NCBI RefSeq assembly: GCF_003334405.1
Contig: NZ_QOWM01000005.1
Strand: one strand, 5' to 3'
Length of the DNA stretch: 64,000 nucleotides
From: Escherichia coli
GTDB lineage: Bacteria > Pseudomonadota > Gammaproteobacteria > Enterobacterales > Enterobacteriaceae
Part shown: positions 1-64,000 of the stretch, piece by piece
Layout of the letters: every line of letters starts with the position of its first letter
Numbering within the stretch: position 1 is the first letter of the stretch
Made by a program: the position numbers and the translations under genes
The notes under the pieces: model-generated
What the model was told of the DNA's origin: nothing
The model's database searches: none
The model's input: the letters and a program-made list of their open reading frames with translations, nothing else

Positions 1-166
1 TTATCGTGAGAGTAATTCATCGGCACGTTAAATCATATCAGGCGTAATACCACAACCCTTAAGTTAGCGCTTATGGGAGTGATCCCCGCCACTTTACAGG
101 TGCTCGCATATCTTCAACGCACCCTATTTTTACCCAGGCCTGCCCACGGGCAGGCTTTTGGGGAGG

Positions 167-1297
167 TTAGCGGGTCAGGTCGTCAAAAAACTTCTTCACA
201 CCATCAAAGAAGCTCTTTGAGCGCGGGCTGTTGTGCTCGCCGGTTGGGCCACCGAAGCTTTCTTGCAGCTCTTGCAGCAGCTGTTTCTGCTTTTCGTTCA
301 GGCCTACCGGTGTTTCGACGACAACGCGGCACAGCAAATCACCCTGTGCGCCACCGCGGACAGACTTGACGCCTTTACCGCGCATACGGAATAGCTTACC
401 GGTCTGGGTTTCGCCAGGCACTTTCAGTTTGACGCGACCATCAAGGGTCGGTACTTCGATTTCGCCACCCAGCGCCGCCATAGCGAAGTTGATCGGGACT
501 TCGCAATACAGGTTGTTGCCTTCACGCTCGAAAATCGGGTGCTGTTTAACCTGAACCTGAACGTACAGATCGCCTGCCGGTGCGCCATGCTCGCCCGCTT
601 CACCTTCGCCCGCAAGACGGATGCGGTCTCCAGTGTCCACCCCTGCCGGGATTTTAACGGACAGCGTTTTGCTACGCTCAACACGACCATGACCATGACA
701 TTTGTTGCACGGATCTTTGATCAGCGTACCGCGGCCCTGACAGTGTGGACAGGTCTGCTGTACAGCGAAGAATCCCTGGCGCATCTGCACCTGACCAGAA
801 CCATGACAGGTCGGACAGGTCTGCGGCTGTGTACCTGGTTTTGCACCGCTACCGTGGCAAACGTCACACTCTTCCAGAGTCGGAATGCGGATCTCTTTGG
901 TCACGCCACGTACAGCTTCTTCGAGGGTGAGCTCCATGTTATAGCGTAAATCAGCACCGCGCGCCGCACGTTGACGACCACGTCCGCCGCCAAAAATATC
1001 GCCGAAAACGTCACCAAAAATATCGCTGAAGTCTGCGCCGCCGCCAAAACCGCCGCCGCCCATGCCACCTTGCTCAAACGCAGCATGACCATACTGATCG
1101 TATGCCGCACGTTTTTGCGAGTCGGTCAGAACTTCATAAGCTTCCTTGATCTCTTTAAATTTCGCCTCGGCCTCTTTGTCACCCTGGTTACGGTCCGGGT
1201 GGTATTTCATGGCCAGGCGTTTGTAGGCCTTTCTGATTTCACGCTCTTCCGCTGTTTTGGAAACGCCTAAAATCTCGTAATAATCTTGCTTAGCCAT
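167..1297 (-). CDS. dnaJ: Chaperone DnaJ (Hsp40); start moved to internal ATG ([12 protein letters not shown]...), 376 aa
   Basis: ORF track 167..1327 translation has J-domain, Gly/Phe-rich linker and four CxxCxGxG zinc-finger repeats; directly downstream of dnaK on the same strand. Confidence 0.95.
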
Positions 1298-1385
1298 CTT
1301 TTTTAAATTGCCCCTAGATGAATGCACGGGCGGAGAGGAAATTCCCCTTCGCCCGTGTCAGTATAATTACCCGTTTATAGGGCGA
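1298..1385 (-). other. dnaK-dnaJ intercistronic stem-loop (8-bp stem cacgggcg/cgcccgtg around 1325-1357)
   Basis: Inverted repeat read directly in the 88-bp gap between the two co-directional genes; no U-run follows on the transcribed strand, so not a terminator. Confidence 0.4.
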
Positions 1386-3302
1386 TTATTTTTTGTCTTT
1401 GACTTCTTCAAATTCAGCGTCGACAACATCGTCATCTTTCGCGTTGTTTGCAGAAGCATCAGCACCGGCAGTCTGCTGCTGGGCATGTTGCTGCTGGGCG
1501 ATTTCCATCAGTTTCTGGGAAACCTGTGCCAGTTCCTGCATTTTCGCTTCGATAGCGGCTTTGTCTTCACCTTTCAGAGCAGTTTCCAGTGCAGTCAGCG
1601 CAGACTCGATAGCAGTTTTGTCGTCAGCCGGCAGTTTGTCGCCTGCTTCTTCAACCTGCTTACGGGTGCTGTGCAGCAGATGGTCGCCCTGGTTGCGAGT
1701 CTGTACCAGCTCTTCAAACTTACGATCAGCTTCGGCGTTAGCTTCTGCGTCGCGTACCATTTTCTGGATTTCATCTTCGTTCAGACCAGAAGAAGCCTTG
1801 ATGGTGATCTTCTGCTCTTTACCGCTGTTTTTATCTTTCGCGGAAACGTGCAGGATACCGTCAGCATCGATATCGAAGGTAACTTCGATCTGCGGCATGC
1901 CGCGCGGTGCCGGGTTGATACCATCCAGGTTGAACTGACCCAGAGATTTGTTATCAGCCGCACGTTTACGTTCACCCTGCAGCACATGGATGGTTACCGC
2001 AGACTGGTTGTCTTCAGCGGTAGAGAACACCTGGCTGTGCTTGGTCGGGATAGTGGTGTTTTTCGCGATCAGCGTCGTCATCACACCGCCCATGGTTTCG
2101 ATACCCAGAGACAGCGGGGTAACGTCCAGCAGCAGTACGTCTTTTACGTCACCAGTCAAAACACCACCCTGAACAGCAGCACCGATTGCTACAGCTTCGT
2201 CCGGGTTAACGTCTTTACGCGGCTCTTTACCAAAGAACTCAGCAACTTTCTTCTGAACCATTGGCATACGAGTCTGACCACCAACGAGGATAACGTCGTC
2301 GATATCAGATACGGACAGGCCAGCGTCCTGCAGTGCAACTTTCAGCGGCTCAATGGAACGGTTTACCAGATCTTCAACCAGGCTTTCCAGTTTCGCACGA
2401 GTCACTTTGATGTTCATGTGTTTCGGACCGGTCGCGTCTGCAGTGATGTATGGCAGGTTAACGTCGGTCTGCTGAGCGGAAGACAGTTCGATTTTCGCTT
2501 TTTCTGCCGCTTCTTTCAGGCGCTGCATTGCCAGCGGATCGTTGCGCAGGTCAATGCCCTGATCTTTCTTGAATTCTTCAACCAGATAGTTGATCAGACG
2601 GCTGTCGAAGTCTTCACCCCCCAGGTGGGTATCACCGTTGGTTGCCAGAACTTCGAAGGTTTTTTCGCCGTCAACTTCGTCGATTTCGATAATAGAAATA
2701 TCGAAAGTACCACCACCCAGGTCATAAACCGCGATAGTACGGTTGCCAGTGCCTTTGTCCAGACCGTAAGCCAGCGCAGCTGCGGTCGGTTCGTTGATGA
2801 TACGTTTTACTTCCAGACCAGCGATACGGCCTGCGTCTTTGGTTGCCTGACGCTGAGCATCGTTAAAGTATGCCGGTACGGTGATAACAGCTTCAGTTAC
2901 CGGTTCACCCAGGTAATCTTCAGCGGTTTTCTTCATTTTTTTCAGCACTTCAGCAGAAATCTGCGGCGGTGCCATTTTCTGGCCTTTAACTTCGACCCAT
3001 GCGTCGCCGTTATCAGCAGCAATAATTTTGAACGGCATGATGGAAACATCACGCTGTACTTCTTCGTCCTGGAAGCGGCGGCCAATCAGGCGTTTAATCG
3101 CAAACAGGGTGTTTTGCGGGTTCGTCACTGCCTGACGTTTAGCCGGCTGACCAACCAGAGTTTCACCATCCTGGGTATAGGCAATGATAGAAGGCGTGGT
3201 GCGATCGCCTTCGGCGTTCTCCAGCACACGAGGAGTGGTGCCATCCATAATCGCTACACAAGAGTTGGTAGTACCCAGGTCGATACCAATTATTTTACCC
3301 AT
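1386..3302 (-). CDS. dnaK: Chaperone DnaK (Hsp70), 638 aa
   Basis: Translation begins [17 protein letters not shown] and carries Hsp70 signatures throughout. Confidence 0.97.
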
Positions 3303-3422
3303 CTAAACGTCTCCACTATATATTCGGTCATCATGTGGTTGTGAGTCTGTAATAGGGGCGAAACGTCTGGTTTCAACTGCCCAATTTCATTTTTTTGCAG
3401 ACTCACTCACTGCGGTTGACTA

Positions 3423-3460
3423 CTAAATGGGGTCGTAACCCACGTCATCAAGGGGGAGAT
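3423..3460 (-). promoter_or_regulatory. Putative sigma32 heat-shock promoter of dnaK (-35 CCCTTGATG, -10 CCCCATTTA on minus strand)
   Basis: Minus-strand sequence tctcccccttgatgacgtgggttacgaccccatttag matches the sigma32 consensus and lies about 120-160 bp upstream of the dnaK start. Confidence 0.55.
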
Positions 3461-3678
3461 GCAAAAATTTTTTGTGCTTTTGCGCAGAAATTTCGCGATA
3501 TGGCAGGACAAGACGTAAAATTGACAGCAATTTTATTCATATAAAGAATGAATCGCAGCCAAGGCATTCATCAAAAAATTGTAATAAAAAGAAAAGATTA
3601 CGTGCCTGAATCTTCTCTTTATCAGCAGTAAACTAGTGGGTATTCATCCCCCTACCTCTTCCCACTAAGAGAATCCTT

Positions 3679-4083
3679 ATGAAATCCGTTTTTACGATTT
3701 CCGCCAGCCTGGCGATTAGCCTGATGCTGTGCTGCACGGCGCAGGCAAACGACCATAAACTCCTCGGCGCCATTGCAATGCCGCGTAACGAAACCAACGA
3801 TCTGGCGCTGAAACTTCCTGTTTGTCGCATTGTGAAACGCATACAACTCTCTGCCGACCATGGCGATTTACAGTTAAGCGGTGCATCGGTTTATTTCAAA
3901 GCCGCCCGTAGCGCCAGTCAGAGCCTGAATATTCCTTCAGAAATAAAAGAAGGGCAAACCACTGACTGGATCAACATTAACAGCGATAACGACAATAAAC
4001 GCTGCGTCTCAAAAATCACCTTTTCGGGTCATACGGTGAACTCATCGGATATGGCCACGCTGAAAATTATCGGCGACGACTAA
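3679..4083 (+). CDS. yaaI: Conserved protein of unknown function (DUF2541) with N-terminal signal peptide, 134 aa
   Basis: ORF track translation; hydrophobic N-terminus [23 protein letters not shown]; position next to dnaK. Confidence 0.85.
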
Positions 4084-4108
4084 CGCCAGAATATAGAAGC
4101 CACAAAAA

Positions 4109-4822
4109 ATGAATGTTAATTACCTGAATGATTCAGATCTGGATTTTCTTCAGCATTGTAGTGAGGAACAGTTGGCAAATTTCGCCCGATTGCTCACCCA
4201 TAATGAAAAAGGCAAAACTCGCCTCTCCAGCGTCCTGATGCGCAACGAACTGTTTAAATCGATGGAAGGGCATCCCGAGCAACATCGCCGCAACTGGCAG
4301 CTGATTGCCGGAGAATTACAGCATTTTGGTGGCGATAGTATCGCCAACAAACTGCGCGGACACGGTAAATTGTATCGGGCCATTTTGCTCGATGTTTCAA
4401 AGCGATTGAAGCTGAAAGCCGACAAAGAGATGTCTACGTTTGAAATTGAGCAACAGTTACTGGAACAATTTCTGCGTAATACCTGGAAGAAAATGGACGA
4501 GGAACATAAGCAGGAGTTTCTGCACGCGGTCGATGCCAGGGTGAATGAGCTGGAAGAGCTGCTGCCGCTGCTGATGAAAGACAAATTATTGGCAAAAGGT
4601 GTGTCGCATTTGCTTTCCAGCCAACTGACCCGCATTTTACGCACCCACGCAGCAATGAGCGTACTTGAGCATGGTTTGCTGCGCGGCGCGGGGCTGGGAG
4701 GCCCTGTAGGTGCGGCACTAAATGGGGTTAAAGCGGTCAGCGGCAGCGCCTATCGCGTGACGATTCCAGCCGTACTGCAAATCGCCTGCCTGCGCCGGAT
4801 GGTTAGCGCCACTCAGGTCTGA
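4109..4822 (+). CDS. yaaW: Conserved protein of unknown function (DUF3944), 237 aa
   Basis: ORF track translation and position between yaaI and satP. Confidence 0.85.
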   Translation: MNVNYLNDSDLDFLQHCSEEQLANFARLLTHNEKGKTRLSSVLMRNELFKSMEGHPEQHRRNWQLIAGELQHFGGDSIANKLRGHGKLYRAILLDVSKRLKLKADKEMSTFEIEQQLLEQFLRNTWKKMDEEHKQEFLHAVDARVNELEELLPLLMKDKLLAKGVSHLLSSQLTRILRTHAAMSVLEHGLLRGAGLGGPVGAALNGVKAVSGSAYRVTIPAVLQIACLRRMVSATQV

Positions 4823-4970
4823 TACCGGAAACCGGGGAAAATTTTCATTTTCCCCTCAAAAGATCGTAGACACTGCCCCACTGGCTGATTATTATGCCGC
4901 GCCCTGAAAACACTACAGTTATTCAGGGAAATTATTTCACCATTCATTCGATGATGATTTTTGAGGAATT

Positions 4971-5537
4971 ATGGGCAACACTAAGTTGGCTAATCCGGCA
5001 CCGCTGGGCCTGATGGGCTTCGGCATGACCACCATTCTGCTTAACCTGCACAACGTGGGTTATTTCGCTCTGGACGGTATTATTCTTGCCATGGGCATTT
5101 TCTACGGCGGCATCGCGCAAATTTTTGCTGGTCTGCTGGAGTACAAAAAAGGCAACACTTTCGGTTTAACCGCATTCACCTCTTACGGTTCTTTCTGGCT
5201 GACGCTGGTTGCGATTCTGCTGATGCCGAAACTGGGTCTGACCGATGCGCCAAATGCACAGTTCCTTGGTGTCTACCTGGGTCTGTGGGGCGTATTTACG
5301 CTGTTTATGTTCTTCGGCACGCTGAAAGGCGCACGCGTTCTGCAATTCGTTTTCTTTAGCCTGACCGTGCTGTTTGCCCTGCTGGCGATCGGTAACATTG
5401 CCGGTAACGCCGCAATCATCCACTTTGCCGGCTGGATTGGGCTGATCTGCGGTGCCAGCGCAATCTATCTGGCGATGGGTGAAGTACTGAACGAGCAGTT
5501 TGGTCGCACCGTTCTGCCGATTGGTGAATCCCACTAA
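4971..5537 (+). CDS. satP: Succinate-acetate/proton symporter, GPR1/FUN34/YaaH family, 188 aa
   Basis: Translation is a six-helix membrane protein with the NPAPLGL motif typical of this family. Confidence 0.92.
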   Translation: MGNTKLANPAPLGLMGFGMTTILLNLHNVGYFALDGIILAMGIFYGGIAQIFAGLLEYKKGNTFGLTAFTSYGSFWLTLVAILLMPKLGLTDAPNAQFLGVYLGLWGVFTLFMFFGTLKGARVLQFVFFSLTVLFALLAIGNIAGNAAIIHFAGWIGLICGASAIYLAMGEVLNEQFGRTVLPIGESH

Positions 5538-5547
5538 TTGTTTTGAG

Positions 5548-5574
5548 ATCCCCCCGCTCGGGGGGATTTTTTTA
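5548..5574 (+). terminator. Rho-independent terminator after satP (GC stem tcccccc/gggggga followed by a T-run)
   Basis: Hairpin and T-tract read directly after the satP stop codon. Confidence 0.6.
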
Positions 5575-6159
5575 TTCGCTAACGTCGCGTCTTGCACTCT
5601 TCGGTCTGAATGCTGCAACCACTTCCGGTGCCGTTTCAACGTATGGCCCTTCCAGCAACTGAATGCAGTACGGTACGCTGGCAAAAATACCGTGTACCAC
5701 AACGTTACCCTCAGCGTCCTTCACACCTTCCAGCGTCTCTTTAATAGACTTCGGCTGACCGGGTAAGTTAAGGATCAGCGCCTGTTTGCGAATCACGCCC
5801 ACCTGACGCGAAAGGATCGCAGTTGGTACAAAATGCAGGCTGATCTGGCGCATCTGTTCACCAAAGCCAGGCATCTCGCGGTCCGCTACTGCCAGCGTCG
5901 CATCGGGCGTTACGTCACGACGCGCCGGGCCAGTTCCGCCCGTGGTGAGCACCAGATGGCAACTCATTTCATCCACCAGCTCACACAACGTTTGCTCGAT
6001 GATCGCCTGCTCATCGGGGATTAAGCGGGTTTCCAGTTCAAACGGCGTGGTTAGCGCCGATGTCAGCCATTCTTCCAGCGCAGGGATGCCTTTATCCTGA
6101 TAAACGCCGCTGGATGCGCGATCAGAGATGGAAACTAAGCCAATACGTAAAGTATTCAT
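5572..6159 (-). CDS. mog: Molybdopterin adenylyltransferase (MogA), 195 aa from second Met
   Basis: ORF track 5572..6162 translation MMNTLRIGLVSISDRASSGVY... with the GGTG motif. Confidence 0.92.
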   Translation of the reverse strand: MNTLRIGLVSISDRASSGVYQDKGIPALEEWLTSALTTPFELETRLIPDEQAIIEQTLCELVDEMSCHLVLTTGGTGPARRDVTPDATLAVADREMPGFGEQMRQISLHFVPTAILSRQVGVIRKQALILNLPGQPKSIKETLEGVKDAEGNVVVHGIFASVPYCIQLLEGPYVETAPEVVAAFRPKSARRDVSE

Positions 6160-6273
6160 CAAGATTTTTCCGTTTAAACAGTCTCGTTAAACAGAATGAT
6201 ACACTGCGAAGGGAGTGACAGACAGGCTTCAGAAGAGGTAGCGTGACCGACTTCCCGGTCACGCTAAGAATGA

Positions 6274-7227
6274 TTACAGCAGATCGCCGATCATTTTTTC
6301 CAGTTTTTCCTGGTCAATAGCAAACTTACGGATACCTTCCGCCAGTTTATCTACTGCCATTGGATCCTGGTTGTGCTGCCACAGGAACTCGGACTCAGTG
6401 ATACGCGCCGGACGCGCTTTCACTTCGCCGGTGTAAGACAGTTTACGTTCGATAGCCCCTTCGCTCTCCGCCAGCTCTTTCAGCAGTGCCGGTGCGATGG
6501 TCAGACGGTCGCAGCCTGCCAGTTCCAGAATTTCGCCGATGTTACGGAAGCTTGCGCCCATAACCACGGTTTCATAACCGTGCTCTTTGTAGTACTGGTA
6601 GATTTCAGATACAGAAACCACGCCCGGATCTTCTGCCGGAGCGTACTCTTTCTTATCGGTATTCGCTTTGTACCAGTCAAGAATACGGCCAACAAACGGC
6701 GAGATCAGGAACACGCCCGCTTCCGCACAAGCACGAGCCTGAGCGAAGGAGAACAGCAGGGTCAGGTTACAGTTGATGCCTTCTTTTTCCAGCTGTTCTG
6801 CAGCACGGATACCCTGCCAGGTAGAAGCCAGTTTGATCAGAATACGATCGTTGCTAATACCAGCATCGTTGTAGAGTTTGATCAGGCGTTTTGCTTTCGC
6901 AATTGACGCTTCGGTGTCATAGGAAAGACGCGCATCAACTTCAGTTGAGATACGGCCCGGAACCAGTTTCAGGATTTCCAGACCAATATTTACTGCCAGT
7001 TTGTCGGTCGCGTCCACGATCTGCTGCGCGCGATCGTTGCTCTGCTGTTTCGCCCAGGCGACAGCATCATCAATCAACTTACGGTATTCCGGAATCTGCG
7101 CTGCGTTAAGAATGAGAGAAGGGTTGGTTGTGGCATCCTGCGGTTGATACAGCTTCATTGCCGCGATGTCCCCAGTGTCGGCCACTACGGTGGTGTACTG
7201 ACGAAGGGAGGTCAATTTGTCCGTCAT
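6274..7227 (-). CDS. talB: Transaldolase B; start moved to internal ATG ([10 protein letters not shown]...), 317 aa
   Basis: ORF track 6274..7290 translation contains the transaldolase sequence; internal Met gives the canonical length. Confidence 0.95.
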
Positions 7228-7505
7228 GATAGTATTTCTCTTTAAACAGCTTGTTAGGGGGATGTAACCGGTCTGCCCTGATGATATCACGACGCAACGT
7301 CAGCGCAACCGCCGACAAGACGGTTATCGCCAGGCGAGACTGTTTCGGATTTCTGACACTGCGTTGATATCGCCCGCCATTTTTATACAAAACCTCATGT
7401 ATGCTACGCAGAAGTTATCAAGTACCTCGTAGCGTATATACTTCTTAAACAATTGGTAACGTTTACACAGGAAAGTCATCGCGACCGGCAATAAGAGGGA
7501 TATGC

Positions 7506-8936
7506 ATGCCAGATTTTTTCTCCTTTATTAACAGCGTCCTTTGGGGATCGGTAATGATTTACCTGCTCTTCGGCGCAGGTTGTTGGTTCACTTTTCGCAC
7601 CGGATTTGTGCAGTTTCGCTACATCCGCCAGTTTGGCAAAAGTCTTAAAAATAGCATTCATCCACAGCCAGGCGGTTTAACCTCATTTCAGTCATTGTGT
7701 ACCAGTCTTGCGGCGCGCGTGGGTAGCGGCAACCTGGCCGGCGTTGCGCTGGCAATTACCGCCGGTGGACCTGGAGCCGTCTTCTGGATGTGGGTTGCCG
7801 CGTTTATCGGCATGGCGACCTCGTTTGCCGAATGTTCCCTCGCACAGCTTTATAAAGAACGTGATGCCAATGGGCAGTTTCGTGGCGGACCGGCATGGTA
7901 TATGGCGCGCGGGCTGGGGATGCGCTGGATGGGCGTTCTGTTCGCCGTCTTTTTGCTCATCGCCTACGGCATAATTTTCAGCGGAATTCAGGCGAACGCC
8001 GTTGCGCGAGCCCTGAGTTTTTCTTTTGATTTTCCCCCGCTGGTGACAGGTATTATTCTCGCTGTCTTTGCTCTGCTGGCGATCACTCGCGGTCTTCATG
8101 GCGTCGCCCGGCTCATGCAGGGGTTTGTCCCGTTGATGGCGATAATCTGGGTACTGACCAGCCTGGTGATTTGCGTAATGAATATCGGGCAACTTCCCCA
8201 CGTCATTTGGTCTATTTTTGAGAGTGCTTTTGGCTGGCAGGAAGCGGCAGGCGGCGCGGCGGGATATACCTTAAGCCAGGCGATTACTAACGGTTTTCAG
8301 CGCAGTATGTTTTCCAATGAGGCGGGAATGGGGTCGACGCCAAACGCGGCAGCGGCAGCGGCGTCCTGGCCTCCGCATCCGGCAGCGCAAGGGATTGTCC
8401 AGATGATTGGCATTTTTATCGACACCCTGGTCATCTGTACGGCAAGCGCCATGCTGATATTACTGGCGGGTAACGGCACAACCTACATGCCGCTGGAAGG
8501 TATTCAGCTTATCCAGAAGGCGATGCGGGTGCTAATGGGTTCCTGGGGTGCTGAGTTTGTTACCCTCGTGGTTATTCTGTTTGCCTTCAGCTCCATCGTT
8601 GCCAACTACATTTACGCCGAAAACAATCTCTTCTTTTTACGCCTGAACAACCCTAAAGCGATCTGGTGTTTGCGGATCTGCACCTTCGCAACGGTCATCG
8701 GCGGCACCTTGCTAAGTCTTCCGCTGATGTGGCAACTGGCAGATATCATAATGGCCTGCATGGCTATTACCAATTTGACCGCCATTTTACTGCTCTCGCC
8801 TGTGGTTCATACCATTGCCAGTGATTATCTACGCCAGCGTAAACTCGGCGTGCGCCCGGTGTTTGATCCGTTGCGTTATCCGGATATCGGCCGCCAGCTT
8901 TCTCCGGACGCGTGGGATGATGTTTCGCAGGAGTAA
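7506..8936 (+). CDS. yaaJ: Alanine/glycine:cation symporter (AGCS family), 476 aa
   Basis: Translation is a multi-pass membrane protein with AGCS-family character; position between talB and yaaA. Confidence 0.9.
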   Translation: MPDFFSFINSVLWGSVMIYLLFGAGCWFTFRTGFVQFRYIRQFGKSLKNSIHPQPGGLTSFQSLCTSLAARVGSGNLAGVALAITAGGPGAVFWMWVAAFIGMATSFAECSLAQLYKERDANGQFRGGPAWYMARGLGMRWMGVLFAVFLLIAYGIIFSGIQANAVARALSFSFDFPPLVTGIILAVFALLAITRGLHGVARLMQGFVPLMAIIWVLTSLVICVMNIGQLPHVIWSIFESAFGWQEAAGGAAGYTLSQAITNGFQRSMFSNEAGMGSTPNAAAAAASWPPHPAAQGIVQMIGIFIDTLVICTASAMLILLAGNGTTYMPLEGIQLIQKAMRVLMGSWGAEFVTLVVILFAFSSIVANYIYAENNLFFLRLNNPKAIWCLRICTFATVIGGTLLSLPLMWQLADIIMACMAITNLTAILLLSPVVHTIASDYLRQRKLGVRPVFDPLRYPDIGRQLSPDAWDDVSQE

Positions 8937-9005
8937 TCACAACTATCGATCAACTCATTCTCTTTTTTTGCTAAAGTCGGCATAAATTTCCTGCAAGGAC
9001 TGGAT

Positions 9006-9782
9006 ATGCTGATTCTTATTTCACCTGCGAAAACGCTTGATTACCAAAGCCCGTTGACCACCACGCGCTATACGCTGCCGGAGCTGTTAGACAATTCCCA
9101 GCAGTTGATCCATGAAGCGCGGAAACTGACGCCTCCGCAGATTAGCACGCTGATGCGCATCAGCGACAAACTGGCGGGTATCAACGCCGCTCGCTTTCAT
9201 GACTGGCAGCCAGATTTCACGCCGGAGAATGCCCGCCAGGCGATTCTGGCGTTTAAAGGTGATGTCTACACCGGCTTGCAGGCCGAAACCTTCAGCGAAG
9301 ACGATTTCGATTTTGCCCAACAGCATTTGCGAATGCTTTCCGGCTTGTATGGCGTACTGCGCCCGCTCGATTTAATGCAGCCTTATCGTCTGGAAATGGG
9401 GATCCGTCTTGAGAATGCCCGAGGGAAAGATCTGTATCAATTCTGGGGAGATATCATCACCAACAAGCTGAACGAGGCGCTCGCAGCACAAGGCGATAAT
9501 GTGGTGATTAATCTGGCGTCAGATGAGTATTTTAAATCGGTGAAGCCGAAGAAATTGAATGCCGAGATTATCAAGCCGGTGTTCCTCGATGAGAAGAACG
9601 GCAAATTTAAGATAATCAGCTTCTACGCTAAGAAAGCACGCGGTCTGATGAGTCGTTTTATTATTGAAAATCGGCTGACCAAACCAGAGCAACTGACTGG
9701 TTTTAATAGCGAAGGTTACTTCTTTGATGAAGCTTCCTCCAGCAATGGCGAACTGGTGTTTAAACGCTACGAGCAGCGTTAA
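9006..9782 (+). CDS. yaaA: Peroxide stress resistance protein YaaA (UPF0246/DUF328), 258 aa
   Basis: Translation begins [19 protein letters not shown]...; recognised family and position. Confidence 0.92.
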
Positions 9783-9794
9783 GTTTGCAGTCAA

Positions 9795-9915
9795 TGCCGG
9801 ATGCGGCGTGAACGCCTTATCCGGCCTACAAAAGCATGCAGATTCAATATATTGCAGAATTCACGTAGGCCTGATAAGACGCGCCAGCGTCGCATCAGGC
9901 GCTGAATGCCGGATT
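9795..9915. repeat. REP/BIME palindromic units (gccggatgcggcgtgaacgccttatccggcctac type)
   Basis: REP consensus present in both orientations in the yaaA-yaaX gap. Confidence 0.85.
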
Positions 9916-9934
9916 GTTACCCGGCATTTGTCAT

Positions 9935-10231
9935 TTAGCGGTGATGTTTGCCTGGACCATGACCGCCGTGATGATCATGATGAGCTTTCTTATGGTGACG
10001 CGGCGGTGGCGGCGGTCCGTGTGGGTGCCAGCGATTGCCTCGCCATTCATAATGTTGTTTCCACCAGCCGTGGTCGCGCCAGTGACCGCCATCCCAGTAA
10101 TAACCGCGATTATCACGATCGCCTATCTGTAATTTTACTGACGGGACTAACGTAATTTCCGCAGCCTGCGCTGCCATGGGAGCGACCAGAACCAGGGAAA
10201 GTGCGAGTACGATAGATTGCATCTTTTTCAC
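9935..10231 (-). CDS. yaaX: DUF2502 protein with signal peptide and His/Pro/Gly-rich C-terminal tail, 98 aa
   Basis: ORF track translation; position downstream of thrC. Confidence 0.85.
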
Positions 10232-10387
10232 AGGTTACTCCTTTTATCATTGCCCGTTATGGGTCGATATCCGGAGATTACGCGATGAGAACGGCGGTTG
10301 TTATTCTCCGCAATCCTAATCTCTAAGTTACCGCATTTATTGAGAATTTCTCCTTTTTCCCTGTCGTTTCTCTCCATATTTTCTTCA

Positions 10388-10422
10388 CAAAAAAGCCGGG
10401 CTGCATAAAAGCAAACCCGGCC
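10388..10422 (-). terminator. thr operon rho-independent terminator (gccggg...cccggc stem then T-run on minus strand)
   Basis: Hairpin immediately downstream of the thrC stop, read directly. Confidence 0.55.
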
Positions 10423-10444
10423 TGATTGAGATAATGAATAGATG

Positions 10445-11731
10445 TTACTGATGATTCATCATCAATTTACGCAACGCAGCAAAATCGGCGGGCAGATTAT
10501 GTGAAAGCAAGGGTAAATCAGCACGTTCTGCCAGCTCTTTTGGCAGATCCAACGTTTCACCGAGAATCGCTTCCACGCTCTCTTTAAATTTCGCCGGATG
10601 CGCGGTGCCGAGGAACAAGCCATATTCGCCTGGATTCAACTGGTCACGCAGCGCACGATACGCTACGGCAGCGTGCGGCTCCGAGGTGTAGCCCAGTTCT
10701 TTTAACTCACGCATTGTCTGTTGCGTGGTTTCATCATCCACGGCTGCATAACCCAGCTCTTTCAGTTGCCAGATTTTGCGGCGGAACAACTCTTCCACAC
10801 GCGGCCAGTTGTTCGGCTGACTCACGTCCATCGCGTTGGATAACGTCGCCTGAGTCGCTTTGGGGGACCACTGACCGTCGTGCAGGAAACGTGGCACGGT
10901 ATCGTTCACGTTGGTCGCAGCAATAAAACGTTTCACCGGCAGACCGAGTGACTTCGCCAGCAGACCCGCCGTCAAATCGCCGAAGTTTCCGCTTGGCACC
11001 GAGACAACCAGCTGGTTGCGCGCCTCCTGCGGCAGCTGCGCAACAGCTTCAAAGTAGTAGCAAATCTGCGCCAGCAAACGGCTGATGTTAATCGAGTTAG
11101 CCGAGTTTAACCCCAGCGCCACTTTCAGTTCTTCATCATCAAACGCCTGCTTCACCAGCGTCTGACAGGCATCGAAATCGCCGTCGATGGCAACAGTTTC
11201 GATATTGCCGCCCAATGTACAGAACAGTTTTTCTTGCAGTGGACTGATTTTGCCTCGTGGATAGAGGATAACCACTTTCACATTCGGTAAACCGTAGAAA
11301 GCATGAGCCACTGCCGCTCCGGTATCACCGGAGGTCGCGGTCAGAATGGTCACTGGCTTATCACCCGCAATATGGGTCAGCATTTGTGCCATAAAGCGAC
11401 CGCCGAAATCTTTAAATGCCAGCGTTGGCCCGTGGAACAATTCCAGACAACCGACATCGCTTTCAACATTGGCGACCGGAGCCGAGAAGGCAAACGCCGC
11501 GCGCACGCGCTCTTCCAGGATTTCCTGTGGGATTTCATCACCAATAAACGCCGAGAGGATCTTCGCACTGCGGGTGACAAAATCCAGCTTCAGCATCTCA
11601 TCAATTTCAGTCAGGCTGAATTCCGGCAGGTCATGCGGAAAAAACAGCCCCTGATTTTTGCCCAACCCCTGGGTTACGGCTTGCGCAAAGCTGACCTGCT
11701 CGTTGTGATCTTTCAGATTGTAGAGTTTCAT
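10445..11731 (-). CDS. thrC: Threonine synthase, 428 aa
   Basis: Translation begins MKLYNLKDHNEQVSFAQAV...; PLP-dependent fold; follows thrB in the thr operon. Confidence 0.97.
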   Translation of the reverse strand: MKLYNLKDHNEQVSFAQAVTQGLGKNQGLFFPHDLPEFSLTEIDEMLKLDFVTRSAKILSAFIGDEIPQEILEERVRAAFAFSAPVANVESDVGCLELFHGPTLAFKDFGGRFMAQMLTHIAGDKPVTILTATSGDTGAAVAHAFYGLPNVKVVILYPRGKISPLQEKLFCTLGGNIETVAIDGDFDACQTLVKQAFDDEELKVALGLNSANSINISRLLAQICYYFEAVAQLPQEARNQLVVSVPSGNFGDLTAGLLAKSLGLPVKRFIAATNVNDTVPRFLHDGQWSPKATQATLSNAMDVSQPNNWPRVEELFRRKIWQLKELGYAAVDDETTQQTMRELKELGYTSEPHAAVAYRALRDQLNPGEYGLFLGTAHPAKFKESVEAILGETLDLPKELAERADLPLLSHNLPADFAALRKLMMNHQ

Positions 11732-12664
11732 TTAGTTTTCCAGTACTCGTGCGCCCGCCGTATCCAGCCGGCAAATATGAACAAAACCTTCCTGATTTTG
11801 CAGGTAGTTCTTACCCAACCAGTCGGCAACGCGCTGGGCGGTATCCGGCTTGTCACACAGAGCGAACAAGGTCGGGCCGGAGCCGGAGATACCGCTCGCT
11901 ACCGCGCCGATTTCCGCGACCGCCTGCCGCGCCTGCCGGAAGCCTGGCAGTAATCGTTCACGGTAGGGTTCAGCGATAACATCTTTCATCAGCTTCGCGG
12001 CAAGCTCAGGCTGACGGGAATAGCAGGCGTGAATGAAGCCTGCCAGATGTCGCCCGTGCGCAATGCAATCCTGGCGGCGATACTGCGCCGGTAAAATAGC
12101 CCGGGCTTCTGCCGTCGAGACTTTAATCCCCGGATACGCCAGCACCCACAGCCACTCATCAAACCCAGGCACTTGCTGGCTGATGATGTCGTTTTCTTCG
12201 ATCATCAACTGCATACCACCTAGAAAACACGGTGCCACGTTGTCGTAATGAATGCTGCCGGAGATACGTCCTTCCAGCTCGCCCATCAAAGCCAGCAAAC
12301 GAGTGTCATTAAGCGGCTTGCCGCAGTGTTCATTCATCGCCATCAGCGCCGCGACCACCGAACAGGCGCTGGAGCCTAAGCCCGAACCGATCGGCATATT
12401 CTTTTCCAGAGTCATCGCCACTGGAATTTGCTTGCCAAGCTCCTGGCAAAAACGCTCCCAGCACTGATAAACGATATTTTCCCGTGGTTCTGACGGCAGC
12501 TTATCGGCAAAGCGCCCGAGGTTGTTGAGACTGAATATCTCTGCCGCCTCAACCGTAACTACATCTCCGAGCAATGCACCATCAACGGGTGTCACCGCCG
12601 CCCCGAGCACATCAAACCCGACGCTCATATTGGCACTGGAAGCCGGGGCATAAACTTTAACCAT
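11732..12664 (-). CDS. thrB: Homoserine kinase, 310 aa
   Basis: Translation begins [21 protein letters not shown]...; GHMP kinase motif; between thrA and thrC. Confidence 0.97.
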
Positions 12665-12665
12665 G

Positions 12666-15128
12666 TCAGACTCCTAACTTCCATGAGAGGGTACGCAGCA
12701 GATCGGCAAAGACACCAGCAGCGGTAACGTCATTGCCCGCACCATATCCGCGCAGCACCAACGGCAGCGGCTGATAATAGTGGCTATAGAAGGCCAGGGC
12801 GTTTTCGCCATTTTTCACTTTGAACAGCGGATCATTACCATCCACTTCGGCAATCTTCACGCGACAGACGCCATCTTCATCAATATTGCCAACATAGCGC
12901 AAAACTTTTCCTTCATCACGGGCCTTCGCCACGCGCGCGGCAAAGCGATCGTCGAGCTGTGACAGATTCGCCATAAAAGCGGCAACATCACCCTCGGCGT
13001 TAAACTCTGCGGGCAGCACAGGTTCAATTTCAATATCCGCCAGCTCCAGTTCACGTCCCGTTTCACGGGCGAGAATCAATAGTTTACGCGCCACATCCAT
13101 ACCAGAAAGATCATCTCGCGGATCCGGTTCGGTATAACCCATTTCCCGTGCCAGCGTGGTCGCCTCGGAGAAACTCATGCCTTCGTCTAACTTGCCGAAG
13201 ATATAAGAAAGCGATCCTGAAAGAATGCCGGAGAACTTCATCAATTCATCACCAGCATTGAGCAGATTTTGCAGGTTTTCAATAACCGGTAATCCAGCCC
13301 CAACGTTGGTGTCATAGAGGAATTTCCGCCGCGATTTTTCCGCCGCATGACGCAACAGATGGTAGTAATCCATCGACGAGGTGTTGGCCTTTTTGTTCGG
13401 CGTGACAACGTGGAAACCTTCGCGCAGGAAGTCGGCATATTGATCCGCCACTGCCTGGCTGGAGGTGCAGTCAACAATGACCGGGTTCAGCAGATGATAT
13501 TCTTTCACGAGGCGAATTAAGCGCCCGAGATTAAACGGCTCTTTGGCTTGCGCCAGTTCTTCCTGCCAGTTTTCCAGATTTAGGCCATGCACATTGGTGA
13601 GCAGTGCCTTCGAGTTGGCAACACCGCAGACACGTAAGTCGATATGTTTATTCTTCAGCCAGCTTTGCTGACGCTTCAGTTGCTCCAGCAGCGCACCGCC
13701 AACGCCACCGACGCCAATCACAAACACTTCGATAACCTGATCGGTATTGAACAGCATCTGATGAGTAACGCGCACGCCAGTGGTCGCATCATCGTTATTT
13801 ACCACGACAGAGATTGAGCGTTCAGAAGATCCCTGAGCAATAGCGACAATGTTGATATTGGCGCGGGCCAGCGCGGCAAAGAATTTCGCCGAGATCCCAC
13901 GCAAGGTACGCATACCATCACCTACCACCGAGATAATGGCCAGCCGTTCCGTCACCGCCAGCGGCTCCAGTAAGCCTTCTTTCAGTTCCAGGTAGAACTC
14001 TTCCTGCATTGCCCGTTCAGCCCGCACACAGTCGCTTTGCGGAACGCAGAAACTGATACTGTATTCGGAAGATGATTGCGTAATCAGCACCACGGAAATA
14101 CGGGCGCGTGACATCGCGGCAAAGACGCGCGCCGCCATGCCGACCATTCCTTTCATCCCCGGGCCGGAAACGCTGAACATTGCCATGTTATTCAGATTGG
14201 AAATGCCCTTGACCGGTAATTCGTCTTCATCACGACTGGCACCAATGAGCGTACCTGGTGCTTGAGGATTTCCGGTATTTTTAATCAGGCAAGGGATCTG
14301 GAACTGGGCGATGGGGGTAATGGTGCGGGGGTGAAGAACTTTAGCGCCGAAGTAGGAAAGCTCCATCGCTTCCTGGTAGGACATCGACTTCAACAACCTC
14401 GCATCGGGCACCTGACGCGGGTCGCAGGTATAGACCCCGTCAACGTCCGTCCAAATCTCGCAACAATCGGCGCGTAAACAGGCAGCCAGCACCGCCGCGG
14501 AGTAGTCGGAACCGTTGCGTCCAAGTACCACCAGTTCGCCTTTTTCATTACCGGCGGTGAAGCCTGCCATCAGCACCATGTGATCAGCCGGAATACGACT
14601 TGCCGCAATACGGCGGGTGGACTCAGCAATATCGACGGTAGATTCGAGGTAATGCCCCACTGCCAGTAGTTTTTCGACCGGATCGATAACGGTAACGTTG
14701 TGACCACGCGCTTCTAACACGCCGGCCATAATGGCGATCGACATTTTCTCGCCACGGCAAATCAGCGCAGCGTTAATGCTATCCGGGCACTGCCCTAACA
14801 AACTAATGCCATGCAGGACATGTTTTATTTGGGCAAATTCCTGGTCGACGAAAGTTTTCAATTGCGCCAGCGGGAATCCCGGCTGGGCGGCGGCGAGTCC
14901 CGTCAAAAGTTCGGCAAAAATACGTTCGGCATCGCTGATATTGGGTAAAGCATCCTGGCCGCTAATGGTTTTTTCAATCATCGCCACCAGGTGGTTGGTG
15001 ATTTTGGCGGGGGCAGAGAGGACGGTGGCCACCTGCCCCTGCCTGGCATTGCTTTCCAGAATATCGGCAACCCGCAGAAAACGTTCTGCATTTGCCACTG
15101 ATGTACCGCCGAACTTCAACACTCGCAT
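12666..15128 (-). CDS. thrA: Bifunctional aspartokinase I / homoserine dehydrogenase I, 820 aa
   Basis: Translation begins [20 protein letters not shown]...; first gene of the thr operon after the leader. Confidence 0.97.
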
Positions 15129-15154
15129 GGTTGTTACCTCGTTACCTTTGGTCG

Positions 15155-15191
15155 AAAAAAAAAGCCCGCACTGTCAGGTGCGGGCTTTTTT
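15155..15191 (-). terminator. thr attenuator terminator (stem agcccgcactgtcaggtgcgggct with flanking A/T runs)
   Basis: Hairpin plus U-run between thrL and thrA, read directly from the sequence. Confidence 0.85.
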
Positions 15192-15209
15192 CTGTGTTTC
15201 CTGTACGCG

Positions 15210-15278
<69 letters not shown>

Positions 15279-15488
15279 TGTTGTGTACTCTGTAATTTTT
15301 ATCTGTCTGTGCGCTATGCCTATATTGGTTAAAGTATTTAGTGACCTAAGTCAATAAAATTTTAATTTACTCACGGCAGGTAACCAGTTCAGAAGCTGCT
15401 GTCAGAGACTCTTTTTTTAATCCACACAGAGACATATTGCCCATTGCAGTCAGAATGAAAAGCTGAAAAATACTTACTAAGGCGTTTT

Positions 15489-16175
15489 TTATTTGGTGAT
15501 ATTTTTTTCAATATCATGCAGCAAACGGTGCAACATTGCCGTGTCTCGTTGCTCTAAAAGCCCCAGGCGTTGCTGTAACCAGTCGACCAGTTTTATGTCA
15601 TCAGCCACTGCCAGAGTCGTCAGCAATGCCATGACTCGTTCGCGTAAAGCTTGCAGTTGATGTTGGTCTGCCGTTGTGTCACTTTTCGTCGGTTGTTGTA
15701 TTAATGTTGCTAATTGATAGCAATAGACCATCACTGCCTGCCCCAGATTGAGCGAAGGATAATCCGCCACCATCGGCACACCAGTAAGAACGTCAGCCAA
15801 CGCTAACTCTTCGTTAGTCAACCCGGAATCTTCGCGACCAAACACCAGCGCGGCATGGCTCATCCATGAAGATTTTTCCTCTAACAGCGGCACCAGTTCA
15901 ACTGGCGTGGCGTAGTAATGATATTTCGCCCGACTGCGCGCAGTGGTGGCGACAGTGAAATCGACATCGTGTAACGATTCAACCAGTGTCGGGAAAACTT
16001 TAATATTATCAATAATATCACCAGATCCATGTGCGACCCAGCGAGTGGCTGGCTCCAGATGTGCCTGACTATCGACAATCCGCAGTTCGCTAAACCCCAT
16101 CGTTTTCATTGCCCGCGCCGCTGCCCCAATATTTTCTGCTCTGGCGGGTGCGACCAGAATAATCGTTATACGCAT
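15489..16175 (-). CDS. lasT: SpoU/TrmH-family RNA methyltransferase; start moved to internal ATG (MRITIILVAPAR...), 228 aa
   Basis: ORF track 15489..16196 translation has a SPOUT-methyltransferase fold; position between thr leader region and arcA. Confidence 0.85.
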   Translation of the reverse strand: MRITIILVAPARAENIGAAARAMKTMGFSELRIVDSQAHLEPATRWVAHGSGDIIDNIKVFPTLVESLHDVDFTVATTARSRAKYHYYATPVELVPLLEEKSSWMSHAALVFGREDSGLTNEELALADVLTGVPMVADYPSLNLGQAVMVYCYQLATLIQQPTKSDTTADQHQLQALRERVMALLTTLAVADDIKLVDWLQQRLGLLEQRDTAMLHRLLHDIEKNITK

Positions 16176-16574
16176 ATTGCCACTCTTCTTGACCAAATGA
16201 CCGCGAACAGGGTGATCACTGTCAACTTATTACGCGGTGCGAATTTACAAATCCTTAACGTAAGTCGCAGAAAAAGCCCTTTACTTAGCTTAAAAAAGGC
16301 TAAACTATTTCCTGACTGTACTAACGGTTGAATTGTTAAAAAATGCTACATATCCTTCTGTTTACTTAGGATAATTTTATAAAAAATAAATCTCGACAAT
16401 TGGATTCACCACGTTTATTAGTTGTATGATGCAACTAGTTGGATTATTAAAATAATGTGACGAAAGCTAGCATTTAGATACGATGATTTCATCAAACTGT
16501 TAACGTGCTACAATTGAACTTGATATATGTCAACGAAGCGTAGTTTTATTGGGTGTCCGGCCCCTCTTAGCCTG

Positions 16575-16715
16575 TTATGTTGCTGTTAAAATGGTTAGGA
16601 TGACAGCCGTTTTTGACACTGTCGGGTCCTGAGGGAAAGTACCCACGACCAAGCTAATGATGTTGTTGACGTTGATGGAAAGTGCATCAAGAACGCAATT
16701 ACGTACTTTAGTCAT
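16575..16715 (-). CDS. yjjY: Small protein YjjY, 46 aa (MTKVRNCVLDALSINVNNIISLVVGTFPQDPTVSKTAVILTILTAT)
   Basis: Translated by hand from the minus strand; matches my recollection of the small ORF annotated between arcA and lasT. Below the ORF-track size cutoff. Confidence 0.6.
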   Translation of the reverse strand: MTKVRNCVLDALSINVNNIISLVVGTFPQDPTVSKTAVILTILTAT

Positions 16716-16810
16716 GTTACGCCGATCATGTTAATTTGCAGCATGCATCAGGCAGGTCAGGGACTTTTGTACTTCCTGTTTCGATTTAGTTGGCAATTTA
16801 GGTAGCAAAC

Positions 16811-17527
16811 ATGCAGACCCCGCACATTCTTATCGTTGAAGACGAGTTGGTAACACGCAACACGTTGAAAAGTATTTTCGAAGCGGAAGGCTATGATGTT
16901 TTCGAAGCGACAGATGGCGCGGAAATGCATCAGATCCTCTCTGAATATGACATCAACCTGGTGATCATGGATATCAATCTGCCGGGTAAGAACGGTCTTC
17001 TGTTAGCGCGTGAACTGCGCGAGCAGGCGAATGTTGCGTTGATGTTCCTGACTGGCCGTGACAACGAAGTCGATAAAATTCTCGGCCTCGAAATCGGTGC
17101 AGATGACTACATCACCAAACCGTTCAACCCGCGTGAACTGACGATTCGTGCACGCAACCTGCTGTCCCGTACCATGAATCTGGGTACTGTCAGCGAAGAA
17201 CGTCGTAGCGTTGAAAGCTACAAGTTCAATGGTTGGGAACTGGACATCAACAGCCGTTCGTTGATCGGCCCTGATGGCGAGCAGTACAAGCTGCCGCGCA
17301 GCGAGTTCCGCGCCATGCTTCACTTCTGTGAAAACCCAGGCAAAATTCAGTCCCGTGCTGAACTGCTGAAGAAAATGACCGGCCGTGAGCTGAAACCACA
17401 CGACCGTACTGTAGACGTGACGATCCGCCGTATTCGTAAACATTTCGAATCTACGCCGGATACGCCGGAAATCATCGCCACCATCCACGGTGAAGGTTAT
17501 CGCTTCTGCGGTGATCTGGAAGATTAA
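16811..17527 (+). CDS. arcA: Aerobic respiration control response regulator ArcA (OmpR family), 238 aa
   Basis: Translation begins [33 protein letters not shown]...; receiver domain plus winged-helix output domain. Confidence 0.97.
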
Positions 17528-17543
17528 TCGGCGTTACCACCGT

Positions 17544-17577
17544 CAAAAAAAATGGCGCTTTTTAGCGCCGTTTTTAT
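17544..17577. terminator. Bidirectional rho-independent terminator between convergent arcA and creD
   Basis: Stem ggcgct/agcgcc flanked by an A-run upstream and a T-run downstream, read directly. Confidence 0.6.
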
Positions 17578-17586
17578 TTTTCAACC

Positions 17587-18939
17587 TTATTTCCAGATAC
17601 GTAATTGATCGTCCATTGTAACTTCTTTACTGGCTTTCATTTTCGGCAGTGAAAACGCATACCAGTCGATATTACGAGTCACAAACATCATGCCGGCCAG
17701 CGCCACCACCAGCACACTGGTTCCCAACAACAGCGCGCTATCGGCAGAGTTGAGCAGTCCCCACATCACACCATCCAGCAACAACAGCGCGAGGGTAAAC
17801 AACATGCTGTTGCGCCAGCCTTTCAATACCGCCTGCAAATAAATACCGTTCATTAACGCCCCAATCAGACTGGCGATTATCCATGCCACGGTAAAACCGA
17901 TATGTTCAGAAAGCGCCAGCAAGAGCAAATAAAACATCACCAATGAAAGCCCCACCAGCAAATATTGCATTGGGTGTAAACGTTGCGCGGTGAGCGTTTC
18001 AAAAACAAAGAACGCCATAAAAGTCAGTGCAATCAGCAGAATGGCGTACTTAGTCGCCCGGTCCGTTAATTGGTATTGATCGGCTGGCGTCGTCACTGCG
18101 ACGCTAAACGCGGGGAAGTTTTCCCAGCCGGTATCATTGCCTGAAGCAAAACGCTCACCGAGATTATTAGCAAACCAGCTGCTTTGCCATTGCGCCTGAA
18201 AACCTGACTCGCTAACTTCCCGTTTGGCTGGCAAAAAATCACCTAAAAAACTGGGATGCGGCCAGTTGCTGGTTAAGGTCATTTCGCTATTACGCCCGGC
18301 AGGCACCACAGAAAGATCGCCGGTACCGCTTAAATTCAGGGCCATATTCAGCTTCAGGTTCTGCTTCCGCCAGTCCCCTTCGGGTAAAGGGATATGCACG
18401 CCCTGCCCGCCTTGCTCTAACCCGGTGCCGGGTTCAATGGTCAGCGCCGTTCCGTTAACTTCAGGCGCTTTCACCACACCAATACCACGCGCATCCCCGA
18501 CGCTAATCACAATAAATGGCTTGCCAAAGGTGATATTTGGCGCGTCGAGTTCGCTAAGACGCGAAACATCGAAATCGGCTTTTAGCGTTAAATCACTGTG
18601 CCAGACCTGACCGGTATAAATCCCTATCTTGCGTTCTTCCACGTTCTGATTGCCATCAACCATCAATGACTCAGGTAACCAAAAATGGATAAAACTTCGT
18701 TTCCGCTCCACGGTTTTATCCTCTTCCTGTACCGTATAAAGCTCGGTCACAGGAATAGCGATAAGCGGCCCAACGAGTTTTTGCGGCCCGCTGGTACTTT
18801 GGCGAATCGCATCTTCCACATCGCTACGGTAATCGGCACGTTCGACAATCACCTGCCGAATCAGCATTATCGGAATCAACAACAGCAATACGGCACCAAA
18901 CAGGGTGGTCATTTTCCAGAACAGGGGGGATTTCAACAT
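17587..18939 (-). CDS. creD: Inner membrane protein CreD, 450 aa
   Basis: ORF track translation; last gene of the creABCD cluster. Confidence 0.93.
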   Translation of the reverse strand: MLKSPLFWKMTTLFGAVLLLLIPIMLIRQVIVERADYRSDVEDAIRQSTSGPQKLVGPLIAIPVTELYTVQEEDKTVERKRSFIHFWLPESLMVDGNQNVEERKIGIYTGQVWHSDLTLKADFDVSRLSELDAPNITFGKPFIVISVGDARGIGVVKAPEVNGTALTIEPGTGLEQGGQGVHIPLPEGDWRKQNLKLNMALNLSGTGDLSVVPAGRNSEMTLTSNWPHPSFLGDFLPAKREVSESGFQAQWQSSWFANNLGERFASGNDTGWENFPAFSVAVTTPADQYQLTDRATKYAILLIALTFMAFFVFETLTAQRLHPMQYLLVGLSLVMFYLLLLALSEHIGFTVAWIIASLIGALMNGIYLQAVLKGWRNSMLFTLALLLLDGVMWGLLNSADSALLLGTSVLVVALAGMMFVTRNIDWYAFSLPKMKASKEVTMDDQLRIWK

Positions 18940-18996
18940 AGTCTTCTCCTTTGCAATGGCAGCAGGATACGAAGGCTATGTGGGAAGAATTTGAAG

Positions 18997-20421
18997 CTAT
19001 GTGAAGTGACGGTGAAGTCGAAGCGAGGCCAGCACGCCACCTTCCTGCACGTTGCGCAGCGTGACTTCGCCGTTAAACAAACGGGCGACCTCACTGACGA
19101 ACGCCAACCCCAGACCGCTGCTTTTTTGCCCATTTGCACGCGGCAAAGAGTAAAAGCGTTCAAAAATACGTGACAGCGCGTAGTCAGGAATACCACTACC
19201 GGTATCCAGCACCTTAAGGGCGACGTGTTCCTGATCCACTTCGGCGCTTAGCGTTATGCGACCGCTCTCGGGGGTAAAATCGATGGCGTTATCCAGTAAA
19301 TTCCCCAGCGCCTGCTCCAGTAACGCCGGTTCAGCAGCAACATTAACCTCAGTGGGCATAACATGTAGAGTGATGTTTTTTTCTGCCAACTGCACGGTGC
19401 GCGCTTCGCTGACGCGGCGAAATAATGCCGCCACATCAACAACAGTCAGAACGACTTCCTGACGATTCTCCAGTCTTGCCTGGCGTAGTAACGTTTCCAC
19501 CAGTGCCTGCATTCGCGCATTTTGCGTCAGAATGTTGTCGGTAAAACGAGCCACCACTTCCGGCGGCGGACCTTCGCGTAAAATTTCCGCCGCGCCACGA
19601 ATCGCCGCGAGTGGGCTTTTTAGCTCATGGGTTAACGCATAAACATACTGCTCAATATAGTTTTTCCCTTCCAGCTTCACGCGCATACTTTCCAGCGCCT
19701 GCGCGAGTTTACGCAGTTCGCTACTACCGAGATCGGGAAGAGGAACGGGCTTATTGTCAGTGACGGAATCAGCATAGCGAGTGAGCCGGGCAATGGAGCG
19801 GTTGATCCACCAAACCATGCCTGCGCCAATCACCAGTGCGATCCCCAACAAAATGGCGCTGGCCCATAAAATTCGCCGCTCGCTGCGTTTAATGACCGGA
19901 GCCATCGCCGCGTTCGGTTTGCCTACGCTCAAAACGCCAATAAGCCGCGAGCCGTCCATAATCGGCGCGGCAACATACATCACCGAACTTTCGGGATCGG
20001 CAGGATTTTGCAACGTGCTACGCGCACCATACTGACCACGCAACGTTAGCCAGACGTCATTCCAGCGCGAATAATCCTGTCCAACGGCTTTATTTGCCGA
20101 ATCGAACAATACTTTGCCCTGCGCATCGGTCATATAGACATGATATTCATTGCGCACTTTGTTAATGCCACCAATATTGGCGCGAAACGGGCGATGTTGT
20201 AGCTGATTAAACGCCTGCGCCAGTTGCCCATGCGTTGGGTCCCCAGAGAGCAAATCGGGACGCGCCAGCTCCGCCAGTAACGTTGCCGTGTCGATCAACG
20301 TCCCCTCCGTTGCTCTTCGCACGCCCGGTTTAACTTCTTTGACAAAAATAGCCAGTACGAACCAGGCCGCCACCGCCACCAGTAAAAAATAGCCCAGCAG
20401 CAACCGCATGCCGATATGCAT
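18997..20421 (-). CDS. creC: Sensor histidine kinase CreC, 474 aa
   Basis: Translation has two transmembrane segments, HAMP region, H-box and ATPase motifs; start overlaps the creB stop by one base. Confidence 0.95.
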   Translation of the reverse strand: MHIGMRLLLGYFLLVAVAAWFVLAIFVKEVKPGVRRATEGTLIDTATLLAELARPDLLSGDPTHGQLAQAFNQLQHRPFRANIGGINKVRNEYHVYMTDAQGKVLFDSANKAVGQDYSRWNDVWLTLRGQYGARSTLQNPADPESSVMYVAAPIMDGSRLIGVLSVGKPNAAMAPVIKRSERRILWASAILLGIALVIGAGMVWWINRSIARLTRYADSVTDNKPVPLPDLGSSELRKLAQALESMRVKLEGKNYIEQYVYALTHELKSPLAAIRGAAEILREGPPPEVVARFTDNILTQNARMQALVETLLRQARLENRQEVVLTVVDVAALFRRVSEARTVQLAEKNITLHVMPTEVNVAAEPALLEQALGNLLDNAIDFTPESGRITLSAEVDQEHVALKVLDTGSGIPDYALSRIFERFYSLPRANGQKSSGLGLAFVSEVARLFNGEVTLRNVQEGGVLASLRLHRHFT

Positions 20422-21110
20422 TACAAGCCCCTCAGGCTATATCCCATGCCGCGATGAGTATTAATCGGTGAAAGATCGGGGTTGATGGCGCGCAGCTTGG
20501 CACGCAGCGTTTTAATGTGGGTATCGACGGTGCGATCGTAGGTGTCCTGCGCATCTTCCCACACGCTATCCATTAGTTGCTGGCGGGACCAGACGCGGCC
20601 TGGCGACTTGAGTAACGTCTTCAGCAATAAAAACTCATACCGCGTCAGCGTTAATGGCGTGTCAAACCAGCTGATCTGCGCCGCGGGTTCATTCAATTCA
20701 AAATGACCAATACGGATGACGGGAGACGGCGTCGAGAACTTCTTCACCCGACGCAGTAAGGTGCGCACCCTGGCGCACACTTCGCGGGGTGAAAACGGTT
20801 TAGCCACATAGTCGTCAGCGCCAATTTCCAGCCCAAGCAGGCGATCGACCTCTTCACTTCGGGCCGTCAGGAACAGTACAGGTAACGCCGGATGGAGCGC
20901 CAGTAACTGGCGGCACAATTCAAAGCCACTGATATCAGGCAAACCAACGTCGAGAATCATGACGTCGGGAACCTGCTGGCGAGCTTTATCCAGCACCGGC
21001 AAACCTCGCTCAAAGACCTCGACGGCAAAACCTTCCTGCTGCAACATGTAGACCAGCGTGTCGGCTATCCCTTGCTCATCTTCCACTAACCAGACCGTTT
21101 CCCGTTGCAT
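20421..21110 (-). CDS. creB: Response regulator CreB (OmpR family), 229 aa
   Basis: Translation begins MQRETVWLVEDEQGIADTLVYMLQQEGF... Confidence 0.95.
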   Translation of the reverse strand: MQRETVWLVEDEQGIADTLVYMLQQEGFAVEVFERGLPVLDKARQQVPDVMILDVGLPDISGFELCRQLLALHPALPVLFLTARSEEVDRLLGLEIGADDYVAKPFSPREVCARVRTLLRRVKKFSTPSPVIRIGHFELNEPAAQISWFDTPLTLTRYEFLLLKTLLKSPGRVWSRQQLMDSVWEDAQDTYDRTVDTHIKTLRAKLRAINPDLSPINTHRGMGYSLRGL

Positions 21111-21122
21111 AAATCGCCTCTG

Positions 21123-21596
21123 TTATTGCCGCCACGGCATGACAGGAACCGCGCTAATCGCGTTTTTCGGCGAACCTTCTACAACTTTGTCGGAGTAAGC
21201 CAGATAAGCGAGCGCGTTGCGTTTGGCGTCATAAAAGCGCACGACCTGTAACGACTTAAAGACCAGGGACGTGCGTTTTTTGAATACTACCTCGCCCTGA
21301 GCTTTGCCGTTTTTAATACGATCCGACAGTTCAATCGGCCCGACTTGCTGACAAGAAATGGCCGCATCGGAGGTATCTTCTGCCAGGCCCAATCCCCCTT
21401 TAATACCACCGGTTTTCGCCCGGCTCACATAACAGGTGACATTTTTCACATCGGGATCGTCAAAGGCTTCCACAACAATTTTGTGATCCGGGCCGATCAT
21501 TTTAAATACGGTGTCGACCGAACCAATCTCTTCTGCATGAGCCAATGGCCCCAGCATTATCAGGCTTAAAGACAGGATCAAATGCTTGTATTTCAT
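21123..21596 (-). CDS. creA: CreA, periplasmic protein of unknown function with signal peptide, 157 aa
   Basis: ORF track translation; first gene of the cre cluster. Confidence 0.92.
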
Positions 21597-21806
21597 ATTG
21601 TTACCATTTTTATCTATTACACGAGCAATTAGTTCGTCACGGTAAATAACATATTGATTAAGAACAAAATCTCAATTCTTTTATTTCCGTCAAGCCCTAA
21701 AACATACTCTACTAAGAAAAAAACACTGAATGCTAAAACAGCAAAAAATGCTATTATCCAATTACCTGATGTCAGGTGCTCGTTGTTGAAAGGATGAGGA
21801 TATTTT

Positions 21807-32946: not shown

Positions 32947-33963
32947 ATGTCCACATTACGCCTGCTCATCTCTGACTCTTACGACCCGTGGTTTAACCTG
33001 GCGGTGGAAGAGTGTATTTTTCGCCAAATGCCCGCCACGCAGCGCGTTCTGTTTCTCTGGCGCAATGCCGACACGGTAGTGATTGGTCGCGCGCAGAACC
33101 CGTGGAAAGAGTGTAATACCCGGCGGATGGAAGAAGATAACGTCCGCCTGGCGCGGCGCAGTAGCGGTGGCGGCGCGGTGTTCCACGATCTCGGCAATAC
33201 CTGCTTTACCTTTATGGCTGGCAAGCCGGAGTACGATAAAACCATCTCTACGTCGATTGTGCTCAATGCGCTGAACGCGCTCGGCGTCAGCGCCGAAGCG
33301 TCCGGGCGTAACGATCTGGTGGTGAAAACAGTCGAAGGCGACCGCAAAGTCTCAGGCTCGGCCTATCGCGAAACCAAAGATCGTGGCTTCCACCACGGCA
33401 CTTTGCTGCTCAATGCCGACCTTAGCCGCCTGGCAAACTATCTCAATCCGGATAAAAAGAAACTGGCGGCGAAAGGCATTACCTCAGTGCGTTCCCGCGT
33501 GACCAACCTCACCGAGCTGCTGCCGGGGATCACCCATGAGCAGGTTTGCGAGGTCATAACCAAGGCCTTTTTCGCCCATTATGGCGAGCGTGTAGAAGCG
33601 GAAATCATCTCCCCGGACAAAACGCCAGACTTGCCAAACTTCGCCGAAACCTTTGCCCGTCAGAGTAGCTGGGAATGGAACTTCGGTCAGGCTCCGGCAT
33701 TCTCGCATCTGCTGGATGAACGCTTTAGCTGGGGCGGCGTGGAACTGCATTTCGACGTTGAAAAAGGCCATATCACCCGCGCCCAGGTGTTTACCGACAG
33801 CCTCAACCCCGCGCCGCTGGAAGCCCTCGCCGGGCGACTGCAAGGCTGCCTGTACCGCGCGGATATGCTGCAACAAGAGTGCGAAGCGCTGTTGGTTGAC
33901 TTCCCGGACCAGGAAAAAGAGCTACGGGAGTTGTCGACGTGGATAGCGGGGGCGGTAAGGTAA
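32947..33963 (+). CDS. lplA: Lipoate-protein ligase A, 338 aa
   Basis: Translation begins [57 protein letters not shown]... Confidence 0.96.
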
Positions 33964-33994
33964 CTCGCTGATTAAAATACCAAAGGAAGGGAAT

Positions 33995-34258
33995 ATGATC
34001 GATCTGGAAAACCAGGAGCGGGAGATTATCAATTTAATGTTAAGCCAGCGTATTTCCTGGCTAGCCGCCGTGCGTATCAGGCATAAATTATCGCTTGCTG
34101 AAGTAAGTAAAATGTTAGGTATCTCGATTAATTCTCTAAAACAGATCGAAAAGACGGAACGGCTTAGCTCAAACATCAAAAGCAAAATGGCAGAAATTTA
34201 TGGTTGTCCACCAGAGTTGCTGATATGCCCTTCCTGGATGACGGCTGAACATAAATGA
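33995..34258 (+). CDS. Hypothetical small DNA-binding protein with Cro/C1-type HTH motif, 87 aa
   Basis: ORF with a good Shine-Dalgarno (aaggaagg) 6 nt upstream of the ATG; residues LSLAEVSKMLGISINSLKQIE fit an XRE-type helix-turn-helix. No family assignment possible without a search. Confidence 0.5.
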   Translation: MIDLENQEREIINLMLSQRISWLAAVRIRHKLSLAEVSKMLGISINSLKQIEKTERLSSNIKSKMAEIYGCPPELLICPSWMTAEHK

Positions 34259-34355
34259 ATAGATTCGTGAATAGATACTTGAATGGATTTTATTTTCTAT
34301 CCATATGAAAAATAATAGTAAATCTATAAATCAGTTGCTATTGATGAATAGATAC
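34257..34355. repeat. Three direct copies of GAATAGAT(A/T)C (34257-34266, 34269-34278, 34346-34355) in an AT-rich segment
   Basis: Read directly; two copies abut the stop of the 87-aa ORF, the third sits just before the deoD terminator. Confidence 0.6.
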
Positions 34356-34386
34356 TAAAAAGCCGGAGCAGTCTCCTGCTCCGGCT
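34356..34386 (-). terminator. deoD rho-independent terminator (stem agccggagcag/ctgctccggct, U-run on minus strand)
   Basis: Perfect 11-bp stem with 4-nt loop about 30 bp downstream of the deoD stop, followed by TTTTT on the minus strand. Confidence 0.75.
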
Positions 34387-34418
34387 TAACACGACGTTCG
34401 CCTTTCAGCGAAACACAA

Positions 34419-35138
34419 TTACTCTTTATCGCCCAGCAGAACGGATTCCAGTGCGATTTTGATCATGTCGTTGAAGGTGGTCTGACGCTCAGCGGCAGTG
34501 GTCTGCTCGTGAGTGCGGATGTGGTCAGACACGGTGCAGATGGTCAGGGCTTTCGCGCCAAACTCTGCAGCGACGCCGTAGATACCAGCCGCTTCCATTT
34601 CCACGCCGAGGATGCCGTATTTTTCCATCACGTCGAACATTTCGCCGTCCGGAGAGTAGAACAGGTCAGCGGAGAACAGGTTACCCACGCGAGCATCAAC
34701 ACCCAGTGCTTTAGCCGCGTCTACCGCGTTACGCACCATGTCAAAGTCAGCGATAGCGGCAAAGTCATGGTCTTTAAAACGGATACGGTTAACTTTGGAA
34801 TCGGTGCAGGCACCCATACCGATAACGACGTCGCGCAGTTTTACGTGCGGCAGAACTGCGCCACAGGAACCCACGCGGATAATTTTCTTCACGCCGAAAT
34901 CGGTGATCAGTTCTTTGGTGTAGATGGAGCAGGACGGGATACCCATACCGTGACCCATTACGGAAATTTTGCGGCCTTTGTAAGTACCGGTGAAGCCCAG
35001 CATACCGCGAACGTTGTTCACTTCACGGGCATCTTCAAGGAAAGTTTCAGCAATATACTTCGCACGCAGCGGGTCGCCTGGCATCAAAACTACGTCAGCG
35101 AAATCGCCCATTTCTGCATTAATGTGTGGGGTAGCCAT
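34419..35138 (-). CDS. deoD: Purine nucleoside phosphorylase DeoD, 239 aa
   Basis: Translation begins [69 protein letters not shown]... Confidence 0.97.
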
Positions 35139-35163
35139 TGTTTTATCCTTATCAACATGTTTT

Positions 35164-35200
35164 CACCCTCTCCCTGTGGGAGAGGGCCGGGGTGAGGGCA
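35164..35200. repeat. GC-rich palindromic element (ccctctcc CTGTG ggagaggg, then ccggggtgaggg) in the deoB-deoD gap
   Basis: Inverted repeat read directly; resembles a dispersed small GC-rich repeat family but membership cannot be confirmed here. Confidence 0.4.
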
Positions 35201-35217
35201 TCAAGCCGCACCCATTA

Positions 35218-36462
<1,245 letters not shown>

Positions 36463-36492
36463 TCAAATTTAAATGATCAGATCAGTATACCG

Positions 36493-37815
36493 TTATTCGC
36501 TGATACGGCGATAGACAGTTGGTGTGCTTTCCGGTGCTTTATCGGCAAGTTTAATTGCCGCTTTCACCGCTTTCGCCGCTTCCTGCCAGCTGTTTTCGTC
36601 TTTCGCGTGGATAACCGCCAGCGGACGCTGACCGTCTACCTGGTCGCCCAAACGCGCCATATCAGTAAAGCCGACGCTGTAATCAATGGTGTCAGATGCC
36701 TGACGACGACCGCCGCCCATTGCAACCACTGCCATCCCCAGCGCGCGGGTATCCATTTCACTGACAAAACCTTCGGTATCAGCATAGACTGCTTTCGTCA
36801 GCATCGCTGTCGGCAGATACTTCGCGTAGTTCTCAACGAAGTCGGTCGGGCCTTTTTGTGCCGCTACCATACGACCAAAGACTTCTGCCGCTTTACCGTT
36901 GTCCAGCACCGCCTGCAATTTCGCGCGCGCTTCGGCGTCATCTTTCGCCAGTTTGCCGGAGATCAGCATCTCCACGCACAGCGCCATCGTGACATCAAAC
37001 AGACGCGGGTTACGATATTCACCCGTCAGGAACTGCACCGCTTCACGAACTTCAACCGCGTTACCTGCACTGGAGGCCAGTACCTGATTCATGTCGGTGA
37101 GCAGCGCGGTGGTGCGCACGCCAGCGCCGTTAGCCACGCCAACAATCGCTTCGGCAAGGGCTTCAGAGAGTTCGTAGGTCGGCATAAACGCGCCGCTACC
37201 CACTTTCACGTCCATCACCAGCGCGTCCAGACCTTCCGCCAGTTTCTTCGCCAGAATAGAGGCGGTGATCAGCGGGATGGAGTCCACGGTTGCGGTAATA
37301 TCACGGGTCGCGTAGAAACGTTTATCCGCCGGAGCCAGTGAGCTGGTCTGACCGATAATCGCCACGCCGACGTCTTTAATAATTTCGCGGAAACGGTTGT
37401 CATCCGGGAAAATGTCGAAGCCAGGGATGGATTCCAGTTTGTCGAGCGTACCGCCAGTATGACCGAGGCCGCGACCGGAGATCATCGGAATATAGCCGCC
37501 GCAGGCTGCGACCATCGGCCCCAACATCAGCGAAGTCACATCGCCGACGCCGCCGGTGGAGTGTTTATCAACAATCGGGCCATTCAGATGCAGGCTTTTC
37601 CAGTCGAGAACGGTTCCTGAATCTCGCATCGCCATGGTCAGCGAGACACGCTCAGGCATTGTCATATCGTGGAAGAAAATGGTCATCGCGAGGGCGGCAA
37701 TCTGCCCTTCGGAGATAGTGTTGTCGCGAATACCGTTGATAAAGAAACGAATTTCTTCATCGCTTAGCGCATGACCATCACGTTTTTTACGAATAATTTC
37801 TTGTGCGAGAAACAA
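36493..37815 (-). CDS. deoA: Thymidine phosphorylase DeoA (apparent TTG start), 440 aa
   Basis: Translation begins [51 protein letters not shown]...; complement of positions 37813-37815 reads ttg. Confidence 0.95.
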
Positions 37816-37851
37816 GGTAACCTCCCGAGGAAAAGAGTATGAGGCGGCTTT

Positions 37852-37930
37852 TGCCGGATGCGTCTACGCCTTATCCGGCCTACGGGTAGATACGTCTCGT
37901 AGGCCTGATAAGCGCAGCGCATCAGGCGTA
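37852..37930. repeat. REP palindromic units between deoC and deoA
   Basis: REP-like inverted copies (gccggatgcgtctacgccttatccggcctac and its partner). Confidence 0.8.
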
Positions 37931-37941
37931 AAGCATCTTAC

Positions 37942-38721
37942 TTAGTAGCTGCTGGCGCTCTTACCGTCGCCGTGGCCCAGCGCTTTCAGCAGGCTTGCCA
38001 GCAGGCTGGAAGCACCAAAGCGGTAGTGACGCGCATCAGCCCAGTCAGCACCGAACAGTTCATCTGCGATGGCGAGATATTTCTGCGCATCTTCCGCAGT
38101 ACGCACGCCGCCCGCCGGTTTGAAACCAACGGTTTTTTCTACGCCCATATCACGGATCACTTCCATCATGATGCGCGCGCTTTCCGGCGTCGCGTTCACA
38201 GCCACTTTACCGGTAGAGGTTTTGATGAAGTCCGCACCCGCTTTGATGGAGATTTCAGACGCTTTACGGATCAGCGCTTCGTCTTTCAGTTCGCCGGTTT
38301 CGATGATCACTTTCAGCAGTACATTCGCTGCCGCGCAAGCCTCTTTACAGGCTTTCACCAGGTCAAAACCAACCTGCTCGTTACCCGCCATCAGCGCGCG
38401 GTACGGGAACACAACGTCAACTTCATCTGCACCGTAGGCGATTGCCGCACGGGTTTCTGCCAGCGCGATTTCGATGTCATCGTTACCGTGTGGGAAGTTG
38501 GTTACCGTAGCGATTCGGATTTCCGGGGTGCCCTGCTCTTTCAGCGTTTTGCGAGCAATCGGGATAAAGCGAGGATAGATACAGATAGCGGCGGTATTGC
38601 CGACCGGAGTTTTGGCCTGATGACACAGAGCAATTACTTTCTCGTCGGTGTCGTCGTCATTCAGGGTGGTCAGGTCCATCAATTTCAGTGCACGCAGGCT
38701 GCTTGCTTTCAGATCAGTCAT
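37942..38721 (-). CDS. deoC: Deoxyribose-phosphate aldolase DeoC; start moved to [26 protein letters not shown]..., 259 aa
   Basis: ORF track 37942..38745 translation; first gene of the deoCABD operon. Confidence 0.96.
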
Positions 38722-38765
38722 TTCATTCTCCTGGCTTGTCGCCAATAAAATTCACCTTGCGAGTT

Positions 38766-38781
38766 TGTTAGTATTCTAACA
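38766..38781. promoter_or_regulatory. DeoR operator-like palindrome TGTTAGTATTCTAACA at the deoC-proximal promoter (O2 by my numbering)
   Basis: Near-perfect 16-bp palindrome 45 bp upstream of the deoC start; matches the DeoR operator consensus TGTTAGAA.TTCTAACA. Flanking CRP-like TGTGA/TCACA half-sites are visible in 38800-38900. Confidence 0.7.
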
Positions 38782-38979
38782 TCTACTCCGCAACACACTT
38801 CGATATACATCACAATTAAGGAAATCTACTTACAAGTTTGCATCACTGTAATGCGATCTGGTTCAAATAATTCACTTTCAAATGAATGCGTCAGTGGTGG
38901 CAAACGCATCAGGATCAAAGTGAACATCACGAAACTTCTTACAATGGCGCATCACCTTCGGCATAAAAAGGAACAGAAG

Positions 38980-40530
38980 ATGTCCACTTCTCATGAAAAT
39001 GCACTGCAACAACGTTGCCAGCAAATTGTCACCAGCCCAGTGCTTAGCCCGGAGCAGAAGCGCCATTTTCTGGCACTGGAAGCAGAAAACAATCTGCCTT
39101 ACCCACAGCTGCCTGCCGAAGCCCGCCGCGCGCTGGATGAAGGTGTAATCTGCGATATGTTTGAAGGTCATGCGCCGTACAAACCGCGCTATGTCTTACC
39201 CGATTACGCCCGTTTTCTGGCGAACGGTTCCGAATGGCTGGAGCTGGAAGGCGCGAAAGATCTTGATGACGCACTCTCTCTGCTGACCATTCTTTACCAC
39301 CACGTACCGTCGGTCACATCGATGCCGGTCTACCTGGGGCAACTGGATGCGTTGTTGCAACCGTATGTTAGAATTCTAACACAAGACGAGATCGATATTC
39401 GAATAAAACGTTTCTGGCGTTACCTCGACAGAACCCTGCCAGACGCCTTTATGCACGCCAATATCGGCCCGTCTGATTCGCCCATTACCCGTGCAATCTT
39501 ACGTGCAGACGCAGAGTTGAAGCAGGTTTCACCGAACCTGACCTTTATCTACGATCCTGAAATCACCCCTGATGACCTACTGCTGGAAGTGGCGAAGAAC
39601 ATCTGTGAATGTAGCAAACCGCACATCGCCAACGGTCCGGTGCATGATAAAATTTTCACAAAAGGGGGCTACGGGATTGTGAGCTGTTACAACTCACTGC
39701 CGCTGGCGGGTGGTGGCAGCACGCTGGTACGCCTTAACCTGAAAGCCATTGCCGAGCGCAGCGAATCGCTGGATGACTTCTTTACGCGCACTCTACCGCA
39801 CTACTGCCAGCAGCAGATCGCCATCATCGATGCGCGGTGTGAATTCCTCTATCAACAATCACACTTCTTTGAGAATAGCTTCCTGGTGAAAGAAGGGCTG
39901 ATTAACCCTGAACGTTTTGTGCCAATGTTTGGCATGTATGGGCTGGCGGAAGCGGTTAACTTGCTGTGTGAGAAAGAAGGGATTGCCGCGCGCTACGGTA
40001 AAGAAGCCGCCGCAAATGAAGTGGGTTATCGCATCAGCGCGCAACTGGCGGAGTTTGTCGCCAATACCCCCGTGAAATATGGCTGGCAAAAACGCGCCAT
40101 GTTACACGCACAGTCGGGGATCAGTTCCGATATCGGCACCACGCCGGGCGCGCGTTTACCCTATGGCGATGAGCCAGATCCGATCACCCATCTGCAAACT
40201 GTCGCCCCGCATCATGCTTATTATTATTCCGGCATCAGCGACATTCTGACGCTCGACGAAACCATCAAACGTAATCCGCAGGCGCTGGTACAGCTTTGCC
40301 TCGGTGCCTTTAAAGCCGGAATGCGTGAATTTACCGCCAATGTCAGCGGTAACGATCTGGTTCGCGTTACCGGTTATATGGTGCGTTTGTCGGATTTAGA
40401 AAAATATCGCGCCGAAGGTTCACGCACCAACACCACCTGGCTGGGCGAAGAAGCCGCACGCAACACTCGTATTCTGGAACGCCAGCCGCGCGTGATAAGC
40501 CATGAACAGCAGATGCGCTTTAGTCAGTAA
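38980..40530 (+). CDS. yjjI: Putative glycyl-radical enzyme (PFL-like), uncharacterised substrate; start at [13 protein letters not shown]..., 516 aa
   Basis: ORF track 38851..40530; good SD (aaaggaacagaag) before the ATG at 38980; C-terminal RVTGY glycyl-radical fingerprint encoded at about 40362-40376. Confidence 0.88.
39366..39381. promoter_or_regulatory. DeoR operator-like perfect palindrome TGTTAGAATTCTAACA, exactly 600 bp from the 38766 site, inside yjjI coding sequence
   Basis: Perfect 16-bp palindrome read directly; the spacing fits the known multi-operator DeoR looping arrangement as I recall it. Confidence 0.65.
39645..39660. promoter_or_regulatory. Third, weaker DeoR operator-like palindrome TGATAAAATTTTCACA, 279 bp beyond the 39366 site
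   Basis: Imperfect palindrome with operator-like half-sites; spacing fits the known upstream operator OE as I recall it. Confidence 0.45.
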
Positions 40531-41365
40531 GATTATCCCCTTCTCCTGCGTTGACGGGCCAGGCAGTCGTCTGGCTCTGTTTTTGCAGGGCTGCAATCTG
40601 CGCTGCAAAAACTGTCACAATCCGTGGACGATGGGGCGCTGTAATCATTGCGGAGAGTGCGTGCCACAGTGTCCGCATCAGGCGTTGCAGATTGTTGACG
40701 GCAAAGTGGTGTGGAACGCTGCGGTCTGCGAGCAGTGTGATACCTGCCTGAAGAGGTGTCCGCAACATGCCACGCCGATGGCGCAATCCATGAGCGTGGA
40801 CGAAGTGCTTAGCCATGTCCGCAAAGCGGTGCTGTTTATTGAAGGGATAACGGTAAGCGGCGGCGAAGCCACGACCCAACTGCCGTTTGTAGTGGCGCTG
40901 TTTACTGCTATCAAAAACGATCCGCAACTGCGCCATCTCACCTGTCTGGTGGACAGTAACGGCATGTTGAGCGAAACCGGCTGGGAAAAATTACTCCCGG
41001 TGTGTGACGGCGCAATGCTCGATCTCAAAGCATGGGGTAGCGAATGTCATCAACAATTAACCGGACGCGATAATCAGCAGATTAAGCGCAGCATCTGTTT
41101 GCTGGCAGAGCGCGGCAAGCTGGCGGAACTGCGTTTGCTGGTAATCCCTGGCCAGGTGGATTATTTGCAACACATCGAAGAACTGGCGGCGTTTATCAAG
41201 GGACTTGGCGATGTTCCGGTACGCCTGAACGCGTTTCATGCCCACGGCGTGTATGGCGAGGCGCAAAGCTGGGCGAGCGCCACGCCGGAAGACGTTGAGC
41301 CGTTGGCTGATGCATTAAAGGTGCGCGGGGTGGGCCGGTTGATATTTCCGGCGCTGTATTTGTGA
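40502..41365 (+). CDS. yjjW: Glycyl-radical enzyme activating protein (radical SAM) with two ferredoxin-type 4Fe-4S cysteine clusters, 287 aa
   Basis: Translation has the radical-SAM CxxxCxxC motif (CNLRCKNC) and two CxxCxxCxxxCP clusters ([24 protein letters not shown]); overlaps the yjjI 3' end by 29 nt. Confidence 0.9.
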
Positions 41366-41367
41366 CA

Positions 41368-41875
<508 letters not shown>

Positions 41876-41881
41876 GGTAAA

Positions 41882-42664
41882 CTACCCACTAACGCTAAAC
41901 AACGCATACGTATTATTAAGCAACACTTCGGCAATCTCATCTTCTGGTTCCGGGCGCAACTCGCAAAGCACGTCAAACACCCGCACAGCCTGTTCCGGTC
42001 GGTTAGGCTGCCCCTGAAAGCCGTTGAGCGGCATATCCGGCGCGTCGGTTTCCAGCAACAACGATGCCAGCGGTAATTTTGCGATGACATCGCGGGTTTT
42101 ACTGGCGCGTGGATAGGTGATAGTACCGCCTACGCCGATTTTGTAGCCCAGCTGTACAAACCGCTCGGCCTGTTGCAGGCTGCCGGAAAAACCGTGAACC
42201 ACGCCAGTGCACGGTAAATCGTGACGTTTAAGATGCATCGCCAGTTTGTCGTGTGTACGCCGGGAATGAAGGATCACCGGCAGATCGTAGCGTTTCGCCA
42301 GTTTCAGCTGTTCGTCGAGTAACCACTGCTGCCTCTCAAATTGCGGATCGTCGCCGAAGAGATCCAGACCGATCTCCCCCACCGCCACCACCTTCGCCGG
42401 ACGCCTTTCCAGCGCCTGCTGTAGCTGATCAAGAGACACATCGCTATGTTTTTCCAACATCCCCGGATGCAACCCCAATGCGGCATACAGCGGTTGATAT
42501 TTTTCCGCTAACGCCTGCACGCGGGCAAAATTTTCCGCCTCTGTCGCCGGAACAATGATCTTGCCTACGCCCGCTTGTGCCGCGCGTTGCAGGCTGGCCT
42601 CTTCATCGCCACTAAACGGCGGGAAATCAAAATGGCAGTGGGTATCGATAAAACGGCAAATCAA
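41882..42664 (-). CDS. yjjV: TatD-family metal-dependent hydrolase/DNase, 260 aa
   Basis: Translation begins MICRFIDTHCHFDFPPF... with TatD-like His/Asp metal-binding motifs. Confidence 0.9.
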   Translation of the reverse strand: MICRFIDTHCHFDFPPFSGDEEASLQRAAQAGVGKIIVPATEAENFARVQALAEKYQPLYAALGLHPGMLEKHSDVSLDQLQQALERRPAKVVAVGEIGLDLFGDDPQFERQQWLLDEQLKLAKRYDLPVILHSRRTHDKLAMHLKRHDLPCTGVVHGFSGSLQQAERFVQLGYKIGVGGTITYPRASKTRDVIAKLPLASLLLETDAPDMPLNGFQGQPNRPEQAVRVFDVLCELRPEPEDEIAEVLLNNTYALFSVSG

Positions 42665-43734
42665 GCCAGATCCTCATTGTTAAATGTCGGGTCGTTCGCC
42701 TGCGGAGCATCGCTCACTTCGGCAACCAGCGTATCGTTGGCGACTGGCGCAGGCGGAATAACGATCGATTCCGGCGTCACCACTGGCACCAGATGGCGGG
42801 TAAGCGGCGCTTTTTCAGTTAATAGCTTGCCAACCGTGGCGAGGAAATAACGACCGCATAAACGCCCAAGTTTATAGTCTTCACGCAGCGCCGGAATCCG
42901 ACTGCCAAGCGCGATACTATGTAATGGTTTCGGTGGATAAATTTCGAATATCCGCAGCTTGCCCGGTGGTTTCTCAATAAATTGCTGAATGTCACGATAG
43001 CTGGTTTCATGATGCTGCACCAGATTGACCAGCGGCTGCAGGCTACTGTCACCCAGCCAGCGTTCCATGCGTTTGAACCACTGCGGCGTGTAGTACATTT
43101 GTGACGGCACAGTGCGGATGACGACCAACGTTTTAGCGCCCTGCCTTGCCGCCTCTTTAACCGGAATCGCATCACTGATCCCGCCATCCAGGTAGTTAAT
43201 GCCTTCCAGCGACACTCCGCTACGATAAAAGCCAGGTATCGCACTGGAGGCGCGAATCACATCCAGCCAGTTTTGTTTGGTTGGTAAAAAGTAATTCGGC
43301 GCGTAGTCATCCTGACGACAGGCGCACATATAAAACGATTTGCCGCTGTCAAACAACCGCGCGGCGGTATCCATTTGCAACGGCATCTGGCTTGCGGTGG
43401 CCTCCACCAGCCAGTCGAGATCGATAAGATTTCCTCCACGGACAAAGCGCAATGGATCGAAAAATTCGCGTTTTGTGGTATAGCACATGATGACTTTGCG
43501 CGCGTAACCGGGCTGATTGCAGATAAACGCCGAGAGGTTCTGCGCCCCGGCAGATGTGCCGAGATAAAGATCGAAAGGATTAAACTGCGCGCGCATAAAC
43601 TCATCCAGCACGCCAGCCGTGAAAATTCCACGCTGTCCGCCGCCTTCGCACACCAGAGCTATTCGTCCAGGCTGGAACGGCCTTAGCGACAACGGCGCAA
43701 TATTACCAAGCGTTACAGGTATTCGCTGCCCCAC
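42661..43734 (-). CDS. yjjU: Patatin-like phospholipase family protein; likely GTG start at 43734 (357 aa); ORF is open to 43770
   Basis: ORF track 42661..43770 translation with patatin GGGxRG (CEGGGQRGIF) and GTSAG lipase motifs. Confidence 0.85.
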   Translation of the reverse strand: MGQRIPVTLGNIAPLSLRPFQPGRIALVCEGGGQRGIFTAGVLDEFMRAQFNPFDLYLGTSAGAQNLSAFICNQPGYARKVIMCYTTKREFFDPLRFVRGGNLIDLDWLVEATASQMPLQMDTAARLFDSGKSFYMCACRQDDYAPNYFLPTKQNWLDVIRASSAIPGFYRSGVSLEGINYLDGGISDAIPVKEAARQGAKTLVVIRTVPSQMYYTPQWFKRMERWLGDSSLQPLVNLVQHHETSYRDIQQFIEKPPGKLRIFEIYPPKPLHSIALGSRIPALREDYKLGRLCGRYFLATVGKLLTEKAPLTRHLVPVVTPESIVIPPAPVANDTLVAEVSDAPQANDPTFNNEDLA

Positions 43735-43855
43735 CTCTGCCTTCCTGTTTTTGTTGTGAAAGAATGACAAAGTAACGCAATTTATTATTCGCTAAAACCG
43801 CAAAAGCCAGTCCGCTGGACTGGCTTTGGATAAAATTTTCTTAATGGTCTGAAAT

Positions 43856-44017
43856 CTAGGGTCGTTTTCGGCCCATGAACAAACTCACCAGGAACAGAAT
43901 AATCCCGACGACAAAGACAATTTTAGCTGCGCCTGCAGCGGTACCGGCCAGACCACCAAACCCAAGTGCGGCGGCGATTAACGCGATAACCAGAAATATG
44001 ATGCCCCAACGAAACAT
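43856..44017 (-). CDS. ytjA: Small membrane protein (DUF1328), 53 aa from [22 protein letters not shown]...
   Basis: ORF track 43856..44047; internal Met gives the 53-aa form; hydrophobic Gly/Ala-rich sequence. Confidence 0.75.
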
Positions 44018-44143
44018 AAGCGTCTCCTTTACCATAGTTAATGTCACCGCTTGATATGAGCGTGAAAATCACTCAATGCGATATTTTTAGTGTGGTGCAC
44101 ATCGCGCCTCCCGACAAAGTTCGGGAGGACGAATTACGACGAA

Positions 44144-44749
44144 TTACTTAGTTTTCAGATCATTTTTAACGCTTTTCACACCATCTACCGCTTTGGCGAT
44201 ACTTTCAGCACGGTCACTTTGTGCCTGAGAATCTACGGTACCGGAGAGCTGAACCACGCCATCGGTGGTTTCAACTTTCACATGACGGGAAGGGACGATA
44301 TCGTCCGCCAGCAGTTTGGCTTTGATTTCACTGGTGGTGGCGGTGTCACCCGCGTAGCCCTTCACCGAGCCTTCTTTAGCGTCGCGAACGTGCAGTTTGT
44401 CGCTGACAGAGGTCACCCCTTCAACGCCTTTCGCCACTTTCACTGCCTCTTCGGCCTGGGCCTGGCTTTCAACGAAACCGCTCAGGGTCACGACTTTTTG
44501 ATCGGTTTTTACAGAGATATCGGTGCTCTTGATGTTGTCATGATCCACCAGGGCCGCCTTCACTTTCGCGGTGATGGCGCTGTCATCCATGAAATTACCG
44601 ACTTTATTCATAGAGCTATCGACTTTTTGCCCTGCGCTTTCATTGGTAGTCTGTGCGTTGTTTTCCGCGTAGGCAGAGCCGGTCGCGACGGCAGAGGTCA
44701 ACATTACAGCCAGCAGAGTTTTCGAAATCTTCAGTCTTGTCATAGTCAT
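44144..44749 (-). CDS. osmY: Osmotically inducible periplasmic protein OsmY (two BON domains); start at [15 protein letters not shown]..., 201 aa
   Basis: ORF track 44144..44827 (GTG-initiated ORF); internal ATG gives signal peptide plus BON repeats. Confidence 0.93.
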
Positions 44750-45141
44750 CGATTTATTCCTGTATGTTTGCTCGTAATTTGAGCCTGGCAACACGAGGTT
44801 GCATTGCTGAATAGGGAGAGACTTCACCCTCTACAGAAGTCAATGGTCGCCATCACAAAAGCGATGGGTGATGAATAACGACCATTACAGCCTCTGAATC
44901 AGTTATTAATATCGGTAGAATGACAATCGACGGCTTTAGATACTGATATCTACGCATTGAACGGTATTTAACGCCGTCAGAAATGTCATTACTTTGTTAA
45001 ATATAGATCACAATTTTGAAACCGCTCGGGATATCAGCGAAAACATAAGCAAAAGTGAATGTTTTAAGAACATTCCGTAAGCGGCTAATAAGGAAGGGAA
45101 ATTGACAGGGCGCAGCGGCTACCGCGCCCTGGAGGCAAGAA
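44750..45141 (-). promoter_or_regulatory. osmY upstream regulatory region (stationary-phase/osmotic promoter expected here)
   Basis: AT-rich 390-bp non-coding gap upstream of osmY; individual promoter elements not resolved by eye. Confidence 0.35.
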
Positions 45142-46731
45142 TTAATGCTCGCGGGTCTGGTGGAACTGAACGTCCGGATAACGTTCCTGCGCCAGGCGCA
45201 GGTTGACCATGCTGGTAGCGATGTAAGCGAGGTTATCGCCGCCATCAAGCGCCAGTTGGCTTTCGTTCTTACGCTTGAACTCTTCGAATTTCTTCGCGTC
45301 TGCACATTCTACCCAGCGGGCGGTGGCAACGTTGACTGATTCATATACTGCTTCAACGTTGTATTCGCTCTTCAGGCGCGATACCACCACATCAAACTGC
45401 AGCACACCAACCGCACCAACGATCAGATCGTTGTTGGAGATTGGACGGAACACCTGCACCGCGCCCTCTTCGGAAAGCTGTACCAGCCCTTTGAGTAGCT
45501 GTTTTTGCTTCAGCGGATCTTTCAGGCGGATACGACGGAACAGTTCTGGTGCGAAGTTCGGAATACCGGTGAACTTCATCATCTCACCCTGGGTAAAGGT
45601 GTCGCCGATCTGAATGGTGCCGTGGTTGTGCAGGCCGAGGATATCGCCAGGATACGCTTCTTCAACGTGCGAACGGTCACCCGCCATAAAGGTCAGCGCG
45701 TCAGAGATCACCACGTCTTTCGCGGTGCGCACCTGGCGCAGCTTCATGCCTTTTTCATATTTACCGGATACCACGCGCATAAACGCCACGCGGTCGCGGT
45801 GTTTCGGGTCCATGTTGGCCTGAATTTTAAATACGAAGCCGGTAAATTTGTCTTCGCTCGCTTCTACGGTACGGGTATCAGTCTGACGCGGCATCGGCGC
45901 AGGTGCCCACTCCACCAGGCCATCCAGCATATGATCGACACCGAAGTTACCCAGCGCAGTACCGAAGAATACCGGGGTGATTTCGCCCGCAAGGAACAGC
46001 TCTTTGTCGAACTCGTTAGACGCGCCTTTAACCAGTTCCAGTTCGTCACGCAGCTGCTGTGCCAGATCTTCACCAACCGCAGCATCGAGATCCGGGTTAT
46101 TCAGCCCTTTAACAATGCGGACTTCCTGAATGGTGTGGCCTTTACCGCTCTGATAGAGATAGGTTTCATCTTTATAAAGGTGGTAAACGCCTTTAAACAG
46201 CTTGCCGCAGCCAATCGGCCAGGTGATCGGTGCGCAGCCGATTTTCAGCTCGTTCTCAACTTCATCGAGCAGTTCCATCGGGTCGCGGATATCACGGTCA
46301 AGTTTGTTCATAAAGGTGAGGATCGGCGTGTCGCGCAGACGGGTAACTTCCATCAGCTTACGGGTACGATCTTCAACACCTTTTGCGGCGTCGATAACCA
46401 TCAGGCAGCAGTCCACCGCCGTCAGGGTACGATAGGTATCTTCCGAGAAGTCTTCGTGCCCCGGGGTGTCGAGCAGGTTAACCAGGCAATCGTGATACGG
46501 AAACTGCATCACAGACGTAGTAATGGAGATCCCACGCTGCTTTTCCATCTCCATCCAGTCCGACTTAGCGTGCTGGTTGGAACCACGGCCTTTTACTGTA
46601 CCGGCGGTCTGAATGGCCTGTCCGAACAGCAGCACCTTCTCGGTGATGGTAGTCTTACCGGCGTCCGGGTGAGAAATAATGGCAAAAGTGCGGCGCTTCG
46701 CCACCTCTTGCAAATAAGGAGACAACGTCAT
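45142..46731 (-). CDS. prfC: Peptide chain release factor 3 (GTPase); start at [28 protein letters not shown]..., 529 aa
   Basis: ORF track 45142..46758 translation with GTPase G1-G4 motifs. Confidence 0.95.
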
Positions 46732-46821
46732 AATTCTTTCTTCTTGAGTAAGCGGCATCGCGCCGCGCTTGTTGAAAACGAAAAATTGCGGCTATTTTAC
46801 CCATCAACGGGGGGGAGGCAA

Positions 46822-47499
46822 TCAGTGTTTACACAGGAGCTGCTCCAGTTCGTGCAACGAAGAAACGGTCCAGGTGGGCGCGATGCCTTCTGGTTGCTCG
46901 CGATGGTGCGCATTCAGCCAGCAGGTCGCAAGCCCGGCGTTGATGCCACCGAGAATATCGGACTCGGCAGTGTCGCCAACCATCAGCACGCGTGAACGGT
47001 CAGGATTGCCCGCCTGTTCCAGCGCATAATCGAAAATTTTCTTATTCGGTTTGGCAACGCCAACTTCTTCGGAAATCACCAGCAAATCGAAATAATCACG
47101 CAAACCCGTGCGTTCCAGACGCACTTGCTGCAAGGCGCTAAAGCCGTTGGTGATGATGCCGATTTTGGCGTTGCCACGAATGGCGTTAAGCAGAGAAACC
47201 GCGCCCGGCAGCGGCGTGCAGATTTCCGCCATCGCATTAATAAAGGCATCGTTAAGCAAGCCTGCTTCAACTTTCAGCCGTTCGGCCCAGCTCTCGAAAC
47301 GCCCGTGCTGAAGCTGTAATGAAGTGATCGCGCCGTTTTGATAATCCACCCACAGTGGCTTGTTAACGGCCTGATAGTCCTGAAAATCTTCAGCGGTAAA
47401 GGTGACGCTGTAATCAAGAAACATCCGCTGCAGGCCGGTGAATGAGTCAAAGGTAAACAGCGTTTCATCGGCATCAAAGAAAATCCAGTCCCACTTCAT
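46822..47499 (-). CDS. yjjG: HAD-family pyrimidine 5'-nucleotidase (dUMP phosphatase) YjjG, 225 aa
   Basis: Translation begins [17 protein letters not shown]... with HAD DxD motif. Confidence 0.93.
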
Positions 47500-47513
47500 T
47501 ATTCCACCTTGTC

Positions 47514-47960
47514 TTACATACTGATTGGCAACGCCATGATGATGGCGTCTTCGCGACCGTCCGTGGTGGGGTAGTAATTGCGGCGAATCGTCGCCTCGTT
47601 AAAGCCTAAACTTTCGTACAGGGCAATGGCGGCAGCGTTTGAGGCACGGACTTCCAGCCAGAGCGTCGCCACGCCGCGTTTTTCCAGTTCGTCGATCAGA
47701 TGTTCCAGCAGCGCCCTTCCCAATCCCTGACGCTGATAGTCAGGATCGACCGCAATATTGAACAATGTAGCTTCATCCAGCACCACTTGCGTAATCGCAA
47801 ACGCCGCCATTTTGCCGTTTTGCGTTAACTGAAAGTTGAGATAACGCTCGCCCTGGTTGCTGGCAAAGGTTTTTTCACTCCACGGAAAGGCGTGGGCGCG
47901 TTGTTCAATGTGGTAAGCCGCTGGTAAATCAGTCGTTTCGAGGGAAGAAATCGTGTTCAT
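47514..47960 (-). CDS. rimI: Ribosomal protein S18 alanine N-acetyltransferase RimI (GNAT), 148 aa
   Basis: ORF track translation with GNAT acetyl-CoA motif ([14 protein letters not shown]). Confidence 0.93.
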
Positions 47961-48342
47961 ATGTGCAAATTTGTTGCCATAACGCGGTGCGTGCCGTTGG
48001 GTTTGCCCGTAATTCGGTGAGCGCCGGTGATGCCACCTGAGCGCCTTCCAATGATAGCGGTTCGTCAGTACCCAACCGCCAGCTGTTACAGCGACTGCCT
48101 TGCGGCAGCATCGCGATTTTTTCTGGCGTCAGTTGCAGCACTTGATCGGGACTGACGGTTAATGCGCGCAGAACATCGCTCACTAAAGGATCAGTCAGGG
48201 CGGGAAGATCGTTTGCCACCATCACCAGACGGACGTGTGCCGGGATCGCAATGGCAATCTCCCCCTGCAACGCGCCAGGGCGACGCAGCGACCACTGGGT
48301 AATGCCCAGTTGTTGTAACTGCCAGTCTCGTCGGGATGTCAT
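47929..48342 (-). CDS. holD: DNA polymerase III psi subunit HolD, 137 aa
   Basis: ORF track translation; 32-nt overlap with rimI on the same strand. Confidence 0.92.
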   Translation of the reverse strand: MTSRRDWQLQQLGITQWSLRRPGALQGEIAIAIPAHVRLVMVANDLPALTDPLVSDVLRALTVSPDQVLQLTPEKIAMLPQGSRCNSWRLGTDEPLSLEGAQVASPALTELRANPTARTALWQQICTYEHDFFPRND

Positions 48343-48444
48343 AGCGAATCGCTCCTGTTGTCAGGGGCGCAAATATAGCAAATTCGTCGATACCGCGCCA
48401 ACATATGGCTATAATCGCCGCCAGTATCAATTGAGGAGCATTCC

Positions 48445-49476
48445 ATGTCTGCATTTACCCCGGCAAGTGAAGTCTTGCTGCGTCACAGTGATGATTTCGA
48501 ACAAAGCCGTATTCTGTTTGCCGGAGACTTACAGGATGACCTGCCCGCGCGTTTAGATACCGCGGCCAGCCGTGCTCATACCCAGCAATTCCACCACTGG
48601 CAGGTGTTAAGCCGCCAGATGGGGGATAACGCCCGTTTTAGTCTGGTCGCCACGGCGAATGATGTCGCAGATTGCGATACGCTGATTTACTACTGGCCGA
48701 AGAACAAACCGGAAGCCCAGTTCCAGTTGATGAATTTACTTTCTCTGCTGCCGGTGGGGACGGATATTTTTGTCGTTGGCGAGAACCGCAGCGGCGTGCG
48801 CAGCGCCGAGCAGATGCTGGCAGATTATGCGCCGTTGAATAAAGTCGACAGCGCTCGTCGCTGTGGCCTCTATTTTGGTCGTCTGGAAAAACAGCCAGTA
48901 TTTGATGCGGATAAATTCTGGGGCGAATACAGCGTCGATGGCCTGACGATCAAAACGCTGCCGGGCGTGTTTAGCCGCGACGGTCTGGATGTCGGTAGCC
49001 AGTTGCTGCTCTCGACGTTAACTCCGCACACGAAAGGTAAAGTGCTGGATGTCGGCTGTGGCGCGGGGGTGCTTTCAGTTGCCTTTGCGCGCCATTCACC
49101 GAAAATTCGTCTCACCTTGTGCGATGTCTCTGCCCCGGCGGTAGAAGCCAGCCGTGCGACGCTTGCGGCCAACGGTGTTGAAGGTGAAGTCTTTGCCAGC
49201 AACGTCTTTTCCGAGGTGAAAGGTCGTTTTGATATGATCATCTCCAACCCGCCGTTCCACGATGGGATGCAAACCAGCCTGGATGCGGCGCAAACGCTGA
49301 TTCGCGGCGCGGTGCGTCATCTTAATAGCGGCGGCGAGCTGCGAATTGTAGCGAACGCCTTCCTGCCTTATCCGGACGTGCTGGATGAGACATTTGGCTT
49401 CCATGAAGTGATTGCGCAAACCGGGCGTTTCAAGGTGTATCGCGCCATTATGACCCGCCAGGCGAAGAAAGGTTAA
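48445..49476 (+). CDS. rsmC: 16S rRNA (guanine1207-N2)-methyltransferase RsmC, 343 aa
   Basis: ORF track translation with SAM-binding motif ([12 protein letters not shown]) and NPPFH catalytic motif. Confidence 0.95.
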
Positions 49477-49494
49477 GTATCCCGCCGCAAGCCT

Positions 49495-49655
<161 letters not shown>

Positions 49656-49707
49656 GTTTCCTGATGGACATTTTTCCAGCAATTACACCTCCGGCGATAA
49701 TTAACTA

Positions 49708-49735
49708 TTGACGAAAAGCTGAAAACCACTAGAAT
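49708..49735 (+). promoter_or_regulatory. Sigma70 promoter of the tRNA-Leu gene (-35 TTGACG, 16-bp spacer, -10 TAGAAT)
   Basis: Near-consensus hexamers read directly about 40 bp upstream of the mature tRNA 5' end. Confidence 0.6.
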
Positions 49736-49776
49736 GCGCCTCCGTGGTAGCAATTCTTTTTAAGAATTGATGGTAT

Positions 49777-49863
49777 GCGAAGGTGGCGGAATTGGTAGAC
49801 GCGCTAGCTTCAGGTGTTAGTGTCCTTACGGACGTGGGGGTTCAAGTCCCCCCCCTCGCACCA
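49777..49863 (+). tRNA. leuV: tRNA-Leu (anticodon CAG), 87 nt, CCA encoded
   Basis: Sequence gcgaaggtggcggaattggtagacgcgctagcttcaggtgttagtgtccttacggacgtgggggttcaagtcccccccctcgcacca has a cloverleaf with long variable arm; anticodon loop cuuCAGgug. Only one copy is present in the window. Confidence 0.95.
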
Positions 49864-49901
49864 ATTATCTTTACTTCCTTTCTTGTTTCTTCCCTGTTTT
49901 G

Positions 49902-50138
49902 TCATCCCTGATTCAAATTCACTATCATCAGCATGATGCCAGCAATAAGCGCCAGGCACGATGGTAGCAAAATGTAATGCCGCAACTGTTTGTGATACAG
50001 CATCACAGGCGTCAATACTAATCCCATCAGAATGACAATCCGCCACTGATCCGGCGATAAATCCGCATACATCAGCCCTGCAATCAGCAATCCCGGCAGC
50101 AACACTCCCCAGCCACTGCCCAGCATACGTTGCAACAT
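49902..50138 (-). CDS. yjjZ: Small inner-membrane protein YjjZ, 78 aa from MLQRMLGSGWGVLLPGLLIAG...
   Basis: ORF track 49902..50249; internal Met chosen to give the 78-aa form I recall. Confidence 0.65.
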   Translation of the reverse strand: MLQRMLGSGWGVLLPGLLIAGLMYADLSPDQWRIVILMGLVLTPVMLYHKQLRHYILLPSCLALIAGIMLMIVNLNQG

Positions 50139-50278
50139 GGTTTCATCTCTTTCATTGATAATGATAACCAATATCATATGATAATTTTTATCATTTGCAA
50201 GCCAGAGAAATCCCTTGCTATCGGGTAAACCTATCGCTAGGATTAGCAATCATTATCATTTAGATTACTATCCCGATT

Positions 50279-51067
50279 ATGGCCTATCGTTCCGCACCGC
50301 TCTATGAAGATATCATCTGGCGAACGCATCTCCAGCCACAGGATGCTGGGCTTGCACAAGCCGTACGTGCGACGATCGCCGAACATCGTGAACATTTGCT
50401 GGAGTTTATCCGTCTGGATGAACCCGCCCCGCTTCGCGCCATGACGCTGGCGCAATGGTCATCACCGAATACGCTAAGTTCCCTACTGGCGGTCTATTCC
50501 GATCATATCTACCGCAACCAACCAACGATGATCCGCGAGAACAAGCCGCTGATCTCACTGTGGGCACAATGGTATATCGGCCTGATGGTGCCACCATTAA
50601 TGCTGGCGCTGCTGACGCAGGAAAAAGCATTAGATGTGACGCCGGAACATTTCCACGTTGAGTTTCACGAAACCGGACGCGCCGCCTGTTTCTGGGTCGA
50701 TGTGTGTGAAGATAAAAACGCAACACTACATTCGCCGCAGCAGCGAATGGAAACGTTAATCAGCCAGGCGCTTGTTCCGGTTGTGCAGGCACTAGAAGCA
50801 ACGGGAGAGATTAACGGTAAACTTATCTGGAGCAATACCGGTTATTTGATCAACTGGTATCTGACTGAGATGAAACAGCTGCTCGGCGAGGCGACGGTTG
50901 AATCGCTGCGCCATGCCCTCTTTTTTGAGAAAACGCTCACGAACGGTGAAGATAATCCACTCTGGCGTACCGTGGTGCTGCGCGACGGCCTGCTGGTGCG
51001 CCGCACTTGCTGCCAGCGTTATCGCTTACCGGATGTGCAGCAATGTGGCGATTGTACGCTGAAATGA
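50279..51067 (+). CDS. fhuF: Ferric-siderophore reductase FhuF (C-terminal 2Fe-2S Cys cluster), 262 aa
   Basis: Translation ends ...CCQRYRLPDVQQCGDCTLK with the C-C-x10-C-x2-C motif. Confidence 0.93.
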   Translation: MAYRSAPLYEDIIWRTHLQPQDAGLAQAVRATIAEHREHLLEFIRLDEPAPLRAMTLAQWSSPNTLSSLLAVYSDHIYRNQPTMIRENKPLISLWAQWYIGLMVPPLMLALLTQEKALDVTPEHFHVEFHETGRAACFWVDVCEDKNATLHSPQQRMETLISQALVPVVQALEATGEINGKLIWSNTGYLINWYLTEMKQLLGEATVESLRHALFFEKTLTNGEDNPLWRTVVLRDGLLVRRTCCQRYRLPDVQQCGDCTLK

Positions 51068-51104
51068 AAGCACTGCCGGGGAAGTAAACCCGGCATCATG
51101 CAAA

Positions 51105-51782
51105 TTAATAGGGATGCAACACATTACTTGCTTCGCAATGCCGCATACATAACAGAATATCTGCGGCCTCCAACAACCCTGCATCAGAACTGACGCCCAG
51201 TTTCGACATCACATTAAATTTATGTGCACGGATCGTTTTAATATTGCGTTTAAGCTGCTCGGCAATTTGTGTCATTGAGTAGCCACGCGACATAAAGCGC
51301 AATATTTCTCTCTCCGTCGGGCTTAGCGTCCGGCTTTGGTTAATGTACCACTGATTGTTCAGTCGGTCGGTCGCCTGACGTACACCATTTAATGACAAAA
51401 AGAGTTCCTGATGAAAAATCTCCAGCGTTGACGCTTTACTTAATACACCGTCCAGCGGTGATGGCGACAATGAACCGATCAGCCGAGCTTCAATATCATC
51501 ATCCGCAATAACTAAACGTCGGGTACGCGGAAACTTAATCGCCAGTTCAGTCAGGCAAGATAATCCCTCTCTGCGTTCACTTCTCATGGCAGAAAAAGAA
51601 AAAATGACCGCCGCAAACGAGATCCGCGACATGGCATCCTGAAATGACTCCTGACTGGTATAGGTATGGAGCTTATAAGGGTTACCTGCAAACTTTCTGA
51701 ATAAACTCTCAATACCGATACTGCTCATGACGCATTTTTCTATGAGTGCGACATTTCTCTTCTTAATTCGGCTGTGTTCCAT
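51105..51782 (-). CDS. bglJ: LuxR-family transcriptional regulator BglJ, 225 aa
   Basis: ORF track translation with C-terminal LuxR-type HTH; overlaps the upstream yjjQ by 43 nt. Confidence 0.9.
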
Positions 51783-52465
51783 TCTGCGGCATCTCCATAA
51801 ACAGAAGGCAAGTTAAGTTCTCTTGCACCCTGCGCGCTATTTATCCATGCATACATTTCAGCGTTGCTGTGAATTGCCAGTCGACGCATCGCACTGTTTT
51901 TTTGGGCGCTGATAGTTTTATTACTTTTCTTAAGCAATGAAGCTATCTGGTTGATGCCCCATCCTTTACCTAATAGCCGCAGTACCTTGCGCTCTGAAAG
52001 AGTGAGAATGACGGAGCGATAGCTAAAATCATGAGTTTCAGTCATTGCCGGAGAGGTCAGCATGGCGCTGATACGCTCTGCGTGCGTATTGCCGGAACGT
52101 ACGGTCTTGACCAGATTCTCAATGGGTTCACCATCAGACAATAACGTCGCCGTAGGGCACATGAGCAGTTCTACTGCCTGGGAATACCAGGAGCGTGACA
52201 CCATGAAAACCCAGTGAATTTCCCGATATTGTGAGATTAAAGAATAATAATGTTCACAAACAGAACGTGGATCTTCACTTTCACCGGCTAAATCAGCAAT
52301 GACTAATCCGGAACGACGTAATTGTAATAAGGTAAGGTCCTCCGCAGAGGCGCTGGATATTATTTCATATTCAGGGAAGTGAGTCCTCATGACCTCTTTT
52401 AACCCTGCTTGCATAACAGGTATTTTACTGATAACAATTCCATTTTTGCAGCATCCTGGCAACAT
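51740..52465 (-). CDS. yjjQ: LuxR-family transcriptional regulator YjjQ, 241 aa
   Basis: ORF track translation with C-terminal LuxR-type HTH; first gene of the yjjQ-bglJ pair. Confidence 0.9.
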
Positions 52466-53083
52466 ATTTCCTCCACATCCACTGTCTAAAAATCATGATG
52501 GTTTATTCAGGATATTCATTCCTTAAATGTTTCCAGCAAATTAATAGATTAAGCGAATAAATTATCCTTAGCATTCACTTTCATATCAGCATACTCCTGC
52601 TGCACAACAACTCCACAGCATGTGTCAGAAGGTTAGCATCAAATGATAACCTGGTGAAATAGCCTGGAGACATTTAAAATATCTACATTAAGTTGTTAGA
52701 AATACTTAATGAAAAACAGAGTTCTCATTCATTTAATTTATAATTAACTGATATCCCTTCCCGCAGAATGCAAAATCACACAATCAATATTTGTTCAATA
52801 AAATCTGATAGTTTTAACTTGTAAAAATTAAAAAACGCGCCCAGTTATCTTTTATCCTGATTCGTAAAGGCTAAAGAATAAATTCATTATAGTGATAATA
52901 TTCATGTGATAATTTGTTTGCGGCGAGAGATAATTCCCTTTTTATCACCGAGCTTGTCCCGATAACCAGGATTAATCAGCGCAATTTTGATCTTAACCTA
53001 CCGCAAAACTACCGTGCTTCATGATACAAATGGATTCTCATTATCTGAACAATACGCAGCACGTCTATGACAAAGGGCGAGTT
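52466..53083. promoter_or_regulatory. Very AT-rich 620-bp divergent regulatory region between yjjQ and yjjP (nucleoid-protein silencing expected)
   Basis: AT content is visibly far above the flanking coding sequence; no ORFs. H-NS/LeuO control of yjjQ-bglJ is established knowledge, individual sites not resolved here. Confidence 0.5.
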
Positions 53084-53854
53084 ATGCAAACTGAGCAACA
53101 GCGAGCCGTAACACGGCTTTGTATCCAGTGTGGATTATTTCTTTTGCAACATGGTGCGGAAAGCGCGTTGGTTGATGAGCTTTCCTCACGACTGGGTCGG
53201 GCGTTGGGGATGGACAGCGTCGAAAGTTCTATCTCTTCGAACGCCATAGTGCTGACAACCATTAAAGATGGGCAATGCCTGACATCGACACGTAAAAATC
53301 AAGATCGCGGCATTAATATGCATGTGGTGACTGAAGTCCAGCACATTGTGATTCTGGCGGAGCACCATCTGCTGGATTACAAAGGCGTAGAGAAACGATT
53401 TAGCCAAATTCAGCCATTACGTTACCCAAGATGGCTGGTAGCCTTAATGGTTGGCCTTTCCTGCGCCTGTTTCTGTAAACTCAATAAAGGTGGCTGGGAT
53501 GGTGCCGTCATCACCTTCTTTGCCAGTACGGCCGCGATGTATATCCGCCAGCTGCTGGCACAACGTCATCTTCATCCACAGATCAACTTTTGCCTTACCG
53601 CTTTCGCCGCCACCACCATTTCCGGATTGCTTTTGCAACTCCCTACTTTCAGCAATACCCCCACCATCGCGATGGCCGCCAGCGTTCTGCTGCTGGTGCC
53701 GGGCTTTCCGTTGATTAATGCCGTCGCCGATATGTTTAAAGGCCACATCAATACCGGACTGGCACGCTGGGCGATCGCCAGTCTGCTGACACTGGCTACC
53801 TGCGTCGGCGTGGTGATGGCACTGACGATTTGGGGGCTACGCGGATGGGTGTGA
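53084..53854 (+). CDS. yjjP: Inner membrane protein YjjP (ThrE-like/DUF1212), putative carboxylate exporter subunit; start at [12 protein letters not shown]..., 256 aa
   Basis: ORF track 53021..53854 translation; internal Met chosen. Confidence 0.85.
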
Positions 53855-54318
53855 TCGAGTTTCTGTTTACATTGGCGCAGGATATGATCCTCGCCGCCAT
53901 TCCAGCGGTCGGCTTTGCGATGGTGTTCAACGTTCCCGTTCGGGCGTTACGCTGGTGTGCGCTGCTTGGCGCGATTGGTCATGGTTCACGAATGATCTTA
54001 ATGACCAGCGGGCTGAATATTGAGTGGTCAACTTTTATGGCTTCTATGCTGGTCGGCACCATTGGTATTCAATGGTCGCGCTGGTATCTGGCGCATCCGA
54101 AAGTGTTTACCGTGGCGGCCGTTATCCCTATGTTCCCTGGCATATCGGCTTATACCGCAATGATTTCGGCGGTAAAAATCAGCCAGTTAGGTTACAGCGA
54201 GTCATTGATGATTACCCTGTTAACCAACTTTCTTACAGCTTCATCGATTGTTGGTGCGTTATCCATCGGTCTTTCCATTCCTGGATTATGGTTGTACCGC
54301 AAGCGCCCTCGCGTATAA
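53845..54318 (+). CDS. yjjB: Inner membrane protein YjjB (DUF3815), partner of YjjP; start at [10 protein letters not shown]..., 157 aa
   Basis: ORF track 53830..54318 translation; overlaps yjjP 3' end. Confidence 0.85.
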
Positions 54319-54425
54319 AATTGCCTCGCTTAAAGCACACGGATGAGAGACAGCCTCCTCTCCTCCATGTGTTACTATAAAAGTTATCTCCCTTCTCGTT
54401 CATCGTTCCATATTTGAGAAACAGT

Positions 54426-54965
54426 ATGTCTTCCAGAGTTTTGACCCCGGACGTCGTTGGTATTGACGCCCTGGTACACGATCACCAAACCGTTCTGGCA
54501 AAAGCTGAAGGCGGTGTGGTTGCCGTATTTGCTAACAATGCCCCGGCGTTTTATGCCGTCACGCCTGCACGCCTGGCTGAACTGCTGGCGCTGGAAGAAA
54601 AGCTGGCGCGTCCGGGAAGCGATGTCGCTCTGGACGATCAACTCTATCAGGAACCGCAAGCCGCTCCCGTTGCTGTACCCATGGGGAAATTCGCCATGTA
54701 TCCGGACTGGCAACCCGATGCCGACTTTATCCGCCTGGCGGCGCTATGGGGCGTGGCGCTAAGAGAGCCGGTGACCACCGAAGAACTGGCCTCATTCATT
54801 GCCTACTGGCAGGCGGAAGGTAAAGTCTTTCACCATGTACAGTGGCAACAAAAACTGGCGCGCAGCCTGCAAATCGGCCGTGCCAGCAACGGCGGACTGC
54901 CGAAACGAGATGTGAATACGGTCAGCGAACCTGACAGCCAAATTCCACCAGGATTCAGAGGGTAA
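54426..54965 (+). CDS. dnaT: Primosomal protein DnaT; start at [17 protein letters not shown]..., 179 aa
   Basis: ORF track 54414..54965 translation; immediately upstream of dnaC. Confidence 0.93.
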
Positions 54966-54967
54966 CG

Positions 54968-55705
54968 ATGAAAAACATTGGCGACCTGATGCAACGCCTG
55001 CAAAAAATGATGCCTGCCCATATCAAACCTGCGTTTAAAACGGGTGAAGAACTACTGGCCTGGCAGAAAGAACAAGGGGCGATCCGCTCCGCCGCTCTCG
55101 AACGTGAAAATCGGGCGATGAAAATGCAGCGCACCTTTAACCGCTCCGGTATTCGTCCACTGCATCAGAACTGCTCCTTTGAGAACTATCGCGTTGAGTG
55201 TGAAGGGCAGATGAATGCGTTAAGCAAAGCGCGCCAGTATGTCGAAGAGTTTGACGGCAACATCGCCAGCTTCATCTTTTCTGGTAAGCCAGGAACCGGC
55301 AAAAACCATCTGGCGGCGGCAATCTGCAACGAGCTGCTGCTACGCGGTAAATCCGTATTGATCATCACCGTGGCCGATATTATGTCGGCGATGAAAGATA
55401 CCTTCAGGAATAGCGGTACCAGCGAAGAACAACTGCTTAACGATCTGAGCAACGTTGATCTGCTGGTGATCGATGAGATCGGCGTGCAGACCGAATCGAA
55501 ATACGAAAAAGTGATCATCAACCAGATCGTCGATCGCCGCTCTTCTTCCAAACGCCCAACCGGGATGCTGACCAACAGTAATATGGAAGAGATGACCAAG
55601 TTGCTGGGCGAACGCGTGATGGACCGTATGCGCCTGGGTAACAGTTTGTGGGTGATCTTCAACTGGGATAGCTACCGTAGCCGTGTAACAGGTAAAGAGT
55701 ATTAA
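54968..55705 (+). CDS. dnaC: Helicase loader DnaC (AAA+ ATPase), 245 aa
   Basis: Translation has Walker A GKPGTGKNHLAAAI and Walker B LLVIDEIG. Confidence 0.96.
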   Translation: MKNIGDLMQRLQKMMPAHIKPAFKTGEELLAWQKEQGAIRSAALERENRAMKMQRTFNRSGIRPLHQNCSFENYRVECEGQMNALSKARQYVEEFDGNIASFIFSGKPGTGKNHLAAAICNELLLRGKSVLIITVADIMSAMKDTFRNSGTSEEQLLNDLSNVDLLVIDEIGVQTESKYEKVIINQIVDRRSSSKRPTGMLTNSNMEEMTKLLGERVMDRMRLGNSLWVIFNWDSYRSRVTGKEY

Positions 55706-55750
55706 TCCCCGTTTCTGGCGGTATACTGCGACACAATTCCACCTTGAGTA

Positions 55751-56248
55751 ATGATGATGAAAACTGTTAAACATCTTCTGTGCTGTGCCATTGCCGCCAG
55801 CGCATTAATTTCCACCGGGGTGCATGCTGCGTCCTGGAAAGATGCGCTCTCCAGCGCCGCCAGCGAACTTGGCAACCAAAACAGCACGACACAGGAAGGC
55901 GGTTGGTCGCTCGCGTCATTAACTAACTTGCTTAGCAGCGGGAACCAGGCCTTAAGCGCAGATAACATGAACAACGCCGCAGGCATTCTGCAATACTGCG
56001 CGAAGCAAAAGCTGGCTTCGGTAACCGATGCCGAAAACATCAAGAATCAGGTGCTGGAAAAGCTGGGCCTGAACAGTGAAGAGCAAAAAGAAGACACCAA
56101 CTATCTGGACGGTATTCAGGGTTTGCTGAAAACCAAAGATGGTCAGCAACTCAATCTGGATAACATCGGAACGACTCCGCTGGCAGAAAAGGTGAAAACC
56201 AAAGCCTGCGATCTGGTGTTAAAGCAGGGGCTGAACTTCATTTCCTGA
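55751..56248 (+). CDS. yjjA: Conserved secreted protein of unknown function (DUF2501), about 164 aa
   Basis: ORF track translation with signal peptide MMMKTVKHLLCCAIAASALISTGVHA. Confidence 0.85.
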   Translation: MMMKTVKHLLCCAIAASALISTGVHAASWKDALSSAASELGNQNSTTQEGGWSLASLTNLLSSGNQALSADNMNNAAGILQYCAKQKLASVTDAENIKNQVLEKLGLNSEEQKEDTNYLDGIQGLLKTKDGQQLNLDNIGTTPLAEKVKTKACDLVLKQGLNFIS

Positions 56249-56501
56249 ACCGCGAAACGCCGCGTTTTAGCTGTTACCCGGCTGACGCGGCTCTCTCCTG
56301 CCCTTTTCCCTGCTCCTGGACGGTTTTCCCCCTGTTACACGGGAAGCGACCGCGATCAAAAAAGTCTGTTTATAAACTAATTCCTAACAACATCGCATTT
56401 TTTTGACACTAGAATTGCAGCAATATGGCGACGCCATTACATTGTGCTTCTCAAAAAGCTTAAACGTTGGCTAAACGGCCCGGTTTAGTGAGGATCGCCC
56501 G

Positions 56502-58793
56502 TTGTCAGAACTACTCTCTTTCGCCCTTTTTCTCGCCTCTGTGCTGATTTACGCATGGAAAGCGGGACGTAACACCTGGTGGTTTGCAGCCACATTAACG
56601 GTGCTGGGGCTATTTGTCGTTTTAAATATCACCCTGTTTGCCAGCGACTATTTTACTGGCGATGGTATTAACGACGCGGTTCTCTATACCTTAACCAACA
56701 GCCTGACCGGTGCTGGCGTCAGCAAATACATCCTGCCGGGTATCGGCATTGTGCTGGGGCTGACAGCGGTGTTCGGTGCGCTGGGCTGGATCCTGCGCCG
56801 TCGTCGTCATCATCCGCACCATTTTGGTTACAGCCTGCTTGCGCTCTTACTGGCGCTGGGTTCAGTGGATGCCAGCCCGGCATTTCGTCAGATAACGGAA
56901 CTGGTGAAATCCCAGTCACGCGACGGCGACCCGGACTTTGCGGCTTATTATAAAGAGCCGTCGAAAACTATCCCTGACCCGAAACTCAACCTGGTTTATA
57001 TCTACGGCGAAAGTCTCGAGCGAACCTATTTTGATAACGAAGCTTTCCCGGATCTCACGCCTGAACTGGGCGCGTTGAAAAATGAAGGCCTGGATTTCAG
57101 CCACACGCAGCAGCTGCCAGGAACGGATTACACGATTGCGGGCATGGTGGCTTCTCAGTGCGGCATACCGCTGTTTGCCCCCTTTGAAGGCAACGCCTCC
57201 GCCTCTGTCTCCAGCTTCTTCCCGCAGAACATCTGTCTGGGCGATATCCTGAAAAACTCGGGTTATCAGAACTATTTCGTGCAGGGCGCGAATCTGCGTT
57301 TTGCCGGTAAAGATGTGTTCCTGAAATCGCACGGCTTCGACCACTTATACGGCTCAGAAGAGCTGAAAAGCGTGGTGGCCGACCCGCACTATCGCAACGA
57401 CTGGGGATTCTACGACGATACCGTTCTCGATGAAGCGTGGAAAAAGTTTGAAGAGCTTTCCCGCTCAGGTCAGCGATTCTCACTGTTTACCCTGACGGTC
57501 GATACCCATCACCCGGATGGTTTTATCTCGCGCACCTGTAACCGCAAAAAATATGATTTTGACGGTAAGCCTAATCAGTCATTCAGCGCGGTAAGTTGCA
57601 GCCAGGAGAACATCGCGACGTTTATCAACAAAATCAAAGCGTCACCGTGGTTTAAAGATACCGTCATCGTCGTCTCTTCTGACCATTTAGCGATGAACAA
57701 CACGGCGTGGAAATACCTCAATAAGCAGGATCGCAATAACCTGTTTTTTGTCATTCGTGGCGACAAGCCGCAGCAAGAGACGCTGGCAGTGAAGCGTAAC
57801 ACGATGGATAACGGCGCGACGGTGCTGGACATTCTCGGTGGCGATAACTATCTCGGACTTGGTCGTAGCAGTTTATCCGGGCAGTCGATGTCGGAAATCT
57901 TCCTCAATATCAAAGAGAAAACATTGGCGTGGAAGCCAGATATCATCCGCCTGTGGAAATTCCCTAAAGAGATGAAAGAGTTCACCATCGACCAGCAGAA
58001 AAACATGATTGCCTTCTCGGGTAGCCATTTCCGTTTGCCGCTGCTGTTGCGGGTTTCAGACAAACGCGTGGAACCGCTGCCGGAAAGCGAATACTCAGCA
58101 CCGCTGCGTTTCCAGCTGGCCGATTTCGCTCCACGCGACAATTTCGTCTGGGTTGACCGTTGCTACAAGATGGCACAACTCTGGGCTCCGGAACTGGCAC
58201 TTTCCACCGACTGGTGTGTCTCGCAGGGGCAGCTTGGCGGTCAGCAAATTGTTCAGCATGTTGACAAAACAACATGGAAGGGCAAAACGGCATTTAAAGA
58301 TACGGTCATCGACATGGCGCGTTACAAAGGCAATGTCGATACGCTGAAGATTGTTGATAACGATATTCGCTACAAAGCCGACAGTTTCATCTTTAACGTC
58401 GCCGGTGCGCCAGAAGAGGTGAAACAGTTTAGCGGGATTTCCCGTCCGGAGTCGTGGGGCCGCTGGTCCAACGCGCAGCTGGGCGATGAAGTAAAAATCG
58501 AGTACAAGCATCCGCTGCCGAAGAAATTTGACCTGGTGATTACCGCCAAAGCATACGGCAATAACGCCAGCCGTCCTATTCCGGTACGCGTAGGCAATGA
58601 AGAACAAACTCTTGTGCTGGGCAATGAAGTGACCACCACCACACTGCATTTCGATAACCCAACCGATGCCGACACACTGGTAATTGTGCCGCCGGAACCT
58701 GTCTCAACCAACGAAGGGAATATCCTCGGACACTCGCCGCGTAAGCTCGGGATCGGCATGGTGGAAATTAAAGTGGTAGAACGTGAAGGGTAA
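56502..58793 (+). CDS. opgB: Phosphoglycerol transferase I (osmoregulated periplasmic glucan biosynthesis), 763 aa
   Basis: Translation has N-terminal transmembrane segments followed by a sulfatase-like domain. Confidence 0.94.
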
Positions 58794-58805
58794 TTCCTGA
58801 CTGAT

Positions 58806-58834
58806 GTGTAGGTCGCATAAGGTGCGACCTACAC
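58806..58834. terminator. Perfect 12-bp-stem hairpin (gtgtaggtcgca TAAGG tgcgacctacac) between convergent opgB and lgoD
   Basis: Inverted repeat read directly; no strong U-run, so it may be a REP-like stabiliser rather than a classical terminator. Confidence 0.45.
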
Positions 58835-58929
58835 ACCTTCTACGGCTTACAACACATTATTAAGAAACAAAAAAACAGCGCCCAACACTTCCCCGGACGC
58901 TGCATGGCAACTTTAATAATCTCGCCTTA

Positions 58930-59952
58930 TCAGAAAGTAATTACACCCTTAATCAAATCACGATTGTTAATCACATCGCGCTCGTAGGTTTCTGCCAGCG
59001 TGGCGAACGGATAGCGATGGGTTAACATCATGTCAGCAGTGATTTTCCCTTCCGCCATCAGTCGACCGACTTTAGCGAAATCTTCCGGCGTGGCGTTGCG
59101 GCTGCCCATCATCGTCGTTTCTTTTTTATGGAATTCCGGATCAGAGAACTGCAACTCACCTTTAAACAGGCCGACAAATACCACCGTGCCGCCGTGACGA
59201 ATCAGATTCACGGTGTTATTCATCGCATGTTGATTACCTGTCGCGTCGATCACTTTCTGCGCCAGCGAACCACCAAACTGCGCCCGCAGCTGCGCGTCAA
59301 AATCTTCGGCTGACGGGTCCAGCACGGGCAACTCCAGACGCGTTGCCACATGTTCACGGCGCGCCGGACTGGTATCCGCCACCACCACCTGTGCGCCATC
59401 GGCTTTAGCGATTGCCGCCGCGCCCAGACCGATTGGCCCCGCCCCGACCACCAGCACCTGCTCGCCGGGAGCAATGGCTGCGCGACGCACCGCATGAGCG
59501 CTAATAGCGAAAGGTTCAATCAATGCGGCCGCCTGCGGGTCAATACCGTCTGCGGGCAAAATGTTCGCCACCGGCACGCTCAAATACTCACTAAAACCGC
59601 CATCCTGATGCACGCCGATGACTGAAATTTTTTCACAGCAATTGGTACGACCGCTTTTACACGCTGGGCATTGCTGACAGGCAACATAAGGGATCACAGC
59701 AACTTGCTGACCATTTTTAAGATCAGCAATATTTTTACCCAGCCCAACAATCTCCCCACATATTTCATGGCCTAAAACCCGTGGATAACTAAAAAATGGT
59801 TGATGTCCACCCCAGGCATGAATATCGGTACCGCAAATCCCGACAGACTTAATTTTTATTAATGCTTCATTGTCACCCGGAATAGGTATCTCGCGTTGTT
59901 TCCAGACTAATTCTTTCGGCTGCTGGCAAATTAAAACATTCATCGTAGACAT
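58930..59952 (-). CDS. lgoD: L-galactonate 5-dehydrogenase (Zn-dependent MDR family); start at MSTMNVLICQQPKEL..., 340 aa
   Basis: ORF track 58930..59967 translation with Zn-ADH motifs (GHEICGEI, C-x2-C-x2-C-x7-C) and GxGxxG NAD fold. Confidence 0.92.
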   Translation of the reverse strand: MSTMNVLICQQPKELVWKQREIPIPGDNEALIKIKSVGICGTDIHAWGGHQPFFSYPRVLGHEICGEIVGLGKNIADLKNGQQVAVIPYVACQQCPACKSGRTNCCEKISVIGVHQDGGFSEYLSVPVANILPADGIDPQAAALIEPFAISAHAVRRAAIAPGEQVLVVGAGPIGLGAAAIAKADGAQVVVADTSPARREHVATRLELPVLDPSAEDFDAQLRAQFGGSLAQKVIDATGNQHAMNNTVNLIRHGGTVVFVGLFKGELQFSDPEFHKKETTMMGSRNATPEDFAKVGRLMAEGKITADMMLTHRYPFATLAETYERDVINNRDLIKGVITF

Positions 59953-60081
59953 GATTCGGCTCTCCATTTTTTGTTGCCTTAGATATCAATGAAAATGAAA
60001 AATGGCAGCGGAACGGAAAATCTGTTTTGTGAAAACACACGCATAAAAATGTTTTAAATCGGGTTTTAATGGACTCACAAG

Positions 60082-61276
<1,195 letters not shown>

Positions 61277-61378
61277 TGAGCGGTAGTAAAGTCCTAAAAC
61301 TTTAACCTGCCGTTAATGTCAACCTTGCGTAATGCACAATTACGTAAACAATTAAAATTATAAATATAGGAGTCCGGC

Positions 61379-62740
61379 GTGGAAAAAGAAAATATCACCA
61401 TCGATCCGCGTTCTTCATTTACTCCATCTTCGTCGGCAGATATTCCCGTGCCACCAGATGGATTAGTTCAACGCAGTACCCGAATTAAACGCATTCAAGC
61501 CACCGCCATGTTGTTATTATTTTTTGCGGCGGTAATCAATTATCTCGACCGCAGTTCGCTGTCGGTAGTAAATTTAACGATTCGTGAAGAATTGGGATTA
61601 AGTGCCACCGAAATCGGCGCTTTGCTCTCCGTGTTTTCACTCGCTTACGGGATTGCGCAACTTCCTTGCGGCCCACTATTGGATCGTAAAGGCCCACGCC
61701 TGATGCTGGGACTGGGGATGTTCTTCTGGTCACTGTTCCAGGCCATGTCTGGCATGGTGCACAGCTTTACGCAGTTCGTGTTGGTGCGTATTGGTATGGG
61801 GATTGGTGAAGCGCCGATGAACCCATGCGGTGTAAAAGTCATTAACGACTGGTTCAACATCAAAGAGCGCGGACGCCCGATGGGCTTTTTCAACGCAGCT
61901 TCTACCATTGGCGTTGCCGTAAGCCCACCGATTCTGGCGGCGATGATGCTGGTGATGGGCTGGCGCGGGATGTTTATTACCATTGGTGTACTGGGGATTT
62001 TTCTCGCCATCGGCTGGTATATGCTCTATCGCAACCGCGAGCACGTAGAACTGACTGCCGTTGAACAAGCTTATCTCAATGCAGGTAGCGTCAATGCCCG
62101 CCGAGATCCGCTCAGTTTTGCCGAATGGCGCAGCCTGTTCCGTAACCGCACAATGTGGGGAATGATGCTCGGATTCAGTGGCATCAACTACACTGCGTGG
62201 CTGTATCTGGCCTGGCTTCCTGGTTACCTGCAAACAGCCTATAACCTGGATTTAAAAAGCACAGGATTGATGGCGGCTATCCCTTTCCTGTTTGGGGCTG
62301 CCGGGATGCTGGTCAACGGTTACGTTACCGACTGGCTGGTCAAAGGGGGAATGGCTCCGATTAAAAGCCGTAAGATCTGCATTATTGCCGGGATGTTCTG
62401 TTCTGCCGCCTTTACGCTGGTCGTACCGCAAGCGACAACATCCATGACAGCGGTTCTGCTGATTGGCATGGCACTGTTTTGTATTCACTTTGCCGGAACA
62501 TCCTGCTGGGGCTTGATCCACGTCGCAGTTGCTTCTCGCATGACGGCGTCGGTGGGCAGTATCCAGAACTTTGCCAGCTTCATCTGCGCCTCTTTCGCGC
62601 CGATCATTACTGGTTTTATTGTTGATACCACCCATTCATTCCGTCTGGCACTAATCATCTGCGGTTGCGTCACTGCGGCGGGTGCACTGACGTACATCTT
62701 CCTGGTTCGTCAGCCGATCAACGCCCCACGGAAAGATTAA
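61379..62740 (+). CDS. lgoT: L-galactonate:H+ symporter (MFS), GTG start, 453 aa
   Basis: Translation begins MEKENITIDPRSSF...; 12-TM MFS sugar-acid transporter. Confidence 0.93.
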   Translation: MEKENITIDPRSSFTPSSSADIPVPPDGLVQRSTRIKRIQATAMLLLFFAAVINYLDRSSLSVVNLTIREELGLSATEIGALLSVFSLAYGIAQLPCGPLLDRKGPRLMLGLGMFFWSLFQAMSGMVHSFTQFVLVRIGMGIGEAPMNPCGVKVINDWFNIKERGRPMGFFNAASTIGVAVSPPILAAMMLVMGWRGMFITIGVLGIFLAIGWYMLYRNREHVELTAVEQAYLNAGSVNARRDPLSFAEWRSLFRNRTMWGMMLGFSGINYTAWLYLAWLPGYLQTAYNLDLKSTGLMAAIPFLFGAAGMLVNGYVTDWLVKGGMAPIKSRKICIIAGMFCSAAFTLVVPQATTSMTAVLLIGMALFCIHFAGTSCWGLIHVAVASRMTASVGSIQNFASFICASFAPIITGFIVDTTHSFRLALIICGCVTAAGALTYIFLVRQPINAPRKD

Positions 62741-62747
62741 TCTCCCT

Positions 62748-62782
62748 ATGCCCGATAACATTTTGCTTATCGGGCATTTTTA
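62748..62782 (+). terminator. Rho-independent terminator after lgoT (stem atgcccgataa/ttatcgggcat, then TTTT)
   Basis: Hairpin and T-run read directly in the 48-bp gap between convergent lgoT and tsr. Confidence 0.6.
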
Positions 62783-62788
62783 TGGCGA

Positions 62789-64000
62789 TTAAAACGTTTC
62801 CCAGTTCTCCCCGCTATCTGCTACGGCCATTTTACGCGGCGCAGCTGGCGTCACGGTTTTTACCACAGCCGATGTTTCACGCTGATGTTGCTGCTGTTGC
62901 TGAATCCGGAACACTGCCACAGCTTCGGTCAGGCGACTGGCCTGCTCTTCCAGCGCGGCGGCGGCGGCGGCAGATTCTTCCACCAGCGCAGCGTTCTGTT
63001 GAGTTACCCGGTCCATCTCAGCGACCGCTAAGCCAACCTGATCGATACCACGGCTCTGCTCATCAGAAGCAGAAGCTATTTCGCCCATAATGTCCGTCAC
63101 GCGGGTCACAGCACTGACAATCTCCGCCATTGTTTCCCCGGCGCTTTCGACCAGCGTAGAGCCAACATCCACTTTCCCCACCGAGTCTTCAATCAGGCTT
63201 TTAATTTCACGAGCCGCCTGGGCGCTACGCTGGGCCAGATTACGCACTTCTCCCGCAACCACCGCAAAACCGCGCCCTTGCTCACCCGCACGCGCTGCTT
63301 CAACCGCCGCGTTCAAAGCCAGAATATTGGTCTGGAAGGCAATGCCGTCAATTACGCTGATAATATCGGCGATTTTCTGCGAGCTGGTGGAGATATCGCG
63401 CATAGTCTGTACTACGTTATCCACCACTTTGCCGCCACGTTGCGCCGTTTCAGAAGCACTTAACGCCAGGTGGCTGGCCTGGCGCGCATTCTCGGCGTTC
63501 TGTTTCACCGTTGCGGTCAGTTGCTCCATGCTGGCTGCCGTCTCTTCCAGCGAAGCGGCCTGTTGCTCGGTGCGCGAAGAGAGATCGTTATTGCCGGTGG
63601 CGATTTCGCTGGCACCGCTATAAATGGCATTGGCCCCGTTGCGCACATCACCGACGGTACGCATCAGCTCTCCCTGCATATGGCGCAAACTCTCTGCCAG
63701 TTGCCCCATCTCATTAGAGCCATCCACCTCAATCGGTTTCACCAGATCGCCGCCTGCAATATGACGAATGCTGTCAATCAGGCGATTCATTGGCGCTACC
63801 AGCGAGGCTTTAATACCGAACCAGACGGCGAAGATGACCGCCAGTACGACGATCATCACGCCCACCAGAATCCACATCGCCTGGCTGTAGGAGGCATTAT
63901 TATCGCTGACGGCGATATCATAGAGCCGATCGTTTTGCTCCATGTAAGCCACATACTGCTTCTCGAAACCGTCCTGATATCCCTGGGTCGGCTGATCAAA
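62789..64000 (-). CDS. tsr: Methyl-accepting chemotaxis protein I (serine chemoreceptor), C-terminal part only; 5' end lies beyond the window
   Basis: ORF track 62789..63952 translation carries the MCP signalling domain and the C-terminal NWETF pentapeptide; the frame stays open to the window edge. Confidence 0.93.

Follow-up and report, generated by a model that had tools for sequence, protein, structure and literature searches.

In Escherichia coli K-12, the tRNA-Leu1 operon leuV-leuP-leuQ (leuQPV) consists of three tandem genes that lie between rsmC and yjjZ and are transcribed toward yjjZ from the leuV promoter. No Rho-independent terminator can be recognised in the operon, for which termination by Rho is presumed; its tRNAs are separated and matured by RNase P and not by RNase E, and cells without PNPase and RNase II accumulate a precursor that is longer by about 40 nt (Mohanty and Kushner, 2007; PMC2190699). 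Changes in tRNA gene number have also been described outside E. coli; in Pseudomonas fluorescens SBW25, two reports describe large-scale tandem duplications involving serTGA that were selected in the laboratory (PMC7661048; PMC10954465). Here, we describe the leuV-leuP-leuQ locus in a 64,000-nucleotide stretch of an E. coli genome (assembly GCF_003334405.1, contig NZ_QOWM01000005.1), referred to throughout as the window, which carries one gene at this position and in which the loss of the other copies coincides with a switch between two E. coli haplotypes.

A single tRNA was detected by ARAGORN in the whole 64-kb window, a tRNA-Leu of 87 nt with anticodon cag, and Rfam family RF00005 matches it with 48.5 bits against a gathering score of 29. 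The gene has a cloverleaf with a long variable arm and an encoded CCA (3' end ...CGCACCA). Its promoter combines a -35 hexamer TTGACG (49708-49713), a 16-bp spacer and a -10 hexamer TAGAAT (49730-49735), followed by a GC-rich GCGCC discriminator, and the 60 bp immediately 5' of the tRNA, which include the -10 hexamer and the discriminator, are identical in K-12 and all relatives examined. From the 3' end of the tRNA to the yjjZ stop there are 38 bp. ARAGORN, Rfam, the promoter scan and the open reading frames thus agree with an earlier reading made from the letters of the window without database searches (hereafter the sequence-only reading), which had placed one tRNA-Leu gene with its promoter between rsmC and yjjZ. 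Around the tRNA, the genes follow the order rimI and holD (-), rsmC (+), the tRNA, yjjZ (-), fhuF (+), bglJ and yjjQ (-), with the features of the locus listed in Table 1.

Table 1. Features at the tRNA-Leu(CAG) locus, in window positions.
Feature	Position	Strand	Basis
rsmC, 16S rRNA m2G1207 methyltransferase; 5' neighbour, TBE6-type haplotype	48445-49476	+	343-aa ORF
REP (repetitive extragenic palindrome) cluster between rsmC and tRNA promoter	49480-49650		Rfam naRNA4
Haplotype switch interval, TBE6-type upstream to FDAARGOS_1277-type downstream; holds promoter and tRNA	49585-49893 (309 bp)		Mismatch profiles
leuV-type sigma-70 promoter	49708-49735	+	Promoter scan, 10 of 12 matches
tRNA-Leu(CAG), sole copy	49777-49863	+	ARAGORN; Rfam RF00005; K-12 identity
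tRNA trailer, pyrimidine-rich, G-poor, without hairpin	49864-49901	+	Terminator scan, base count
yjjZ (DUF1435 protein), convergent 3' neighbour, FDAARGOS_1277/ST10-type haplotype	49902-50138	-	ORF and annotation in relatives

Both neighbours are familiar from other strains: rsmC is annotated at the equivalent place in GF124.3, K-12 and O157, with the exact RsmC protein present on many E. coli contigs, and the yjjZ DNA matches GF124.3 and FDAARGOS_1277 without a difference, the product in these strains being WP_001362956.1. The gap between rsmC and the tRNA measures 300 bp in the window, 267 bp in K-12 and 189 bp in O157, and the length of its REP cluster is strain-variable. On the minus strand of this gap, Rfam reports a match to naRNA4, a nucleoid-associated, REP-derived RNA, at 49555-49637 (65.4 bits against a gathering score of 59.5).

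Alignment to the K-12 locus shows what has been lost. MG1655 has three tandem tRNA-Leu genes here, as the sequence-only reading had stated, with spacers of 28 bp and 34 bp; copies 1 and 3 share one sequence, from which copy 2 differs by one base (C48T). The window tRNA is 87/87 identical to copies 1 and 3 and carries the C48 of the outer copies, not the T48 of the middle one. It is joined to the 5' flank of copy 1 on one side and to the trailer of copy 3 on the other, so that the window differs from the K-12 array, point substitutions aside, by the clean loss of one repeat period of 236 bp (copy 2 with both spacers). The spacers of three-copy arrays read AAAACCACGTTGATATTGCTCGCACTGG and AACGAGGCGATATCAAAAAA(A)GTAAGATGACTGT, and neither of them (28 bp and 33/34 bp, respectively) is present between the window tRNA and either flank. 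The two loci are therefore alike in their position between rsmC and yjjZ, their orientation toward yjjZ, the leuV promoter, the 60 bp upstream including the leader, the mature sequence of the outer-copy tRNA and a near-identical G-poor trailer, and differ in that K-12 has three genes where the window has one, the C48T middle copy and both spacers being gone.

The gene names at this locus are to be read with care. We take the name 'leuV promoter' to imply that leuV stands first, as does the leuV-leuP-leuQ order given in the sequence-only reading. PMC2190699 instead writes leuQ leuP leuV, with leuV last and followed by the trailer CCAAUUAUC, and the trailers listed there, checked against the K-12 array sequence (L002:1945-2267), give the order P-Q-V. 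The annotation of O157:H7 Sakai calls its single gene leuQ.

The C48, the copy-1 promoter side, the copy-3 trailer and the net loss of 236 bp all fit a collapse by recombination between identical tandem copies, the explanation that the sequence-only reading had thought simplest. We consider it likely that the window holds a real single-copy allele of leuV-leuP-leuQ, formed when the identical outer copies underwent homologous recombination. Slipped pairing of the first 87-bp copy with the third, or an unequal crossover between them, would take out 236 bp, namely both spacers together with the middle copy, and the junction seen in the window would result wherever in the 87 identical bp of copies 1 and 3 the crossover fell. 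As with serTGA in SBW25, tRNA gene dosage would thus have been altered by recombination and not by point mutation; there, however, the changes are large gains selected in the laboratory, whereas here it is a 236-bp loss in a native tandem array of natural isolates.

Mismatch profiles against close relatives show that the array lies where the window changes haplotype. From ~33.0 kb to 49,893 the window is close to TBE6, EC931 and ATCC 43886 (mostly 0-5 mismatches per kb, with one bin of 10), with 0-1 mismatches per kb to TBE6 between 43 and 49 kb. From 49,585 to 64 kb it has at most 3 mismatches per kb to FDAARGOS_1277, and up to about 56 kb this downstream part is also near-identical to an ST10-like haplotype common to about 200 genomes. 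On the opposite side of the array, each of these references diverges from the window by about 1-3%. The last mismatch to FDAARGOS_1277 is at 49584 and the first mismatch to TBE6, EC931 and ATCC 43886 at 49894. The similarity of the window to these relatives also switches near 7, 17.5 and 33 kb, giving a mosaic. Its TBE6-like parts lie at ~7-17.5 and 33-49.9 kb and its FDAARGOS_1277-like part at 49.6-64 kb, and the stretches at 1-7 kb and 18-33 kb differ by 0.5-2% from each of the three references used in this comparison. The best identity over 24 kb among complete genomes is 99.4%, so the window's own lineage is absent from that collection, and no second genome with the same mosaic was found in the contigs sampled by exact RsmC identity (10 sampled; 36 read of many thousand).

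Several features elsewhere in the window also vary among these strains. An IS5-family element (ISKpn26-like) at 60080-61281 lies between lgoD and lgoT, a site common to TBE6, EC931, ATCC 43886 and FDAARGOS_1277, which have no lgoR there; ST10-like strains have an IS1 plus lgoR instead. The yjjJ (hipA-like toxin) region at 33962-35150 is unusually far from ST10-like strains, about 93% identical with gaps, and the window is without the IS200C and ISKpn26 insertions that TBE6 has beside deoD.

Three-copy arrays are present in TBE6, EC931, ATCC 43886, FDAARGOS_1277, 26561 and AZ155, all with C48T in the middle copy and with spacers that differ at most by a single A in the A-run of spacer 2. Because the nearest relatives of both flanks all have three copies, the single copy of the window is derived and recent in its lineage, polarity being judged within E. 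coli. Comparison with reference genomes thus speaks against one copy as the norm of the lineage and upholds the sequence-only reading on this point. An import of the single copy ready-made with the downstream haplotype was considered and rejected as the main reading, since the inspected carriers of that haplotype (26561, AZ155 and FDAARGOS_1277) have three copies. The third copy of ATCC 43886 (L013:12012-12097) is 86 nt long, its run of eight C shortened to seven, which may reflect either a true frameshift-type mutation or an error in sequencing the homopolymer; the C8 run is an indel hotspot of leuP, leuQ, leuV and leuT in mismatch-repair-deficient lines (PMC8510543).

To place the window among other E. 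coli, complete genomes were searched with junction sequences. A 361-bp single-copy junction query found fewer than three copies at the locus in ~509 of 5,426 complete genomes, where contiguous or near-contiguous coverage was counted and the 509 include two-copy arrays whose pieces were joined by the tool. Of the 5,426 genomes, 4,977 have the junction 'tRNA end, spacer 1, tRNA start' and 449 lack it; for the spacer 2 junction, the figures are 4,984 and 442, respectively. If all contracted genomes fall among the 509, about 382 would be single-copy and about 127 two-copy, which is an estimate and not a count. About 91% of the complete genomes, spread over the phylogroups, have three copies. Rare expansions are also seen, a few genomes having spacer junctions at two or three sites. 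In all, 21,100 occurrences of the 87-bp tRNA were counted in the 5,426 genomes (median 4 per genome, range 1-10). A 597-bp query with the K-12 three-copy sequence was rejected as a counter of arrays, since single-copy genomes also reach 90% coverage when non-contiguous pieces are joined; its figure of 5383 genomes at 80% or more was set aside and the spread of its listed rows alone was used.

Polymorphism in copy number at the locus is thus frequent and recurrent, and the contractions observed far outnumber the expansions. Single copies are found in the O157:H7 references Sakai, EDL933, EC4115 and TW14359, in the unrelated strains GF124.3, PapRG-06-5, U90 and ETEC1746, and in CP162185.1, and two-copy alleles in K99B, XH993, TR01 and MJ-T. 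Withers and colleagues are said to have compared tRNA gene sets between E. coli strains in 2006. These distributions bear on the reverse history, in which a single copy was ancestral in the window lineage and the array expanded in K-12-like strains. Variation of copy number within the species is all that speaks for such a history; it is opposed by the prevalence of three copies across phylogroups and by the three-copy arrays, with shared spacers and middle-copy marker, in all nearest relatives of both flanks, and we regard it as highly implausible.

One of the single-copy alleles is that of O157:H7, in which the single-copy state is fixed in the lineage. Like the window, it has the promoter, one tRNA-Leu(CAG), the trailer of the last copy and yjjZ, while its flanks are 98.6% identical to those of the window over 361 bp and 97.6% over 3.4 kb. 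Because the flanks differ and the nearest relatives of the window have three copies, the comparison points away from shared descent, and the two alleles are of independent origin. In O157:H7 PV15-279, the argX-hisR-leuT-proM operon (L015:1501-1813) contains a tandem leuT pair where K-12 has one leuT, for a total of three tRNA-Leu(CAG) genes, one at the yjjZ locus and two at leuT; this duplication could be dosage compensation.

The sporadic single- and two-copy alleles (GF124.3, CP162185.1, PapRG-06-5, U90, ETEC1746, K99B, XH993, TR01 and MJ-T) are contractions at the same array. Across the whole 361-bp junction region, GF124.3 and the window are 100% identical, which had suggested that GF124.3 might belong to the window lineage; this was ruled out, as it is 1-2% diverged upstream. 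GF124.3 has the ST10-like haplotype on both sides of the tRNA, a simple collapse, whereas the window switches haplotype at the tRNA.

This difference raises the matter of how the loss and the switch are related. Since the deletion is at the switch between two haplotypes that both normally have three copies, it may have been made by out-of-register import. One end of an imported DNA segment would have paired out of register within the array, producing the deletion and the haplotype switch together. Over about 31 kb the blocks are otherwise clean, with a single haplotype switch, and it is there that the deletion lies; by our own post hoc estimate the chance of such a coincidence under random placement is roughly 2%, or ~4% when the approximately five switches of the window are counted. 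A single event is, we think, the most economical reading, and we hold it tentatively, at somewhat less than even chances.

The alternative of two independent real events, in which an in-register import ended in or near the array and an intrachromosomal deletion or replication slippage followed later, draws on the collapsed arrays of GF124.3 and CP162185.1, which have no haplotype switch and show that simple collapse happens alone. The two haplotypes are moreover identical from 49585 through most of the array, and such a perfect-identity tract of ~400 bp would attract crossovers in any case. Against this, two rare events would have to fall in the same 309-bp interval, and the sampled relatives all keep three copies. 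We find a two-event history rather doubtful, while giving it serious weight.

Both histories take the single copy to be real, and an assembly artefact has to be weighed against them. With three true copies, an assembler could take the path from upstream through one tRNA to downstream and drop the 236-bp loop as a tiny contig; in a stronger version, two E. coli strains sequenced together would have been joined at their shared repeat into a chimeric contig. The outer copies are perfect repeats of 87 bp, and we infer that assembler words shorter than 87 bases would see such a loop. A chimeric join would also be expected to place the haplotype switch exactly at the collapsed repeat, and all closest relatives of the window have three copies. 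That assemblies can go wrong here is suggested by the draft GCA_949281595.1 (L019:5333-5818), in which five tRNA-Leu calls at the locus are garbled. Its array has two pairs fused head to tail without spacers and one junction with N, and looks like an assembly or polishing artefact.

Other observations favour a real allele. The same single-copy junction is found in hundreds of finished genomes, including Sakai and EDL933, and is thus a real biological state. The further similarity switches near 7, 17.5 and 33 kb are expected from ordinary E. coli recombination, and a mixed-strain assembly would rarely yield clean blocks of at least 14 kb. The window is also contiguous through its 1.2-kb IS5-family element, the kind of element that short-read assemblies usually fail to cross, which suggests that the assembly was good enough to handle a 236-bp repeat unit. 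On balance, we judge an artefact of either kind unlikely.

The real single-copy allele, our preferred reading, keeps the signals for expression that are known from K-12. In a scan of the plus strand from 49400 to 50400, no hairpin-plus-T-run terminator was found, in line with the sequence-only reading, which had seen no clear intrinsic terminator in the 38 bp between the tRNA and yjjZ. Because the K-12 trailer is nearly the same, differing at 3 of 38 positions by substitution, the missing terminator would seem to be normal and not peculiar to the strain of the window. The 40 nt 3' of the tRNA are pyrimidine-rich and contain 3 G, a composition consistent with Rho termination, and the trailer is presumed to combine Rho-dependent termination with a region trimmed by exonucleases. 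By analogy with the K-12 work, the strong leuV promoter, which is kept, would give a monocistronic precursor, the tRNA being preceded by a leader of some 30 nt and followed by about 40 nt of trailer. Transcription would be stopped by Rho in the trailer, which is unstructured and poor in G; RNase P would then generate the 5' end of the tRNA, with 3' exonucleases trimming the other. Unlike in K-12, RNase P would not be needed to part neighbouring tRNAs.

The single-copy locus by itself matters little, being an ordinary example of an already known kind of polymorphism. Its sole expected consequence is a lower dosage of the tRNA that reads CUG, the most used codon of E. coli, and the reduction from three genes to one could lower the supply of tRNA-Leu(CAG) and affect maximal growth rate. 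The occurrence in O157:H7 of the same contraction together with a tandem leuT duplicate elsewhere hints at selection on dosage. Comparisons of annotations should expect copy-number polymorphism at the leuV locus and bear in mind that assemblies can err there. The coincidence of the deletion with the haplotype junction is mildly new. If the reading of a single event is general, perfectly conserved tandem tRNA arrays would be preferred endpoints of recombination between lineages, and tRNA gene dosage would shift as a by-product of gene flow. The haplotype junction at this array offers a small case in which a possible influence of conserved repeats on the endpoints of recombination can be tested.

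Follow-up and report, generated by a model that had tools for sequence, protein, structure and literature searches.

Organization of the yjjQ-bglJ locus

The window (the whole stretch of 64,000 nucleotides of Escherichia coli DNA that was analyzed) carries, between fhuF and yjjP, two overlapping regulator genes and an AT-rich control region (Table 1). The locus is the yjjQ-bglJ operon of E. coli plus the spacer that it has in common with the divergent gene yjjP. A search of 5426 complete E. coli genomes recovered region 50900-53300, annotated fhuF / bglJ / yjjQ / yjjP, from 5425 of them, and the window sequence was 95-100% identical to other E. coli genomes. A prior sequence-only reading had named two overlapping LuxR-family genes yjjQ and bglJ and had put their overlap at 43 nt. 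Both statements agree with the ORF list and the PGAP annotation; in addition, bglJ matches the BglJ equivalog model, and both products carry a GerE domain. They form an operon and are transcribed together (PMC5025477, PMC3950696). The yjjQ start codon is preceded at 4 nt by a GGAGG Shine-Dalgarno sequence that is conserved among the compared sequences.

The divergent gene yjjP encodes a ThrE-family membrane protein, and the corresponding neighbor gene calls in the compared taxa carry Pfam ThrE. The spacer length depends on the yjjP start: the PGAP start at 53084 gives 618 bp, and an alternative in-frame ATG at 53021 gives 555 bp. The 2008 abstract of Stratmann and coworkers is said to give a spacer figure of 555 bp.

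Table 1. Features of the yjjQ-bglJ locus (positions in the window)
Feature	Position	Strand	Description and basis
Candidate operon terminator	51070-51101	-	GC-rich hairpin; folding
bglJ	51105-51782	-	Second operon gene, 225 aa; ORF list and PGAP annotation of an identical genome concur
yjjQ/bglJ overlap	51740-51782	-	43 nt, out of phase; final 14 codons of yjjQ and initial 14 of bglJ
yjjQ	51740-52465	-	First operon gene, 241-aa LuxR/FixJ-type transcription factor; ORF list and PGAP (identical sequence)
bglJ Shine-Dalgarno sequence, GGAG	51793-51796	-	Within yjjQ (codons Gly-Asp), 10 nt 5' of the bglJ ATG
AT-rich divergent control region yjjQ/yjjP	52466-53083		618 bp, 33.8% GC
Promoter-like site of yjjQ-bglJ, CTGATA-17-GATAAT	52561-52589	-	Predicted; consensus scan
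Promoter-like site of yjjP, ATGAAA-17-TTTAAT	52709-52737	+	Predicted; published hexamer pair
yjjP	53084-53854	+	Divergent gene on the common control region; PGAP and ORF list

Comparison with the K-12 yjjQ-bglJ/yjjP locus (Stratmann, Madhusudan & Schnetz 2008, J Bacteriol 190:926), described in the citing papers PMC5025477, PMC3950696, and PMC6698644, showed the same genes, gene order, overlap, and AT-rich spacer. The window comes from a non-K-12 strain, and nothing of substance differed.

Base composition and age of the locus

GC content was 45.1% in bglJ, 45.0% in yjjQ, and 33.8% in the spacer, versus 52.1% in the window. The spacer is the most AT-rich stretch of the window (only 0.3% of 618-bp windows were equally low), with a trough of 26-31% GC in 100-bp windows at 52626-52950. 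The whole 1979-bp segment 51105-53083, at 41.6%, had the lowest GC content of all windows of its size. Composition was ranked on an ORF-based gene set consisting of the 56 long ORFs of the window. In this set yjjQ ranked lowest and bglJ second lowest in both GC and GC3 (GC3 of 0.430 and 0.473, respectively, versus a mean of 0.588 with a standard deviation of 0.048), and by codon-usage distance from the remaining ORFs yjjQ ranked fourth and bglJ second. These windowed GC and codon-usage calculations bear out the sequence-only reading of a compositionally atypical, AT-rich locus with a divergent region of about 620 bp. As a separate observation, strain SC516 differs from the window outside 46-60 kb by a prophage and other differences.

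The same reading had called the composition typical of horizontally acquired DNA, a claim that found no support in that wording. A recent import by E. coli, namely an islet that is silenced as foreign DNA, would fit the lowest GC and GC3 of the window and the atypical codon usage. It would also fit the silencing of yjjQ-bglJ by H-NS (PMC5025477) and the preference of H-NS for silencing AT-rich acquired DNA (PMC2646131). Against it stand the presence of the operon in all but one of the complete E. coli genomes and a gene neighborhood that is kept across Escherichia, Citrobacter, Salmonella, Intestinirhabdus, and Kosakonia. Six taxa of these five genera were compared: E. albertii, Citrobacter, S. 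enterica, S. bongori, Intestinirhabdus, and Kosakonia. In each, yjjP-yjjB is the immediate upstream neighbor of the operon, except that a single gene pair is inserted in Intestinirhabdus, and zero to two genes separate bglJ from fhuF. The borders of the 2-kb segment show no integrase or other mobility genes, tRNA junction, or direct repeats, and the nearby tRNA-Leu is set apart by yjjZ and fhuF. The distribution in E. coli is near-universal and the context stable across the five genera, as opposed to the patchy distribution, variable context, and mobility genes of horizontally acquired DNA.

The operon is AT-rich relative to its flanks in every genus compared, including one whose flanks have 60% GC; yjjQ has 42-47% GC across the compared taxa and the flanks 50-60%. 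An AT-rich operon in the same neighborhood in five genera argues that the AT-richness is old and maintained, and on these comparisons recent import is extremely improbable. Any transfer predates Escherichia, Citrobacter, Salmonella, Intestinirhabdus, and Kosakonia; a very old acquisition of the operon is possible.

The control region

Silencing by a nucleoid protein, which the sequence-only reading had proposed, is already documented. The operon yjjQ-bglJ is subject to repression by H-NS and activation by LeuO according to PMC5025477 and PMC3950696, both of which cite Stratmann et al. 2008 and give LeuO as the sole known activator. In addition, the yjjP-yjjQ spacer is flagged as bound by H-NS ("HNS") in a table of an RpoD genomic SELEX study (PMC3946193). 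By this published work, the spacer of the present sequence would be the place where H-NS silences the operon and LeuO counteracts it. The low GC content of the spacer relative to the window and the two lowest-GC3 ORFs next to it agree with the AT content of an H-NS-silenced locus. The 10-mer high-affinity H-NS motif TCGATAAATT, allowing up to two mismatches, had 73 matches in the window versus 59.6 +/- 7.9 expected; it was not enriched in the spacer, which held only two matches.

A promoter scan returned eight promoter-like sites versus 4.6 +/- 2.0 expected, which is not a significant enrichment, and we retained only the site that agreed with a published prediction. This site, the predicted yjjQ-bglJ promoter, matches the hexamer pair listed in PMC3946193, and Escherichia, Citrobacter, and Salmonella all retain its GGATAA(T) block. 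The hexamer pair listed for yjjP in the same paper matches the window once, at the position given in Table 1.

At the other end of the operon, the 37-bp gap between the convergent genes bglJ and fhuF contains a hairpin directly past the bglJ stop codon (predicted folding energy of -17.6 kcal/mol, z = -3.3 versus shuffled sequences). A terminator scan based on T-runs did not call this hairpin, which is likely the transcription terminator of the operon. In an Rfam scan of 49400-53400, neither the operon nor the spacer had a match; the interval yielded only a tRNA and, near rsmC, REP-like naRNA4 matches.

BglJ as a predicted pseudo-receiver protein

BglJ matched the BglJ equivalog NCBIfam NF008548 with 383.1 bits (cutoff of 176, E = 2.7e-115), residues 19-225 aligning to model positions 1-207. 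The Pfam GerE helix-turn-helix (PF00196) was found at residues 153-206 of YjjQ (E = 1.1e-7) and residues 152-203 of BglJ (E = 2.4e-12). A sequence-only search of the PDB with BglJ aligned the helix-turn-helix alone, and the receiver domain was seen through structure prediction and profile alignment. The receiver fold was examined on BglJ only. Its AlphaFold2 model (pLDDT of 82) shows a (beta-alpha)5 fold followed by a helix-turn-helix, with strands at residues 9-15, 36-41, 56-62, 88-93, and 112-115 and helices between them. The top Foldseek matches of the model were to full-length RcsB (E = 5e-11, TM score of 0.67-0.75), with further matches to FixJ, VraR, and NarL.

For the residue-level comparison, BglJ was aligned by hhalign with an RcsB sequence, the C-terminal part of which agrees with the alignment from the PDB search. 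Ser62 of BglJ lies opposite Asp56 of RcsB and Lys116 opposite Lys109. Ser62 is invariant in 17 homologs, and the end of strand beta3 thus lacks the phospho-acceptor Asp. This serine, invariant at the RcsB Asp56 position, indicates that BglJ is an atypical, predicted pseudo-receiver regulator in which Ser replaces the phospho-acceptor Asp. The acidic pair of RcsB, which we take to be D10-D11, would be expected where BglJ has Glu15-Lys16; these residues are at the end of strand beta1, in a stretch outside the hhalign alignment. RcsB is a FixJ/NarL-type regulator with the auxiliary partners RcsA, BglJ, GadE, and MatA. BglJ shares with it the fold, the GerE helix-turn-helix, and the conserved Lys opposite K109, and differs in Ser62 and, where the acidic pair would be expected, in Glu15-Lys16. 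A pseudo-receiver domain in BglJ would fit the published statement that BglJ-RcsB activity is independent of RcsB phosphorylation (PMC5025477). In YjjQ, an Asp58 lies within "VIADL", as read from the sequence.

The yjjQ-bglJ overlap and the start of BglJ

The overlap of yjjQ and bglJ is 40-55 nt long in nine taxa and always 1 modulo 3. In all nine, the bglJ ATG is preceded by GGAG at 10-nt spacing, and the GGAG always uses the Gly codon GGA, which makes up 17-43% of Gly codons in these genes; the nine taxa are related, such that 9/9 overstates the number of independent observations. Within the overlap region the peptide in the BglJ frame is better conserved than that in the YjjQ frame (mean pairwise identity of 0.66 versus 0.48), and the 18 N-terminal residues of BglJ are conserved down to an overall identity of 48%.

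The overlap would be an annotation artifact if BglJ started at Met19 (ATG at 51728-51726), as a protein of 207 aa. Several observations point in this direction. Met19 lies 11 nt past the yjjQ stop codon and is invariant in 17 homologs, and in two distant taxa the stop codon of yjjQ and the Met19 codon overlap, the junction reading ATGA or TGATG. NF008548, a model of 207 positions, aligns only to residues 19-225. Several PGAP calls begin at Met19, and NCBI records for Kosakonia, S. bongori, and Enterobacter list BglJ proteins of 206, 207, and 211 aa that start from the internal Met. However, Met19 has no preceding Shine-Dalgarno-like sequence, whereas every one of the nine taxa keeps the upstream ATG with its GGAG. 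Residues 1-18 themselves show conservation between genera (with M1, A12, E15, and C17 nearly invariant), above the level of the YjjQ reading, and strand beta1 comprises residues 9-15 of the AlphaFold2 model, so that a start at Met19 would remove a core strand. We consider the shorter protein very unlikely. The upstream start is preferred, and the overlap is a genuine and ancient feature whose phase has been kept in several Enterobacteriaceae genera. Both the GGAG and the start codon of bglJ sit inside the 3' end of yjjQ, and the overlapped codons lead into predicted strand beta1 of BglJ.

A fused YjjQ-BglJ protein made by programmed -1 frameshifting was also considered. bglJ is in the -1 frame with respect to yjjQ, and by eye the overlap contains no X XXY YYZ slippery heptamer.

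Translation of bglJ

The sequence-only reading had taken the overlap as a sign of translational coupling. The overlap itself stands as genuine and conserved, while coupling is weakly supported given the conserved Shine-Dalgarno sequence and accessible start of bglJ. In a coupled arrangement, ribosomes from yjjQ would re-initiate at the bglJ start or would have to open it, and BglJ would be made only with YjjQ. Such coupling draws on the same-strand overlap of the yjjQ stop codon with the bglJ start region, the conservation of its length class and phase in nine taxa, which suggests constraint, the co-transcription of the genes (PMC5025477, PMC3950696), and the fact that yjjQ ribosomes must traverse the bglJ start across 43 nt of shared sequence. 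Our literature search, limited to searchable papers, found no discussion of coupling for this gene pair.

Termination-reinitiation typically involves overlaps of 1 or 4 nt. The yjjQ/bglJ pair resembles coupled pairs with ATGA or TAATG junctions in being adjacent, same-strand, co-transcribed, and overlapping, but it overlaps by 43 nt instead of 1-4 nt, the yjjQ stop lying 43 nt 3' of the bglJ ATG, and bglJ has its own Shine-Dalgarno sequence and an open start. The start is neither sequestered nor devoid of a ribosome-binding site. A search for a hairpin sequestering it found none, and there is unusually little structure in the region: a 140-nt segment around the start of bglJ folded less stably than 198 of 200 shuffled sequences (z = +1.9), and the Shine-Dalgarno sequence and AUG are unpaired in the predicted minimum-free-energy fold. 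In all nine taxa the accessibility of the ribosome-binding site lay above the average of the operon, at the 63rd-98th percentile, so unmasking by yjjQ ribosomes appears unneeded. Indirect genetic data point the same way: a mini-Tn10 insertion upstream of bglJ (bglJC; allele yjjQ/bglJ-Y6) leads to constitutive BglJ (PMC3950696, PMC6698644), and bglJ alone on a plasmid is also active (PMC5025477).

The conserved GGAG and unstructured start argue that independent initiation at bglJ is more likely than coupling by termination-reinitiation, and these features taken with the constitutive BglJ of the mini-Tn10 allele make obligatory coupling unlikely. Ribosomes loading at the accessible site of bglJ itself would mainly translate the gene, and yjjQ ribosome traffic would at most modulate this translation. 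A more speculative reading, which we regard as doubtful, is that the fixed-phase overlap of 40-55 nt is a translational control device. Here, yjjQ ribosomes would occlude or feed the bglJ start and so set the YjjQ:BglJ ratio, perhaps with a short, Met19-initiated BglJ that lacks beta1 being made in addition by re-initiation past the stop codon of yjjQ. In E. coli 11 nt separate this stop from Met19 downstream of it, and in Enterobacter-like taxa the two overlap.

Discussion

The yjjQ-bglJ locus and its control by H-NS and LeuO are already known, and in this respect the observation is correct but ordinary. Taken together with the published work, the locus very probably operates as follows. H-NS would bind the very AT-rich spacer, the AT-richness of which reaches into the 5' part of yjjQ, and hold the divergent promoters off under laboratory conditions, and the LysR-type regulator LeuO would bind in the spacer and counter H-NS. 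The AT-richness would be a long-kept property of a silenced locus. The operon encodes two RcsB-like, FixJ/NarL-type regulators, and BglJ, which appears to lack the phospho-acceptor Asp, pairs with RcsB, as published work shows, in a heterodimer that activates bgl, leuO, and other loci. YjjQ has been reported to act as a repressor of flhDC.

Like bgl, leuO, and the cas operon, all silenced by H-NS and antagonized by LeuO, yjjQ-bglJ has an AT-rich promoter region, is silent in the laboratory, and is relieved by LeuO; it differs from them in that the silenced genes are themselves regulators. A loop of mutual activation links yjjQ-bglJ and leuO (PMC5025477). The operon is a core locus that keeps its synteny between genera, whereas the presence of bgl varies from one E. 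coli lineage to another (PMC2646131).

Our analysis adds four points to this picture. The overlap and the ribosome-binding site embedded in it are conserved across several genera. The AT-richness appears old and maintained rather than a mark of recent import. BglJ is a predicted pseudo-receiver protein in which Ser takes the position of the phospho-acceptor Asp. Finally, residues 1-18 of BglJ, left out of the NCBIfam model and of several database annotations, are predicted to hold a core strand of the receiver fold. The locus belongs to the H-NS / LeuO / RcsB network, already described in published work, that governs the bgl operon, leuO, motility, and virulence-related genes.

Identity and layout of the operon

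PGAP annotation of the complete E. coli genome SC516 lists fhuF, bglJ, yjjQ, yjjP, and yjjB, with starts and stops that agree with those in the window, and BglJ passed its NCBIfam equivalog model (383 bits, cutoff 176). The identification of this locus as yjjQ-bglJ in the sequence-only reading was therefore correct, and the biology of the operon is already published. A GerE LuxR-type helix-turn-helix was found in both YjjQ and BglJ, which share 40% identity over 53 helix-turn-helix residues and are only distant relatives of each other. The convergent genes bglJ and fhuF are 37 bp apart, and the gap contains a hairpin rich in GC (-17.6 kcal/mol, z = -3.3) that is a plausible terminator. An Rfam scan of the operon and spacer found no RNA family. 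Elsewhere in the window, naRNA4 (CssrE, REP-derived) matches, one at 65.4 bits versus a gathering threshold of 59.5, lie directly downstream of rsmC. A single tRNA-Leu(CAG) gene is present between rsmC and yjjZ versus three tandem copies at this site in SC516, a difference suggestive of copy-number variation through recombination among the tandem tRNA genes.

Features of the yjjQ-bglJ locus and other elements of the window
Feature	Coordinates	Strand	Remarks
bglJ ORF	51105-51782	-	225 aa; ORF list and PGAP
yjjQ ORF	51740-52465	-	241 aa; ORF list and PGAP
bglJ/yjjQ overlap	51740-51782	-	43 nt
yjjQ-yjjP spacer	52466-53083		618 bp with PGAP yjjP start at 53084
GC trough core	52626-52950		26-31% GC
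Predicted yjjQ-bglJ promoter, CTGATA-17-GATAAT	52589-52561	-	hexamer pair found in window
Predicted yjjP promoter, ATGAAA-17-TTTAAT	52709-52737	+	hexamer pair found in window
Methyltransferase gene-arcA spacer	16176-16810		100-bp windows <33% GC at 16276-16550
naRNA4 matches	49461-49637
tRNA-Leu(CAG)	49777-49863
IS5-family transposase ORF	60228-61208	-	GC3 0.709
Segment with IS5-family transposase	60083-61276		~1.19 kb

Composition and silencing

GC content is 52.1% in the window, 45.1% in bglJ, 45.0% in yjjQ, and 33.8% in the spacer. Only 0.3% of 618-bp windows have GC as low as the spacer, and a window scan ranked the whole 1979-bp interval lowest in GC among intervals of that size. With 56 non-overlapping long ORFs of the window as a proxy gene set, yjjQ and bglJ had the lowest GC and GC3 (GC3 z = -3.3 and -2.4, respectively) and were within the four most deviant ORFs in codon usage. 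The visible compositional difference claimed earlier thus holds for both GC and codon usage, neither of which matches the average. Second in AT-richness within the window is the spacer separating arcA from a gene for a YjtD/TrmJ-family methyltransferase. The highest GC3 belongs to an IS5-family transposase ORF (NCBIfam NF033581, 366 bits) between lgoD and lgoR, on a segment absent in SC516.

The size of the divergent spacer agrees with the 620 bp first estimated, and depends on the yjjP start, which is ambiguous: the PGAP start gives 256 aa, and starting at the in-frame ATG found at 53021 would lengthen the protein to 277 aa and shorten the spacer to 555 bp. Gene callers report 256-258 aa in most genera and 277 aa in Intestinirhabdus. 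The 2008 abstract of Stratmann et al. reportedly gives the AT-rich intergenic region a length of 555 bp and places bound H-NS at its center; a yjjP start at the upstream ATG would agree with this length, and the GC trough would agree in position.

Silencing by a nucleoid protein, also proposed from composition, has published support. PMC5025477 and PMC3950696 state that the operon is activated by LeuO, repressed by H-NS, and off under laboratory conditions, and a genomic SELEX table in PMC3946193 lists H-NS as bound to the yjjP<>yjjQ spacer. Both promoters in the feature table above are predictions from PMC3946193; the GGATAA block of the yjjQ-bglJ promoter is kept in Escherichia, Citrobacter, and Salmonella. 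BglJ is described as acting as a heterodimer with RcsB (PMC3950696), and YjjQ is included among the binders of the flhDC region (PMC5493358, citing Wiebe et al. 2015).

Age of the locus

The locus is present in 5425 of 5426 complete E. coli genomes, several of which are 100% identical to it in sequence. Loci from other taxa were obtained through exact-protein look-ups of BglJ homologues, with distant taxa named from cluster members. In E. albertii, Citrobacter, S. enterica, S. bongori, Intestinirhabdus, and Kosakonia, yjjP-yjjB adjoin the operon on one side (with a gene pair inserted between yjjP-yjjB and the operon in Intestinirhabdus), and on the other fhuF lies 0-2 genes past bglJ. In all these taxa yjjQ has 42-47% GC and the spacer about 33-39%, versus flanks of 50-60%; Intestinirhabdus is the clearest case (yjjQ 45.4%, spacer 32.8%, flanks 59.8%). 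Neither a mobility gene nor a tRNA junction was found at the segment borders in E. coli.

Synteny and presence across E. coli indicate that the locus is core to the species and vertically inherited since at least the common ancestor of these genera, through which time its low GC has been maintained. Of the earlier description as horizontally acquired, silenced DNA, the AT-richness and H-NS silencing therefore stand, but for a locus that is ancient and syntenic; acquisition in ancient times is possible. We infer that the low GC is due not to recent import but to selection that favors H-NS binding, or to weak selection on codons in an operon that is silent.

Beyond Escherichia, an oppositely oriented gene of 152 aa carrying Pfam tRNA_edit (PF04073) separates bglJ from fhuF (loci L002, L003, L004, L005, L006, and L008), joined in Citrobacter and Kosakonia by a PTS EIIC gene. 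E. coli and E. albertii have neither gene; the locus has thus undergone remodelling on its fhuF side.

Reality of the overlap

Overlaps of 43 nt are often start-codon errors, and BglJ could instead begin at internal Met19, 11 nt past the yjjQ stop. The NCBIfam BglJ model NF008548 starts there, and for Kosakonia, S. bongori, and Enterobacter the NCBI records (P0106, P0123-P0136) likewise begin at the internal Met, giving 206-211 aa. However, residues 1-18 are kept down to 48% overall identity, with M1, A12, E15, and C17 nearly invariant. Over the ten codons before Met19 (encoding residues 9-18 and covering the 3' part of the overlap plus the codons directly after), mean pairwise identity is 0.66 in the BglJ frame versus 0.48 in the YjjQ frame. 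The upstream ATG is preceded at 10 nt by GGAG in all nine taxa compared, and the Gly codon giving GGA is always GGA, though these genes use GGA for only 17-43% of their Gly codons. The AlphaFold2 model of BglJ (pLDDT 82) has a canonical (beta-alpha)5 receiver fold, with full-length RcsB as the best Foldseek matches (TM 0.67-0.75); a Met19 start would remove its strand beta1 (residues 9-15).

The overlap measures 43 nt in Escherichia; Citrobacter, Salmonella, Intestinirhabdus, and Kosakonia each have 40 nt, and two taxa that are more distant have 55 and 52 nt, the length in every case being 1 modulo 3. This conserved length class and phase, together with the conservation, GGAG, and predicted fold that support the upstream start, indicate that the overlap reported initially is genuine and old. 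BglJ starts are annotated inconsistently, and internal-Met records omit 17-18 conserved residues including strand beta1. In the two most distant taxa (L007, 708-762, and L008, 1436-1487; one Enterobacter-like), the yjjQ stop has moved downstream and overlaps the internal Met, which is invariant (ATGA or TGATG); in the remaining seven it lies 11 nt upstream.

BglJ as a pseudo-receiver

Seventeen BglJ homologues were profile-aligned with an RcsB sequence whose C-terminal part agrees with a PDB alignment. Ser62, invariant among the homologues, fell at the position of Asp56, the phospho-acceptor of RcsB, and Lys116 at that of Lys109. Judged from this alignment, BglJ is a pseudo-receiver, and Ser at the phospho-acceptor position fits the phosphorylation-independent activity of BglJ-RcsB described in PMC5025477.

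Several E. coli BglJ clusters (P0003-P0010) are 215 or 216 aa. The one aligned, P0003, has an in-frame loss of residues 111-120 (window ~51423-51452), comprising predicted strand beta5 and conserved Lys116; bglJ may thus be impaired in some lineages. In strain WCHEC050613 (L012, 706-2159), IS1 within bglJ leaves two pseudogene fragments, with yjjQ intact.

Initiation of bglJ translation

Translational coupling had been suggested from the overlap; the literature searched makes no mention of it for yjjQ and bglJ. The yjjQ stop lies 43 nt beyond the bglJ start, rather than 1-4 nt as at typical termination-reinitiation junctions, and bglJ has its own conserved Shine-Dalgarno (GGAG). A 140-nt segment around its start is predicted to be less stably folded than 198 of 200 shuffled sequences, leaving the Shine-Dalgarno and AUG unpaired, and in all nine taxa the ribosome-binding site, ranked by predicted accessibility within the operon, falls between the 63rd and 98th percentiles. 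As described in PMC3950696 and PMC6698644, constitutive BglJ results from the bglJC allele, in which mini-Tn10 is inserted upstream of bglJ (yjjQ/bglJ-Y6), and PMC5025477 describes plasmid-borne bglJ as active by itself. Coupling is thus the less well supported suggestion, one that these sequence features do not favor. From them and the two bglJ constructs, we conclude that bglJ initiation would be mainly independent of yjjQ, the translation of which may influence bglJ positively or by occlusion.
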